NCBI GenBank assembly: GCA_965116885.1
Contig: OZ220741.1
Location: 3,456,001 to 3,520,000, forward strand
Source of the DNA: Candidatus Latescibacterota bacterium
GTDB taxonomy: Bacteria > Latescibacterota > UBA2968
Length of the DNA stretch: 64,000 nt
Direction of reading: 5' to 3'
Positions within the stretch are counted from its first letter, which is position 1, and each line of letters begins with the position of its first letter. The notes beneath the pieces were generated by a model. The model searched no databases. It was not told the DNA's origin and saw only the letters and a list, made by a program, of their open reading frames with translations. The position numbers were made by a program, and so were the translations under genes. Positions 1-64,000 of the stretch are shown piece by piece.

Positions 1-244
1 CCAGACCACCTGATGTTCTGTTCGAGTAATAGGGTTTGTTCCCTTCACTGCGTGTTTCTCGAATGACGCGATAAATTCGCTCTGCTTTTGGATAATGGCG
101 ATCAACAAGCCATTCTGCCCGCACAAAACACAGCACCAATAGGCAACAGGCTATACCTACAGCCAATCCCAAAAGATTAATCGCCGAATAGAGTTTGTGT
201 CGCAAAAGGTTGCGCGTTGCAACCATAAGATAATTTTTCAGCAT
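1..244 (-). CDS. ABC transporter permease (MacB/FtsX-like), N-terminal part, runs off the window edge
   Basis: Not in the ORF track. Manual translation from ATG at 244 gives MLKNYLMVATRNLLRHKLYSAINLLGLAVGIACCLLV..., the typical start of large ABC permeases and similar to 20438..22846. Confidence 0.85.
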   Translation of the reverse strand, partial: MLKNYLMVATRNLLRHKLYSAINLLGLAVGIACCLLVLCFVRAEWLVDRHYPKAERIYRVIRETRSEGNKPYYSNRTSGGL

Positions 245-298
245 GGCGATCCCGTTTTAATTGAGGGGTGTGTATAACATCCCAAAAAGAATGAGATC

Positions 299-1336
299 CT
301 AAAGGCTATCTTCGGCACTAGCACTTGCCAGAGCGCGATCTTCTGCGTCATAGTCGAAGATGGACTGGTCGTATTCCTCCGGTGGGTTCTCGCGTTCCCA
401 GTCAACCGTACGCTTCATGCCCACGTTCAAATCCGTTCTGTGTTCCCAGCGCAGTTCGTCGCGAATCCTGCTGACGTCGTAGATCAGGTCTTGCGCGGGG
501 TTCGCCAGTTGTCCGAGATGGTCGGGCAGCTTGTCCTCGGGAAGCGTTCTGATTTCACCCTTCCAGCCCGCAGCTTTTGCAATTGATTCAACCCATTCTC
601 GCTCCGTGCAGTAATTTCCGTCTCCCACGTTGTAGATGCGTCCGGTAGCTGAGGCGTTTACTGTTGCGGCGACAATGGCCTCGGCGACATCGTCGATATA
701 TCCGCGGATGAAGCGCCAGTGGGTGCTCTCTTCACCCAGCAAAATCACTGGCCGCCCGTCGAGCATCTTTTTGAGGTATCCCCAGGGACGGTGATCGCCG
801 GGACCATAAACGGCTGGCAATCTGAGAATCGTCGTGTCGAACGCCTGTGAAAGTATTCGCTCCACGGGGATCTTATCGTAGAAATCCATGTGCTTGTGCG
901 GGTCGTCGTCAGACCGAAGCGACTCGCCGCGGTAGGGATACAGTCTCGGTCGGAGGTCTCCGTCTTCTCGGATGGGGACTTCCTGAAGCGGACCTGTTCC
1001 GTATCCTCTCATGATGTCATAGGCGCGATAGACGTCACCGCTTGAGAGGACGACAACTCTGGGCGCGACATCCTGCATGGTGTCGGTGAATGTCTGCGCG
1101 AATTGTTCGTTCATGGCAATCGTGTCAAGGAGGACATCCACCTTCAGCGACAGGAACTGTTCACGGAAGTCGCCCAGATCCAGTCGATTGCCGTGAATAT
1201 GTTCGACGCTGTCCGGAACGAGATCGGCGTTGTGCTTCCCCCGGTGGAAGACGGTGACAGTATGACCGGCTTCAGCCAGCCTGGCGACAACATGGGCACC
1301 GATAAAGCGCGTGCCACCGATGACGAGTATGTTCAT
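299..1336 (-). CDS. NAD-dependent epimerase/dehydratase (atypical SDR)
   Basis: N-terminal Rossmann motif ILVIGGTRFIG; later LRLPAVYGPGD and YNVG segments. Confidence 0.85.
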   Translation of the reverse strand: MNILVIGGTRFIGAHVVARLAEAGHTVTVFHRGKHNADLVPDSVEHIHGNRLDLGDFREQFLSLKVDVLLDTIAMNEQFAQTFTDTMQDVAPRVVVLSSGDVYRAYDIMRGYGTGPLQEVPIREDGDLRPRLYPYRGESLRSDDDPHKHMDFYDKIPVERILSQAFDTTILRLPAVYGPGDHRPWGYLKKMLDGRPVILLGEESTHWRFIRGYIDDVAEAIVAATVNASATGRIYNVGDGNYCTEREWVESIAKAAGWKGEIRTLPEDKLPDHLGQLANPAQDLIYDVSRIRDELRWEHRTDLNVGMKRTVDWERENPPEEYDQSIFDYDAEDRALASASAEDSL

Positions 1337-1589
1337 GATATCATTGCCTTATCTAATAGACCTGTTTTTTTTATATTTTGCTGTTTAAATGGATTTCGAA
1401 TCCCCACCAATGTTCCGTCTGCTTGTAGTGCGCTCTCTCGAAGGCATTGACCATCGGGAAATTAGTCGCCGCCGTCGTTTGTGGGCAATTGCCTCTAAAC
1501 GTTCTCGTTACTTGCGAACTTGCCGAAGGCTAAGCAACGGCTTCACAGCGCACCACCGTGTTGTCAGCCGAAGATGAGGGCTGACTTGC

Positions 1590-2864
1590 CTATTGTGTCA
1601 CAACCGCTTCAGGTGAGACGCGAACTGATGAAAATATCAAATAGGTAAAAGCCACCATCATTACAGCAGCTGAAATCAATAGTGTTGCCTCCCAGCCAAA
1701 AGTTTCACCAAGGTAGCCACCTGACAATGCCGCAATCGGAATTATTCCGAATACAACGAGACGCCTGGTGGCATTGATTCTACCTAACAGTCTATCTGGA
1801 GTCACTGCTTGCCTCAGACTAATCTGGCTTATGCTAAAGAGGGTCAAGGCCAGGCTAAAGACTGCCTGGATAGCAATGACGACTGGGAGCTTCATCCAAC
1901 CGAAGTGGCCTGCGAAAGGAAGCACACCCATCGCAATGCCCTCAAGTAGCAACGCAATAATCATCAACCAGCCTGTACCCATCCGCTTTGCAAGTGGAAC
2001 AGCGGATAGGGCCCCGATAATCGAGGCACCTCCTGCAACAGATCCGATGATTCCCAGCCAGATCGGCGTAATGCCCAGGGTGCGAACAAGAAAAAGTGTC
2101 CAAACTGTATGTTGTACAGCACCTGCTGCACTTGCAAGAGCGGTCCCGACAGTCATGGCTCTCAGAATAGGGTGACTAAATAGAGTCGATATTCCCTCCT
2201 TGATGGCAGCTATCACCCCTTGGTCCATCCTGGTCTTGATAGCATCAGATTCATCAAATCGGATCCTCAATAGGAATAGACCAGATAAAAAGTATGAAAT
2301 TGAGTCCACAAGTATTGCCAACGGCGCACCGAGAATATCGACAAGGTATCCAGCTGCTCCGGGCCCTGCTACATTCGTTGTTGAAGTGCTTAGCTGAAGT
2401 CGGGCATTCCCCTCGACCAGATCTTCCCGTTTCACGATAGAAGGCAAAAACGATGTTGAGGCAAGGACGTAAATCATCGCGAGTGTACCACTTATAAAAG
2501 CCACAATATATAGCAACTCTATGGATAGCCAGCTAACCAAAGCTGCTATGGGGACCAGACCTATGATCAATCCCTGTCCGAACGCACTCGCGACCAGTAT
2601 GGGCTTTCGTTTGGCCCGATCAATCCAGACGCCAGTCAGGAGAGCGAAGAGCAGTACTGGAAGATGCGTTGCCGCGTTGAGGAATCCCATTTCCTTCGCG
2701 CCAACCTGAAGCGTTATCACCGCAACAAGGGGAAGCGCAAGGTTGGTGACAGATGAGCCGAGATCCGAAATAGTGACGCCGCCCCAGAGCTTGGCAAAGT
2801 CAGAATTGGAACGCGCCAGCCGGAAGAGGCCGCCCTCAGGTGCTATACTCATTTGCTTACTCAT
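1590..2864 (-). CDS. MFS transporter (MFS_3 / efflux-type)
   Basis: About 12 hydrophobic segments; motif A-like GVWIDRAKRK; C-terminal RQAVTPDRLLGRINA. Confidence 0.9.
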   Translation of the reverse strand: MSKQMSIAPEGGLFRLARSNSDFAKLWGGVTISDLGSSVTNLALPLVAVITLQVGAKEMGFLNAATHLPVLLFALLTGVWIDRAKRKPILVASAFGQGLIIGLVPIAALVSWLSIELLYIVAFISGTLAMIYVLASTSFLPSIVKREDLVEGNARLQLSTSTTNVAGPGAAGYLVDILGAPLAILVDSISYFLSGLFLLRIRFDESDAIKTRMDQGVIAAIKEGISTLFSHPILRAMTVGTALASAAGAVQHTVWTLFLVRTLGITPIWLGIIGSVAGGASIIGALSAVPLAKRMGTGWLMIIALLLEGIAMGVLPFAGHFGWMKLPVVIAIQAVFSLALTLFSISQISLRQAVTPDRLLGRINATRRLVVFGIIPIAALSGGYLGETFGWEATLLISAAVMMVAFTYLIFSSVRVSPEAVVTQ

Positions 2865-2929
2865 TTCGTATGGTCGTGTTATGTGTCGTGCGATCCTCTA
2901 TCCGTCGCCGAATGTGCCAATTGCGGGTT

Positions 2930-3733
2930 CTAATCAGCCGGTTTCGTGGCTATGAAAACCATGTCCGTATGCTCAGCGTTCAGAGGCGCGTCCGAGAAGT
3001 TCCCCTTCACCTCCACGTCGGCGAATCCTGCCAGCCGTAGCATCCAAAGCACCTCATTGCGGTGATACCAACGCGTCTGCCCCACATGCACCTCTTCCTT
3101 GATAATCTGATTACCGTCATGAATCTCGTATCGGCGTTCCTGCATCTGGATCTGTTCAACTGCATCCTCTCCCGTGTCTCGTATATATACCAACAATCGT
3201 CGGCCGTCTGGGAGTTCTTTGTTTGATCGCAATGTCCATTCTCCTGGGTAGGTCTTCGCTTCTTCGCTGCCGTAGTAGTTCCGGTTTCCCGGAGAACAGG
3301 CGAATACGAGTTGTCCTTTCGGTTTCAGGTGGGTGAAACAACGTCGCAATGTCTCCAATGCCTCGGCGCGATCCATGACACACTCGAAGCTCCCACAGGG
3401 GATGTAAATGGTACTGTAGCTATGCGGCACATCGAATGTCTGCATAGATTGCTCATAGAGGACCGGTTTGACTCCGACACGCTCTGCATCCCGGCGGCAC
3501 ACTGTTAGTTGATCTGCTGATATATCTACGCCCTCAACATCAAGTCCATCCTGCAGATAGGCGATCAACAAGCGACCTGCGCCACACCCTAATTCGAGTG
3601 CTTTTCCTGAGTTCTTCACGATTATGGAACGATAGAATTCCTGGTCTCTACGGGGGTCGGTGACCGATATTGTGGCCCAATGGACAGACGCCAGGCCAGT
3701 GTACAGATCGCGTTCGTCGTATCGCTGTTGCAT
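2930..3733 (-). CDS. Class I SAM-dependent methyltransferase
   Basis: Motif I ALELGCGAGR, GVDIS, LKPKGQL, C-terminal MLRLAGF. Confidence 0.9.
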   Translation of the reverse strand: MQQRYDERDLYTGLASVHWATISVTDPRRDQEFYRSIIVKNSGKALELGCGAGRLLIAYLQDGLDVEGVDISADQLTVCRRDAERVGVKPVLYEQSMQTFDVPHSYSTIYIPCGSFECVMDRAEALETLRRCFTHLKPKGQLVFACSPGNRNYYGSEEAKTYPGEWTLRSNKELPDGRRLLVYIRDTGEDAVEQIQMQERRYEIHDGNQIIKEEVHVGQTRWYHRNEVLWMLRLAGFADVEVKGNFSDAPLNAEHTDMVFIATKPAD

Positions 3734-3814
3734 TGCGTTGTCCTTGAAAAAGTGGTCGGTCTGGTCCTTATGACGTGATTGCTTTCAGAGAACCGAATGT
3801 TGAATGCTCTTTAA

Positions 3815-4717
3815 TTACAGCCTCTTTACGTACGCCGAAGAGACATCACCGATGCGGAATCCAACTTCGGTATAGAGCGAGACTGCAGCTATGTTGTTTT
3901 CGCGGCAGTTCAGAATCACGCGCTCATATCCTTCCTCATGTGCCTCAGACAGTGCGCGATTGAGCAGATGGTGCCCTATGCCTTGCCGTCGGTGCTCCTG
4001 ATCTACCCCAAGCCATCGCAAGTAACAGCAAGAGGCGAGTTCGTCAAGGTGGGCGTAAGCTTGACAACTGAACATGCGGCATATTCCGATTCTGGAATCA
4101 CCAGAGAACGCCCTCACAAATATGTTGGGTCGTTCTGCATGTGTCGGGACTTTCTCGACATTCACCTGCGCTGCAATTGGAGTTGGGGTCACTCCTCCTA
4201 TTCGTCGCTCCAAGGTCAGATGGGCATCGTGGGGCGTGTATCCATTCTCACTGAAAAGTTGGCGGACGTGGGCGAGCCGATTAGAAAGGACACCAACCTT
4301 ATAGTTGTGAAACGAGTATCCGTGATAGAGCGGAAACGCATCAATGTACCCATAGTCCGATAGCAAGTCTTCTGCGCTCTCCAGCAACAACTGCCCGACT
4401 GCTGGGAAATCTGGCACAAACGCCAGGCAACGGATGATTCCGCATTCGATGTCTTCGCCACGTACTTCGGCCGGGCCAGCACAAATGTGCGCGAACCCAA
4501 CTGGCTCGGTATCTATAGACGCAACAAGCAACTTCTGCTCCCTATCTGTTGCCAGTGACTCGCTGTCTTCCAGATTTGGTACAAGACCACTTGCGAAGTC
4601 TTCGGGAACAACCGAATAGCTGAAAGGAACCTTTGCCGCTGATTCTGACCAGACTTCGAAGAGGCTACCCGCACGATACAGGGGCCACTCCCCAATCGTA
4701 GGTGAGCGCTTGTTCAT
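3815..4717 (-). CDS. GNAT family N-acetyltransferase (probably two GNAT domains)
   Basis: Motif A LGVDQEHRRQGIGHHL and motif B NIAAVSLYTEVGF in the C-terminal half. Confidence 0.8.
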   Translation of the reverse strand: MNKRSPTIGEWPLYRAGSLFEVWSESAAKVPFSYSVVPEDFASGLVPNLEDSESLATDREQKLLVASIDTEPVGFAHICAGPAEVRGEDIECGIIRCLAFVPDFPAVGQLLLESAEDLLSDYGYIDAFPLYHGYSFHNYKVGVLSNRLAHVRQLFSENGYTPHDAHLTLERRIGGVTPTPIAAQVNVEKVPTHAERPNIFVRAFSGDSRIGICRMFSCQAYAHLDELASCCYLRWLGVDQEHRRQGIGHHLLNRALSEAHEEGYERVILNCRENNIAAVSLYTEVGFRIGDVSSAYVKRL

Positions 4718-4937
4718 TCACTGCCCTCTTTGCTGTCGATAGGAACACGTTCGGCTAACATTTGGCATCTGCGACGGCGAAAGTAGTTACGTACTATTTC
4801 TTTGACATCTTTCAGAGCAATCTTAAGCCTGCACATTGGCATAGAAATTGACGATGTTTCCATCCGGGTCACGAAACCAAACGGATCGGCGCCCCCACGA
4901 TTGGGTTGTAGGCGGTTTAACAATCTCAACATTCATG

Positions 4938-5753
4938 TCATAGGTCAGATTCGAGATTCGGCGCTGCATCGCTCTGGCTGATTCCCTTCGCTGTCATGAA
5001 CCGCGGTCGATCCAGGACGTTAAAGCTCCTTGAGTGCAGAGCCGACATGTTCGTGACATACGCCTCACCCGGGTCTCCTGTCAGTTCCACCACACGCAGA
5101 GGATGACCCCAAACGTCGGTGAATTTCTCCATGAATCGTTGCCTGCGATCCTCGGAGTCCCTTTTATGAATTAGATTTCGCAACCAGGTGTGAGAGGCAA
5201 AGAACCTTTGCTTTATGTGCCTGACCTTCAGGTCAAGCTGCTGCGGGGAGAGCTCGCTGTAGAACTTGCACACAACATGGTGTGAACCCTCAACCAGAAC
5301 CGTGCCTCCGCCTTCCGGATCGACCTTACTCAGAAAGCAGAAAATGAAGATGTCGCGGAGCTGGTCAACATTGCGAAGCGGGTTTCCGTGCCAGTGCCAG
5401 TCGGTTGCGATGTCCCAACTTTCTCGCTGCTGGGGGAAGGTGTACAGCACAATGCCGCGATCTTTCGGGGGACGCCACTGTCCCTGACCGAGCAACTGAT
5501 CTACCACTGCTGCAAATTCTGCCGTCATGGCTTCTCGAAAGATGCGAGATTTTCTCACGGATCGGCTGACTCCACCCGGATATTTTCGCCAGGTCGCAGG
5601 ATCATCCCGCAATACGTCCTCTCTCTCCAGCCGACGCCAGATCGTTGATTCCATCTCAGCGGCGTCTTCGGCCGTAAAGGCGCGCACCTTGACGTAGCCA
5701 CGGGTGCAGAGCTGCTCAAGGTCTTGTTCGTTCAGTGGTCCATCAGTCGTCAT
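4938..5753 (-). CDS. Phytanoyl-CoA dioxygenase (PhyH) family protein, HxH variant
   Basis: RGYVKV start, GGGTVLVEGSHH, ELTGDPGEA, distal LHSRSFN...RFM; iron motif reads WHWHG rather than WHxDG. Confidence 0.8.
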   Translation of the reverse strand: MTTDGPLNEQDLEQLCTRGYVKVRAFTAEDAAEMESTIWRRLEREDVLRDDPATWRKYPGGVSRSVRKSRIFREAMTAEFAAVVDQLLGQGQWRPPKDRGIVLYTFPQQRESWDIATDWHWHGNPLRNVDQLRDIFIFCFLSKVDPEGGGTVLVEGSHHVVCKFYSELSPQQLDLKVRHIKQRFFASHTWLRNLIHKRDSEDRRQRFMEKFTDVWGHPLRVVELTGDPGEAYVTNMSALHSRSFNVLDRPRFMTAKGISQSDAAPNLESDL

Positions 5754-5792
5754 GGAATTGCCTTTCTATATCGGTGAATAAAATGAAGAAGT

Positions 5793-5897
5793 TGGCAGAG
5801 GGTGTGGGGATCGAACCCATATACGGGATATCCCACAGGATACCCGTAGCCCTCGGTTTGGAAGCCTCGGGGCCAGCACCACTGGCTCTCACCCCCT
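5793..5897 (-). tRNA. Atypical tRNA-Sec-like (8/4, allo-tRNA-like) gene with 8-nt anticodon loop; identity undetermined
   Basis: Folded by hand: acceptor AGGGGGTG/CACCCTCT, discriminator G, encoded CCA; D arm GCCAG-TGGTG-CTGGC; anticodon arm CCCGAGG-CTTCCAAA-CCGAGGG; variable arm TACGGGTATCC-TGTG-GGATATCCCGTA; T arm TGGG-TTCGATC-CCCA. A TATTAT -10-like hexamer lies 5 nt upstream (5903-5908). Confidence 0.85.
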
Positions 5898-6016
5898 GCT
5901 CAATAATACGACGATGTCACAAAATGGAATGTTTCGGGTGGGATAGGGGAGACTACATCTTATTCGTCTCGAAGCGCTTGCGTCTAACGATGGGTGTGGT
6001 TGATGTGGCAGGGCTT

Positions 6017-6778
6017 TTATTCAGGCTTACGACAGGAAAAAACGACGATATCATGCTCCGATGGTTCGGTGTCCCCGTAAGCTTTCGTCATTTGTATATC
6101 CATAAAGCCTGCGGTAAGCAGCATTTCTTCAAATTCAACTATGTCATAAAACCGTTCATTATAGTCGAACAGTTCAGTCGTAGTGAGCTCTCCATTTATA
6201 TACACTTCATATTTGGTCAGGTTGCGAATGACTCGTCCACCGTCTCTTTCAGACCATAATGAAGTAATCCAAACAGTCGAACCATCAGGCCGGTCTTCGA
6301 TTTCAATTTCCGTTTCACCTGATTTTCCAAACTCATCTTCTTCGGGTGGTGTCTTGACGTCCAGAACAAACCATCCACCGGGCAAGAGATAGTCCCAGAG
6401 TTTCTGGAGAGATTTCTGAGCAGCTTCCCGTTCATAGAGATGACCAAAAGAACGGTCCGGGATGAAAATGAATCCATATTGTCGCGACAGGTTGATTTCT
6501 TCAATCAATTGTTGATACAGCGAGGGCTCTAAGCCCTTTTCTGTGCATTTCTTACGACATTCAGCCAGCATATATGGTGAAGCATCTACCCCCTCAATAT
6601 CCGCTCCTGCTTCCAGAAAAGGGATTAGAAAATATCCTGTTCCACACATCGGTTCAAGGACCGGGCCTGGTCTTCCAGCTTTCTTCCACTTATCCAGGTA
6701 GAACGGAAGCATATCGCCGCGTCTTCCTTCCAGGTCGTAGCCTTGAGAGTAGATTCTTCCGTAAAAGGACTGCTTCAA
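6017..6778 (-). CDS. Class I SAM-dependent methyltransferase
   Basis: VLEPMCGTG, GVDAS, LLPGGWFVLD, MLLTAGF; same family as 2930..3733. Confidence 0.9.
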   Translation of the reverse strand: MKQSFYGRIYSQGYDLEGRRGDMLPFYLDKWKKAGRPGPVLEPMCGTGYFLIPFLEAGADIEGVDASPYMLAECRKKCTEKGLEPSLYQQLIEEINLSRQYGFIFIPDRSFGHLYEREAAQKSLQKLWDYLLPGGWFVLDVKTPPEEDEFGKSGETEIEIEDRPDGSTVWITSLWSERDGGRVIRNLTKYEVYINGELTTTELFDYNERFYDIVEFEEMLLTAGFMDIQMTKAYGDTEPSEHDIVVFSCRKPE

Positions 6779-6913
6779 GTTTGGGTCTCCTCAACAAAGC
6801 TGTTATTTCATATTTCGCCTGAGGTTTATGCAAGTGTACTCTTTTTCCATGAGGAGAGTTCGAGTGGTAATCAGTACATAGTTTCTCAACATGGTAGTGC
6901 TCCCGAGAGATAC

Positions 6914-7330
6914 CTATATGATCGTCGGATCAACGCCTGGGGGATACGCTTCGTGTTGAGGTTTGTCATCCGTGATTTCCCACCAGGGTGCTTTGTCCCC
7001 AACGAATATGTGCTGCGAAGGTATAACCTGGGGATCATCATCGAGAAGCCCGCCAGGTATCCCGATCTGAGGGTACCAATCTTGTCTCAGTGGCAGCGGC
7101 GATCCGCACACCCCACAAAATTCGCGCGTGATCCGTTCCGATTGTTTGTATGACGAAATCAACTCTTCTCCTTTGACATACCTGAAGTCCTCCTTCTCGC
7201 ACAGAGCTTCTGTCCCGAATGCGGAACCATAAGCTTTTCTGCAATCCGAACAGTGGCAGTTCACCATGCCCAGGATCGGGCCATCCACCACGAACTGGAT
7301 CTTACCACACAGACAACCTCCTTTGATCAT
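6914..7330 (-). CDS. GFA / CENP-V family zinc-binding protein
   Basis: GGCLCG, CHCSDCRK, FCGVCGS, HIFVGDKAPW. Confidence 0.92.
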   Translation of the reverse strand: MIKGGCLCGKIQFVVDGPILGMVNCHCSDCRKAYGSAFGTEALCEKEDFRYVKGEELISSYKQSERITREFCGVCGSPLPLRQDWYPQIGIPGGLLDDDPQVIPSQHIFVGDKAPWWEITDDKPQHEAYPPGVDPTII

Positions 7331-7466
7331 GTCTGACTCCTATCACATTGTCGGTTAGATGCGTGTTGCGTTGTCCGCGATATGCTATTGGGATGGGGTT
7401 CAGGGGATATGCCAATGCCTTACCGTGCTGTCAGCCGCTGGTACCTGTCGATCTCCCCAATCATTT

Positions 7467-8600
7467 CTATGGCGTGTCGATCCACCAGTGATACACGTTC
7501 GTCAAGTGCTGTTCATACGCATGCGACGCCTGTAGCAGCAACCGATTCCGCTTGTGTGGATTCAGCGATCCGACCACGATGCTGTTCGAATATGCTGCGA
7601 TTCCCTCCTCGCGCATCCTCAAGTAGATGCCGTCATCCCAGGCAAAGCCATCTCGTGAAGCATACAGAACAAAGTGACCTTTTTCCTCTTTCTTACCCTG
7701 CAAGAATGCACTGCGTCCGTGCATGAAATAACAGCCGTTTAGCACGGCCATCTGAGGGTTTCGGATCTTCTTTTTAAAGTGTGCGATCCTTGGTTCGGAC
7801 CAGGTCCGACCGTCGTCGCTCACCACATAGTCCATCGTGTGCTCAGCCTTGCTGTTGTATATGTACACAATGATGTTTCCGTTATCGCGTATCCCCATGG
7901 TTCCATACGATTTCCCGATGGTGTCGAAGGGAAGCTCGCTGCGCTTCACGAACGTCCGGCCGCTGTCTCGGCTCACGTGCAACTCGTACACATGCTCGGG
8001 CTTGTTGCCCAGGAAATTGATCTCATTGTCGTTCCTGAAGTGGAGCGCGAGTATCTCTCCGTTGTGATACTTTGCATCGTAGAGCCTGCCCCGACTGTCG
8101 CACAGTGCAGATGGCTCACTCCATGTGTACCCTCCATCCGGACTGCTGATGTATGTCGGCACCTGAAATTGCCTCCAAATGACATTGGTCGTGATGTCAC
8201 ACACAAGGAAAAAGAGGACGATTTCACCCTTGTCCGTTCGAATTGCCTTCTCGGCGAAGGCGGACAATTTCTTGCTGGTCTTCCCGCTCTGTCCGGTGTC
8301 GAACAAGTTTTTCGAATAGGCGACCACGTTCCGATCGCTCCAGGTCTCGCCGCCGTCTTCCGATCGCTTGTATTCCATCCAGCCTCTGGCCGAGTGGCCC
8401 TTGTCAGACTTCTTCGGGTTGTGGCTTTCGGCGGAGCAGTTCGGATAGAAGGCGAGGATCTTCCCGTCTTCATACTCTACCAGTGCGTGCCCGAGATTTC
8501 CACCTCTTTTTGCCGGGGCGTGATCGACAAAGAGAATCCCATCGTTCGGTGGGTTTTTGGGGGTGATTTTATAATCTGCTTTGTTTGGGTTTCCGGCCAT
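7467..8600 (-). CDS. BNR/Asp-box repeat (sialidase-like beta-propeller) protein
   Basis: Five Asp boxes: SEDGGETW, SPDGGYTW, SRDSGRTF, SDDGRTW, SRDGFAW. Confidence 0.8.
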   Translation of the reverse strand: MAGNPNKADYKITPKNPPNDGILFVDHAPAKRGGNLGHALVEYEDGKILAFYPNCSAESHNPKKSDKGHSARGWMEYKRSEDGGETWSDRNVVAYSKNLFDTGQSGKTSKKLSAFAEKAIRTDKGEIVLFFLVCDITTNVIWRQFQVPTYISSPDGGYTWSEPSALCDSRGRLYDAKYHNGEILALHFRNDNEINFLGNKPEHVYELHVSRDSGRTFVKRSELPFDTIGKSYGTMGIRDNGNIIVYIYNSKAEHTMDYVVSDDGRTWSEPRIAHFKKKIRNPQMAVLNGCYFMHGRSAFLQGKKEEKGHFVLYASRDGFAWDDGIYLRMREEGIAAYSNSIVVGSLNPHKRNRLLLQASHAYEQHLTNVYHWWIDTP

Positions 8601-8620
8601 AAGTGCCTCCCTGGACGAAG

Positions 8621-10069
8621 TTAAGTGCCTTTGTAGATATTGGAGGAATACATTTCAAAGCCTTCGGGGCCAGGGTAGCCGTCGAAGAGATTGCATTCGG
8701 GTACATTGCCGGAGGCGCCATTTTTGAGCCAGTTGATGAAGATGGGGTCGGCATTGCGGTGTTCGAGTTCGGCGAGACCCGAGGCGTGAAGGTCTTGAAC
8801 GCGACTGGGATTTTCAGAAGCGATATTGTCCAGAGAGCCGTAGGGCGTGAGGATGCTGTCTTCGGGGTTGGGATGCCATTCGAGATAGCCTTCCTGATCG
8901 AAGACGGTAAAGTAGCCGCGTTGAAGATGTCGCATCGCTTTGCCGCGCGCCACGCCTGATAGGGCGATTTCGCGGTTGCCCAGGCTGTTTTCACGCGCAG
9001 CTTTGAGGATGTCGTAACTTTCGATATTGTCGGGAACAGGCGCGCCTGATAGGTTGGCGATGGTGGCGAAGAAATCTTGTGGTTGAAAGATGGCAGAACT
9101 GCGACCTGTGTCGCCTTCGGGTGTTTTGATGAAAAGTGGGATGTGGATTTCTTGTTCGCGAACGGGTGCGCCTTTGCCAAATCTGCCGCGTTCACCGACG
9201 TTGGTGCCGTGATCGCCTGCGACGAGTATGGCGGTGTTTTTGGATAGACCCGTGGCTTCAAAGGCTTCGAGGAAGCGGCCAAAGCAGTGGTCCATCCAGG
9301 TGACTTTGGCTGCATAACTGGCTTTGATGCGTGCTCTGGCTTCGTCGGGCAGGTTGGGATTGCTGCGGGCTTGTGTTCCGCCCTTGAATATGCGAGGATC
9401 GAGGCGCCCATCATAACCAGGCGTTTTGTCGTATTTGAGCATGAATTCGGGGGGTACGTCCCAGGGTTCGTGGGGGTCGAAGCAGTCGATCCAGAGGAAG
9501 AAATTTTCCCGGTTTTTATTGTCGCGAAGAAACTCGGCGGCGGTGTTGAAGAGTTTGGCGCAGTTCCAGTCGTCTAAGTTTTCGCGGCCTCTGTTGGTGC
9601 GGGCATATTGAATGGTTGGTATTGGGAGTTCGTCTTCGAGGATGTCAAAGAGCGGGTCTTTTGCCCAGTTGCTGGGCCATTTGGCTTCGTCATTTATCCA
9701 GGCGCGGTCAATTTCGGCACCGCGGATGAAGGTCCAGGTGTGAAAGGGATAATCGAAGGCATGGCCCCCGTTGACGAGGTGGGGGGTGTCGTGCAGGAGT
9801 TGCGTTGCGTAGCCTGCTTCGCCGAGGACATACGGCAGTGCATTGGTGTTGAAGGGCAGGGGTTTCCAGGCGTGAAAGGGACTGCCGTATTTGCCGGTCA
9901 TGACGTCGGTGCGATAGGGGATGGTGGGAAAGCTCGCTGCGAAAGCACGGTCGAAACACCAGGATTGTGAGGATAGGCGGTCGAGGTTGGGTGTTTCGAT
10001 CCAGTCATTGCCGTTGGCACCGATATAGTCGTAGCGCATGGTGTCGATGATTAAGAGAATGATGTTCAT
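8621..10069 (-). CDS. Sulfatase-family hydrolase with TxPxR signature
   Basis: Start moved to MNIILLIIDTMRYD (GGAG RBS upstream); TPNLDRL, FPTIPYRTDVMTG, FDPHEPW, GDHG. Confidence 0.85.
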   Translation of the reverse strand: MNIILLIIDTMRYDYIGANGNDWIETPNLDRLSSQSWCFDRAFAASFPTIPYRTDVMTGKYGSPFHAWKPLPFNTNALPYVLGEAGYATQLLHDTPHLVNGGHAFDYPFHTWTFIRGAEIDRAWINDEAKWPSNWAKDPLFDILEDELPIPTIQYARTNRGRENLDDWNCAKLFNTAAEFLRDNKNRENFFLWIDCFDPHEPWDVPPEFMLKYDKTPGYDGRLDPRIFKGGTQARSNPNLPDEARARIKASYAAKVTWMDHCFGRFLEAFEATGLSKNTAILVAGDHGTNVGERGRFGKGAPVREQEIHIPLFIKTPEGDTGRSSAIFQPQDFFATIANLSGAPVPDNIESYDILKAARENSLGNREIALSGVARGKAMRHLQRGYFTVFDQEGYLEWHPNPEDSILTPYGSLDNIASENPSRVQDLHASGLAELEHRNADPIFINWLKNGASGNVPECNLFDGYPGPEGFEMYSSNIYKGT

Positions 10070-10252
10070 TGTAAATCTCCGAAGACGGATGGACGAATTA
10101 AAACTCTTGAGGCCGAAATAAGCTATAGACCCATTTGTTCCGACACAATAGAAATACATACCGGTTGGGCTGCCATTTCTTCATTGCTTTCTCTCGCGGA
10201 TTTGTTCATATAAACAAGCCGTTGTTATCTTTTTGAAACAGGAGGTTATCGG

Positions 10253-11233
10253 ATGTCCAAACCGCTTTATCAACTGGACTGGCAGCGTTGGGAGCAGCCG
10301 ATTCTGTCGGGGATGACCACAAACCAGGACTGGTGCCGGGTGACGTTGTACAGCCCGACTGTTCTCCGTATGGGCGATACGTACAAAATGTGGTATCTGG
10401 GCAACCGAACGGCCACGCGTACGAGCGATATGGATCTGGGGTATGCCGAGTCCCCGGATGGGCTGACCTGGACGCCACATCCGGACAATCCGATCCTCAG
10501 CGGCGGGTTGCCGTGGGGCCGTGCGTGGCAAACGCCGCATGTGATCTTCGACAGCGATGAGAATCTTTACAAGATGTGGTTCGTGATGGCTGATAGCCGT
10601 CCGGGTGAAGGGGGCAGGGCGATCGTTCTGGGACAGAAGCTGGGGTATGCGACCAGTTCCGACGGTCTGGCATGGGAGGCCTACTCCGAGTCGATCTATC
10701 CGAGCGGGCGGGGGCCATGCGTGTTGAAGGAGGGACCAAATGCCTACCGCATGTGGATGTGTTCATCCCCCAGTCCGGACGGAGAATTTGGAGATCTGGT
10801 AGGGAATATCTACCACTTCGAATCGACCGACGGCATCGCCTGGACGCGGAACTCCGAACCGATGATCCGGGCCACGGAAACGCGCCAGAGTGTGGTCTAT
10901 CCGAGCGTTTTGCGGGATGAGCAGGGATATACGATGTGGTACGGATGCCATGTGGAGGGGGGAATCTTTGAGATTTTCTGTTCAACGTCGGAGGACGGGC
11001 TGAATTGGACGCACCACCTGAAGGAGCCTTCGTTTCCCGCAACACGCAATCCAAACGATTTCGACGGACGATACACATCCACGCCATGCGTGCTGGACGA
11101 CGGTGACCGCTACCTGATGTACTATTCCGCCCGAGACTGGGGAAACCTCTACCGGGCTGGGGACGGGACGATTAAGACCGACGGCGCGGGTATTTACCGC
11201 CACATCGGAGTGGCCGTATGTCCGAAGGAATGA
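10253..11233 (+). CDS. Five-bladed beta-propeller glycoside hydrolase-like protein (GH32/43/130-like fold)
   Basis: Repeated P-x-V...YKMWY...GYAxSxDGLxW blades; GGAGG RBS. Confidence 0.75.
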   Translation: MSKPLYQLDWQRWEQPILSGMTTNQDWCRVTLYSPTVLRMGDTYKMWYLGNRTATRTSDMDLGYAESPDGLTWTPHPDNPILSGGLPWGRAWQTPHVIFDSDENLYKMWFVMADSRPGEGGRAIVLGQKLGYATSSDGLAWEAYSESIYPSGRGPCVLKEGPNAYRMWMCSSPSPDGEFGDLVGNIYHFESTDGIAWTRNSEPMIRATETRQSVVYPSVLRDEQGYTMWYGCHVEGGIFEIFCSTSEDGLNWTHHLKEPSFPATRNPNDFDGRYTSTPCVLDDGDRYLMYYSARDWGNLYRAGDGTIKTDGAGIYRHIGVAVCPKE

Positions 11234-11264
11234 ACCGCTTTAACAGGTCAAGTCCACTCAGACT

Positions 11265-13244
11265 TTAACGTTGTTCCGACGACTTTATTCGTTTCACGAC
11301 GGGCGCTCTCTTCCTTGGAGGATAATCTGGGTGCAACCCGGCCATTCGCGGCGTCTGGGGACGGATCGGTCCCCAGTTGATCGCATAGGGGTGATCCTTA
11401 CAGAGTTGCTCGATCTTTTCCCAGGTGGCGAGTACGTTCGCCTGTTCGCTTTTGTCTCCGTTCCAATACCGGGTCATTCCAGCGCGAATGTCGATCATGT
11501 GGCGGGTGTGATCCAGGCCTATGCGGACGAAATCGATCCGCGCCCCGAACCGCTCCGGTTCGTCCGTAACCTTGCGTGACGCCTGTTCGAGTAGCGCGTA
11601 AGCGCGGTCGAAGAACGCATTGTCATAGACATCCGGGTATGCTCGTTTACTTGCCCAAAAGATGTTGCGCGTCTCCTCCATCAGATTCCAATAGGTCTCG
11701 AGTTCCGTAGCTGCTGGGCCGAATGCACGTTGATAGTAATTCTGTAGAATCGTCTGCCCATCCTGCGACGGATCCCACAAGAGATGCGCCATGAGATAGT
11801 ATTGTGGCCCGTGCGTTGCCCAGTGTTCCCATACCATATCGACAAAGATGCCCATCGCTTTTTCACCGATCAGTTTGAAGTCCTCAATCGCTTGTGTGAG
11901 AGCCACATCCGGCTGCCCCTGAGGCCAGCCCGCGGGGTCACCGACATTGGGTCGCCACATCATGTGCTTCGCGACCTTCGACCACGCGATGTATTGCTCT
12001 TTGTGTGTGGAACCCCTGGTCGAACCACGGTCGATCAGGCCGTCTCGGTTGAGGAAATTCGCCACGCTTGCCACAATGACATTCTCTGCCGGAACTTCGC
12101 GAATCGGAGCAGGCCGGGAATGCCCGTAGGCGAGCATCATGACATAGTAGTCTCGATCCGGATAGCGCTGCTTGAGTAGCCGCGCACATGTGTTAGCAAA
12201 CCGGACGTGCCGATCAGATAGTGCGGGCAGTTCCTGCCTGGTCCCTTTCCAGTGAAACGAACGGAGTTCGCCATCCGGATGGTCCCAGGCGCGACAGGGC
12301 TTACAAACACAATGCCCGCTAGCCCAGCTGTCGTTAGGCGACGCATTGAAGACGCGTTGATTTGGGTTTTGTTTTAGTGCTTTCTCGACATCCGCGAGCC
12401 ATTGCTGCGGCACCTCCGGATTCGATTGGCAGAGCTTGGCGTATTTGGGTTGTGGAAATCCGCTCCGCGTTCCGTCAGGCTGAAGTGCGAAGAATTCGGG
12501 GTGTGTTTCGTGAAATCGCTCCCACCAGTTGCGGAATCCATGCCCCCCTTCCATTTCGAGGGAACCCAACTGTAGCCGTTGACGACGTGTCCACTTCTGG
12601 GATCGACCGTATGATCCCCTGGGCGCCAGCCTGGAGTAACTGAACAGTCCGGCCCGGAAACGAAGACTGGGATGGTAGCGATAGCTGAAGGTCGCGAAGC
12701 GGATGGATTCCTGAGGGATGATATCCTCGCCGAGATCGCCAGGCCAGAACCAACGCACGCCGAGTCGGTCGTGCAGAAACGTATAGATCGCATTTACAGT
12801 CCCATACTCTTGCTGGATTCCCTCGATTCGTTTTCCGTTGATCTGTGCAATCAGGTGGTTGGGATCCCAACGGTCTCGCCCCGCGATTACGAGGTGCTTT
12901 TCGCTCGCCGCGATGACGATTTCCTCGGGGTGTCGGAAGTCGAAGTCGATCTTTGGAAACAGCGAATCAAGCGCCGGTTGATAACCCACCCAGATGGCCC
13001 GATCTGGGAATTGGCGGGGTGGACCGTCGATCCATTCCGGTCGAGTGCCACAGGTTTTCTCGATGTAATCGGCAAGATCAATCGCGGCTTTGCGCGTGAA
13101 AGGTGGTGCATCTGGAAAGAGGATCAGCGGCGCCGGTTTGATCCCGGCTTTTTTATCGACGAGGGTGAACTCGGCGGTATCGGCTGCTGAAATCGAGGTT
13201 AGCACGATGGAAACGGTGCGGAGCAGCTTTATTTTTTTTAACAT
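11265..13244 (-). CDS. Secreted DUF4838-type protein (putative glycoside hydrolase)
   Basis: Signal-like N terminus; GTVNAIYTFL...LGVRWFWPG; HPEFFAL; LCQSNPEV; SPND; CVCKPC; LAY. Confidence 0.75.
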   Translation of the reverse strand: MLKKIKLLRTVSIVLTSISAADTAEFTLVDKKAGIKPAPLILFPDAPPFTRKAAIDLADYIEKTCGTRPEWIDGPPRQFPDRAIWVGYQPALDSLFPKIDFDFRHPEEIVIAASEKHLVIAGRDRWDPNHLIAQINGKRIEGIQQEYGTVNAIYTFLHDRLGVRWFWPGDLGEDIIPQESIRFATFSYRYHPSLRFRAGLFSYSRLAPRGSYGRSQKWTRRQRLQLGSLEMEGGHGFRNWWERFHETHPEFFALQPDGTRSGFPQPKYAKLCQSNPEVPQQWLADVEKALKQNPNQRVFNASPNDSWASGHCVCKPCRAWDHPDGELRSFHWKGTRQELPALSDRHVRFANTCARLLKQRYPDRDYYVMMLAYGHSRPAPIREVPAENVIVASVANFLNRDGLIDRGSTRGSTHKEQYIAWSKVAKHMMWRPNVGDPAGWPQGQPDVALTQAIEDFKLIGEKAMGIFVDMVWEHWATHGPQYYLMAHLLWDPSQDGQTILQNYYQRAFGPAATELETYWNLMEETRNIFWASKRAYPDVYDNAFFDRAYALLEQASRKVTDEPERFGARIDFVRIGLDHTRHMIDIRAGMTRYWNGDKSEQANVLATWEKIEQLCKDHPYAINWGPIRPQTPRMAGLHPDYPPRKRAPVVKRIKSSEQR

Positions 13245-13303
13245 GTTTTATTCCTTTCAGCAGGCGTTCAGTCAGTTTTTCCATATAGAAAGGCCATTTT
13301 GAA

Positions 13304-13828
13304 TTACGTTTGGAGCCTTTGAAAGGCTTTAAGAGTTGCAGGATCAGTGACTATTTCCCTTGCGGCTTCAATAGTCAACCATTTGGCAGCATAGAATTCC
13401 TGCATATCAATATTGAAATTGCTGCCATCTGTAAGAAGCAAATACCAGATGTCATAATGAGACTGACAGGGTTGCACAGGATTTTCTATTGGTGTAATGG
13501 TCAACAAAAACGGTTGTGGTTCGAATTTAAAAAAGCGCCATATTCCCAATTCTTCACCTATCTCACGGTTCAAAGCTGCCAGAAGCGTCTCGTCTTTATC
13601 TATATGACCGCCGGGAGAAAGCCAGAGGCCAGACTTTTTATGGTGGATGACAAATACCTTTTTGCTCTGGGAATCATAGGGGAGAAAATAGACACAAAAA
13701 TGGGTCTCCGGATTTTCATCTCGCGTTGGTTTTCCTTCTTTCACTCTTTGTTTATAGCGACTATAGGTTTCCCCATTGTCACATATATCACGGTCGATAA
13801 CTTTTGCAATTGATTCTTGTGTTTTCAT
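13304..13828 (-). CDS. NUDIX hydrolase
   Basis: Nudix box GGHIDKDETLLAALNREIGEELG. Confidence 0.9.
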   Translation of the reverse strand: MKTQESIAKVIDRDICDNGETYSRYKQRVKEGKPTRDENPETHFCVYFLPYDSQSKKVFVIHHKKSGLWLSPGGHIDKDETLLAALNREIGEELGIWRFFKFEPQPFLLTITPIENPVQPCQSHYDIWYLLLTDGSNFNIDMQEFYAAKWLTIEAAREIVTDPATLKAFQRLQT

Positions 13829-13960
13829 AGCGGCTTTTCGGGTAGGTTCCGTTGAGTAATGGGTTATGCGTTTCTAAAGAATACTGTAGTTTCATGGGCC
13901 TTTATTTGTTGAGCATACTATACAGGCGTGGGATCTGTTCGACCAGGATTTCTGCCCTGG

Positions 13961-14739
13961 TCATCTTTTTTTGTCTTCGATACTAACAACAGACGGGATC
14001 ATCCGAGCAGTTGTTCCAAGAACGAGGGTCAGTAATCCCCCTGTTAGGAACCACGGCTGCGGGCCAAATACATCGGTTACAGGACCTATCACGATGAGCC
14101 CAAGCATAGTTGTAAATTGCACGGAACTATGGAGAGCACCAAATACGCGGCCTTGTAGATGGGGAGCGACATTGGCCTGAAGGAGTGCGCGGAGAGGCGC
14201 GTTAATTAGCGAGCTACCGACACCGCTTAAAGCTATGCCCGTGATGGCTAAAGCAAAGCGGGTATGAGGGGTGATACCTACGAGTATTGTTCCAATGCCA
14301 TACACAATCCAGCCGAAGATCGTCGTCATGATTCGGCGACGGAATCCACCCCAGGCCCCGACCAGAAGACCTCCCAGGACAATGCCCACTCCCCAGGCAG
14401 AATTAAACCAACCAAGTTCGGTAGCACCTCCATTGAAGTGATCTGTTATCAAGAGGGGCGAGATGGTCATCTTCGTGTTCCCAAATATGTTTAATACGGC
14501 AGCAATTAAGATTAAGTTCCGAAGACCAATCCATCTCCACTGATGGGAGCCAAAAAGACTTCTGGTAGGTAGGCGACAAGGACTGAGGTCGCGAGAATGG
14601 TCGCAGATCCCGTCTTTTCCGTAAGCCACCACACCAGGGCAAATTGTGCAACTTGGGTTCCAAGAGACGACAGCGTTTGTCCTGTCCAGATGGTAAAGAA
14701 TCCACCAGCCCATGAACCGTCTCTATTCAGATGAATCAA
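13961..14739 (-). pseudogene. MFS (macrolide-efflux-like) transporter pseudogene with internal deletion and frameshift
   Basis: N terminus FFTIWTGQTLSSLGTQVAQFALVWWLT..TGSA is in one frame (14512..14739). The C-terminal half (WIGLRNL...LQANVAPHLQGRVFG) is in another. Total length is far short of a 12-TM MFS; junction near 14530-14545. Confidence 0.85.
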
Positions 14740-14742
14740 TCA

Positions 14743-15324
14743 TTACTCCTTTTGACCTGAATCGGCGAGAAAGAACGTTCCCCTCTTTTTAAACCGAAAA
14801 CTCTCATCGGGTACGATAAACTCCAGTTTATCACACAAAAAAGAGCCAGATGGAACTGAATTTTGGAGCTGTGCACAAAGCTCAAGGCTCTCGTCTATGG
14901 ATATGAACTCTGCAATGGTCATGTGCGGAGCTATGTTGCGCCTGTGATACGCTTCGCCGGAAAATGCCGATGTACCGTGGAGGATCTGCTTTAAATTATC
15001 GATAGGCTCTCGTGGCCTTATAGGATACGAGACGCCAGGGTGCTTGGTTGAGGCATGCGGCTTGTCGTAATGAAGCGTGAATGGCTGAACATCAGTAAGG
15101 ACGTTGTTGATTTCATCAATAAGATCAGGCGTCATTTCCCGACCCAAGGGATCCGACAAAGAGATGTGCGTCGAACAGGAGTCAGCAGAGCGGGGATCAT
15201 ATTTTGCTCGCAAGAGATCGATCTCCTGAGATACCTCTGGAGGGGGCATGATAAGGATGAGGCCAAATCGGTAGTCGCGTTGCCAATCTTCCCACTTCGA
15301 TGTGTTTTTTACGTATGAAATCAT
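14743..15324 (-). CDS. 2H phosphoesterase (2'-5' RNA ligase family)
   Basis: Two HxS/T motifs (THISL, PHMTIA); RAKYDP segment. Confidence 0.85.
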   Translation of the reverse strand: MISYVKNTSKWEDWQRDYRFGLILIMPPPEVSQEIDLLRAKYDPRSADSCSTHISLSDPLGREMTPDLIDEINNVLTDVQPFTLHYDKPHASTKHPGVSYPIRPREPIDNLKQILHGTSAFSGEAYHRRNIAPHMTIAEFISIDESLELCAQLQNSVPSGSFLCDKLEFIVPDESFRFKKRGTFFLADSGQKE

Positions 15325-15487
15325 GAGGAACTCTCACAGGGTGCTGGTATCGGCGTAATTAGCAATGAAATCCGCGTGATTTTTCTATGAGATAGCCTGT
15401 GTAATCCGAATAGAGCCTTCCAACAGAATCTCTCCGTGTTCGTCTTTTCTCTCAGTTCTCCCCTGTTTTTTTCCTGTTTTGCTGTCT

Positions 15488-16288
15488 TTACTTGGTTACC
15501 GACCAGTAGGTATTGGTGATATGTGGCGAACCCACGTAGGGTTTGCCGTCGTGGCTCCCGTATAATTCCCACTGGTCAAATCCACTCAACCGTAGTAGTA
15601 ACTGAAATTCTTCCTTGTGAATCCAGCGAGTCTGCATTGGCACTTTGGCCGTTTCCCCGTCATACTCAAATGTCCAGGTGTAGGTTTCCGTCTGCGATGT
15701 CAGATCACATATTTTTGAGTAATTAACCTGAATCGGCTTCCCTGTCTCGGGGTGCATGCACTCGCCGAACTCCTCCTCTGCTGGCGGGATATTTTGGTGA
15801 AGGAGTATGTCTTCTGTATAGGAGGGAATGTAGAAGTTCAGGAGCAGGCGTCCCCCTGGCTGCAGATGCTCATAGACACGTCGAAGGCAGTCTATTTGGC
15901 TTTGTTGAGTCGGCAGCATCATGAAGGAACTGGCAGGTATGAGAACCGCTACAAATTGGCAGTCATAGATGAAATCGGCAAGATCCTGTTGTGAGATTCG
16001 AGAATCTATATCTGAAATTCCCAAATTTATTGCTTTGTGCCTGAGCACTTCCAACATGGGAAGCGAAATATCAAACCCAAAGATATCAAGCCCATCCAGC
16101 AGCAGAGGCAGCATTTTACAACCCGTTCCACAGGCAGCCTCCAATATCGCACCGCGCGTGTTCTGCAATTGATTTCGGTAAAAATGTAACTCCCGTTCAT
16201 TTAGTGCAGAGCGGCCACCAGTCTCGTTCCATTGGTCATAGATTAGCGCCCACCAATGGGTATCATAGTTACTTCCAGTCTCTTGCAT
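15488..16288 (-). CDS. Class I SAM-dependent methyltransferase
   Basis: ILEAACGTG, GFDIS, HLQPGGRLLL, LLRLSGF. Confidence 0.9.
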   Translation of the reverse strand: MQETGSNYDTHWWALIYDQWNETGGRSALNERELHFYRNQLQNTRGAILEAACGTGCKMLPLLLDGLDIFGFDISLPMLEVLRHKAINLGISDIDSRISQQDLADFIYDCQFVAVLIPASSFMMLPTQQSQIDCLRRVYEHLQPGGRLLLNFYIPSYTEDILLHQNIPPAEEEFGECMHPETGKPIQVNYSKICDLTSQTETYTWTFEYDGETAKVPMQTRWIHKEEFQLLLRLSGFDQWELYGSHDGKPYVGSPHITNTYWSVTK

Positions 16289-16367
16289 GAGTACCCCTAT
16301 GCAAAGAGTTGAGAATGACTTGTCCTCAGTCTCTTTAAAAGGTCTGCTTCAACCTCAACAAATCGGT

Positions 16368-16919
16368 TCAGTAGTCTGTATTATGCCTGGATTCAAATTC
16401 TGCTCGCAATATCCCGAATAAGAGCCTATCCCAACGCCGGTTGGACCAATATATAGCCTCGCGCTCGCACCCTTCCTGAGTAAACCCGAGTTTTTCGAGA
16501 ACTCGGATGGCACCCGTATTATTGGCGGCTGTCACAGCCGAAATTCTGTACAGGTCCAAATGCTCAAATCCAAAGCGAAGGATTACCAGTGCAGCATCTG
16601 TGCAGTACCCTTTACCTCTATCCCTCCTGCGAGCAATGCCAGCACCGAGGCTGGCGGTACGATTTCTCAAGTCGATTTCCGACAACTGAATATCGCCAAG
16701 GAGATTTCCATCTGGACTGAAAATGCCCAGGTAAATTTGACTCTTGCCTTGTTGCTCCTGGATTTCCTCGAACCATTTGTCCGAACCCTCGAGTGAATGA
16801 CCGGGCCTGACTGGTTCTGTCGGGATTGGCTCCTCGAGCTCATAATGCTCCCAAAGGGTGCGGCAATGCTCGCGTTCCATTGTCCGCAATACCACTTTTT
16901 TACCACGTAACTCGATCAT
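16368..16919 (-). CDS. GNAT acetyltransferase, RimJ/RimL family
   Basis: RGKGYCTDA, FGFEHLDLYRI, NTGAIRVLEKLGF. Confidence 0.9.
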   Translation of the reverse strand: MIELRGKKVVLRTMEREHCRTLWEHYELEEPIPTEPVRPGHSLEGSDKWFEEIQEQQGKSQIYLGIFSPDGNLLGDIQLSEIDLRNRTASLGAGIARRRDRGKGYCTDAALVILRFGFEHLDLYRISAVTAANNTGAIRVLEKLGFTQEGCEREAIYWSNRRWDRLLFGILRAEFESRHNTDY

Positions 16920-16961
16920 GATAGGGATCCCCGATTTAGTTCAAACATCGTGCAGACTGTC

Positions 16962-17663
16962 TCAACTGCCGACTACCTTATTTTTTCTAAGAATCGGAAA
17001 TTCGGCACCTTTCATTCCGGTGTCTGTCAAATATGTAAGGTTGCAATGATGATACGCACAGATATAGCTTCTACGTAATTTATCAGATGAATTGGAGCCG
17101 CTTCTATGTAGAACATGCGAATGAAAAATAGCGATTTCACCTGCGTGCATTTCGATGGGGACCTGATTTTTATCATCCACATCTTGCGCGAACCGACCTG
17201 CGTAGAATGTTTCCGTTTCTCTCAAGAATACATGATCAAGTCGTCCCCATTTGTGTGAGCCTGGTATCACCCATAAACATCCATTGCGGATAGTAACAAC
17301 ATCAAGGGCAACCCAACAAGTGATGTAATGTTCCGGCTCTGTCAGACCGTACTGAGCATCTTGATGCCAATAAAATTCTTTGCCTTGAAACGGAGGTTTA
17401 TGAGCTATTAAATTCCAATGAAGATCGGCATTGGGCCCAACCAGTTTCTTACAAGCTTCGACAAAGAGCGGTTGTTTTACGAACTCTGCAAATAGGCCAC
17501 TCTTCAAATGAGGATTGCGTTGAAACCATTTGGGATTGTCTGCGTTATATTTTTCACATTCCTTGGTCAGCTTGTCGAGCCACTCACCTGAGACTTTTTG
17601 TCCAACAATGAAAAACCCTTTCTCATCAAAGTCACGAAGATTACGGCTGGTTATGATATCCAT
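16962..17663 (-). CDS. PhyH family dioxygenase
   Basis: WHQD, NGCLWVIPGSH, HRSGSNSS..RR. Start placed at MDIITS; the TTG at 17696 is an alternative. Confidence 0.88.
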   Translation of the reverse strand: MDIITSRNLRDFDEKGFFIVGQKVSGEWLDKLTKECEKYNADNPKWFQRNPHLKSGLFAEFVKQPLFVEACKKLVGPNADLHWNLIAHKPPFQGKEFYWHQDAQYGLTEPEHYITCWVALDVVTIRNGCLWVIPGSHKWGRLDHVFLRETETFYAGRFAQDVDDKNQVPIEMHAGEIAIFHSHVLHRSGSNSSDKLRRSYICAYHHCNLTYLTDTGMKGAEFPILRKNKVVGS

Positions 17664-17679
17664 TTTAGCCTTTCCCAAT

Positions 17680-18138
17680 TCATAGCCTCTTTTCAAAAAA
17701 AATCACATCGAACTCGGACACCCTTTGTCGTTCTATTTCACAATATCCGTTCTTTTCATATAGCTTGCGAGCCGCAATCTGCTGCACTGTTGTATCCAGG
17801 CAGAGTATTTTATAATTCAAATCATTAGCTCTCATCTCAAGTCTATTCAGAATCGTCTGACCAAATCCCCGTCTTTGAAAATTGGGATGAACGCGCATCC
17901 TTTTAATTTCTGCCTTATCATCTGATATTCGTTGCAAGGCACCCATTGCTACCAATTTCTTTTCGCAGAATCCTGTCAAAAACTCGCCTTTGTCAGATAG
18001 ATATGTCTCTTCAATAGTGTGAAGGTCATTGTCTTGAGCGCCACTGCCTGCATTCGCTCCAACCTGATCCAGTGCTAAGTTGTGTAGATTCCAGACTTCA
18101 TTGTGGTCAGAAGCCTGATAACGACGAATTTTTAACAT
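17680..18138 (-). CDS. GNAT family N-acetyltransferase
   Basis: AEIKRMRVHPNFQRRGFG, ARKLYEKNGY. Confidence 0.9.
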   Translation of the reverse strand: MLKIRRYQASDHNEVWNLHNLALDQVGANAGSGAQDNDLHTIEETYLSDKGEFLTGFCEKKLVAMGALQRISDDKAEIKRMRVHPNFQRRGFGQTILNRLEMRANDLNYKILCLDTTVQQIAARKLYEKNGYCEIERQRVSEFDVIFFEKRL

Positions 18139-18162
18139 GAATGTTTCCCTCTTTTTTCTTTA

Positions 18163-18885
18163 TCAGAGTTTCTTGCCTATCGCGCAGAAGACATTGTCGT
18201 AGGATTCACCCAGATCCGAGGCGCGAAATATGTGGATGTCCTGGAACCCGGCCGCTAAGTACAGGTTCTGGACTTCCTTCTCGTCAAAATAGTGCCAGAA
18301 GACCGGGCCATCCCCGTCCTCACTCTTGAGAATTAAGTCACCTTCTTCCAGGCCTTCGTTCTGGTCAATCCCCTCGTATCTCATGTCATCGGTAACTCGG
18401 GGTAGTGTAGAGGCACCATCGTGAACCGAAAGGGACATAAGTCCGGCAGAGGTGAGAACTCGAAAGGCTTCGTTTGCGAGGGTCTTGCGAGCTCGCGCAG
18501 TGGGGACGTTGGCAAGAACCTGACTCCATAAAGTAACGATGTCATATGAATCATCCGGTTCTGAAAATATGGCTCCATCAGTGACTTCAAACTCGACCTG
18601 GCTACCGGATTCAGCGGCTATACTTCGGGCCGCTGAAATAAGCGTATCGGATATGTCAATTCCCTTTACACGAAAGCCCAGGCTTTCAAGAGCAAAGGCT
18701 TCACGTCCAGCGCCACATCCTACGACCAGAGCACGACCGACATCCGGAAAGAATCGGTCAATCATGGTCTGTTCCCATCGGCGCAGTCCTTCGCTGACCC
18801 TCCGTACGTACTTCTCAGTTGCCTGAACGGTAGAGTAGCTATGTCGAACCTGACGGGCCAACTCATTTTTCTTTCCTCTGTTCAC
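18163..18885 (-). CDS. Class I SAM-dependent methyltransferase
   Basis: ALVVGCGAGRE, GIDIS. Probable GTG start overlapping the upstream stop (GTGA); start uncertain. Confidence 0.82.
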   Translation of the reverse strand: MNRGKKNELARQVRHSYSTVQATEKYVRRVSEGLRRWEQTMIDRFFPDVGRALVVGCGAGREAFALESLGFRVKGIDISDTLISAARSIAAESGSQVEFEVTDGAIFSEPDDSYDIVTLWSQVLANVPTARARKTLANEAFRVLTSAGLMSLSVHDGASTLPRVTDDMRYEGIDQNEGLEEGDLILKSEDGDGPVFWHYFDEKEVQNLYLAAGFQDIHIFRASDLGESYDNVFCAIGKKL

Positions 18886-19667
18886 TTCTTTCGAGCGAGC
18901 CAAATCTGTTCACCTCGATAAAGATAAGGACCCCGATGAAAGTTTCCATACAATTCCTGAATCTGATATCCACACAATTCTAGTAGATATTGCATTTCGT
19001 TCTTATAGATATGTCGTGTCTTATCGACATTATGAATCCTTGAAATCGTCTCGCCAGATTTGCTAATTTCTTCATAAGTATAATGCCATTCTGAAATTTG
19101 GGTCTCAAGATCACATTTCCGACTTCCCCAAAGAATAACACGATTTCCCGTCTCTGGATGATTTAACTCTTGTAGTTTTTTTATTGCTGTACCTCCACCA
19201 GATGCGGAGACAAGCTCATCCAAACTGGGATCACCATTATGTATTATCAAAAGTCCATTATCTAAAAGATGCTCATTGATGCATAGAAGAGACTTTCTTT
19301 GGTCTTCTGGTGTTAAGATGTGGTGGAAAGCTCTGTAGGGAATCAAGATGGTATTGAATCGGTTATTTAGCGAAAAATTACGCATGTCGCCTGAAACAAG
19401 GTTTATACTCTCCTGAACTTCATTACTGAGCTTCGAGACATTTTCTCTCGCTAATTCAAGCATATCAGAAGATGGCTCAAGCCCAAAAATATCTAAACCG
19501 GATTCAGCTATTGGGATCAACACTCGCCCTGTCCCACATCCGAGCTCCAAAACTGGGCCTCCCTCATTCTGGGCTTCTTGAATATAAAATGCTATATCAT
19601 CTTTCGTTTTTAGGGCGTCTTCTCGGGCATCATAAAGTTTAGCTCTGATACCTTGATAACTTTCCAT
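18882..19667 (-). CDS. Class I SAM-dependent methyltransferase
   Basis: VLELGCGTGRV, GDMRNF, HPETG, YLLELCGY; GGAGG RBS; AT-rich coding. Confidence 0.9.
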   Translation of the reverse strand: MESYQGIRAKLYDAREDALKTKDDIAFYIQEAQNEGGPVLELGCGTGRVLIPIAESGLDIFGLEPSSDMLELARENVSKLSNEVQESINLVSGDMRNFSLNNRFNTILIPYRAFHHILTPEDQRKSLLCINEHLLDNGLLIIHNGDPSLDELVSASGGGTAIKKLQELNHPETGNRVILWGSRKCDLETQISEWHYTYEEISKSGETISRIHNVDKTRHIYKNEMQYLLELCGYQIQELYGNFHRGPYLYRGEQIWLARKK

Positions 19668-19736
19668 AAATCCTCCATAAAATCACACATCAAGTAATTA
19701 GTATAAGGTTGAAAATAAACACTTTACAAGAAATAC

Positions 19737-19768
19737 TGCTTGATGCTAAATTGAAAACCAGCTATATT
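19737..19768 (+). promoter_or_regulatory. Sigma70-type promoter, copy 1 of a 32-bp perfect direct repeat
   Basis: TGCTTGATGCTAAATTGAAAACCAGCTATATT = TTGATG-17 bp-TATATT; identical to 23098-23129. Confidence 0.75.
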
Positions 19769-19862
19769 TTTTATAATCATTAGAGATGGATTGCAAGTAT
19801 CTTGTTTCTGGATTGGCTTAAAAGTTCTCAACTATTTTAATGGGAGGGAGGTGCGGGACACG

Positions 19863-20099
19863 ATGAAACAGACCATGGATGCCGTATATGAAAATGGAGT
19901 CTTCAAACCTTTGAATCCTCCTAAACTGTCTGAGGGTCAGCACGTCCGTATTGAAATAGAAATGTCTTTTGAAGAAAATTTCGATGATCTTCTTGAACTG
20001 GCTGCAAAGGTCTATGAGGGACTCTCCGATGACGATATCGACAGCATTGAGAAGATTGCACATGACCGTCGGGACTTTTTGGGATATAGAACCCAATAA
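19863..20099 (+). CDS. AF2212/DUF104-like antitoxin
   Basis: MKQTMDAVYENGVFKPL..LSEGQHVRI; GGAGG RBS; stop overlaps the PIN gene start (TAATG). Confidence 0.85.
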   Translation: MKQTMDAVYENGVFKPLNPPKLSEGQHVRIEIEMSFEENFDDLLELAAKVYEGLSDDDIDSIEKIAHDRRDFLGYRTQ

Positions 20100-20295
20100 T
20101 GGCGTTACCCAAAGTGATATTGGATACGGACATTCTCAGTGCTATTATGCGCCGACAATCCGCGGTCATTCCCACTGCTCGGGCCTATCTCAGAGAGCAC
20201 CATCAATAATGGTTCACAGACTTGGGATCGTTATCAACAATGAGAGACATTTTCAACGGATTGCCGATCTTCATGTAGAGAACTGGATAAAATAA
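20099..20295 (+). pseudogene. vapC: VapC/PIN toxin pseudogene (central part deleted)
   Basis: MALPKVILDTDILSAIMR...REHHQ then stop; the PIN C terminus (VHRLGIVINNERHFQRIADLHVENW) follows at once in another frame. Confidence 0.85.
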
Positions 20296-20437
20296 AGAAA
20301 TGGTGAAGCAGACAAGGAGGCATTGCAGGTTTTTAAGGTAGGTATCTCTGAAAGTGATTTGATATGGGATCTGACACACGACAACTCAGGACATGAAGTA
20401 TGGAACATTGCTGTCCAACAATGTCTATTCGTCAGCT

Positions 20438-22846
20438 CTATAAACGTCTGAGTGCCTTTACTGGGTCGGAATTCGCTGCACGAAGCGTCTGCGACCCAAC
20501 TACTGTGAGAACAACTGCTGCCATCACGGCAACAACACCACCGAACAGCCACAGACTCATTGTGGTCCGGAGGGGGAACTGGTTTAACCAGAGGTGGTTT
20601 GCAAACCACGCAGCAGGCGCTGCAAGTAGAACCGCCACAACAAGCATCAAGAGAAAATCCTTTGACAAGAGCACAGCGATCTGCCAAGAACTCGCTCCCA
20701 GAACCTTACGTATTGCAACTGCCTTGACCTGCATTTCCGTGACATGCATAGCTATTCCCAACATGCCAAGTAAGGCCAAAAGCACCCCGAAAGCGCTAAT
20801 CAGAGCAATGATATGCAAAACATCGGAATAGATTCTAGCGAGCATTCCTTTTTGGATTTGCGTCGTAAACAGATCGTACTCCACTTTCCAAGGACTTCCT
20901 AACTCAGCCCAGACCTGTTCGAGGTGCGCAACCGCCTCAGGCATATGGCCGGGTAACACGCGCACGTTTGCCCAATGTATGCCCGCTGGCTCACAGAGCA
21001 GTATGACAGGATCAATATCCATGCCTATGCCATATGTCTGAAAGTCTTCCAGAATCCCCACAATGGTAGGTTTCGTGTTCTTCCCTGACACGTTCAAGAT
21101 TTGACCTATCGCTTGCTCTTCGTTTTCCAGACCCAGCAGCCGAGTAGCGGTTCTATTGAGCAGCACACTCCTGTGAATATCCGATGGGCGATTGAAGTAA
21201 CGGCCTGCAAATAGCTTGAGTTTCAGGTTCGAAACAAAATTGTAGTCCACTATTAATTCGGAAACTGAAACTGTCTTAGGATCACCTCTCCCAATCGTCA
21301 CCGAACGTTCTGATCGCTCACCCTGCATCAGAATCTGTGAGGAACCAGAAATGAGCTCCACTGAGGGCGATTGCTCCATCGCCTGCCGGAACACGTCGTA
21401 GCCCACTCCCTGAAGCCGTACGTTCACTATATTTTCATGATCAAATCCATAGTCGGACGATACCATATATCGGAACTGCTGGTACACGAACAGGGTCGAG
21501 AGGACGAAGAATAACGACATGCCAAACTGCCCCACCACAAACATCCGATTGAATGACTTGGCTCGATCCTTTGTAAAACTTCCTCCCTTCAAGATCAAGA
21601 CTGGGACGAATCGGGAAAGATGAAGTGCGGGGTAGGTGCCCGCAAGAATGCCTACGCCTACGCTGAAGCCAAGGACAGTGAGATAGACCGTCAGATCTTT
21701 GAGAACGTCGAGCTTGATGCGGGCCAAGGGAAAAAATGAAGTAAAGAACATCTCGTTGAAAGCAGGAATTAACCATACCAACAGCCACATGGCAAAAAAC
21801 GTCGCCAGCAATACTGTTAGAATCGACTCCACCAATATTTGGCCAATGATCTGTCTGCGATATGCACCTACGACTTTCCGAATTGCCACCTCGTGGGCTC
21901 TGGCCATTGCTCTGGCCACAATTAAGTTGGTATAATTGTAGCACGCCCCTATCAGTATTATAGCGGCCAGAACACTAACAAAATAAACAGCCATGATAGG
22001 AACCATCCAACTAAGTTGGTTAACTCTCATGACGCTCAGGTTGACGTCGGTCAGTAAGTGGGCACTTGCCCTCTCTATCTGTCGATCTGTACCAGGAGGG
22101 TAGTGGTCTTGAATGATCTGTGTGAAGTATCTTTCCAGGACCGTTGGGTGGGTACCTTCTCGTAAGACCAGGAATGTGTATGTATCATTCAGGCCATCGC
22201 TCCACTGAGGAATGCCGCGGGGTGGCGCAAATTTCAAGGTCTCAAACGACACCAGGATCTGAAACCGTACATAGCTGGCCCCTAACGGATCCGCCAGGAC
22301 GCCCGTTACCTTGTATGGCGTCTGTCCGATCATCACAGTCTGATTCAGTGGGCTGGAATCTCCAAAGAATGCAACCGACTTGTTCTGCGAAAGCACGATG
22401 GAATTGGGTTCGGAAAGCGCGGTAGCGGGATTCCCCTCCACAAGAGCGAAATCGAATACCTCGAAAAACGACGGCTCGGCATAAAGGCCAGACACTTTAA
22501 TTTGACTTTGACTGCCGGGAAAGCCCATGGAACCACGGAATCTGCGTAACCGTGTCGTCACTTCTACATCTGGGCAGATATCTTGAAGAAGCGAAGCAAG
22601 ACTCGCAGGTGTCGTTGCGTAGGAGCGAACACGATCAGGCTGGGTGGGCGAACGGTAGTCGCAGATGGTGAGATAGATACGATCTGCCTTCTTGTGCCAT
22701 GCATCAGACGTTTTTTGGTATGACACAAACAAGATGATCAGCAGGCAGATCGACAGACTTGCTCCTAGTCCTAAAACGTTGATCATTGACAAGATTTTAT
22801 TCTTCAACAGATTCCGAACCGCTACAACCAGATAATTACGCAGCAT
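20438..22846 (-). CDS. ABC transporter permease (MacB/FtsX-like, duplicated domains)
   Basis: MLRNYLVVAVRNLLKNK, two copies of the (E/A)VAIRKVxGA motif, GTYPALHLS, terminal AANSDPVKALR. Confidence 0.92.
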   Translation of the reverse strand: MLRNYLVVAVRNLLKNKILSMINVLGLGASLSICLLIILFVSYQKTSDAWHKKADRIYLTICDYRSPTQPDRVRSYATTPASLASLLQDICPDVEVTTRLRRFRGSMGFPGSQSQIKVSGLYAEPSFFEVFDFALVEGNPATALSEPNSIVLSQNKSVAFFGDSSPLNQTVMIGQTPYKVTGVLADPLGASYVRFQILVSFETLKFAPPRGIPQWSDGLNDTYTFLVLREGTHPTVLERYFTQIIQDHYPPGTDRQIERASAHLLTDVNLSVMRVNQLSWMVPIMAVYFVSVLAAIILIGACYNYTNLIVARAMARAHEVAIRKVVGAYRRQIIGQILVESILTVLLATFFAMWLLVWLIPAFNEMFFTSFFPLARIKLDVLKDLTVYLTVLGFSVGVGILAGTYPALHLSRFVPVLILKGGSFTKDRAKSFNRMFVVGQFGMSLFFVLSTLFVYQQFRYMVSSDYGFDHENIVNVRLQGVGYDVFRQAMEQSPSVELISGSSQILMQGERSERSVTIGRGDPKTVSVSELIVDYNFVSNLKLKLFAGRYFNRPSDIHRSVLLNRTATRLLGLENEEQAIGQILNVSGKNTKPTIVGILEDFQTYGIGMDIDPVILLCEPAGIHWANVRVLPGHMPEAVAHLEQVWAELGSPWKVEYDLFTTQIQKGMLARIYSDVLHIIALISAFGVLLALLGMLGIAMHVTEMQVKAVAIRKVLGASSWQIAVLLSKDFLLMLVVAVLLAAPAAWFANHLWLNQFPLRTTMSLWLFGGVVAVMAAVVLTVVGSQTLRAANSDPVKALRRL

Positions 22847-23045
22847 TATAGCCTCTTAGAGTTTGACTCGATTTGGTGTGTACCTTAGATCCTATATGAA
22901 AGATAAGAAGAAGAGACTGCGAATACAAACCTGAAGTTACCCCACAAAACGGGTCAAATCCAGGCTGTTACACAATGGCATGCTTAGGGTAGGGGGAGGC
23001 TTGGCAGGACGTCAAGCTTGGGGAAGCGCTTTTAAATAATAAAAA

Positions 23046-23060
23046 TGACAGCTATTGTCA
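23046..23060. promoter_or_regulatory. Candidate operator palindrome in a divergent promoter region
   Basis: TGACA-GCTAT-TGTCA, about 40 bp upstream of the repeated promoter. Confidence 0.35.
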
Positions 23061-23097
23061 GTATGAACATAAAAAATAAATATCTTACAAGGAGCAT

Positions 23098-23129
23098 TGC
23101 TTGATGCTAAATTGAAAACCAGCTATATT
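23098..23129 (+). promoter_or_regulatory. Sigma70-type promoter, copy 2 of the 32-bp direct repeat
   Basis: Identical to 19737-19768; looser similarity extends over about 23061-23148 versus 19701-19785. Confidence 0.75.
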
Positions 23130-23211
23130 CTCTTACATCTCATTAGAGCACGATATCTACGAAGAACTTGGCCTTATCGCCACCCAGAAGTTACTTTAGG
23201 AGTAAAACACT

Positions 23212-24810
23212 ATGGATCGCGACTTAATCGCCCACTGGCCGTTCCGAGAAAACCTGAAAGACCATTCCGAAAGTGGTCTGCCCATCCAAAATCACGGTGT
23301 TGAAATCGGGGAATCAGGTGGACGAAGAAGCGCCCAATTCAACGGGGCGGAAACCTTTCTGGAAGTTCCCTGCAACCTGTCTATAGGGACAGGCGATTTT
23401 TCATGCGCGGGATGGATCTATACGGAAGAAACCGAAGTGGTCGGCGACATCCTCAGCCAATTCGATCCGGAAACCCGCCATGGATGGCAGGTCTCGGTCC
23501 TCACCAATACCGGAATGACTTCCACCGCTCAATCGAATTGCCGCAATCTCCACTTCGGCATCGACAATGGGCATCTCGGGTCCTGGACGGATTGTGGGCG
23601 TCCCGGTCAGGCGGTCAAAATATCTGCACTTTCAACACTGGGCGGACACCTGTACGCCGGGACCTTCGAGAACGGCAAAGAAGAGGTCGGTCACCTGTGG
23701 CGCTACGAAGGGGAAAACCGCTGGACCGACCTGGGCAATCCAGTGGGGTGCAACTCCGTCAACGCCGTCGTCGAATTTCAAGGCGCGCTCTACTGTGCTC
23801 TTGGCCGGTATAATTCCAGCGGATCCGCCATGGGCGATCCCCTGAATACCACACCGGGCGGCCAGGTTTATCGGGTCGATGCCGACGGTCAATGGACCTT
23901 CTGCGGGCATCCAGGCATCGAAGACGCCACACCCGAAGAAACACCCACCACGGGACATAACACGGGCAAAGCCGATAACGCCACCGCCCTCACAGTTTAT
24001 CAGGGGCGGCTCTACGCCACCAGCCTCTACCGCGAGGGTGCCTTTGTCTATGATGGCGGCACCACCTGGACGCCCATAGGTCCAGACGTGCGGCTGATGA
24101 GTTTCACCGTCTATCGGGACCGGCTCTACACCCTCGTCAACGGCGGCCCGGTTCTTCGCTACGAAGGCAATGCTGAATGGACCGACTGCGGTTGTCCCGA
24201 AACCTCCACCCAGACCTACTCGGCGGTTACTTTCAAGGGGCAACTCTATGTCGGCACCTGGCCTCAGGGCGAAGTCTATCGATATGACGGCAACAAGACC
24301 TGGACCTGTTTGGGTCGGGCTGGGTACGAACGCGAAATCATGGCCATGGGACTTTACAACGGCAAGGTCTATATCGGCTCGCTCCCAATGGCCAATGTCT
24401 GGCGGATGGACGGCAATCAATTCACATTTCTGGAGTCTCTGGACCGCACGTCCGCGCCCCTGCGGCGGGTCTGGTCCATGGCCGTTTATCAGGGTCGCCT
24501 CTATGCCGGCACCCTGCCGTCCGGACATGTCTATTCGGTCGAAGCCGGAAAAGTCGCCACCTGGGACCACGCATTTCCCAAAGGATGGCGACACGTAGCC
24601 GCTGTCAAGCAGGGCGGCGTTCTGACCCTGTACGTCGATGGAACCCCTGTCGCTACAACAGACAGCTTCAATCCAAAACGCTACGATCTCAATCCCAATT
24701 GTCCCCTCTTAATCGGCTTTGGTGCCCACGACTATTTCAAAGGCGCCCTGCGAGACATTCGTATCTATCGCCGGGGCCTCACACAACGGGAAATCCAGCG
24801 CCTTCAGTGA
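23212..24810 (+). CDS. LamG/concanavalin-like domain protein with inserted beta-propeller
   Basis: LamG N half (LIAHWPF, DFSCAGWI) and C half (WRHVAAV..LYVDG..FKGALRDIRIY) flank repeats of GxLYxGT..GxVYRYDG..W. Confidence 0.8.
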   Translation: MDRDLIAHWPFRENLKDHSESGLPIQNHGVEIGESGGRRSAQFNGAETFLEVPCNLSIGTGDFSCAGWIYTEETEVVGDILSQFDPETRHGWQVSVLTNTGMTSTAQSNCRNLHFGIDNGHLGSWTDCGRPGQAVKISALSTLGGHLYAGTFENGKEEVGHLWRYEGENRWTDLGNPVGCNSVNAVVEFQGALYCALGRYNSSGSAMGDPLNTTPGGQVYRVDADGQWTFCGHPGIEDATPEETPTTGHNTGKADNATALTVYQGRLYATSLYREGAFVYDGGTTWTPIGPDVRLMSFTVYRDRLYTLVNGGPVLRYEGNAEWTDCGCPETSTQTYSAVTFKGQLYVGTWPQGEVYRYDGNKTWTCLGRAGYEREIMAMGLYNGKVYIGSLPMANVWRMDGNQFTFLESLDRTSAPLRRVWSMAVYQGRLYAGTLPSGHVYSVEAGKVATWDHAFPKGWRHVAAVKQGGVLTLYVDGTPVATTDSFNPKRYDLNPNCPLLIGFGAHDYFKGALRDIRIYRRGLTQREIQRLQ

Positions 24811-25814
24811 CGGCTCTTCAGCCACCAGCGCATGGTATTACTGACCATATCCGCCGCGTCTCGTTGAACCCAATGGCCGCTGCTGGGGATGGTGACGAGT
24901 GTGTAGTCTTTGTTGATCCAATTCCACGTGTCGCGTAACCCGTCTTTGTCAACAGCCTTGTCTTTCAACCCGTGGAATTGCAATACGGGCATGGTGAGAT
25001 TGGGCATCTTCATGCTCTGGCCAGACCCCGCAGTTAGACCGCTATAGGCCGCCCGGTAGTAGTCGAGCATGCCCTTGACCGAGGATTGGGAGAACGCATT
25101 GATGTAGCGCTGCCGCACTTCGTCTGAGGCATTACCCACCGAAATACGTGTAAGCACCTCGGGCGAGAACCGTTTTTCGTATCCAGGCGTTTGAAAGTCG
25201 GTAATGTATTGCGTATTCCTCTTTTGCTCTGCCGTCGCGTTACGCAGCACGGTGCCGTAGCCCTTCGGATGAGTCAGATTGCAGATCACCAGCTTGTTGA
25301 CGAGTTGCGGATAGTGCATGGCGAATCGCCACGAAATAGCGCCACCCCAATCGTGACCAACGAGGGTGACCGAGTTGACCGCCAGATCCTTGATTACAGC
25401 TTCGACATCCGACATGAGATGGGACATGGTGTAGTGTTCCACGCCTTCGGGCTTGCCGCTCTTGTTGTAGGCGCGTGTGTCCATAGCGACGGTCTTATAG
25501 CTGTCGGAAAGAGCGGCCATCTGTTCGCGCCAGGTGTACCAAAAATCGGGAAAGCCATGGACAAAGAGAATAACGGGGCCTTCGCCCAGGGTGACGTAGT
25601 GGAGTGTCACCCCGTCGTTATCCGTCTCATGGTGCTCGACGCGGTCGAATACATCTGCCTTGACGTTAGCTATCGGGGATTTGACAGCACCTTTTAGGCG
25701 TTCCTGCTGCGCCTGCCCCTGGGCGAAGAAAATGCAGGAGCAATAGGCAGTGACCACCAGTATTGAGCGTGTCATGCGTTGTTTGGTTCGTTGTGATAGT
25801 TTCATGGCGTTCAT
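24804..25814 (-). CDS. Alpha/beta hydrolase (epoxide hydrolase-like), probably exported
   Basis: HGFP, GHDWGG nucleophile elbow, GHWVQ; signal-like N terminus. Confidence 0.9.
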   Translation of the reverse strand: MNAMKLSQRTKQRMTRSILVVTAYCSCIFFAQGQAQQERLKGAVKSPIANVKADVFDRVEHHETDNDGVTLHYVTLGEGPVILFVHGFPDFWYTWREQMAALSDSYKTVAMDTRAYNKSGKPEGVEHYTMSHLMSDVEAVIKDLAVNSVTLVGHDWGGAISWRFAMHYPQLVNKLVICNLTHPKGYGTVLRNATAEQKRNTQYITDFQTPGYEKRFSPEVLTRISVGNASDEVRQRYINAFSQSSVKGMLDYYRAAYSGLTAGSGQSMKMPNLTMPVLQFHGLKDKAVDKDGLRDTWNWINKDYTLVTIPSSGHWVQRDAADMVSNTMRWWLKSRH

Positions 25815-25834
25815 CGTTCCAATGGTTTGAGGGA

Positions 25835-27037
25835 TCAGGCTTTTGATGTTTGTTGGGCTTTACACGCTTGTTTCCAGACATGGTGTTCTGCCATCATCTT
25901 TTCAACTTTTTCAGGGGCGGTCGTACGCAGGTCGCGTTGTTCGTCGGGATCGGTGCTCAGATCGAACAGGCCATCTGGTTTGCCGTCTGTGGCGTGGAGT
26001 TTTAGATTGCCCTCACGGACCGCGTCCTCTGTTCTATACGTCCAGTGCAAGGTGCGATCCAGGGGTTGCTCTTTGCCTTCGAAGAGTGACCACACGTTTT
26101 GGGCGTCAATGATGCGGTCGTTGGGTACAGTTGCACCGGCGAGAGCAGCGAATGTGGCGTAGAGATCGTAGTGTACCCAGGGGGTATGGATTTTTGTATT
26201 TGGAGCGATTTTTCCCGGCCAGACCGCGTTGCAGATGACCCTTAGTGAACGTTCCCAGAGAGTTCGGCCATAACCATTGGTCCGGCTGCCTCCCTGGTCG
26301 CTCAGGAATACGATGAGCGTGTTTTCCGCAATACCGGCATGGAGTACTGCATCCAGCACGCGCCCCACGCACAGGTCCAGGTATTCGACCATATACTGGT
26401 AGTTTACCATTGGGTCATCGCTGTGATAGTATCCGGGTGGGGCCTGATAGGGGCCGTGTGGGGCATAAAAGGCGAGATTCAGGTAGAAGGGCTTGGCCTT
26501 TTGGGATTGGCGGTTGATAAATTTGATGGCTTCATCCGTAAACAGGGTGTCGAAGTAACCCTCGTCCGCTATGGGTTCCAGGCCGCGAAAAAAGTGGCTT
26601 TTCATGTCGCGGTTGTACAGGTGGGTGTAGTAGTCGGCATGGCCTGCGTTGCTGCCGTAAAATTGATGAAAGCCGTGGTGTAACGGATTAAATTTTGCGG
26701 CATATCCCAGGTTCCATTTTCCAAACAGCCCTGTTGTGTATCCGGCATTTCGCAAAAGTCTGGCTATAGAGACTTCCCGGAGTGAGAGTCCGGATTCCGG
26801 ATCGTCTGGGCGTGTCTGTGAGTTGATGCCAACCCGATACGGATGCCTGCCCGTGTTCCAGGCACAACGCGCGGGTGAACACAGCGGGGTTGCGATCAGG
26901 CAGTTGTCGAATACAACGCCCTCGCTCGCCATTGTGTTCAGTCTGGGAGTTTCGAATATCCCTTCGCCATAATAATCAACTGCTTCGCAACCGAGGTTGT
27001 CGGCGACCATGAAGATGATATTGGGCTTGTTTTTCAT
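25835..27037 (-). CDS. Arylsulfatase-family sulfatase
   Basis: PNIIFMVADN, CSPAR, GKWNLG, APHGP. Confidence 0.92.
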   Translation of the reverse strand: MKNKPNIIFMVADNLGCEAVDYYGEGIFETPRLNTMASEGVVFDNCLIATPLCSPARCAWNTGRHPYRVGINSQTRPDDPESGLSLREVSIARLLRNAGYTTGLFGKWNLGYAAKFNPLHHGFHQFYGSNAGHADYYTHLYNRDMKSHFFRGLEPIADEGYFDTLFTDEAIKFINRQSQKAKPFYLNLAFYAPHGPYQAPPGYYHSDDPMVNYQYMVEYLDLCVGRVLDAVLHAGIAENTLIVFLSDQGGSRTNGYGRTLWERSLRVICNAVWPGKIAPNTKIHTPWVHYDLYATFAALAGATVPNDRIIDAQNVWSLFEGKEQPLDRTLHWTYRTEDAVREGNLKLHATDGKPDGLFDLSTDPDEQRDLRTTAPEKVEKMMAEHHVWKQACKAQQTSKA

Positions 27038-27097
27038 TGGTATTTCCTTAATTGCTTGAAAAATATAAATTTATGGTTATGGAGATCAGAGACAATA

Positions 27098-28519
27098 TCA
27101 GTTCTGGGGCTCGGGATGGCTCGCATTGGCCAGTTCGCGCAGTACATCGACCGCGAGGAGGACATCTTTCCTTCTACAGTCGAACTGACCGACCTGGAAG
27201 CGAATGACGAACTGTCCTTCATGGATCGTCTGCGTCAGGTAGATTCGGCCGTCATCATTGACCGCGCGGAGCAGGCGTTCGGTGGCGTCGTTGGCATTCT
27301 CACTGTTGGGGGCGTACTGGAACGTGAAGAGCGAAAGGTGGCAGTCCGTTGTCAGGCGAAAGCCGTCCAGAGATGCGATCGCGGCAGCGGCCTCTTCAGC
27401 CCAGGCAATATGGTTTCGGATGCGCTGTCGGAGGTCTTTGAGGCCGTGGGCGCGGAGCAGGAACCAGAGCTTTAAGGCTCGGAATCGACGTCCCAGGGGG
27501 ATCGTCCACTCGCTGTAATTGGTGATCTCGGTTTGACCGAGGGTCTGGAGGTAATCCGGACGGATGCCGAGGGTGCGAACCTGTGGTTCCGGGTCCGCGA
27601 GAAACTGGATTGAGCAGTCGAACTGCGCACCGAGCCACTTGTGGGGGTTGAAGGCGATGCTGTCGGCTTCCTCGACACCCGCCCACAACTCCCGTAGCTC
27701 GGGACAGATCATCGCGGAACCGGCCCACGCGGCGTCGATGTGGACGTAGAGATCATGCTCTCGTGCCACTTCGATGGTCTGGCGCACATGGTCGGACGCG
27801 CCAATTGATGTGCCTCCAACACAGAGGACGACACCGGCCGGGAGAAAACCCGCGGCGCGATCTGCGTTGATTGCCCGACGGAGTGCCTCCGGGTCGAGTG
27901 CCCAGGAACCATCGGTCGGAACTTTGACCAGATTTCGTTGGCCGATACCGGCGATGCGAATCGCCTTGTCAACCGACGAGTGGGTCTCCGGTGATGCGTA
28001 GATCCGGAGTTGTTTCTCTCCCGCTATTCCAGAGTCGATTCCTCGCCAGCCGAGTGTGCGCTCGCGCATCGTCAGTACGGCGCAGACATTTGCCGACGTT
28101 CCCGCATCCTGGATAACCCCCTGGAACCCTTCTGGTAGCCCGAGTGCCTGACGCATCCAGTCGGTCATTCGAGTTTCAATCTCCGTAGCTGCGGGTGAGG
28201 TCTGCCAGAGCATGCACTGGGCCGCCATGACCGCCGTCAGATTCTCGGCGATCATCGAAACCGGCGCAGCATTGGCGCTGAAGTACGCAAAAAAGCGCCG
28301 GTGTTGCCAGTGCGTCATGCCGTCCGGCACAATGCGCTCGAAGTCGGCAAAGATCGTTTCCATGCCTGCTGGCTCTTCCGGTGGCGATAGAGGCAGCATC
28401 GCAGCGATCTCGCCTGGTTCGGTCTGCGCTCGTACGGGCCGCTCTTCGAGCGTGGTCAGGTATTCGGCGCCCCACTGTGCTGCTCGTTCAGCCCATTGAT
28501 AGTAGTCTTCTCGTTTCAA
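27098..28519 (-). CDS. PLP-dependent aromatic L-amino acid decarboxylase (group II)
   Basis: THWQH..FFAYF, SPAATEIE, HIDAAWAG, NPHKW (PLP lysine), GRRFRALKLWF. Confidence 0.9.
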   Translation of the reverse strand: MKREDYYQWAERAAQWGAEYLTTLEERPVRAQTEPGEIAAMLPLSPPEEPAGMETIFADFERIVPDGMTHWQHRRFFAYFSANAAPVSMIAENLTAVMAAQCMLWQTSPAATEIETRMTDWMRQALGLPEGFQGVIQDAGTSANVCAVLTMRERTLGWRGIDSGIAGEKQLRIYASPETHSSVDKAIRIAGIGQRNLVKVPTDGSWALDPEALRRAINADRAAGFLPAGVVLCVGGTSIGASDHVRQTIEVAREHDLYVHIDAAWAGSAMICPELRELWAGVEEADSIAFNPHKWLGAQFDCSIQFLADPEPQVRTLGIRPDYLQTLGQTEITNYSEWTIPLGRRFRALKLWFLLRAHGLKDLRQRIRNHIAWAEEAAAAIASLDGFRLTTDCHLSLFTFQYAPNSENANDATERLLRAVNDDGRIYLTQTIHEGQFVIRFQVGQFDCRRKDVLLAVDVLRELANASHPEPQN

Positions 28520-28601
28520 TGCATTGCGTCCAGGTTTTTAGAAATTGAGTTCTTCAAAGGTAGTTGTGGCGTCAGCATTTTGTTGTCCTTCAATAAATCG
28601 C

Positions 28602-30134
28602 CTAAATTTCATCGTCATCCAGAGCGCGCTGTCCTTCAAACGGTCCCCAGCGAATACGCGCTCTGGTTCTTCTATCGCTCTTGTAAATCTCTGGATCATA
28701 ATCCGGGTTTACCTTCGGGAATCGCGCCTCGACCAGTTCGAGATAGCGCATCATCTCATCGTAGAGTTTCTGGTGTGTTTCCGGATTTTGCTTTGCAATA
28801 TTGGCAACCTCGCCAATGTCGCCAGAAAGGTCGAACAACATCGGGATATCTGGTCGTTCGTAAAAATGGATCACTTTGGATGAACCGGAAATAATGACCG
28901 AATGCGGTACAGAATTTCGATAATGGGGATAATGGAAATAGAGATAGCGATTTAGAAAGGCATCGTCCGGCTCTTTTCCCGCCATGTAATCCGCGAGGCT
29001 GACACCGTCGATGTTTTGCAATTCTGCCGAGTCGCCACCAGCCCAATCGACGAAGGTGGGTAAGAAGTCATAGTTGATCACGTTGCCGGTAAAAGCTGAA
29101 CCAGGTTTGATCCCGGGACCTTTGACTATCATAGGTACCCGGATGCCGCCATCCCACAACCACCACTTTGTCGCGTGTAACGGTTGCTTGTAGTCCGGTA
29201 TGATTTCGACTTCTTCGTGTCGGTAGCCGTTGTCACCCACTACGATGACATAGGTGTTATCCTCGATTCCCAGTTCCCTGAGCTTGTCGAGCACTGCGCC
29301 GATCCGACCATCCAGGTCCTCACCCATTCCCAACCAGATTGCGGGATCATCTCCCCGGTTGACTGTGTCGGGATGTTTGTTGTTTTTCTTGTACCACTCC
29401 TGCACCAGTGGGTGATTCACATACTTTTCACGCGTTTTATCCAGGCATTCATAACCCGCATGCATGGCATAATGAGATATCTGAAGGTAAAAGGGATTGC
29501 TTTTTTCTACCTGTTCTTCCATGAAGCCGATAGCCTTTTCAGTAATGCTGAACATCAACTTGGGATCGGCCATATCTTTGGGCAGGCGCCTGGGCGTCCG
29601 CTCGCCTCTCTCCAGGTCGTACTTCAGGGTATTGCCGGGATTATTATCGGTAGCACCATCGTGTAATACGTAGCCCGCCTTTGCAGGATCGCCCCTCATG
29701 TGCCATTTGCCAATGTGGGCGCTGACATAACCCAGTGGCTTGAGAGCTTTGGGAATGGTAACTGCGTCTTCGTCGAGTTCTCGGTCGGACACGTTCGGAA
29801 CCAGCGGAAAATGCCGATATTCCCTTTTCGTGTCGTAGTAAGGCTCTCTTGCCCCCAAATATACCGTGAAACCACTGTGTGGCGCAGACTGTCCCGTCTG
29901 CACACACACACGAGCAGGTGCACATTGCGGTGCTCCATAGGCATTGCCAAATTTCATTCCGTCATTTGCCAGTTTTTGGATGTTCGGCATTTGCAAGACC
30001 GGCATGAGGGAATTCTCCATGGTGTCATCCATGGCAACCGGTGATCCGTTCCAGGCCCAGTCGTCTATATAAAACATGACAATGTTGGGCCTCGCTTGTT
30101 GCTCCTTCAAACAATTTTTCTTTGGCATTATCAC
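28602..30134 (-). CDS. Sulfatase
   Basis: [31 protein letters not shown]. Confidence 0.92.
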
Positions 30135-30159
30135 AATCCTCTAATCCTCAAAATAGACA

Positions 30160-31434
30160 TCAGTTCATCTTCAATTCATCAATATTATTCCGCAATTTTT
30201 GGAACGCTTCGAGAATGAGGTCCATGTTTTCGCGCGGTCCGAGAAGTATGCGATGCGTGAGATCAAGGGCTTCGGTTTCGTGAATGCGCTCGGCTTCGGG
30301 ACAATAGACTTTGGTGTAGTCGATGGGATCCGCCTGGTACAATGGGCAGCGGATTGGACAGCCTGTTTCGCCCCATTTGCCGCTGGCAAACATGCTAAAT
30401 TGATAGAGGGGCTTTGTCGGGCCAATGCCACAGGGTACGCCTTCGGCCTGGAGTGCTTTGCGGAATCGTTCGCGGTGGATGCCTTCAAATTCTTCGGAGA
30501 TAAATTTGAAGTGCCAGCGATAGGGGTTCCAGCGGGTGACGCGCTCGTCAATGTCGAGGCCAGTGAGTCCGGGAATAGATTCCATTCCTTTGTGGAGATA
30601 CTTGAGATTTTCCCACCGGATTTCTGCCTGTTCTTCGAGGCGGGTGAGTGCGATCAGGCCGATGGCCGCTTCAAATTCGCCCAGTCTCAAGGTTGTGGCA
30701 GGCCAGGTGAAGTTCATACTTTCTTCGCCTCTGTCTCGGCCTGCGTGATGATACCGAAAGGCTTTTTCGTACAGGCTTTCGTCTTTGGTCATCACCACGC
30801 CGCCTTCGCCTATGGCGAGCACTTTGCCGGGCATGCAGGAGAAGCCAGCAATGTCGGCTTGAGAGCCCACGCCTTTGCCTCTCCATTGTCCGCCGTGCGC
30901 ATGAGAACAGTCGCTGACCAGGCCGATGTTGTGTTTGCGGCAGATGTCACTTAGAGCATCTGTGTCGCAGGGCATGCCGCCCATATCTACGGCAACGACT
31001 GCCCGGGTGCGCGGCGTGATGAGGGCTTCTACGCTTTTGGGGTCGATGGTGTAGTTGCGTGGGTCGATGTCGGCAAAGATGGGAATGCCATTGCAAATCA
31101 TGACGCAGGACGCGGATGCGATATAAGTTGACGCGGGGACAATGACTTCACAGCCAGCTTCGACGCCGAGGGCGCGCAAGCAGGTTTCGAGTGCTGTGGT
31201 GCCTGTGGAGACAGCAAGCGCGTATTTGCTGTCGTGAAATTCTGCAAAGGCCTTTTCAAATGCGTAGAGTTTGCTGTCGCCATGGTTGTAATAGTCAAAG
31301 CCACTGCGTCCCCATTTGTGACTGCGAAGGACGCCGACAACGGCTTTTTCTTCGCGTTCATCGTGAACCGGCCAGGGTTGGCGCAGGTCTCTATTCACCG
31401 TTTTTGAACCACCGTTGATTGCGAGTTCAGGCAT
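30160..31434 (-). CDS. DegT/DnrJ/EryC1/StrS aminotransferase
   Basis: Start moved to MPELAINGG; STGTTAL, DCSHAHG, FSCMPGKVL..GEGG. Confidence 0.9.
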   Translation of the reverse strand: MPELAINGGSKTVNRDLRQPWPVHDEREEKAVVGVLRSHKWGRSGFDYYNHGDSKLYAFEKAFAEFHDSKYALAVSTGTTALETCLRALGVEAGCEVIVPASTYIASASCVMICNGIPIFADIDPRNYTIDPKSVEALITPRTRAVVAVDMGGMPCDTDALSDICRKHNIGLVSDCSHAHGGQWRGKGVGSQADIAGFSCMPGKVLAIGEGGVVMTKDESLYEKAFRYHHAGRDRGEESMNFTWPATTLRLGEFEAAIGLIALTRLEEQAEIRWENLKYLHKGMESIPGLTGLDIDERVTRWNPYRWHFKFISEEFEGIHRERFRKALQAEGVPCGIGPTKPLYQFSMFASGKWGETGCPIRCPLYQADPIDYTKVYCPEAERIHETEALDLTHRILLGPRENMDLILEAFQKLRNNIDELKMN

Positions 31435-32671
31435 TGGAGTGTTCCTTGTGGGATGAATTATCGTGCAGTTTCGTGAGTAAGGTTTGTGTTTCGTCAATCC
31501 AGCGTTCACCTGTGCCGGGAACGACGCAGGCGCGGTTGTATTCGAGTGGGTCGCTTGGATAGGGGATAACGCCGTAGCCTCCGAAATTATACGCGCGGCG
31601 ATTTGGCACATAGCCACATGATCCCTGGGAATAGCCCATGACAATCGTGCGCGCAAAGGGGGATGACGATTGGGTGGATAGAGATAGCTCGATGAAGGGT
31701 TCACCTTGCCAGAAGACGAGTGATAGGTCGTCGCTTATGCAGATGACGGGGATTTCGATTCGGATGGTTTTTTCGTTTGTGTATCGGTTGGGGAGTGTGT
31801 CTTGCCAGCGCGCTACTTTAAGTGAAAGATTTGTTTCTGGCCTTGCTTGTGTCCAGGCAACGATGGCTTCTCTGGCGAGCGCTTTGCCCATTTCTTCGAC
31901 CGTATCGTAATTGTCTCTGGGTTCCTGAATCGGAAGGATGTTGCCACATGCCCCTTGTAGAAATATTGAGAAGGGTACAGATGTGCCTGCTTCAAAGTGG
32001 TGACAGGTTGCGCCGGGATATTCGGCGGTGAAGAGTCGATTGGCGGTCATCATGATGACGGGATGAGCGGCAAAGTGGATTGCGGTCGCGATGGGTTGGC
32101 CCTGGGGTGTGTCGAATCGCAGGACAGTGACTGCGGGGTCAACAGGGCCGTTGGGGAGTTTTTCGGGATTGAGGTTAAACGATTTAAAGCTGCCGTCGGG
32201 CAATATCTGGCGTCTGTTGTAGGCGAGGTCGGTGTTGACAGCGCCTGTTGAGAGTGTGGCGGGTTTGAGATTGGTTAGAGACTCGACAGCAGCCTCGACA
32301 ACTTGCTTTCTTATGTGAACAATCGCATGATCTTCGGGGCTTCCGCCAAAGTAATAGATGCATTCTGGGCCACTGTGATTGTGGGTGCTACACAGGATCA
32401 GGTTTTCGGGCGGAAGATCGGATTGTGCGGCAAAAGCATCGCGCATGGCATCGACGTCGATCCACTGAAAGCTCAGGAGGTCTGCCGAGCAAATGACGAT
32501 GGTGGTCGTATCGTCAGACAGGGCCAGTGCTTTGACGTATAATGGATCATGGATGCCTTCTGCAATGCGGGGTTGCATGGGCGAGCGGTTTACGGGAAAA
32601 GCACCCATGGCAGATCCCGTAGATGGTGTGATGTCTCGTTGTGCTGTACCAATTTTTATTATGTCTGCCAA
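31427..32671 (-). CDS. Neutral/alkaline ceramidase-like amidohydrolase
   Basis: DITP, HDPLYVKAL, THNHSGP, NRR, FAAHP, FLQGACGN, GYVP..GGY. Confidence 0.8.
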   Translation of the reverse strand: MADIIKIGTAQRDITPSTGSAMGAFPVNRSPMQPRIAEGIHDPLYVKALALSDDTTTIVICSADLLSFQWIDVDAMRDAFAAQSDLPPENLILCSTHNHSGPECIYYFGGSPEDHAIVHIRKQVVEAAVESLTNLKPATLSTGAVNTDLAYNRRQILPDGSFKSFNLNPEKLPNGPVDPAVTVLRFDTPQGQPIATAIHFAAHPVIMMTANRLFTAEYPGATCHHFEAGTSVPFSIFLQGACGNILPIQEPRDNYDTVEEMGKALAREAIVAWTQARPETNLSLKVARWQDTLPNRYTNEKTIRIEIPVICISDDLSLVFWQGEPFIELSLSTQSSSPFARTIVMGYSQGSCGYVPNRRAYNFGGYGVIPYPSDPLEYNRACVVPGTGERWIDETQTLLTKLHDNSSHKEHSNA

Positions 32672-32725
32672 GGCTCAGATATCCTGTTTTGTATTCGAAC
32701 CATCTTCCTTCTGTTGAAACGCTGC

Positions 32726-34141
32726 TTAAAGCGTCAGCGCATTCCACGGTTGTGTCGGGTAATCCACCCACTGTTTTGATCCGCGCTCAAACGCCCACCG
32801 ATACTCAGCGATTGCGCCTGCTTGTAGTTCTGCAATTCGCGGTGCATGTGCCGGGTCATTTGCCAAATTTACAAACTCATACGGGTCTTCAGCAATGTGA
32901 TAAAGCTCTGGTCCATAAGGTCCATGAATATATTTCCAGTCTTGCGTGCGAATGCTCAGGCTCAAATCTCGCGGATACTGTAACTCCGTAATCGCCACCT
33001 TCCGTTCCCGTTCACGACCATCAAATAGTGCCTTCAAACTCATGCCGGGTAAATGCAGGGGAATATCCATCCCCGCAAAATCGAATGCTGTAGGTAGTAC
33101 ATCCAACAGGTTCACAAGTGAATCGTTCACCAAACCCGTTTGAAATCCCTTTGGCGGTTTCACAATGAATGGAATGCGAATGGCCTGTTCGTAGAGGTTG
33201 TATTTCGAAAATGCGGTTACCCCTCGCGATCCCAACAGTTCACCGTGGTCAGAGAGAAAAATGATCAGCGTGTCATCGTACAATTCATTGCGATCCAGGG
33301 CGTCTATCACTTGCTGATGACTCCGGTCGCAGGCTGTGACAAAAGCCATGTAATTTGCAATCGCATCTCGCAGTTCTTCTCGCTCTAATCCGACAAAATT
33401 GGGATAAGCATCTCTATCGGGTAAATTATCCGGCGGTTCTGGTGGTAACGCAACGTCGGCAGGGTCATATAAATCTGCCAAATTAGCTGGCGTTACATGA
33501 GGTGCATGAGGCCCTGACAAACTGCAAATCATGAAAAACGGATTGTCCTTGTTTTCTTCCACAAAGGCAGCGGCCTGTCCGCCGACCCACCAGTCGCGCG
33601 TTTGCTCTAATCTCAAGCTGGTCGTAAATCCCTTAAATGCCGCCGCACAATTGTCTCCACCCCGACCAATTCCACGCGCTTCTCGCTCGCCCGTCCCCGT
33701 CTCCACCCAATCCCGATGTTCCGCCACAAAGTGGCTGTCCATACGCTCGCCCGTCTCGTGAAACGGCCCTGCCCGATGATCAAATCCGTAATAGTTGTCG
33801 CGTTCAATAGCCGCCTGATACGGTATTGTATGCATCTTGCCAAAGGCACCCGTTACAAAACCCGCCTGTCCAAACGCCTTTCCCATTGTCCACTCGGGGA
33901 TTTGTGCGGGATTCAGTAAATGCCGATTGGAATAAATCCCCGACTGAAATGCATATCGCCCGTGCAACATCGAATGCCTACTCGGCAAACACGGCGATAC
34001 AGCACACGTTGCCTGCGTAAACCGCATGCCCTCCTGGGCCAAACGATCATACGCTGGTGTCTGCAACCCCGGATAACCCGCACATCCGAGAAAGGAATGC
34101 GCGTGCTGGTCGTTCATTAAAATCACAACATTCATAACCAT
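32726..34141 (-). CDS. Sulfatase (choline-sulfatase-like)
   Basis: VVILMNDQH, CLPSR, GKMH, PHAP, SDHG. Confidence 0.92.
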   Translation of the reverse strand: MVMNVVILMNDQHAHSFLGCAGYPGLQTPAYDRLAQEGMRFTQATCAVSPCLPSRHSMLHGRYAFQSGIYSNRHLLNPAQIPEWTMGKAFGQAGFVTGAFGKMHTIPYQAAIERDNYYGFDHRAGPFHETGERMDSHFVAEHRDWVETGTGEREARGIGRGGDNCAAAFKGFTTSLRLEQTRDWWVGGQAAAFVEENKDNPFFMICSLSGPHAPHVTPANLADLYDPADVALPPEPPDNLPDRDAYPNFVGLEREELRDAIANYMAFVTACDRSHQQVIDALDRNELYDDTLIIFLSDHGELLGSRGVTAFSKYNLYEQAIRIPFIVKPPKGFQTGLVNDSLVNLLDVLPTAFDFAGMDIPLHLPGMSLKALFDGRERERKVAITELQYPRDLSLSIRTQDWKYIHGPYGPELYHIAEDPYEFVNLANDPAHAPRIAELQAGAIAEYRWAFERGSKQWVDYPTQPWNALTL

Positions 34142-34155
34142 TCTCCATCGAGCAA

Positions 34156-35625
34156 TCAGTAAATATATCGCACCCGCCTGAACTCACCGAGCATCGGGTC
34201 CTTCACGCGTTCCATGTGATCTTGCATGCATTGCATCAGAGATTCCTGCAATGTCTTGTGTGTCTCGAGACCGTAGAGGTTGTGCAATTCGTGCGGATCG
34301 TTTTCGAGGTCATAAAGCTCTCCAATATCCGATTGATTAAACGCGAATTTGTGCGTCCTGGTGCGCACCATACGAGACTTGTGCTCCTGAATCTGACCGT
34401 TGAACTGACAGTACACGCTGTCACGCCCCGTCGGTTCATCCTCTCCTTTCAACAGCGAAAGAATGCTCTGCGTGTCGGGTACAATATCGGGTTGCAGACC
34501 TGCGGCTTCCAAAAAACTCGGAAACAGATCCTGCAGATAGACAAATTCGTCGTTCTCTCTGCCTGGCTGACGGCATTCGGGATGCGCTGCGATTAGAGGC
34601 AGGCGAAAACTTTCCTCATCAAAATAAGGCCCTTTTTCAAACAGCTTGTGTGCCCCCATATTGTCTCCGTGATCGGTGGAAAATACAACAAGTGTGTTTT
34701 CCGCCAGGCCGAGCGTTTCCAACTCGGAAAGCATCTGCCCAACCAGATCATCGATCATCGTCATATACCCCCAGTAGCGCGCCGTAATCTCCGCCCATTC
34801 GTCCCAGTTGTTGGGATCAATCCCCCAATAGCGAGAGACCAGAGTCTGAACATAGGGACGATTCTCCAGCGTATCGCAGAAACTCGGGTCCTCCGGAATG
34901 GACTTCGGGTCGTACATCGAGTAATACGGTTCCGGCACGATACACGGACTGTGCGGGCCCCAGAAATTGGTCCAGATAAAAAAGGGATCTTCTTCCTGTG
35001 CATACGCCCGCATAAGCTCAACCGTTTCCGAGGCAACCATGGCTTCGAAATTGTGTTCAATAGTTCCGGCATGGAGGCCGTGCAATTCCCGATTTCGCTG
35101 CCCTGGATTTCCCTGAGCATAGAACGCTTCTATAAGCTCTGGCGGTTCCAGGTTCTTCTCGTTCAAATAGTCCAGGTAATTCCTCGCAATCTGGGAATTC
35201 TCCCGCGCACCGCTCTTGATACCTGGCATATTGATATTGGATGCGGGATAGCCATATCCGGGAAAATCGCGTTTACAGCGAAATCCCCAATCACTTGGAT
35301 TCCTCTGGTGATCTACATGCCACTTTCCAGCATACCCCAGGTTGTATCCTGCCCGGGGTAGCTCTGTCGCGAAATTGGGAAGCGACTGATCCAACTGCCC
35401 ACCGTTGGTTTCAACCCCGGTAATGTGACCGTACCGACCTGTAAATAGCGCGGCTCGACCGGGCGCACATGGGATGATAAGCGGAAATGCATTGTTGAAG
35501 CGCACACCCCGGCTTGATAGGTTGTCAATATGTGGTGTTCTGCACTGGGAGGCACCATAACACCCCAGCAGATCCCAGCGCTGTTGATCCGTTAGAATGA
35601 GCAGAATATTCGGTTTCTCTTGCAT
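34156..35625 (-). CDS. Sulfatase
   Basis: Start moved to MQEKPNILLILTDQQR (GAGG RBS); CAPGR, GKWH, TDHG. Confidence 0.92.
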   Translation of the reverse strand: MQEKPNILLILTDQQRWDLLGCYGASQCRTPHIDNLSSRGVRFNNAFPLIIPCAPGRAALFTGRYGHITGVETNGGQLDQSLPNFATELPRAGYNLGYAGKWHVDHQRNPSDWGFRCKRDFPGYGYPASNINMPGIKSGARENSQIARNYLDYLNEKNLEPPELIEAFYAQGNPGQRNRELHGLHAGTIEHNFEAMVASETVELMRAYAQEEDPFFIWTNFWGPHSPCIVPEPYYSMYDPKSIPEDPSFCDTLENRPYVQTLVSRYWGIDPNNWDEWAEITARYWGYMTMIDDLVGQMLSELETLGLAENTLVVFSTDHGDNMGAHKLFEKGPYFDEESFRLPLIAAHPECRQPGRENDEFVYLQDLFPSFLEAAGLQPDIVPDTQSILSLLKGEDEPTGRDSVYCQFNGQIQEHKSRMVRTRTHKFAFNQSDIGELYDLENDPHELHNLYGLETHKTLQESLMQCMQDHMERVKDPMLGEFRRVRYIY

Positions 35626-35647
35626 ACTTGTGTCCTCACAATTTTTC

Positions 35648-36511
35648 CTAACTCGCCATCGCCAGTATCCGATCTTCATCTATCAGGAATTCTTTCGGTA
35701 AATCGAGGGGGTGGCCGTTTTTACACACGGGCAAATAATCCAGATATTTATTTCCAGGACGGAGCGCTCGCATCCAGGATACATCGCGTTTGGCGATAAA
35801 CGTCCCTGCCAGACCGATGCGTTGTTTGTCTGAGCGGTTTGGACCGCTATAGTGCAGTGCATTTTGATGCCATACCAGAATATCTCCGGGTTCCATTTCA
35901 CAGGCCACCGCGTCCTGTTTCGGGTTATAGCCGTGATCGCGCGGATCCACTTCCGTGAGCTTATTGCCCTGCCGCTGGTGTGCAATGCGTCCCAGTTTCT
36001 GGGAAAAAGGAATTAGCTGTAAGCATCCATTCTCTTTTGTTGCCCGATCAATTGCAATCCAAAAATCAAACATCACAGGCTCGTTGGGATCATAGGGGGC
36101 TGGGGGCATGTTCCAGGCCGCAGAATCCTGATGCCAGGGAGTAATAGAGCCGTGCCTGGGGGGTTTTAGAAAGAAGCCGCCGGCGTTTACACAAAAGTCA
36201 TCCTGTAAAACAGAGCGCACCAGCCCGACGGTTCGCGGATTTGAAATCATCTTTTTCCAGAGCGTTTCATTGTGATACGCCGGACTATTTAATCGATAAA
36301 ATCGGTGCAGTGGATTCCCGGCATTCGGCCGGTCCTCCTTCACATGCCCGATTCCCAAATGCTCGTATATGTCGGCGTGTTCGGCAATAAATCGAACGCG
36401 CTCTTTGATTATGGGTATATCGTCGCGGTTCAACAATCCCTGAAAGATGAAATATCCCTTGTCCAGCAATTCCCGGTTCCAATTTTTGTCGCGTATCTCG
36501 TCTCTTTTCAT
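35648..36511 (-). CDS. PhyH family dioxygenase
   Basis: WHQD, NGCLQLIPFS, HYSGPNRS..RIG. Confidence 0.9.
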   Translation of the reverse strand: MKRDEIRDKNWNRELLDKGYFIFQGLLNRDDIPIIKERVRFIAEHADIYEHLGIGHVKEDRPNAGNPLHRFYRLNSPAYHNETLWKKMISNPRTVGLVRSVLQDDFCVNAGGFFLKPPRHGSITPWHQDSAAWNMPPAPYDPNEPVMFDFWIAIDRATKENGCLQLIPFSQKLGRIAHQRQGNKLTEVDPRDHGYNPKQDAVACEMEPGDILVWHQNALHYSGPNRSDKQRIGLAGTFIAKRDVSWMRALRPGNKYLDYLPVCKNGHPLDLPKEFLIDEDRILAMAS

Positions 36512-36534
36512 AATAGATTTCCTCTGTTAATAGC

Positions 36535-37689
36535 CTAATCTGCCAGCCCATCCTGGTTTTCATCGTCTATGCCGGCATAGGGGCTTTCGACGATGGCCTC
36601 CCAAGCCACCCGACGCATAATCCTATCAACCCGTTCGGGGATCCCTTCAGGCACGTAATCGGCGATGGTTTCCGGACTTCTCCGGTAAAGCATTCCGAAG
36701 TACATATATCCCGCCAGTTGCTCAATCCCACTTGTTCTGGATAGGTGACCGCCGTCTCGATAGATCCCGCGTTTGCCGGCTTGACCTCGGTTTTCATCAA
36801 TGCAGTCAAATTCGGGAAGCTTCCCTTCATGGTACAACCGGATCATTTTCATAACGGCTTCTCCTGCTGGGATCATGTGAACTTTTCCAGGGTACTTCTC
36901 TTCCAAATGGGTGTATAGCAGTTCATCGATGGTTTTTTGCAGGTATTTGTGGTCGGCTTCCAGGCTGGCCATTACCTCATCGGGTTGCTTTTCCTTGTAA
37001 GCGGGAAGATGTCGTGGCCATCCGTCCTGGATGTAGAATCTCATTTCGGGATTGTTCTCAAGGCAGAAGTCGATCCACTGTGTGTAATACTCGGGCAGGT
37101 CATCGTAATAACAGCCCCAGGTCATGACGTCCCATTCGCCAGTTGCAATCGCGGGCAGCAAAATGGGCGCGGGGGGTGTGTCTTCGTTCCATTTGCCGAA
37201 TTCCTTGAGCCATATTGCATTGGCGGCTCCCGTCGATCCGCCCCCTCCGTGGACGCGCTGGCGATGGCCCGTGTATCCCGCCGCCCCGGCAATTTCGATG
37301 AGCTTGTTTCGGCCAGGTGCGACCCAGCTATGTCCTGTCATTACGATTCGAAGTCCATTCCCTTTTTCAAAGGATAGGGGACCTCGCTGTGCCGAGTTTT
37401 TCCCCATTTCTATGAATTTGACGAATTCGGCTTTGTCCGGTTTGTGAATCAGGGTCTTTTGAATCCGCGCGCCAGTCCGGTTGGGTTGTGTGCTGTTTGG
37501 CCCTATTGTTTCGGCCTGATATGCGCGCCATTCCGCTGCTGTAAGGATTCCGTCCTTATTCTTATCCGCCTTCGGGTACTGCGTCAGGAATCTTTTGAAA
37601 CGCGGATCCGTCTCCGATGTTCTCTGTTGCGCCAAAGCCTGTCCCATAAAACAGCAAAGGCAAAATACAAAGATGAATTTTGTTCTCAT
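36535..37689 (-). CDS. Secreted protein with EF-hand-like loop and SGNH-like hydrolase domain
   Basis: Signal peptide from MRTKFIF (AGGAG RBS); DKNKDGILTAAE; MTGHSW and RDGGH motifs. Confidence 0.6.
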   Translation of the reverse strand: MRTKFIFVFCLCCFMGQALAQQRTSETDPRFKRFLTQYPKADKNKDGILTAAEWRAYQAETIGPNSTQPNRTGARIQKTLIHKPDKAEFVKFIEMGKNSAQRGPLSFEKGNGLRIVMTGHSWVAPGRNKLIEIAGAAGYTGHRQRVHGGGGSTGAANAIWLKEFGKWNEDTPPAPILLPAIATGEWDVMTWGCYYDDLPEYYTQWIDFCLENNPEMRFYIQDGWPRHLPAYKEKQPDEVMASLEADHKYLQKTIDELLYTHLEEKYPGKVHMIPAGEAVMKMIRLYHEGKLPEFDCIDENRGQAGKRGIYRDGGHLSRTSGIEQLAGYMYFGMLYRRSPETIADYVPEGIPERVDRIMRRVAWEAIVESPYAGIDDENQDGLAD

Positions 37690-37727
37690 CGGCTGCTCCT
37701 TCGTGTTAGAAGATGGAAATACTATTG

Positions 37728-37753
37728 ACAATATAGCTTCCGATACCGGTCAT
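37728..37753. repeat. 26-bp direct repeat, copy 1
   Basis: ACAATATAGCTTCCGATACCGGTCAT; 24/26 identical to 38916-38941. Confidence 0.75.
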
Positions 37754-37764
37754 CCTTTGCGTAT

Positions 37765-38796
37765 TTACTCTATGTTCTCCATAGCCTGACGGCGACGGCG
37801 ACGGGCAAGTTCTCGCAGATCCACAACCTCATCTGTCTCATCCACAATTTCACGTCCGATTATCGCTTCAAGCACGTCTTCCAGGGTCACCACACCAGCC
37901 AATCCACCGTATTCATCGATCGCGACAAACAGATGTTGCCTGCGCTCGAGAAACATGCGCAACACCCGATCCAATGTCAGCGTTTCCACCACAAAGTGCG
38001 CGCCATGTGAGAGACTTTGAACGGGAATATCTTCGCGACCTTCGGCAGCCGACGATAAAATATCCCGACGGTACACGATCCCAACGACATCCTCGGTATC
38101 TTCATCTACTATGGGAATGCGATTATATGATGGAACACCATCTTGCAACACCTCATTTACTTTTTGCTGGGCTTGAAGCGAATAAACGACCGTGCGCGGT
38201 GTCATTATTTCCTGAACTGTTTTCTCTTTTAACAATAGAATATTCTGAATAGCACTGCCTTCTTCTGCATTAATGGTTCCCGCATGTCGCCCCATATTTA
38301 CCAATGCTATGAGTTCCTCTGAAGACACGACATGTTCAACTTTACCATGAGATATTAGCCGCGTCACAAATTGGCACAGCCAGATAAGCGGTGCTTGTAT
38401 CCAGATCAAGAACTGGATGGGATAGGCAATCAAGGACACGAGGTGCCGGGCATAAACCACGCCAATTGTCTTTGGAATAATCTCAGAAAATAAAAGTATC
38501 ACCAGGGTGAATACCACTGAAAAATGCGGCAACCACGGCTCACCCAGAACTTCTGCCGCTGCCGCGCCAGCAAGGGCGGCGCCACCCGTATGTGCAATTG
38601 TGTTAAGGGAAAGGATACCCGCAATAGGCACATCCACATTTTCTCTAAACTTTTTCAATAACCGGCCAGAAACACTGCCCGTTTTTGCCAGTGATTCGAT
38701 ATGCCCAATAGGAACTGAATACAATGCCGCTTCAAAAAGTGAACACATAAAAGAAAAGAAAACGGCAAAACTCGCAAAAAAAATCAATTCAAACAT
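37765..38796 (-). CDS. CNNM/DUF21-CBS domain protein (hemolysin/CorB-like metal transporter)
   Basis: SFMCSLFEAA, LNTIAHT, SEIIPKT, IMTPR, DEYGGLAGVVTLEDVLE. Confidence 0.92.
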   Translation of the reverse strand: MFELIFFASFAVFFSFMCSLFEAALYSVPIGHIESLAKTGSVSGRLLKKFRENVDVPIAGILSLNTIAHTGGAALAGAAAAEVLGEPWLPHFSVVFTLVILLFSEIIPKTIGVVYARHLVSLIAYPIQFLIWIQAPLIWLCQFVTRLISHGKVEHVVSSEELIALVNMGRHAGTINAEEGSAIQNILLLKEKTVQEIMTPRTVVYSLQAQQKVNEVLQDGVPSYNRIPIVDEDTEDVVGIVYRRDILSSAAEGREDIPVQSLSHGAHFVVETLTLDRVLRMFLERRQHLFVAIDEYGGLAGVVTLEDVLEAIIGREIVDETDEVVDLRELARRRRRQAMENIE

Positions 38797-38915
38797 CTGA
38801 TAACTCCTCTCTGTCTAAAATGATTTAGTATATGTCTTTTCGGGCTAATTCTCTATCTGGAGTCAGATTTTCCAGAATAATCTGTAAGGTTCAAATCGTG
38901 GCTGTTGTTATCGTA

Positions 38916-38941
38916 ACAATATAGTTTCCAATACCGGTCAT
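38916..38941. repeat. 26-bp direct repeat, copy 2
   Basis: ACAATATAGTTTCCAATACCGGTCAT; see 37728-37753. Confidence 0.75.
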
Positions 38942-39013
38942 TTCCAGCGAAACTTTCTCTATGCCCAAGAACAAATCGGTCACATGGGCCAACCCGACGC
39001 GAAGTTGAATTAA

Positions 39014-41266
<2,253 letters not shown>

Positions 41267-41295
41267 TTTCAAAGACCTGGACCGCAAGTCCTTGC

Positions 41296-41328
41296 AGGGG
41301 AGGACACCGAATGCTGGTGTCCTCCCCT
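41296..41328 (+). terminator. Stem-loop after katG (terminator or REP-like)
   Basis: AGGGGAGGACACC-gaatgct-GGTGTCCTCCCCT, a 13-bp perfect stem; only a weak T tail. Confidence 0.6.
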
Positions 41329-41392
41329 TATGTCTTGTTGAGAAATTGAGTCGTATGTCCTGTTTCGTTCATTCCACAAGTAGAAGAACACT

Positions 41393-42505
41393 ATGTATCA
41401 ACGCATTACGACTTTTGCCATGATCGCCATCGCGCTGACGTTGGTCGCATTGTTTATCACAGGTAGGACACTGCCTTCAACTGCTGCGGCGTGTCCTGGG
41501 GATTTTGACGGCAATAGGCGCGTTAATATAGCCAATTTTCTGTTCTTTGTAGAGGTCTTTGGCACCAGTTCTGCGGATGCGAATTACAATGCACAGATGG
41601 ATTTTGACAGTAGTGGGCGCGTTGATATAGCCGATTTTCTGGCTTTTGTAGAGGTTTTTGGTACAGAGTGCGATGGTAGTAGTGATACAAATACAACGGG
41701 TTTATTTTCACAAACACTTTTCCATGATGGTATAACAAGAGAATATATCATATATGTGCCTGGCTCTTATGATGGAACTTCAAAAGTTCCACTGATGCTT
41801 AATTTTCACGGATATGGTGGGTTTGCAAACCAGTACTTAAAATATGCAGATATGCGGCCTCTGGCAGATATAGAAAATTTTATTCTGGTTTATCCCCAAG
41901 GTACCTTGCTGGGTGAATACCCGCACTGGAATGCTGGTTTAGAATCAGATGATAATAAAAGTGATGCGGATGACTTTGGCTTTGTGGAAGCATTAATTGA
42001 TGAAATTTGTTCCAGGTATAATATTGATTCGGCGAGAGTATATTCCTGTGGTTACTCAAATGGAGCTTTTTTTTCTTATGCACTTGCTTGCTATCACAGT
42101 GACAAAATAGCGGCCATAGGTTCTGTTGCTGGAACAATGATGGAGGAAACATATAATAACTGTAGGCCATCACACCCTACGGCTATGATAAATATTCACG
42201 GTACATCAGACTATGTTGTCCCTTATGGTGGGGGTAGTGCAGGGTTATTGTCAATTGATGAGGTGCTTGCTTATTGGATAGGGTTTAATAACGCCAGTAC
42301 TGCTCCGATCATAAATCGTATGAATGATAGTGGCGTAACAATAGAACGTTATTCCTATGCAGATGGAGACAACAGTACTTCTGTAGAGCATTACAAGGTT
42401 ATTGACGGAGGGCATGTCTGGTTTGATATTAGCTACGATGGCTCTAATACCAGTCGTTTGATCTGGAATTTTGTGTCGAGGTATGATATTCATGGAACGA
42501 ACTGA
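41393..42505 (+). CDS. Exported dockerin/EF-hand-like domain fused to a PHB-depolymerase/LpqC-like esterase
   Basis: Signal peptide; two DFDxxxRVxIAxFL repeats; then NFHGYGG, GYSNG nucleophile, HGTSD, GGHVW. Confidence 0.85.
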   Translation: MYQRITTFAMIAIALTLVALFITGRTLPSTAAACPGDFDGNRRVNIANFLFFVEVFGTSSADANYNAQMDFDSSGRVDIADFLAFVEVFGTECDGSSDTNTTGLFSQTLFHDGITREYIIYVPGSYDGTSKVPLMLNFHGYGGFANQYLKYADMRPLADIENFILVYPQGTLLGEYPHWNAGLESDDNKSDADDFGFVEALIDEICSRYNIDSARVYSCGYSNGAFFSYALACYHSDKIAAIGSVAGTMMEETYNNCRPSHPTAMINIHGTSDYVVPYGGGSAGLLSIDEVLAYWIGFNNASTAPIINRMNDSGVTIERYSYADGDNSTSVEHYKVIDGGHVWFDISYDGSNTSRLIWNFVSRYDIHGTN

Positions 42506-42584
42506 ATGCCCGAGAACAGCGGGAAATAACAGACCTTTTAACTAACCTGCCAGCAATCGCTGGCTCATAACCTGAGGACATATT

Positions 42585-43418
42585 ATGCAAGTGGGAATTA
42601 TGTCAGGTCAAATCGCTCGGCCGACCCTGGAGGAAACGCTCGACGCCATACTTGGGCACGACATCAGGCATCTTCAATTCAATTTGGGATCCCTGAATGT
42701 GGAGGGTTCGCTGTCTGATAAACTCGCAAAGGCACCTGTGGTTCGGGCGGAGATCGAAAAGCGCGGCATGGTCATCGCTGCCCTGGCTGGCACGGTCAAT
42801 ATGGTTCATCCCGATGAAGAAAAACGCCAGGAAGCCATCGAGCATCTCAAATTGCTTATCCCGGCGTGTGCCCCGATGGGTACCTCGGTGATTGCCACCT
42901 GTACCGGATCGCGCGATTCGGAGAGCATGTGGCACTGGCACCCGGATAACGATACAGAAGAAGCCTGGCAGGTGCTACGCAATACCCTGGAACAGGTACT
43001 GCCGGTTGCCGAAGCGGCTGGCGTGATCCTTGCGTTTGAACCAGAGATAAACAATGTCGCCAGCACAGTGCATAAGAGTCGGCAACTGATTGATGAAATG
43101 GGGTCACCCAACCTGAAAGTCGTGATGGATGCCGCCAATATTTTTGGCAAAGATGACCTGTCTCGCATGAAGGAGGTCTTAGACGAGGCTTTCGAGCTTT
43201 TGGGCGACCACATTGCCATGGCCCATGGCAAAGATCTGGATCGCGGTGGCGATGCAGGCCATCTCGCCGCAGGTACCGGCAAGCTCGATTACGCCCATTA
43301 TGTATCGTTGCTCTGTGCACTTCCCTTCGACGTGTCGGTCATTCTGCATGGCCTTTCCGAAGATCAGGTGGATGAAAGTGTTGCGATGCTCCGGGGTCAC
43401 GCTGCAGCATACCAGTAA
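42585..43418 (+). CDS. Sugar phosphate isomerase/epimerase (xylose-isomerase-like TIM barrel)
   Basis: LAFEPE, VVMDAAN, AHGKD, AGTGKLDY. Confidence 0.88.
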   Translation: MQVGIMSGQIARPTLEETLDAILGHDIRHLQFNLGSLNVEGSLSDKLAKAPVVRAEIEKRGMVIAALAGTVNMVHPDEEKRQEAIEHLKLLIPACAPMGTSVIATCTGSRDSESMWHWHPDNDTEEAWQVLRNTLEQVLPVAEAAGVILAFEPEINNVASTVHKSRQLIDEMGSPNLKVVMDAANIFGKDDLSRMKEVLDEAFELLGDHIAMAHGKDLDRGGDAGHLAAGTGKLDYAHYVSLLCALPFDVSVILHGLSEDQVDESVAMLRGHAAAYQ

Positions 43419-43430
43419 GGGATTGACGAT

Positions 43431-44633
43431 ATGAAAGCTAAAGTTGCCATTCTGGGCTGTGGAGGGGCGTCGCAAAAATGGCATTTGCCGACAATGCACA
43501 CGCTCGCCAAACACGGTGAACTCGATTTTGTCGCGCTCTGCGATATGGATAAGTCGTTAGCGAAACAGACCGGAGAAATCTACGGTGTTCCGTGGTACGC
43601 CAGTGTCGAGGAGATGCTGGAAAAACACCCGGATATCATGGCCGTAGATGTCATCGCTGGCGATCCCCTACACCATGTACTTGGCAGGCTGATCGCAGAG
43701 CACGGCAAACACGTCATGGTGGAAAAGCCGATGGCGCTGACCTTGCCCTGTTGCGACATTATCATCGATGCCTGCCGCCGTAACAGCGTGCATTTTGAGG
43801 TGGCAGAAAATTATTTTCGCATGCCGAAGCAGCGGATGATTATCAAGCTCATTGAAGAGGGGATTCTGGGCGATATCGTTCGCGTGTATTTCGTTGAGCC
43901 CAAGCGGCAGGATCCATTTGAGGCGACTGTTACGCACAGCGGTTTGGGCCGACCCATTTCGGGGTTTGGGCGCACTTCTGGCATGTGCATGGATATGGGG
44001 GCACATCGGTTGTCACAGTTGCGGTTGTACGCGCAAAGCGAGCCCCAGCAGATTACCGCGACGGTGAGAAAGTACCGGTCGGATCCCATGAGTATCCATG
44101 AGGACTGGGCGCATGCAATGATCGATTTTGAAAGCGGTGCAGTGGGTATTTATGAGACGTCGCGTCTTGGCGAGGCACAGAAATACTGCCAGATTATCGG
44201 TACTCTTGGCGGTATTCTCGATACCGACTATTTCGGCCCGGAGATCCCCCTGCGTTTGCGCATCGGCGAGGAGATGCAGGATATCCCTGTCGAGACCGAA
44301 CGCCGTCAAATTGATGGCGTGGATGTATTGCAGCGGATTGTCGTGCATACGGATCCTGAGATCGTCTATGAGAATCCGTTTCGGGACTATGCCATCGACG
44401 ATTGGTGTGTCGGTCACGCTTCCGAGATTATGAGCATCGCGAATGCAGCGCTCAACGACGAGCCTCCCGAATACGGTCTCGGCGGTCGGAAAGATGTTGA
44501 AATGGCCATGGCGATTTACGAATCGTCGCTCAACGGCATGACACCCATTAAGTTGCCCCTCGAGGGCGTGACCGCTTACGAGCAGATGGTACACGAGGAT
44601 TATCTCGAAAAGTTTGGCCGCCCCATTTTATGA
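43431..44633 (+). CDS. Gfo/Idh/MocA family oxidoreductase
   Basis: VAILGCGG, GKHVMVEKPMA, DMGAH. Confidence 0.92.
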   Translation: MKAKVAILGCGGASQKWHLPTMHTLAKHGELDFVALCDMDKSLAKQTGEIYGVPWYASVEEMLEKHPDIMAVDVIAGDPLHHVLGRLIAEHGKHVMVEKPMALTLPCCDIIIDACRRNSVHFEVAENYFRMPKQRMIIKLIEEGILGDIVRVYFVEPKRQDPFEATVTHSGLGRPISGFGRTSGMCMDMGAHRLSQLRLYAQSEPQQITATVRKYRSDPMSIHEDWAHAMIDFESGAVGIYETSRLGEAQKYCQIIGTLGGILDTDYFGPEIPLRLRIGEEMQDIPVETERRQIDGVDVLQRIVVHTDPEIVYENPFRDYAIDDWCVGHASEIMSIANAALNDEPPEYGLGGRKDVEMAMAIYESSLNGMTPIKLPLEGVTAYEQMVHEDYLEKFGRPIL

Positions 44634-44667
44634 GACAACCGTTAGAAACCAGGAAGGGAAAACAAAT

Positions 44668-46392
44668 ATGCAGGAAGACGACAGGCGGGAAATGGACGCG
44701 CTTTGGGGCGAAGATGTCATTGCACTGCGCGCTGAAAATGCAGAACGGGGTCAACTCTTTAATGATGGCAATTACGCGATGTTTATCCACTGGGGTCCGT
44801 ATGCTCAACTTGCCAACAAAGTCGATGGCAAAACGTACTACGGCATTGGCGAATGGATCATGAACCCGCGCATGGCCAATATTCCGGTCGAGGAATATAT
44901 GGAAATGGCGAAAACCTTTAATCCCGTCAATTTTGATGCAACAGAAATAGCACAACTGGCCAAAGACGCGGGGATGAAATACATCATTATCACCAGCAAG
45001 CACCACGATGGGTTTGCCATGTATCGCTCAGCCTGCAACGACTTTAACATTGGTGCTGTTACCCAATTTAATCGCGATCCCATGAAAGAACTCGCGGGGG
45101 CCTGCGAAAAACTCGGTCTCGGATTTGGTTTCTACTACTCTCACAATCAGGACTGGACTTTTCCAGGTGGTGCAAACGGTCCAGGCACAGATGCCGATGG
45201 CAACCCGGCTACCTTCGACGATTATTTTGTCAAAAAATGCCTGCCACAGGTCGAAGAAATCACCAGCCAGTACGGCCCTATAGAACTCATCTGGTTTGAC
45301 ACACCCGGACAAATGCCCAAAAAGTACATTGAGCAACTCATCGAAGTCGTGCGAAAAAATCAACCCAATGCACTCGTTTCGGGCCGCGCCGGGCACGGGC
45401 TGGGCGACTACAAGACGCTGGGGGATATGGATGTGCCAACCACCAATGTTGAAGGTATGTGGGAGAGCGTCGATACCACCAACGACTCCTGGGCTTTTGC
45501 CTGGTACGATGAATACTGGAAAACACCCGGAGAAATTCTTCGTCGCCTGATTTCCTGTGTTGCCAGAGGTGGCACTTACATGCTCAACATAGGTCCCCGC
45601 GGTGACGGTTCAATACCCGAAAGAGCAGCCCGCACTTTACGTGCTGCTGGCGAGTGGATCAAGCGCTATCCCCAGGTCGTCTATGGTACCGATGCATCAC
45701 CCTGGCAACATGCCCTGCCCTGGGGAGATGTGACGGTAAAAGACAACACGCTCTTTCTCAGCATTTTCAACTGGCCTGCCTCTGGCACGCTTTATCTGCC
45801 AGGCCTCAAAACAGAAATCGAATCTGCATCCCTCCTCGATGGCGATCAATCTATACCTTTTGAGAAAAAACACGGCTGGACCTGCTTTGAGCTATCGCCG
45901 CAGGCACCCGAAAATCTGGTTTCAGTCCTTGAAGTCAAACTCAAAGGTCCGCCGAAAGCTGATTCGACCTGGGCAATTGATCCCGAAATAGAGACCGAAA
46001 TTTTTTCAGAAGCTGCGGCCGTTGAAAATGCCACATTGGAAAATCAACGCTGGATGGAAAAATTTGGAGAATGGAAACACGTCAGCCGTGTCCATAAATG
46101 GACGCCTGAAGGCAAAGCGACCTGGACGGTCAACGTTCTTGCGCCTGGAGACTACATCGTAGATCTCACTTATTCAGGTGAAGGGCGTCTCGTCTGGGGG
46201 GTTGCTATTGAAAATGGTGAACACATTCAAAATCAGCAAAATTCGTCGCATAACTACCAGCGTTTTCCCATCGGCTGGATTAACTTTTCCGGGCCGGGTA
46301 CTTACAGAATCAGCGTTTCCTGTCTCGAAGGCGATTTGAGCGAAGCCAGTCTAAAATCGATTCACTTCACGCCTGTTCACGATATTCTCTAA
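44668..46392 (+). CDS. Alpha-L-fucosidase (GH29)
   Basis: MFIHWG, AGMKYIIITSKHHDGF, LIWFD nucleophile, LNIGP; start moved to ATG 44668. Confidence 0.92.
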   Translation: MQEDDRREMDALWGEDVIALRAENAERGQLFNDGNYAMFIHWGPYAQLANKVDGKTYYGIGEWIMNPRMANIPVEEYMEMAKTFNPVNFDATEIAQLAKDAGMKYIIITSKHHDGFAMYRSACNDFNIGAVTQFNRDPMKELAGACEKLGLGFGFYYSHNQDWTFPGGANGPGTDADGNPATFDDYFVKKCLPQVEEITSQYGPIELIWFDTPGQMPKKYIEQLIEVVRKNQPNALVSGRAGHGLGDYKTLGDMDVPTTNVEGMWESVDTTNDSWAFAWYDEYWKTPGEILRRLISCVARGGTYMLNIGPRGDGSIPERAARTLRAAGEWIKRYPQVVYGTDASPWQHALPWGDVTVKDNTLFLSIFNWPASGTLYLPGLKTEIESASLLDGDQSIPFEKKHGWTCFELSPQAPENLVSVLEVKLKGPPKADSTWAIDPEIETEIFSEAAAVENATLENQRWMEKFGEWKHVSRVHKWTPEGKATWTVNVLAPGDYIVDLTYSGEGRLVWGVAIENGEHIQNQQNSSHNYQRFPIGWINFSGPGTYRISVSCLEGDLSEASLKSIHFTPVHDIL

Positions 46393-46412
46393 ATCCATTA
46401 CAGGAGATACAG

Positions 46413-47876
46413 ATGACACAGGACTTCACAGAACAAAACAGATCTTTAACGCTCGGCAAAGGTGTCAATACCGATTTTACTGCGACCGAAGTAAATAAAG
46501 TCTCCTATGATAAAGGTTTTTATATTGCGTTCAAAGAAGCCGGATTTGATTCCGTCCGTTTCTTTATTAAACAAGGCTGGAATCCGGAGTTCTATAAACC
46601 GGTAGTTGACGATGCGTTGAAACTCGGCTTAAAAGTCGTCGTTGTTCCTTTTTCAATGTATTGTTGGGGAAAAGAAAGCCTTGTACAGTGGTGGGGTGAA
46701 GTTGCGGACTATTATAGAGACTATCCTGCTGAGTTGATTTTTGAAGCGTTTAACGAACCCAAAATGGCAGGCCACCCCGATGGAAAAGAAGCTGAAACCA
46801 TGGCATGGTATTCAGCGTGTATCCAGGAAATTCGCCGGTCAAATCCAACGAGGTTGATAGCAGTCGGAGGGCCGCATTTTAATGGCGTGCAGTTGCTCGC
46901 GAAATATGTAACACCGGAGTATCTTTCATATACGCTCCAGGATGGAACCGGTTTTGCCGATGACCCCAATATTTGGGGCGTTTTTCATTGTTATCACCCC
47001 AAACCTTTTACTCACGGTGCAATAGATCAGGATATCAACAAAGATCATCCAGGCTGGCGAGAAACCATCCTTGCAGATTTGGAGGAAGCAGACGCGTGGT
47101 CAAAAAAACACAACAAAAAGGTCTATCTCAGTGAATGGGGCGCACGTCTTAATCACAAAATAAAGCATGTGGAAGAATACACGGGCTTTATGGTACCTGA
47201 GCTTGCCAAAAAAAATATTGAGTGGTCGTACTACTGTGGTGTATTCAATAACGCCTGGCCCTACGGACTGTATAATTCAGAATGGGGATTTGCAGGTGTT
47301 GAAGGTGTGATAAAAAACCTGACCGGAAAAGAACCGCCAGCAGAAGTCCCGCCTACCAATCAGATCGTCAATACGGACTTTCAGCTCGATTTGGCAGACT
47401 GGAATTCATCCGAATATGCCATTATGGGGACTGCTGACGGACAAGGTGTAGATGGAACACGGGCCATCAGAGTGCACGTGCCTTTTACGTTTGACCCCGA
47501 CTTGGGGCGCGGGGTGATACCGTCGCTCTATCAGCAATACGAGCCGGACTGGAAGTTTCGCGTAAGGGGAAAGGTACAGGCAAATAAGTACACTATCCAA
47601 CTCCGGGAAAGCAGCATATACCGGATCTCGTTTTACGCGAGATGCGAAGTCGGTACTGCGCGGTTGCACATTCAGCTCGGTCACGCTCCCGAAAATGACC
47701 CCGTCATCTGGACCTCTGAAGAAATAACTGTAGATAGCAAACTGAAAAAATACGAACTCGAGTACGAACATGCCGTCCAATCGGTCAGAAACGTCCGCTT
47801 CTCTTTTATCTTCATTGACCGTCATTCAGAGATCGTTCTCGACCAGATTGAACTGCGCGGCCGAAGACCTGCATAA
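46413..47876 (+). CDS. GH5-type glycoside hydrolase with C-terminal carbohydrate-binding (CBM4/9-like) module
   Basis: AGFDSVR, FEAFNEP acid/base, FHCYHP..FTH, YLSEWG nucleophile; then NQIVNTDF..YRISFYAR. Confidence 0.82.
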   Translation: MTQDFTEQNRSLTLGKGVNTDFTATEVNKVSYDKGFYIAFKEAGFDSVRFFIKQGWNPEFYKPVVDDALKLGLKVVVVPFSMYCWGKESLVQWWGEVADYYRDYPAELIFEAFNEPKMAGHPDGKEAETMAWYSACIQEIRRSNPTRLIAVGGPHFNGVQLLAKYVTPEYLSYTLQDGTGFADDPNIWGVFHCYHPKPFTHGAIDQDINKDHPGWRETILADLEEADAWSKKHNKKVYLSEWGARLNHKIKHVEEYTGFMVPELAKKNIEWSYYCGVFNNAWPYGLYNSEWGFAGVEGVIKNLTGKEPPAEVPPTNQIVNTDFQLDLADWNSSEYAIMGTADGQGVDGTRAIRVHVPFTFDPDLGRGVIPSLYQQYEPDWKFRVRGKVQANKYTIQLRESSIYRISFYARCEVGTARLHIQLGHAPENDPVIWTSEEITVDSKLKKYELEYEHAVQSVRNVRFSFIFIDRHSEIVLDQIELRGRRPA

Positions 47877-47894
47877 GCAGAGGAGGCGGTTTTT

Positions 47895-49322
47895 ATGTCA
47901 ACTTTAGAAAAAACCAATATCGTTTTTATTCTCGCCGATGACATGGCTGTTTGGGCGGCGGGTTGTTATGGCAATGCAGAAATTCGAACGCCAAACCTCG
48001 ACCGCATGGCGGCAACAGGCGTGCGGTTTGAGAATTTCTTTGTGACGATTCCGGTGTGTTCGGCCAGCCGGGCTTCTTTTTTGACTGGGCGGATTCCGTC
48101 TCAGCACGGCGTTCACGATTTTATTGCGGGTCAGGTCAATTTTGGGACTACAGGACAGAGTTTTCTCGACAATGAAGTTTGTTACACAAATATTTTGGCT
48201 GACAATGGGTGGGCCTGTGGTCTGTCGGGCAAATGGCATTTGGGCAATTCGTCTCTTCCGCAATGTGGATTTTCTCACTGGTTTGCGCATCCGGGTGGGG
48301 CGGGCGTTTATAATGATCAGGAAATGATACGCGATGGTGTGACAGAGGTTGTGCCCGGTTATGTGACGCATGTGATTACGGATGATGCGCTTGAATATAT
48401 CGATGTTCACGCAGAAGATGAAAATCCATTTTATCTGAGTGTTCATTATACTGCGCCACACGCGCCGTGGATCGGTCATCCTCAGGATATTGTGGATTCT
48501 TATGATGACTGTGCGTTTGAGACCTGCCCCCAGGAACCACTCCATCCCTGGGCAAAGGTGCCTGAGGATGATGCAGATCTGCCAGCCCGGTCAATGAGAG
48601 GGCTGAGCAATAATCTGGGGCAGCGCGAAAGTTTGAAGGGATATTTTGCGGCGGTGACTGCGATGGATCTGGATGTGGGACGGATTTTGGACAAGCTGGA
48701 AGAAAAGGGTTTGCGCGAAAATACGCTTGTGGTGTTTACTTCTGACAATGGGTATTCGTGCGGACAACATGGGTTTTGGGGTAAAGGCAATGGAACTGAT
48801 CCGGTGAATATGTATGAGAATTCGATTGTGGTGCCTTTTTTGGCTACGCACCCGGGTGTGATTCCAGAAGGCACGGTGCAATCGGCGATGGCTTCGGCTT
48901 ATGATATTTTGCCCACGCTTTTGGACTATGTTGATCTTCCGCTTCCCGAGACGAATTTGCCAGGACAATCGCTGGTTCCAGTGTTGAAAAATGAGTGTGC
49001 AAAAGGTCATGACAGTGTTGTCATTTACGATGAATATGGTTATTGCAGGATGATTCGGACCGCCGAGTGGAAATACATCCATCGTTATCCAGATGGACCA
49101 AATGAGCTTTACGATGTTGTGAATGACCCCGATGATCGCAACAATTTAATTGATGACCCGGCACAGGCGGATCGCGGGAAAGATCTCAAAGGAGCGATGG
49201 AAACGTGGTTTGAGAAATACGCGATTCCAGACGTCGATGGCCGCATATACAATGTGAAGGGTTCTGGTCAGTTGCGGCCTGTGGGTAGAAAATGGGAAGA
49301 TGGAAAAGAACCTTTTGCATAG
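47895..49322 (+). CDS. Sulfatase (CxAxR variant)
   Basis: IVFILADD, PVCSASRASFLTG, SGKWHLG, APHAPW, SDNG. Confidence 0.92.
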   Translation: MSTLEKTNIVFILADDMAVWAAGCYGNAEIRTPNLDRMAATGVRFENFFVTIPVCSASRASFLTGRIPSQHGVHDFIAGQVNFGTTGQSFLDNEVCYTNILADNGWACGLSGKWHLGNSSLPQCGFSHWFAHPGGAGVYNDQEMIRDGVTEVVPGYVTHVITDDALEYIDVHAEDENPFYLSVHYTAPHAPWIGHPQDIVDSYDDCAFETCPQEPLHPWAKVPEDDADLPARSMRGLSNNLGQRESLKGYFAAVTAMDLDVGRILDKLEEKGLRENTLVVFTSDNGYSCGQHGFWGKGNGTDPVNMYENSIVVPFLATHPGVIPEGTVQSAMASAYDILPTLLDYVDLPLPETNLPGQSLVPVLKNECAKGHDSVVIYDEYGYCRMIRTAEWKYIHRYPDGPNELYDVVNDPDDRNNLIDDPAQADRGKDLKGAMETWFEKYAIPDVDGRIYNVKGSGQLRPVGRKWEDGKEPFA

Positions 49323-49347
49323 GCTGTAATCAGGATACCAGTGAGAA

Positions 49348-50574
49348 ATGAGTGAGATTGCGTTCAGGCGAGCGATGGTGGGGGATGTGGAGGCGGTCCT
49401 TCGCGTAATGGGGCAGGCGTTTGGGAGGGCGCCGGGATCGGAGAAGTACGAGCGCGACAAGGAGAGAATTGCGAGGGAGACTGACGCGCATTGGGTGCTT
49501 GTGCGAGAGGGGGAGATCGTCGGGGCGGCGCATGTTCGGCGGGAGGAGATTCAGGTGGGGCAGGCGGTCGTGGCCAAGGCGGATGTGGGGGAGGTGTGTA
49601 TCGCGCCGAGTTGTCAGGGGGAGGGGCACGGGACGGCGTTGATGAAGATGGTGGTGGGGCAGTTGAGGGCGGATGGGTATCCCCTGTCGCGGTTGGGGGG
49701 GTATCGGCGGTTCTACGAGCGGTTCGGGTGGGTGCCGTTTCCGCGGGGCTATATCGACTTCGCGCTGCGGGGGTTGACGTCGCGGGGCGGGTTCACCGAT
49801 CCGGTGAGCTATCTGGATCGGCCAGAGGAGGATGCGCGGATCCGGGCGTACGACGGACGTCGGGATGCGGCGGCGTGCGAGGCGCTTTACGCGGCGTTTA
49901 ATGCGGGGCGGACAGGGGCTGAGCCAGCGCGGTCATTTGGGGAAGGCGCAGGGAATCCGTGGCGGGTAGTGTACGAGGTGGGCGGCGCGGTCCGGGCCTA
50001 TGTTTTTGCGTCACAGAACGCGCCGCCTTATACGCGGTTTTCGTCGGCGGTGTCGATCTCCGACGGGGCGTGCGATCCGGGTGATACGCGACCGCTTGGC
50101 GCAACGCTGCGATACGTTCTGCGTCAGGCGGCGATCGCGGGGGCGGAATCGGTCAGGGCGCGGCTGCCGCTGGATCCGTCGCTCTACGATCTGTATCGGG
50201 ATTCGAGCTGCGGGTTCGTGCCTTCGCTCTGGCAGTCGTCGGAAGGCGGGAACATGCTGCAGGTGCTGAGTCTGAGGGGGCTGCTTGAGGCGATTGCGCC
50301 GGAACTGACGGCGCGGCTGCGGACGGCGGAACAGGCGACGGGCGAGGTCGGTCTTCGCGTGCGGGGGGAGACGGTTGGATTGGCGTGGGATGGGGAACGG
50401 TTGACGGTGGGAGAAGGAAAAGGGGATTGGGTGGCGCTCGGGCAGGATGGGATGATGAAGATGGTGCTGGGGTTGGTGCCGGTGGAGCAGGTCGTGGTAG
50501 GAGAGCGGGAGGATGTGGCTATGCTGAGGGCGGCGTTTCCGGTGCAGGGGACGGCGACGGGGGTTTGGGGGTGA
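49348..50574 (+). CDS. Eis-like GNAT acetyltransferase
   Basis: VGEVCIAPSCQGEGHG, FYERFGW; tandem GNAT plus C-terminal SCP2-like layout; strongly G-rich coding strand. Confidence 0.75.
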   Translation: MSEIAFRRAMVGDVEAVLRVMGQAFGRAPGSEKYERDKERIARETDAHWVLVREGEIVGAAHVRREEIQVGQAVVAKADVGEVCIAPSCQGEGHGTALMKMVVGQLRADGYPLSRLGGYRRFYERFGWVPFPRGYIDFALRGLTSRGGFTDPVSYLDRPEEDARIRAYDGRRDAAACEALYAAFNAGRTGAEPARSFGEGAGNPWRVVYEVGGAVRAYVFASQNAPPYTRFSSAVSISDGACDPGDTRPLGATLRYVLRQAAIAGAESVRARLPLDPSLYDLYRDSSCGFVPSLWQSSEGGNMLQVLSLRGLLEAIAPELTARLRTAEQATGEVGLRVRGETVGLAWDGERLTVGEGKGDWVALGQDGMMKMVLGLVPVEQVVVGEREDVAMLRAAFPVQGTATGVWG

Positions 50575-50629
50575 ATCCGATACAGGGAAAGCGCCCCAGA
50601 TACACAACATCACCAAATGGGAGATCATC

Positions 50630-51502
50630 GTGTCATCAAATATCCACTTTGCTATGGGCGGCGCCATTTTCGGAGCCTTTACTACTGAATCCGTGGGACT
50701 GATTGCTAAGCACGGTCTGCCGGGCGTCGAACCTTACCGCAGTGGCCTGATCGCCTGGCTCGACGATCCGCAAGCGCTGAAGGCCCTCCTCGACGAGCGC
50801 GGTATTCGGCTCATTACCGCTTCGAACGGCGGGCCTGGTCAGTCGGTGGAATTTATCAATCGGTCAAAGCGTCGTGAAACAATCGCCGATCACGTCGCTT
50901 TCTGCCGCGATTTCCTGAAGGTCTTCGGCTGTACGCACTTCAAGATCAACATGGGGAGCCGCCCGCAGAATGGAACAACTGCGGATGATATCAAAGCGAT
51001 CTCGGAGACTGTGTCCGAACTCGGCAAGCGAACGCTTGAGATGGGTGTGACGATCGCGCCCCACCCGCATATCTGGGGGCCGATCGAGCGGCCAGAGGAA
51101 GTTCGCGCCCTTCTCGATCAGACCGACCCAGATGTCGTATCCTGGATTCCCGATACCGCACAGCTCAACCTCGGAGGAGGCGACCCCGTTCAGCTCATCG
51201 ATGATTATTACGACCGACTGGCTGCCGTCCACTGGAAGGATTCGAAGGCGTCCTATCGCGGTTATACTGGCCCGACACCGACGAAGGAGATGCACGCGGA
51301 GGAAATTCTGTACAAAGATCTGGGATCCGGCGGCGTCGATCACCCTGCGATTTGGGCCATGCTGAATGAGCGAGGCTACGACGGATGGATCACGCTTGAT
51401 CTCGATCCCCCGCGTCCAAACGAAGGCGAAGGTTCAGTTGACGACAAAATTGAGATTAACTGCAAGTATCTGACAGAGACATTGAAAGTTTCCCACCTTT
51501 AG
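50630..51502 (+). CDS. Sugar phosphate isomerase / IolE-like TIM-barrel protein
   Basis: HPHIWGPIE, PDTAQL..GGDP, VHWKD, LGSGGVD, GYDGWITL; GTG start with GGAG RBS. Confidence 0.82.
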   Translation: MSSNIHFAMGGAIFGAFTTESVGLIAKHGLPGVEPYRSGLIAWLDDPQALKALLDERGIRLITASNGGPGQSVEFINRSKRRETIADHVAFCRDFLKVFGCTHFKINMGSRPQNGTTADDIKAISETVSELGKRTLEMGVTIAPHPHIWGPIERPEEVRALLDQTDPDVVSWIPDTAQLNLGGGDPVQLIDDYYDRLAAVHWKDSKASYRGYTGPTPTKEMHAEEILYKDLGSGGVDHPAIWAMLNERGYDGWITLDLDPPRPNEGEGSVDDKIEINCKYLTETLKVSHL

Positions 51503-51724
51503 CGTGTCAATCCCGGTATTTGGCTTGTTTTGTTATCCCTTTTATCCTTACCTGAAAAGCCCGTAAAGCCCAACAGCTTCAGCGTTGGGATATAAGGGCT
51601 TAGAATTTATGGGGTGGCTTTAGCATGTGGGTACAATCCTCAAGGGATTGTGGGCGGTGGAGCGGTGTACAAGTGCGCCAGCACTTCATCGACTAAAATC
51701 ATCCGTTCACTGACCACATAAAAC

Positions 51725-51753
51725 TTGCATAAGATACTGTTTTTGTGTATATT
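51725..51753 (+). promoter_or_regulatory. tnpB promoter (probably leaderless)
   Basis: TTGCAT-17 bp-TATATT, ending 6 nt before ATG 51760; no SD sequence. Confidence 0.6.
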
Positions 51754-51759
51754 TACACT

Positions 51760-52866
51760 ATGGTATACTTAACATACAAATACAAAATGTATAGCCTCTG
51801 TGACCGCAACAAGTATATCCATAGGGATATAGACGCCTTTGCTCATGTGTATAATCATTTCATTGCCTTGCACAAGCGATACTATCGACGATATAACAAG
51901 CATGCGAACAAGTATGTACTGATGAAGCACCTCAAAAAACTGAAAGACACAACGCGCTTTGCACATTGGCGTTTGTTGCCGAGTCAGGCATTGCAAAATG
52001 TGATTGAGCGTATAGACTTTGGCTATCAGAAATTCTTTGCCAGAGATAATAAGCGTCCACCCACATTCAGGTCTCGCTTTCGGTATCAGTCCTATACGCT
52101 GAAACAGGCTGGATACAAATTCCTTGAGGGTAACAAGGTGCGTATTGGCAAGCGTATATTCAGATACCATAAGAGCAGAAAGTTCGATGTAGAACGTATC
52201 AAGACGGTCACAATCAAACGTGACCGCGTAGGCGATTTGTGGCTCTGTGTTGTTGCAAAGGCTGAGGGTATCAAGTCATTCATGATCAAGAACGGTAAAA
52301 CCGCAGGTTTTGACTTTGGCTTGAAAACATATCTAACAGCCTCAGACAGCACAAGGACACAATCGCCATTGTTCTTCAATCGCAATTCGAGGAAAGTCAA
52401 AAAGGCTAATCGCAATCTTTCTCGTAAAAAGAAAGGGAGCAACAATCGTCACAAGGCAAGATTGAATCTTTCCAGAGTGCATAGGCGCGTTGCTAATCAG
52501 CGCAGAGACTATCATTGGCGACTTGCCCATCAACTGTGTAAAGACTATGACGTAATGTATTTTGAAATGCTGAATATCGACGCCATGAAAGCGTTGTGGG
52601 GCAGAAAGATTAGCGATTTGGGCTTCTCGGACTTTTTGAACATTCTCAAGTATGTTGCCAAAAAGACGGGCAAGGTTGTCAAACAAATCGACAAATGGCT
52701 GCCCACGTCAAAGACATGCTCTGCTTGTGGCACAGTCAAAGAGGACCTCGAATTGCGAGAGAGAACATTCCATTGTTGCGAGTGTGGTCTTGAGATAGAC
52801 AGAGACCTGAACGCGGCGATAAACATTCACAGGTGGGGGCGTCCACCTATGGCGGAGGTAGCGTAA
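51760..52866 (+). CDS. tnpB: RNA-guided endonuclease TnpB
   Basis: TYKYKMY start; RuvC-I GFDFGLK, RuvC-II YFEMLNI, zinc finger CSAC/CECG, RuvC-III DRDLNAA all intact. Confidence 0.96.
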   Translation: MVYLTYKYKMYSLCDRNKYIHRDIDAFAHVYNHFIALHKRYYRRYNKHANKYVLMKHLKKLKDTTRFAHWRLLPSQALQNVIERIDFGYQKFFARDNKRPPTFRSRFRYQSYTLKQAGYKFLEGNKVRIGKRIFRYHKSRKFDVERIKTVTIKRDRVGDLWLCVVAKAEGIKSFMIKNGKTAGFDFGLKTYLTASDSTRTQSPLFFNRNSRKVKKANRNLSRKKKGSNNRHKARLNLSRVHRRVANQRRDYHWRLAHQLCKDYDVMYFEMLNIDAMKALWGRKISDLGFSDFLNILKYVAKKTGKVVKQIDKWLPTSKTCSACGTVKEDLELRERTFHCCECGLEIDRDLNAAINIHRWGRPPMAEVA

Positions 52867-52992
52867 GACTTGCCGAACTTCGGGGAAGCAAGCAACTACT
52901 GTTGATCCCACAATCCCTGCTGAAGCAACAAGATTCTACAATCCCAATGCTTTAGATTTGGGAGTACGTCAAATCACATCCAATATCACTTG
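52820..52992 (+). ncRNA. Predicted TnpB omega/reRNA (scaffold plus flank-derived guide)
   Basis: Inferred from the established IS200/IS605 layout: scaffold spans the tnpB 3' end to the TCAA right end; guide is the flanking ATCACATCCAATATCACTTG. 5' boundary approximate. Confidence 0.55.
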
Positions 52993-53241
52993 AGGATTTT
53001 TGTCTGCGATTATCAGTAGTGTCCGGGCTGCACCCGATGGACGACGGCGACCCTGCTCCCAGTCTTGCAACGTGCGAACAGATACACCCATCAATTGGGC
53101 AAACTGAGATTGAGAAAGACCCACTTTCGCTCTCGTTTCGGCAATATCAGGTACTGTGATGATACGACCGTGTTCGCCGCGCTTAATTTCCTGCAAACCA
53201 GATAGAATCTCTTGGCCAATATCTCTATTCCTTTCATTCAT
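52969..53241 (-). CDS. HigA-like HTH (Xre) antitoxin
   Basis: GLSQSQFAQLMGVSVRTLQDWEQGRRRPSGAARTLL; directly downstream of the toxin. Confidence 0.9.
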   Translation of the reverse strand: MNERNRDIGQEILSGLQEIKRGEHGRIITVPDIAETRAKVGLSQSQFAQLMGVSVRTLQDWEQGRRRPSGAARTLLIIADKNPQVILDVI

Positions 53242-53548
53242 TTTCGATCTCCTCACGGATTTGTTTGAGAATGTGGGCAGGAATATTGTCGCTCACATTT
53301 TTCGGATAGATCGTCAACATCCAAAATGTCTGTGTCGTCATTTTCACGAAATAGATGACTCTATAGCCACTGCGTTTTCCTCGCCCTTGTGCCCGCCATC
53401 TGATTTTTCGCACACCTCCCGATCCGGAAATCACACTGCCAGCCTCAGGATTTAACAGTAAGGCTTTCTGCAATTCCGCGTATTCTTCGTCGGATAAGTA
53501 TTTCCGTATGAGTTGGGTAAAAAGCTTTGTTTCAATGAAATTGTACAT
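53234..53548 (-). CDS. RelE/HigB-2-like toxin
   Basis: FIETKLF, NPEAGSVISGSGGVRKIRW, GKRSGYRVIYF, LTIYPKN; start moved to ATG 53548. Confidence 0.9.
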   Translation of the reverse strand: MYNFIETKLFTQLIRKYLSDEEYAELQKALLLNPEAGSVISGSGGVRKIRWRAQGRGKRSGYRVIYFVKMTTQTFWMLTIYPKNVSDNIPAHILKQIREEIENE

Positions 53549-53554
53549 ACCCAA

Positions 53555-53582
53555 AATATACGGCATTGCCGTATAATATCAA
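53555..53582 (-). promoter_or_regulatory. higBA promoter with overlapping operator palindrome
   Basis: Minus strand TTGATA-16 bp-TATATT, 6 nt before the ATG; palindrome TATACGGCA-T-TGCCGTATA at 53557-53575. Confidence 0.75.
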
Positions 53583-53616
53583 AAAAGAAACTTCAAATAT
53601 CGGACTGCGGCCGCAG

Positions 53617-53725
53617 GTAGGGGCATCAATCAATATCTTGTGTTTTCTTGGTCAATGGATCTTGTGGTGCAGGCAGATATACAGGCCGATGAGTTTGCCT
53701 TGTCGATCCATCCTTTTGCCCCTAT
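53617..53725. repeat. Nested inverted-repeat element (GTAG-type REP/MITE-like)
   Basis: TAGGGGCA/TGCCCCTA enclosing ATGGATC/GATCCAT and AGGCAGAT/GTTTGCCT. Confidence 0.4.
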
Positions 53726-53770
53726 TTTCAAGGGTGCTCTTTACTTGAATTTACACCATAATTGGTAACT

Positions 53771-54082
53771 ATGGACCAAACAATCCTGGATAACATCATC
53801 AGTCGTATTGTGGACATAGCAGATCCTGAGCGGATTATTCTCTTTGGGTCTGCCGCCCGAGGCGACATGAACCGCCATAGCGATGTCGATTTGCTCATCG
53901 TCAAGGAGGGCGTGGACCCGCTTGATCTGATGCGGCAGATTCGCCGAAATCTTTATGGGGTAGGCGCTGCCGTTGATGCCATCGTTGTCACGCCTCAGGC
54001 CATCGAGCGCTACAAGGACAGCCACGCGCTGATCATCAAGCCCGCGTTGCAGGAAGGAAAGGTCATCTATGAATCTCCCTGA
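53771..54082 (+). CDS. Minimal nucleotidyltransferase (MNT) antitoxin
   Basis: PERIILFGSAARGD...SDVDLLIV; terminal EGKVIYE. Confidence 0.9.
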   Translation: MDQTILDNIISRIVDIADPERIILFGSAARGDMNRHSDVDLLIVKEGVDPLDLMRQIRRNLYGVGAAVDAIVVTPQAIERYKDSHALIIKPALQEGKVIYESP

Positions 54083-54530
54083 ACGCTTTCCGCCCGACGA
54101 CCCGCGAGAATGGATGAATCGCGCCAGAAGTGATCTGACGCAAGCAAAGAACCAGGTGCCAGGCGTCTATCTCGAAAATTTGTGCTTCAACGCGCAACAG
54201 GCCGCCGAAAAGTCGATCAAGGGCGTGCTGATCGCACGCGACATCGAGTTTCCTTACGTGCATGACCTTGCCCACCTGTTATCACTGCTTGAAGACGGGG
54301 GAGAGGTTATACCGGCTTTGGCGATGTATCCAGTATTATCGACGCTGCCAGCGACATCAGCGGAATCTTCTTTGGCCAATATCGCCTCACGCTTTCCTCT
54401 TCCATGGTCCGCTTATGTGCGGCTGCTTTCAGTCAAGAACATAAACGCCCGTGAGTTCTACGAAACCGAGGCCCTGCGCGGAGGATGGACGATCCGACAG
54501 CTCAGTCGGCAGCAAGGGTTTGAGGTGTGA
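54069..54530 (+). pseudogene. Truncated HEPN protein fused in frame to a DUF1016/YhcG fragment
   Basis: HEPN part EWMNRARSDL..CFNAQQAAEKSIK..HDLAHLL runs to GEVIP. Then FPLPWSAYVRLLSV..AREFYETEALRGGWTIRQL is YhcG-like and stops abruptly. Confidence 0.8.
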
Positions 54531-54560
54531 CATAAGGCGACATGTCCCACCTGACGCCGC

Positions 54561-55058
54561 TTACTGCTTTGTCAGGATAGCCTCGAGCCTGACTTCATCG
54601 AACGAGACCTCTCCAGCCACCGCCTCGGAACACACCAGCGTACCGCGCATCAACGTGCGTTCCTCGTTTACGCTGGCCGTGTATGTGCACGTCGTAGAGA
54701 TCGGAGGGCCGAAAAGAGCAACGGTAAGTGGGAAGTCCAGGCGGATATCGGGATGGGTGTACGTACCCGTTACCGATCCGCCGCCAAGTGGAAGCCCGAT
54801 TGTAAGGGTGTAGTCGCCGCTGACTGACGATCCGGACTGGGTCAACGCGAGTAGGAAATCGAACCTATTTCCGCCGACCTCCTCAATCGAGTCCGTCCAC
54901 GTTCCGGTCAGCGATGGCTCTTCCGTGCCCGTGCTATCGTCGCCGCATCCGGAAGCCCAAAGCGTCAGTGCGATCACCGCGCCAAAAAGGCAGCGGACTG
55001 GACTGACACCGTACAATAAGTGAGTGAGACTGAACAACGAATGAAACTTTTGCATCAT
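54561..55058 (-). CDS. Hypothetical lipoprotein
   Basis: Hydrophobic stretch ending LWASG-C lipobox; LTGTW beta-rich domain; GGAGG RBS. Confidence 0.7.
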   Translation of the reverse strand: MMQKFHSLFSLTHLLYGVSPVRCLFGAVIALTLWASGCGDDSTGTEEPSLTGTWTDSIEEVGGNRFDFLLALTQSGSSVSGDYTLTIGLPLGGGSVTGTYTHPDIRLDFPLTVALFGPPISTTCTYTASVNEERTLMRGTLVCSEAVAGEVSFDEVRLEAILTKQ

Positions 55059-55532
55059 ATCCTCCCGTGGTTAAATGCGAATTCCTCAAGTTGTGAAGGG
55101 CTTCCCTCAGCGCCAGCTTGCGCCAACAGAGACGCCCTTTCGGTTACAGGACTCTTAAACCTGCATACAAATAAGATTGTGACCATCAACACCGCTTCTG
55201 ATAAGGATTACACGGCCAATTTACTCCCGCGGCTGTCCTACCTCATCATCGCGTGTCTCCGCTGCCTCCTGTGACTGTGTGGCGTGCTCGCCGCCACAGC
55301 CGCATATCACGCGGGTAAAGCCCGGTCTTTGACTCACCTCTCCCTTATCCATTGGTTATGGTTTGTTGGACCATTCTCGCTCTGTATGTTGCGGCAGAAG
55401 ATCAAAGGCTGACTACCAATCCGACTGGGACCTTCTGCCGTTTTTGCTGAGAAATATCACGGCTGATTTTCTGAGCCTCAAAACGATTCAAATTTTGGGC
55501 ACAGATCCTTCTTTGCGAAAAAACTTTAAATA

Positions 55533-55549
55533 TGCAATATCCGTGCCAA
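55533..55549 (-). promoter_or_regulatory. Sigma54 -24/-12 promoter
   Basis: TTGGCACGGATATTGCA matches TGGCAC-N5-TTGC exactly. Confidence 0.8.
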
Positions 55550-55654
55550 CGTATTTGTCACAAGATGATTTTATTCTTAAAGTATTATTTATATTCAAGT
55601 AGTTCAAAAAAGAAGATAAAAGCCAGTCTGAAATTTTATATTTCTAATCACTAT

Positions 55655-55685
55655 ATATCGCGATATTTAATCATATATCGCGATA
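55655..55685. promoter_or_regulatory. Tandem palindromic candidate enhancer (UAS) sites
   Basis: TATCGCGATA at 55656 and 55676, 20 bp apart, about 110-135 bp upstream of the sigma54 promoter. Confidence 0.6.
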
Positions 55686-55714
55686 ACCGATATGAAGAAT
55701 ATATGATACAGAAC

Positions 55715-55810
55715 TTAAGGCAATTTGATGCCCAGTTTTTTCATTTTGCCATACAGGGTAGAAGGCGGTAATCCCAGCAGTGCCGCGGCGCCCCTGTCCC
55801 CACTTGTTGT
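55715..55810 (-). pseudogene. C-terminal Fis-type HTH remnant of a sigma54 activator (FhlA/NtrC-like)
   Basis: SGDRGAAALLGLPPSTLYGKMKKLGI; no AAA+ domain upstream. Confidence 0.8.
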
Positions 55811-55928
55811 TGCGGTCTGGTTTTCGACCGTAAACGCCTGCATTATACGCCAAAATGCCATTGCAAACCCCTGTTCTTTCGAGTAAATTGCAGATATTTG
55901 TAAATATCGAAAGACAAAGGTGCATAAT

Positions 55929-56527
55929 ATGACCAGACGCAGACTGCCCATCGGCATCCAAACCTTCCGCGAGATGCGAGAGGATAACTGCTACTATGTG
56001 GATAAGACCGCCTATATTCGGAGGCTGCTCGACCAGGGCAAGCACTATTTTTTATCACGTCCACGTCGTTTTGGCAAAAGTCTGTTTCTGGACACGCTAA
56101 AGGAACTGTTTGAGGGCAATGAGCCGCTGTTTGGGGGGCTTCATATCCACGACCACTGGGATTGGTCTGTTCGCTATCCTGTCCTGCGCCTCGACTTCAG
56201 CAGTGGGAACTATCAGGGGCCGGACGACTTGCGGAAGGAAGTGGCGGTGCAATTGGACGCCCTGGAGAACGAAGCAAAGGTCAGCCCGCGCGACGAAGAC
56301 GCATCAGGCCGCTTGCGCCACTTATGGCCGTTCACTTCAACGATAACATCTACCTGTTCGAGTTCAAGGTGGTGGAACTGGCGTCTGATGGTGCGGCGAT
56401 GGCGCAGTTGCAGGAGAAGGGATACGCGGACAAATATCGGGGTCTGGATCAGCCGATCCATCTGATCGGGGTAGAGTTCAGCAAGGATACCCGCAATATC
56501 ACGGCCTTTGAGGTCGTACCTGCGTGA
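55929..56527 (+). pseudogene. AAA-ATPase / PD-(D/E)XK nuclease gene with large internal deletion
   Basis: N terminus LPIGIQTF..YYVDKT..SRPRRFGKSL in one frame. C terminus IYLFEFKVV..QLQEKGYADKY..LIGVEFS in another, joined near 56322. Confidence 0.88.
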
Positions 56528-56599
56528 GAAATGTGGGACGATTATTACGACCGACTGGCGCCGCCCACTGGGGGGACGGCGACGGGGGGTTGGGGGTGA
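56524..56599 (+). repeat. Patchwork of short copies of upstream genes
   Basis: 56537-56571 matches 51200-51235; 56572-56599 matches 50547-50574 (27/28); 56524-56533 matches 49341-49350 (10/10). Confidence 0.85.
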
Positions 56600-56638
56600 T
56601 GGACTACGCTAGATGAATAAAATGTGGAGGCAAAACCC

Positions 56639-57817
56639 ATGACACATACACTTGATTCGTACGGCGGCACAATCCAATTGAAGGGAAAAAGCACCGGCTG
56701 GTTCCATCTCGAGGTACTGGGCGGGCGCAGATGGTTCATCACACCTGAGGGCAACGCCTTTTTCCCTGTGTCGCTGGCCCATATCTACACCGGCAACAGT
56801 CAGCCGACCGTGCAAAAGCTTTACGACGGCGACAAGGATGCGTGGATTGAAAAGTGGTTTGACCAGATGCGTGTGCTCGGGTTTAACTGCGCACTCGCTG
56901 GCGCAACGAGCCAGTGTCGAGACCCCAGGGGCTATGTCGATGTCGAGAAGGTGGTGGCGCTGTTTCGCCGCGAATCTTTCCCTTACGCTGCCGGGCTCTT
57001 CCTGATCCCTCACCCCAACGAGCTACCGGAAGGTCAGGAACGCCCGGATATCTTCGCCCCCGCTTACCAGGAGTGGGTAGAAGCGTTGGTAGCCGATGTT
57101 TGCTCGCGGTACGCCGATGATCCATTAATGATGGGATACTATTATGGTTTTGGCACCTTCATCAGACCGGAGAGCTGGATCGATTCAATACCATCGCTCG
57201 ACAGCAAAGCACCAGAGCAGGAGAATATCCGCAAAATGGCGGTTCACATGTACCGTATTGTCCACGATGCGATACGTCGGCATGACCCCAACCACCTGAT
57301 CCTCGGACCTTATGTCAAGGAGCAGTCCTTTGACCTGAAAACGTGGGAGGCTTTGACGCCTTATGTTGACATGCTTTCGCCCCAGCACTTCAACCGCGAC
57401 ATCAGTTTTGCCGAACAGAGTGCAGCAACGGGCAGGTCCGTGCTGGTCTCTGACGAGGAGTCAGGCCATATTTTTGAAGCGTCACGCCAGAATCCGCGCA
57501 GTGTGACATCCGAGCACAAAGGCCGCATCTACGGCTTGCTGCTCAACCGCCACTTGCGAGACTCGAACGTGTGCGGTGTCAATTTTTGCGCGACTCTGTA
57601 CGACCTCGATGACGGTCCGTTGATGAAAATGTCCGGCATGATGGAAGGCCTGTACGACTGGGACGGTAACCCAAAGCCCGGGCTCGTGAACGCCGTGAGG
57701 GAGGCCAACAAGGAAATCTATGAACGCGCAACAGATCCATATCGTTCTTCTGAACTTGCCGAGTTGGATGAAAATCTGTGTCGCGTCAGAGATGAGGTAC
57801 ACAAACATATTCGTTAG
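56639..57817 (+). CDS. Agarase-like (GH50/clan A-like) glycoside hydrolase homolog
   Basis: TGWFHLE..RWFITPEGNAFF, LGFN, PDIF, DDPLMMGYY, AIRRHDPNHLILG, GLYD; GGAGG RBS. The usual NE acid/base dipeptide is not evident. Confidence 0.65.
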   Translation: MTHTLDSYGGTIQLKGKSTGWFHLEVLGGRRWFITPEGNAFFPVSLAHIYTGNSQPTVQKLYDGDKDAWIEKWFDQMRVLGFNCALAGATSQCRDPRGYVDVEKVVALFRRESFPYAAGLFLIPHPNELPEGQERPDIFAPAYQEWVEALVADVCSRYADDPLMMGYYYGFGTFIRPESWIDSIPSLDSKAPEQENIRKMAVHMYRIVHDAIRRHDPNHLILGPYVKEQSFDLKTWEALTPYVDMLSPQHFNRDISFAEQSAATGRSVLVSDEESGHIFEASRQNPRSVTSEHKGRIYGLLLNRHLRDSNVCGVNFCATLYDLDDGPLMKMSGMMEGLYDWDGNPKPGLVNAVREANKEIYERATDPYRSSELAELDENLCRVRDEVHKHIR

Positions 57818-57875
57818 ATACGAGAAATCAGTATGTCATCCTGTTTGGGGACACTACACTGGAGGAGCACAGGTT

Positions 57876-58670
57876 ATGGGACAAGCATTGACGGAGCGTG
57901 AAATCGAATCGATCGTCCGGGAGGTCACAGACGAAGAAGTGGCTTTTTACCACGAATACGGGTGGGTCATGATGAAGCAACTCGTGGACTCGGCGTTCGC
58001 AACGGAGCTCCTGCGCGTTGGTCAGGAATGGTTGAAACGCAATGACGAAGAGAAGGGCGGCAGACGGGCCGTCGGCCTGGCGCGGCGGGAAGAGACCGAG
58101 CCGTTCCGTTCGTTCATGTTCAGCGAGCGCATGTCAAAGAACGCAACGCGACTCGTGAACAGGAAGCGGCTCAAGGGCGTAGATATCCCACTTCGCTATC
58201 GCATCGACATCCTCCAACACAAGCCCCCGGGGGCAGCCGGAGCCACTTATCATCAGGACTCGTCAGAGCACGGCTCTGATCGCGTGGGTGAGCTCCAGTT
58301 CTGGCTTGCACTGGTGGAAGTGCCACCAGAGATGAGTGCCATGCGGTTCGTCAGCCGCTCGCATCGCGAAGGACCGCTTGGCTCGGTATTCAAAGATGAC
58401 CAGGGCAACCTGCTCGAGCAGTACCCAAATCTGACGTCTGTGCTGGAACTCTCTCCGCCCTTCCATTACCAGCCGGGTGACTGCACGGTGCATCACGGAT
58501 ACACAGTCCATGGCGGTCCCCCCAACAGCACCGACAAGTCGCGCTGGTCATACCTCTTCTCATACTCCCCTTCTGACACGCGATATTGGAACGGCACCGC
58601 AGCCAACTGGGGCAGCGAGCGGAAGCGTTTGAGTGACCCGAAGAATCCCACGGTCCATTTTTCCGATTAA
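57876..58670 (+). CDS. PhyH family dioxygenase
   Basis: Start moved to MGQALT (GGAGG RBS); YHQD, FWLAL, PGDCTVH..VHGGPPN..RWSY. Confidence 0.88.
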   Translation: MGQALTEREIESIVREVTDEEVAFYHEYGWVMMKQLVDSAFATELLRVGQEWLKRNDEEKGGRRAVGLARREETEPFRSFMFSERMSKNATRLVNRKRLKGVDIPLRYRIDILQHKPPGAAGATYHQDSSEHGSDRVGELQFWLALVEVPPEMSAMRFVSRSHREGPLGSVFKDDQGNLLEQYPNLTSVLELSPPFHYQPGDCTVHHGYTVHGGPPNSTDKSRWSYLFSYSPSDTRYWNGTAANWGSERKRLSDPKNPTVHFSD

Positions 58671-58687
58671 GGTTTCAGGGGGTTGAA

Positions 58688-59425
58688 ATGGTTTCTGTAC
58701 AACAATGGGACTTTTTTCAAGAACACGGTTATCTGATCGTTGAAAATGTAATCTCTGTGCAACGATTGGCAGCGTTGCGAGAGGCCCTGGAAAAGAGATA
58801 TGATCTGGAGGGCGAAAAGGCAGGGACAGAGGGATCGACCCCTCCGGGCGTTCGCAGGTTGTGCAATCTCATTGGTAAAGGCCGCGTCTTCGAAGAGCTG
58901 GCAATTGAGCCGATTGCATTGGAAATGGCCAGGCTGGTGGTTGGAGAGGATATGCGCTGGCAGGCCATGAATTTTCACGATCCCATGCCCGGTGATCCGC
59001 GTCCTATTCAGGCAATCCATGCCGATCGATCGTTCTTTAAGAATTGTACTGCGTACCTCAATGTCGTGTGGGCACTTGATGATATGACAGAAGAAAACGG
59101 TGCGACTCGCCTTGTGCCGGGATCGCATAAAAAACCCTGGCCCCGAGATATTATGGACGATCTCAAAGAGGCAGTTGCTGGAGAAATCTACGCGACCTGT
59201 AAGGCCGGAACTGGCATTTTTTGCCACGGTGATGTCTGGCATGGCGCACGCGCAAACCTTTCAAAATCTCCCAGGCGTGTGATCCATATGGGATACAGTT
59301 GTACAAACACTGCGCCTCAATATGAAATTGCAGGCTCTTTGACGCAGGATATTCGCGAGCGGTTGGGCGAGCATTGTGCGCTCATTCCAGATCCCCTATC
59401 GTCATTTGATTTGGAGAAGCCCTAA
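58688..59425 (+). CDS. PhyH family dioxygenase
   Basis: IHAD, NGATRLVPGSH, WHGARAN..RR. Confidence 0.9.
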   Translation: MVSVQQWDFFQEHGYLIVENVISVQRLAALREALEKRYDLEGEKAGTEGSTPPGVRRLCNLIGKGRVFEELAIEPIALEMARLVVGEDMRWQAMNFHDPMPGDPRPIQAIHADRSFFKNCTAYLNVVWALDDMTEENGATRLVPGSHKKPWPRDIMDDLKEAVAGEIYATCKAGTGIFCHGDVWHGARANLSKSPRRVIHMGYSCTNTAPQYEIAGSLTQDIRERLGEHCALIPDPLSSFDLEKP

Positions 59426-59478
59426 GTCTTATGGTCAATCAAAAACCATCCAACGGTCTATTTTCCAAGGAATACCAC

Positions 59479-60657
59479 ATGCCCCTGACTCAGAAATTTG
59501 AAGAGCGCGTTGTTCGCGTGGAGAAACCTTCCGCTCACTTCACGCTGTTGAGAAACGAAAAGGGTGATTTTCTGGGCGTATCAGAAGGCGAAACAGCCGT
59601 CTTTGACCACGCCGACGACAAAGCGATCTGGAAAGAAGAAGGCGATGCCTATCGCCACGTGGTGTCGGGCCTGACTCTCGATGTGTCTGCCGCGAATGAC
59701 GAACATCTCGCGCTGAATGGGAAATCACTGGGCGAAGACGGCTCCGGATCGTCCGTGCCGGGGCGTTTTCAGCCGGGGCACGGTCCTGCCCATCTTCCGT
59801 CTGAATACCTCGAGCAAATCCGCGAGAACGGATGGGTCTGCCTTCCGAGCATCTTGTCTCCTCACGCGATCGAAGAACTGCAAAGGGTGAGTTGTACTGG
59901 CAAGTGGAACCATGAAGAATTAGACAGAAGCCTGCCGACTCTCACGCAGTCTGTGGAGGTGTCGAGAGCCGCAACCGAGCCTGTATCCCTCTGGGTGATG
60001 CGGGAGTATATGCAGTGTCGGGAAATTCGGCTGGCTCACAGGCCCGGTTTTGCCGTCGTGGCTCCGGATGACGGTGAACGCCAAGTGGGGGGGTGGCATT
60101 CGGATTATCCATACCTCTGGGGGATCGCCAGGAATTCCTCTGATGGTAATCGGATCGTACCGCACAATGCGCTGAATCTCGTGCTTGGCGTTCAGCGAAA
60201 TTTGTGTGTGACTGAATTCAAGAGTGAAAACGGCGCGACCTGTTTCAAACTCGGATCGCATACGCTTGGGCAAGGACCTCCGCCAGAATGGGGGAGTGGG
60301 AATGCGCACAGGGAGGAGGGATCTCGCCAGGCAAGGGGTCTTCCCTATACAGGCTCCGAAGCAGACGTCGTCGAGGCGCCAGCGGGCAGCTACGTCATCT
60401 ATGATGCCCGAACCTGGCATCGGGCAGGCGTGAACCGCACGAACAAAAAACGGGCGGCGATGCTTCAGTCCGTGGTTCCCATGTACATCATGCCGTTTAT
60501 GGAGACCTCTCGTCCCTACAAGGAGTTCCTTGCGAGCCCTCTGGCGAGTCAACTGACGGAGCGGGAGCATATCGAGTTGGAATCCCTCCTGGTAAGCCGA
60601 ATCGATGGACCCCAAGGACGTTTTGCGATCACTATGGATGAGGAGCTTTCCAGATGA
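59479..60657 (+). CDS. PhyH family dioxygenase with extra N-terminal domain
   Basis: WHSDYP, NGATCFKLGSH, WHRAGVN..RAA; about 100 beta-rich residues precede the PhyH domain. Confidence 0.85.
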   Translation: MPLTQKFEERVVRVEKPSAHFTLLRNEKGDFLGVSEGETAVFDHADDKAIWKEEGDAYRHVVSGLTLDVSAANDEHLALNGKSLGEDGSGSSVPGRFQPGHGPAHLPSEYLEQIRENGWVCLPSILSPHAIEELQRVSCTGKWNHEELDRSLPTLTQSVEVSRAATEPVSLWVMREYMQCREIRLAHRPGFAVVAPDDGERQVGGWHSDYPYLWGIARNSSDGNRIVPHNALNLVLGVQRNLCVTEFKSENGATCFKLGSHTLGQGPPPEWGSGNAHREEGSRQARGLPYTGSEADVVEAPAGSYVIYDARTWHRAGVNRTNKKRAAMLQSVVPMYIMPFMETSRPYKEFLASPLASQLTEREHIELESLLVSRIDGPQGRFAITMDEELSR

Positions 60658-61418
60658 ACGAATACAAGACGCACTTTGATACTCCGGAAGATGCCTACTA
60701 CGGCTTTTTTGAAGCCGACGCATCCCAAAATGGAGATGCCTGGGCTGCCGTGATGAGCTATCCCCATGTCCGTGTTGACGCATTGGGGCGGACCGCCTAC
60801 TACGATACGGCACGGGACTACGCGGATAATGCCGACTGGACGTCGAGAGTAGCGACGGGTTGGGTCCTGACGAGGGGACGAGAACCCGTCCGGCTGCACG
60901 AATCTCCCAACAAGGTCCACCTGGTGGGCGGGTGGACGCGATACAACGCAGACGACGATCCCATCCTGTGGAACCGCGTTACTTATATTGTCACCAAACC
61001 CGCTGATTCGTGGGGGATCCAGGCGCGGTTTGCACTTGGTACTTATTACGATGGGCGTGACGACGAAACAGCTATCGCCCAGGCTACCGAGGCGGCAATT
61101 ACTCAGGTGCGACGTTATTGCGATGCACTGGACAAAAACGATGGCGATGCTTGCGCCAGGCTCTGCCGTTTTCCGCTGATTGAGGTCGGTATTGGCGCAG
61201 TAACACAGATCGAAGATGGCACCAAACTGGCGCAACAGGTCAACGAAAGAACCACATCGGTCAGCAATCTGAAAGTCGAGGCAGTACAATCCGGTCCCAG
61301 GGGCGTCCTTGTGGCAGTGACGGCTGACGATGCCTCTGGCAACAGCGAGCAATCCATTGTGGTGGTTGGCAAAGAGGCTGGCGCATGGCAGATCGCTGGC
61401 ATTTCGAGAATGCTGTAA
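60654..61418 (+). CDS. Hypothetical protein, probable tandem NTF2/SnoaL-like domains
   Basis: Two similar halves (DGDAxAxxxxY/FP...WxI); ATGA overlap with the upstream gene. Confidence 0.6.
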   Translation: MNEYKTHFDTPEDAYYGFFEADASQNGDAWAAVMSYPHVRVDALGRTAYYDTARDYADNADWTSRVATGWVLTRGREPVRLHESPNKVHLVGGWTRYNADDDPILWNRVTYIVTKPADSWGIQARFALGTYYDGRDDETAIAQATEAAITQVRRYCDALDKNDGDACARLCRFPLIEVGIGAVTQIEDGTKLAQQVNERTTSVSNLKVEAVQSGPRGVLVAVTADDASGNSEQSIVVVGKEAGAWQIAGISRML

Positions 61419-61442
61419 AGCCTTGACACAAGGAGGAATATC

Positions 61443-62597
61443 TTGAAGATTACATCGGTAAAAGCAGTTCCCGCATCATCTTCACCGCAAGGCCGCCCGC
61501 CACGAAACTACATGTTTGTGAAGGTTGAAACCGATGAGGGTATCACAGGCTGGGGTGAGGCGACCGCTGGTCCGCTTAGCGTTGCAACCCAGATCGACGA
61601 GGTCGGTCAGGTGCTGGTGGGCGAAGACCCCTGGCAGATCGAGAAACACTGGCAGACGCTCTACCATCACTTTTTTGTGCGGGGCGGTGTCGTGCAGATG
61701 TCGGCCATAAGCGGCATAGAAATCGCCCTGTGGGACATCAAAGGCCAGGCCGTGGGATTGCCCATATACGAAATGCTGGGCGGAAAGATGAGAGATCGGA
61801 TCTGGTGCTACGGCAGGTGGGATGGGCCTACACCTGAAGGGGCTGCTGAAACTGCGATGAATAACGTATCAAATGGATTGACGGCGCTCAAGGGGGATCC
61901 GTTTGACCATTGCGGGCTGTTTATTCCGGCAGAAGCCGAACGCGTCGCCATCAAGAAACTGGAAGCCGTTCGCAAAGCAGTGGGCGACGACGTTGAGCTG
62001 CTCGTGGAGGTACATGGACGGCTTGCGCCCGCGGACGCCATCCGCATCGGCAATGCGATGGCCGACTGTCGGCCCTTTGTGTACGAAGAACCCGTACCAC
62101 CAACAAACCTCGACGCGATGCAACGGGTTGCCGAGGCCGTAAGCATTCCACTGGCGACAGGTGAACGGCTTTACACCAAGTGGGAATTTACCGACTTGCT
62201 GAGCCGCCAAATTGTGAAGATGATTCAACCCGATATTGTTCAGGGGGGCGGCATATTGGAGTTGAAGAAGATTGCGGCGATGGCGGAAGCCCATTATGTC
62301 GGTTTCCAACCACACAATCCCTACGGCCCACTTTGCACGATCGCGTCTTTGCATCTCGACGCCTGTACCCCAAATTTTATGATTCAGGAAGGCGGTATCA
62401 GCCCGTGGTTTCAGGACGCTTGCACAGGCGACTTCCCGGTTCAGAAGGATGGCTTTCTGCCAATTCCGCCGGGCCCCGGGCTGGGCGTGGCTATGAACGA
62501 AGCGTGGCTCAAGGCAAACCCCTGGCGTGACGACGCAAATATTTGGCGGCCCCGTCCTGGTACGGTCGCATCATTGCAAGATACAAAATGGGTCTAA
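61443..62597 (+). CDS. Mandelate racemase/enolase-family acid-sugar dehydratase (DgoD-like)
   Basis: VETDEGITGWGE, SGIEIALWDIKG, EVHGR, EEP, ATGER, PHNP, GPGLG; TTG start with AGGAGG RBS. Confidence 0.9.
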   Translation: MKITSVKAVPASSSPQGRPPRNYMFVKVETDEGITGWGEATAGPLSVATQIDEVGQVLVGEDPWQIEKHWQTLYHHFFVRGGVVQMSAISGIEIALWDIKGQAVGLPIYEMLGGKMRDRIWCYGRWDGPTPEGAAETAMNNVSNGLTALKGDPFDHCGLFIPAEAERVAIKKLEAVRKAVGDDVELLVEVHGRLAPADAIRIGNAMADCRPFVYEEPVPPTNLDAMQRVAEAVSIPLATGERLYTKWEFTDLLSRQIVKMIQPDIVQGGGILELKKIAAMAEAHYVGFQPHNPYGPLCTIASLHLDACTPNFMIQEGGISPWFQDACTGDFPVQKDGFLPIPPGPGLGVAMNEAWLKANPWRDDANIWRPRPGTVASLQDTKWV

Positions 62598-62627
62598 TCA
62601 TCAGCACCGAGTATAGGAGAGACGTCT

Positions 62628-64000
62628 ATGCCACAACCGGCTCAACAGCCCAATATCCTGTTTGTGTTTTCCGACCAGCAGCGTGCATCGGCAATGGGTT
62701 GCTACTACGGCGATGAAGATCTGGAGACACCGCACTTCGACGCATTCGCCAGGCAGGGAATGAAATTGGAAAGTGCCGTGTCAACGACCCCGCTTTGTTG
62801 CCCCTACAGGGCCATATTGATGACGGGATTACACGGCCATCGCATGGGGATAACGACCAACGGGTATTATCCGGATCTAAGTGAATATGCACACATCGGC
62901 AAGGCTTTCAAAAACGCAGGGTACCGCTGTGGGTATATCGGCAAATGGCATTTAGGAGATGTACAACTCGATTCGGGGCATCCGATGCGTCTGGGATTCG
63001 ACGATGAATGGTTTGTACCTCTGGTATCGAGTCACGCGAGCCCCAATCGAAACTATGCGGTGAACAGCACTGAGACTGTGGTTGGAGAAGGGTTCGACAA
63101 GCCGCAGATCGAGGCCAACAGGGCCATTGAGTTCATTCGAGGACAGGACGGTGGGGCGCCCTGGTGCCTGTTTCTTTCATGGTATCCCCCTCATCCCCCA
63201 CTGGTATCTCCAGAGGTATATCTCGAAAAATATCGGGGACGGGACCTGAAGTTTCATCCCAATGTGAAGACCGTAGATGCAGAGGCACTCAATCGTTTTC
63301 AGGACCATTATGCGCATTATTACGGTCTCGTAACGGGCCTGGATACTGAGTGGGAACGCTTGATGCAGGCCCTGGAAGACAGTGGTCAGGCGGAAAACAC
63401 CATTGTGGTGTACACCTCGGATCACGGTGAAATGCTAAACAGCCAGGGCTGGCGAGGCAAACGATGGCCTCATCGCGAATCCACACAGGTTCCTTTTCTG
63501 ATTCGATGGCCAGGCAAGATTGAAGCCAACGCCACATTGGACATGCCGTTTGGCACGCCAGACATTTTTCCCACGCTATGTGGACTCGCAGGGATCAATG
63601 TGCCATCGGGGTTGGACGGGGCCGATCTGTCCGGCGTCATCCTCGGCAGCGATTCCAATGGGCACCAGCAAGCGTACGCCTATATGACGATGCACCACAG
63701 CTTCATTCCGTGGCCCGGCTGGCGCGGGATTCGCACAGCGAAGTACAATTACGCGCGAATGGAGGAAGGACCGTGGGTGTGTTTCGATCTTGAAAACGAT
63801 CCCTATGAACAGAACAATCTGGTCGAAGAGAATGGCGCGGTCGTGTCGGAACTGGATGGGCTTCTTGTAGATGCGATGAAAAAAGCGGGCGATTCCTGGC
63901 GTGATGTCGGCAGGGAAGTAGGCGATTGGCAGGAGTGGCACGGCAATAAACAGATTGGGCAACTCGGATTGGATGCTGAATACCCGGGTTCCGAGGCCAT
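62628..64000 (+). CDS. Sulfatase, runs off the window edge
   Basis: Not in the ORF track (no stop in window). Manual translation MPQPAQQPNILFVFSDQQR...PLCCPYRAILMTG..GKWHLG..PPHPP..SDHGEML; AGGAG RBS. Confidence 0.92.
   Translation, partial: MPQPAQQPNILFVFSDQQRASAMGCYYGDEDLETPHFDAFARQGMKLESAVSTTPLCCPYRAILMTGLHGHRMGITTNGYYPDLSEYAHIGKAFKNAGYRCGYIGKWHLGDVQLDSGHPMRLGFDDEWFVPLVSSHASPNRNYAVNSTETVVGEGFDKPQIEANRAIEFIRGQDGGAPWCLFLSWYPPHPPLVSPEVYLEKYRGRDLKFHPNVKTVDAEALNRFQDHYAHYYGLVTGLDTEWERLMQALEDSGQAENTIVVYTSDHGEMLNSQGWRGKRWPHRESTQVPFLIRWPGKIEANATLDMPFGTPDIFPTLCGLAGINVPSGLDGADLSGVILGSDSNGHQQAYAYMTMHHSFIPWPGWRGIRTAKYNYARMEEGPWVCFDLENDPYEQNNLVEENGAVVSELDGLLVDAMKKAGDSWRDVGREVGDWQEWHGNKQIGQLGLDAEYPGSEA

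Follow-up and report, generated by a model that had tools for sequence, protein, structure and literature searches.

Bacterial tRNA-Sec is built on a 13-bp acceptor/T branch of the 8/5 type, and minor 8/4 forms with a bulge have been reported. Among other RNAs that share the tRNA shape, tmRNA uses a G3.U70 pair and alanine, and the t-elements of plant mitochondria are a precedent for a tRNA-shaped processing element. Frameshift suppressor tRNAs of the +1 (sufD) type are ordinary isoacceptors with one base inserted in the anticodon loop. The known kind closest to the gene described in this work is the allo-tRNA, or irregular tRNA (Mukai et al. 2017, PMC5389517). The enzyme SerRS recognizes the long variable arm together with G73, and G3:U70 is the main AlaRS element (PMC5389517, PMC7609411). 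In the Escherichia coli assays described for allo-tRNAs, a long variable arm and G73 lead to serylation, and the presence of G3:U70 leads to the insertion of mainly alanine (PMC5389517). Allo-tRNAs with these elements insert serine and/or alanine in E. coli whatever their anticodon (PMC5389517, PMC7609411), and several allo-tRNA-like sequences are described as inactive in translation (PMC5389517).

The window analyzed here, a stretch of 64,000 nucleotides, is part of a closed 5.56-Mb genome of a Candidatus Latescibacterota bacterium. On its minus strand, at positions 5793..5897, lies a tRNA-like gene of 105 nt, called type A in this work; as read from the sequence, its A1 is window position 5897 and the 3′ A of its CCA is position 5793. 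The acceptor stem consists of 8 bp, in which the 5′ strand AGGGGGUG (A1, G2, G3; 5890..5897) pairs with positions 5797-5804; the 3′ strand CACCCUCU, followed by G73 and an encoded CCA, occupies 5793..5804. Both RNAfold and direct reading place A1-U72 at the end of this stem and G3.U70 as its sole wobble pair. A 4-bp T stem without a bulge (UGGG/CCCA, loop UUCGAUC; 5805..5819, RNAfold) brings the acceptor/T branch to 8 + 4 = 12 bp. The D arm (5872..5886) folds into a stem of 5-6 bp with a GG-containing loop of 3-5 nt, and the variable arm (5822..5848) is predicted by RNAfold as 11 bp with a single bulged U and a UGUG loop. The anticodon-like arm (5850..5871) is composed, in order, of three C-G pairs, a tandem G.A/A.G, two G-C pairs, and the 8-nt loop CUUCCAAA (5857..5864), according to RNAfold and reading. 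Every anatomical point of the original prediction (8/4 body, G73, CCA, variable arm, 8-nt loop) was thus matched, and the body it had likened to that of 8/4, long-variable-arm, G73 allo-tRNAs was borne out.

Standard tools do not report this gene. ARAGORN called no tRNA anywhere in the window, and no Rfam family reached its gathering score there. The comparison with the selC model that had been proposed does return tRNA-Sec as the best sub-threshold match, but its score of 34.6 bits lies below the cut-off of 47 (E = 3.5e-5 when 501 nt were searched); the alignment to this model places the second C of the type A loop as an insertion. The folding energy of type A alone is not significant (z = -1.51, with 17 of 200 shuffles folding equally well in RNAfold), and it is the conservation across genomes, not the energy, that marks the gene as more than a chance fold. 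A plus-strand ORF crossing it (5735-6259) has no Pfam match.

When type A is set beside the allo-tRNAs as described in PMC5389517, the likeness covers the 12-bp 8/4 branch, G73, the long variable arm, the long small-looped D stem, and the lengthened anticodon stem, which has seven layers in type A. Allo-tRNAs likewise came to light as false positives of the tRNA-Sec model. G3:U70 is present in some of them; tandem arrangement, inactivity in translation, and extra loops are also described for some (PMC5389517). The body plan of this kind is therefore found in type A, whereas its 7-nt anticodon loop is not. Published allo-tRNAs have assigned triplet anticodons corresponding to 35 codons, while the loop of type A has 8-9 nt and its siblings have loops of 4, 6, or 12 nt or a branch in its place. 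The reported allo-tRNAs come from Clostridia, Proteobacteria, and Acidobacteria (PMC5389517, PMC7609411), in contrast to the family described here, which belongs to Latescibacterota; a literature search returned no report of tRNA-like RNAs of such a kind in this phylum.

Other described systems resemble type A in part. The selC* tRNA-Cys, which works with a dedicated CysRS* and is a precedent for a synthetase paralog that reads a tRNA via the acceptor stem, has a Sec-like 8/4 body and A1:U72; however, it is described with U73 and with GCA or UCA in a normal loop, whereas type A has G73 and no linked synthetase paralog (Mukai et al. 2017). tmRNA and tRNA-Other, the latter cited as such an RNA in PMC5389517, are tRNA-shaped, aminoacylated RNAs that do not decode via an anticodon, a state in which type A would join them if it is charged as we infer. 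Unlike them, type A has no mRNA-like part and no sequence relation to either, and an ordinary tmRNA is also present in the genome (ARAGORN). With the +1 suppressor tRNAs, type A may share the extra base in the anticodon loop, which has 8 nt in 8 of 16 copies and 9 nt in the other 8; it differs from them in its non-canonical 8/4 body, its variable loop size, and its non-decoding siblings.

The similarity to bacterial tRNA-Sec (RF01852) includes the 8-bp acceptor stem, the D stem of the 6-bp type, the long variable arm, and G73, while the T stem has 4 bp instead of 5 bp, no UCA is present, and the score stays below the gathering cut-off. The original prediction had noted that no selA, selB, or selD is found in the window and had proposed a search for a separate selC and selAB. 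All of these genes are indeed located elsewhere in the genome: a canonical selC (70.1 bits, anticodon UCA) adjoins selD, which contains an in-frame TGA, at 0.607 Mb, and selA and selB are adjacent to each other at 5.19 Mb. Type A was rejected as the Sec tRNA of this genome, since it has no UCA, scores below the RF01852 gathering level, and coexists with a true selC beside selD. The identity of type A to the resident selC is 62%, against 63-66% to its own paralogs (types B and C, described below), which does not support an origin by recent duplication of selC and insertion of a C; to the resident tRNA-Ser genes, it is 56-59%. The suggestion of an opal-reading tRNA disarmed by one inserted C lacks support for the same reason, and also because the UCCAAA of the loop recurs in the sister-genus loop CAUCCAAA and because paralogs with different loops are equally Sec-like. 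Types B and C, with 31-32 bits, come close to the score of type A on the tRNA-Sec model, so the Sec-likeness is a property of the shared body and not of the type A loop. Since the genome has tRNA-Gly(UCC), tRNA-Trp(CCA), four tRNA-Ser, and a canonical selC among its decoders, along with selA, selB, and selD, type A is not needed for decoding.

All carriers of type A are metagenome-assembled or uncultured genomes. In a BLAST search of 61 genomes, 13 of 21 congeneric genomes were found to have full or near-full copies at 92-100% identity: six copies are 100% identical (the window's own included), five are at 95-96%, one is at 92%, and one further copy shows no differences apart from missing its first 9 nt. 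Three additional partial copies occur in genomes of the genus. Outside it, 40 genomes gave just 32-34-nt matches (39-41 bits, 88% identity) in two genomes. A covariance model built from seven distinct type A copies scored above 80 bits solely in the genus, among 151 genomes of the phylum. The letters of the CUUCCAAA loop are invariant in 15 of 15 aligned copies; as the same letters recur in all of these copies, the loop is not an assembly error.

The stems are also preserved as pairs. Across 34 pairs in seven distinct copies, 238 of 238 cells are paired, compared with 28-57% in a control with slid partners. Two D-stem pairs are changed on both sides, and four more are changed to or from wobble; in the anticodon-like arm, C27-G48 becomes U.G in one copy, and the variable-arm pair G54-C72 is seen as G-C, G.U, and A-U. 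As the copies vary little, the covariation signal within type A is weak, with 23-31 of 500 shuffles of the seven distinct sequences reaching what was observed. Three species show 0 mismatches over the 105 nt of type A, and their flanks carry 2-3 differences in 51 positions and 11-13 in 394; in the other species, its divergence is about equal to that of the flanks. Type A is a real, conserved tRNA-shaped gene. The earlier view that it is maintained rather than decaying agrees with the copies in 13 of 21 genomes and with the complete retention of paired cells.

Type A is not the only gene of its kind in this genome. Weak matches of its covariance model led to two more family members, types B and C, arranged in tandem at C1:2449100-2449299 and both missed by ARAGORN. 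All members of the family begin with AGGGGG(U/C)G and finish with CCCUCU-G-CCA. A pattern of the T arm and 3′ end was matched in 20 of 168 Latescibacterota genomes, namely in 18 of 30 other genomes of the window's family, in 1 of 22 of a neighboring family, and in 0 of 115 others, and the distribution figures apply to this phylum. When the T-arm/3′-end motif was scanned against genome contigs, 109 of 124 among the matches listed fell in ordinary tRNA genes (108 for Ser, 1 for Gln), showing that the motif is too unspecific for such use. A scan of JGI metagenomes gave two matches, one being a true sister-genus form and the other a chance match across ordinary tRNA genes. As judged from these sequence searches, the RNAs appear to form a small family restricted, among the phylum genomes searched, to a sponge-associated family of Latescibacterota.

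When 26 distinct family sequences were folded with the acceptor and T arms fixed and the folds were read by eye, separate D, anticodon-position, and variable hairpins were seen in 23; the exceptions are a 92-nt, a 101-nt, and one 106-nt sequence. What stands at the anticodon position differs from type to type. Type B has a tetraloop (10 sequences), type C has a loop of 8-12 nt with a conserved A/C-rich sequence (5 sequences), type A has 8 nt (2) or 9 nt (2), three sequences have loops of 6-9 nt, and one has a branched 60-nt insert. When 34 distinct sequences of the family are aligned, pairing extends to 95.6% of cells, and both sides have changed in 21 of 34 pairs, values that 0 of 500 shuffles match and that compare with 47-59% in slid controls; the alignment is fitted to the model, with anticodon and variable-arm columns forced for the shorter types, and the figures are reliable for the acceptor, D, and T helices. 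All six D-stem pairs are changed on both sides across the family, and in the T stem three pairs are invariant while the outer pair covaries as A-U, U-A, G-C, and C-G.

The acceptor end is the most uniform part. A1-U72 is found in 34 of 34 sequences; pair 3-70 is G.U in 32 and G-C in none, and the two exceptions, with A3-U70, also lack CCA and look degenerate, the GCCA end being present in 32 of 34. The 8/4 branch is common to type A and all family members, and these share one acceptor-stem sequence, which sets them apart from the allo-tRNAs. Judging by the aligned sequences, the acceptor/T half, the elbow loops, G73, CCA, and the variable arm are held fixed, and the anticodon arm is free to vary. 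This combination of an acceptor handle that stays constant and anticodon arms that vary freely could be the new element of the family, and the irregular and five-stem forms presented in PMC5389517 could hold similar loops.

Eight of the 21 genomes of the genus have no type A, and one has a 5′-truncated copy, so the gene is dispensable. The damaged copies comprise the 5′-truncated one (G015), a 3′-truncated one (G006), and two with a 26-nt insert in the T loop (G007 and G011). Such losses, the location in a region that is shuffled between species, and a conservation barely above that of the flanks in several genomes are what a functionless relic would show. Such a relic would descend from a class-II or Sec-type tRNA gene that, after duplication, lost the geometry of its anticodon loop and has since been kept in a variable region by drift and recombination. 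We consider this origin very unlikely, as every observed stem substitution retains pairing, a related form survives in another genus and on a metagenome contig, and the strong family-wide covariation is accompanied by an invariant A1-U72 and by near-invariant G3.U70 and CCA. Its identity of 62% to the resident selC also speaks against type A having been copied from that gene recently.

The shuffled region is located in the first ~20 kb of the window, where type A is found among ~20 small same-strand genes. These include genes for GNAT acetyltransferases, SAM methyltransferases, PhyH-type oxygenases, NUDIX, MFS, and GFA proteins, sulfatases, and a 2′-5′ RNA ligase-like protein. Their order varies between species, and the pieces stay 90-98% identical. 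Homology to other genomes stops upstream of type A between 5944 and 5980 and downstream at ~5788, with different neighbors beyond, and the moving unit is ~166-190 nt long, with type A accompanied by the ~50 nt that precede it. This leader, delimited at 5898..5953 by the extent of homology between genomes, is a possible promoter. The -10 box proposed for it in the original prediction is present as TATTAT at -11 to -6 (5903-5908), but a scan upstream of type A found no complete sigma-70 consensus promoter.

An integron cassette array, considered for the mosaic surroundings, was rejected, as no attC-like repeat and no other recurrent repeat or palindrome occurs in positions 1-21000 and no integrase in 40 ORFs. 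No motif is common to the 23 breakpoints, and a motif common to two spacers occurs just twice in the genome. No integrase domain was found in the 40 ORFs scanned around type A, and two patterns gave 0 matches to type A in viral contigs. A search for toxin-antitoxin or defense genes among the neighbors gave generic methyltransferase and NUDIX similarities only, and in another difference from the allo-tRNAs, no toxin-antitoxin or transposon genes are located near type A. The idea of a horizontally carried gene is not supported, given the absence of viral matches and of integrase, toxin-antitoxin, or defense genes nearby and the confinement of strong matches to one genus.

Contrary to type A, the B/C array stays at a fixed place. 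In 13 genomes it lies between a PhyH-type gene and a TIM-barrel gene, with between one and three members, which differ in type; the tandem B/C pair begins 24 nt past the stop codon of the PhyH-type gene at the same place in all 13. Type A itself is 40 nt upstream of a same-strand ORF. Metatranscriptome contigs from three studies overlap type A, with strand and ends not readable from the contigs and DNA carry-over possible. Contigs of 229 and 235 nt from two runs of one study span the whole gene, and those of the third study include variants with the extra G (see below) and with the T-loop insert. Uncovered stretches beside type A in some runs, as well as contig ends, are not usable as transcript ends.

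The positions of the family members next to genes, and the contigs from RNA libraries that run from type A into both flanks, could be expected of a tRNA-shaped processing or stability element, in which RNase P and 3′ trimming would set the ends of neighboring mRNAs and the RNA itself would be neither charged nor used in translation. However, a cutting signal needs no G73, CCA, near-invariant G3.U70 wobble, or conserved variable arm, and type A changes neighborhoods along with its own ~50-nt leader. A role of this type is accordingly very unlikely in our assessment.

The loop at the anticodon position deserves separate consideration, as it was the basis of the quadruplet (UCCA) reading proposed for type A. 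A standard 7-nt loop presenting a triplet is not found: type A has 8 or 9 unpaired nucleotides. Among 16 copies, 8 have the 8-nt loop and the other 8 carry an extra G on the 5′ side, which gives 9 unpaired bases or, if a G.A closing pair is accepted, the 7-nt loop CUUCCAA. The sister-genus form, known from a second genus of the same family and from one JGI metagenome contig, has the loop CAUCCAAA and the same unpaired G; a reading by eye finds A.C and G.U where type A has the tandem G.A, and A where the UCC register would need U33. Because the extra-G copies and the sister-genus loop differ elsewhere, UCCAAA is the conserved part of the loop, and neither the loop size nor U33 of the UCC register is held.

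The loop CUUCCAAA equals the loop of the resident tRNA-Gly(UCC), CUUCCAA, plus one A; that of the resident tRNA-Trp, CUCCAAA, plus one U; and the tRNA-Sec model loop, CUUCAAA, plus one C. From the sequence alone, no decoding register is favored. The 8-nt loop behind the quadruplet reading is confirmed, and the reading itself is weakened by the extra G in half of the copies and by siblings whose loops cannot decode.

These features bear on whether type A is a working allo-tRNA, which would be charged with serine or alanine, delivered by EF-Tu, and read GGA/GGG through the anticodon UCC, UGG through CCA, or the quadruplet UGGA, causing low-level missense or +1 frameshifting. The intact acceptor/T branch, with a canonical T loop, GG in the D loop, G73, and CCA, agrees with such a role, and a 12-bp branch is of a length compatible with EF-Tu delivery in published allo-tRNA tests. 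The same can be said of the loop letters, which are invariant in the aligned copies and differ from resident tRNA-Gly(UCC) and tRNA-Trp loops by a single base; the extra-G allele can even be drawn, with its G.A closure, as a perfect 7-nt loop C-U-UCC-A-A like that of the resident tRNA-Gly. There are also precedents, as allo-tRNAs with non-serine anticodons are described as active in translation in E. coli (PMC5389517) and a natural 8-nt anticodon loop is described as decoding triplets in yeast mitochondria (PMC7609411). Nevertheless, we regard decoding as unlikely: the loop varies between 8 and 9 unpaired nucleotides among copies, the anticodon-like stem has 7-8 layers with a tandem G.A, U33 of the UCC register is not conserved in the sister genus, tetraloops or 12-nt loops stand on the same acceptor stem in siblings, and the genome already has tRNA-Gly(UCC) and tRNA-Trp(CCA).

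Siblings that share its acceptor stem are unable to decode, and type A itself is for that reason most likely off the decoding path. In our judgment, the balance tips slightly toward type A being an allo-tRNA-like mimic that is processed, probably charged with serine and/or alanine, and not used in decoding. The gene would be transcribed and its RNA then trimmed like a tRNA. Maturation enzymes and aminoacyl-tRNA synthetases would read the conserved half, consisting of the acceptor stem, G73, CCA, the variable arm, and an elbow that the T loop and the GG-containing D loop are expected to form. Charging with serine would be expected via the long variable arm and G73, and charging with alanine, alone or besides serine, via G3.U70. 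Once charged, the RNA may act off the ribosome as an amino-acid carrier, or as a decoy or sensor for a tRNA-binding protein. The regulatory or decoy role mentioned in the original prediction is, in this respect, plausible.

Possible partners of such a mimic were sought among synthetases, FemAB proteins, DUF2156 proteins, and the neighbors of type A, and none was found in these groups. The genome has one SerRS and one AlaRS. It has 0 members of the FemAB family and a single standalone DUF2156/LPG_synthase_C protein, which is far from type A and unlinked to it. A neighboring 300-aa two-domain GNAT protein, considered as a Fem-type aminoacyl-tRNA transferase, was rejected, since its only matches are acetyltransferases of the acetyl-CoA type. 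Immediately downstream of type A, a 271-aa ORF has no Pfam, NCBIfam, or PDB match. A PhyH-like His motif can be seen in this ORF by eye. A search for antisense targets of the family loops at 0 mismatches returned just the genes themselves.

A1-U72 and G73 are also elements recognized by bacterial TrpRS, and the resident tRNA-Trp has both. The genome encodes a second TrpRS paralog of 248 aa, without the KMSKS region and unlinked to type A, and the short and long forms of this paralog do not track the presence of type A in the 21 genomes of the genus. This shortened paralog is a lead in the search for a type A partner.

The mimic reading may be extended to the whole family, although we propose this extension tentatively and consider it rather doubtful. 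The family would then be a set of chargeable mimics forming an off-ribosome carrier system, each with the unchanging acceptor/T handle (A1-U72, G3.U70, G73, CCA) and one of several interchangeable modules as its anticodon arm. Housekeeping synthetases would load the handle with alanine and/or serine, and the variable module, whether a tetraloop, a 6-nt loop, an 8-9-nt Sec-like loop, the conserved 12-nt loop, or the branched insert, would direct each RNA to its own, separate user or sensor away from the ribosome. Type A would be the Sec-like-looped member of such a system.

The family is a natural experiment in which the chargeable half of a tRNA is split from the decoding half. One invariant acceptor stem brings the Ala-type G3.U70 together with the Ser-type G73 and variable arm, and it is placed on very different anticodon arms. 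If these RNAs are charged, they would extend the few known aminoacylated RNAs that do not decode, and they could serve as new orthogonal scaffolds for genetic-code engineering, a use that allo-tRNAs already have. A decoding type A would count among the rare tRNAs in nature whose anticodon loop has 8-9 nt. As all three family members in this genome were missed by tRNA finders and Rfam, a class of tRNA-shaped RNAs in uncultured symbionts is invisible in annotation. Should the tentative family-wide reading be true, these bacteria would possess a natural off-ribosome aminoacyl-carrier system.

The 105-nt tRNA-like gene under study (type A) has paralogs elsewhere in the genome that carries the window (G000, with C1 as its contig). 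Two more tRNA-shaped genes are located in tandem outside the window, at G000:C1:2449100-2449299 (= L049:1501-1700 in the extracted locus). The first, 87 nt long, has a tetraloop at the anticodon position, while the second, 93 nt long, has a 12-nt loop, AGCAAAACACAA; neither of the two was called by ARAGORN. This array is syntenic in 13 genomes of the genus, flanked by a PhyH-type gene and a TIM-barrel gene, and across them it holds one to three copies of varying type.

Type A itself is surrounded by a mosaic array of about 20 small genes on one strand (window 1-20400), encoding GNAT, SAM methyltransferase, PhyH, NUDIX, MFS, GFA, sulfatase and other proteins. Gene order in this region is shuffled among species of the genus, and individual pieces keep 90-98% identity; an integrase, an attC-like repeat and a common breakpoint motif were searched for in the mosaic, and none was found. 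The array is bordered by a full MacB/FtsX-type permease gene (window 20438-22846, minus strand). Short N-terminal fragments of similar permeases, beginning with MLKNYL... and MLRNYV..., occur at the window start (2-244, minus strand) and inside a spacer (6779-6913, minus strand), and these may represent recombination scars.

Second type A copies in two genomes (L028:1128-1259 and L027:327-458, both minus strand) contain a 26-nt, hairpin-forming insert within the T loop, and this variant was also found in the contigs of one metatranscriptome run, as loose ends at window 5810/5811. Two further copies, in L036 (genome G015) and L044 (genome G006), lie in the same variable region and are dead: one is devoid of the 5′ acceptor strand owing to a 13-nt deletion, and the other is divergent beyond position 79. 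In a separate observation from the genome_contigs scan, a Pseudomonadota MAG contig (L109) carries four tandem repeats spaced approximately 120-240 nt apart, each finishing like a tRNA-Ser, with the variable arm, the T arm and the CCA-bearing 3′ strand of the acceptor stem; the 5′ half of the tRNA is not recognisable in them.

Among protein genes, one (L202:4344-5090, minus strand = G000:C1:5316343-5317089) encodes a second, 248-aa TrpRS paralog that shares 49% identity with the canonical 355-aa TrpRS and retains the HIGH motif; its KMSKS region is missing, as is the bulk of the C-terminal domain. Short forms (245-248 aa, 80-98% identity) and long ones (330-332 aa) are both found across relatives. 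The LPG_synthase_C (DUF2156) family includes aminoacyl-tRNA-dependent transferases; its sole standalone homologue in G000 (L217 = G000:C1:754422-757940; 310-aa frame, 49 bits) shows no linkage to the tRNA-like genes. A canonical selC immediately adjoins selD (G000:C1:607502-608627), and since this selD contains one in-frame TGA, SelD itself is probably a selenoprotein.
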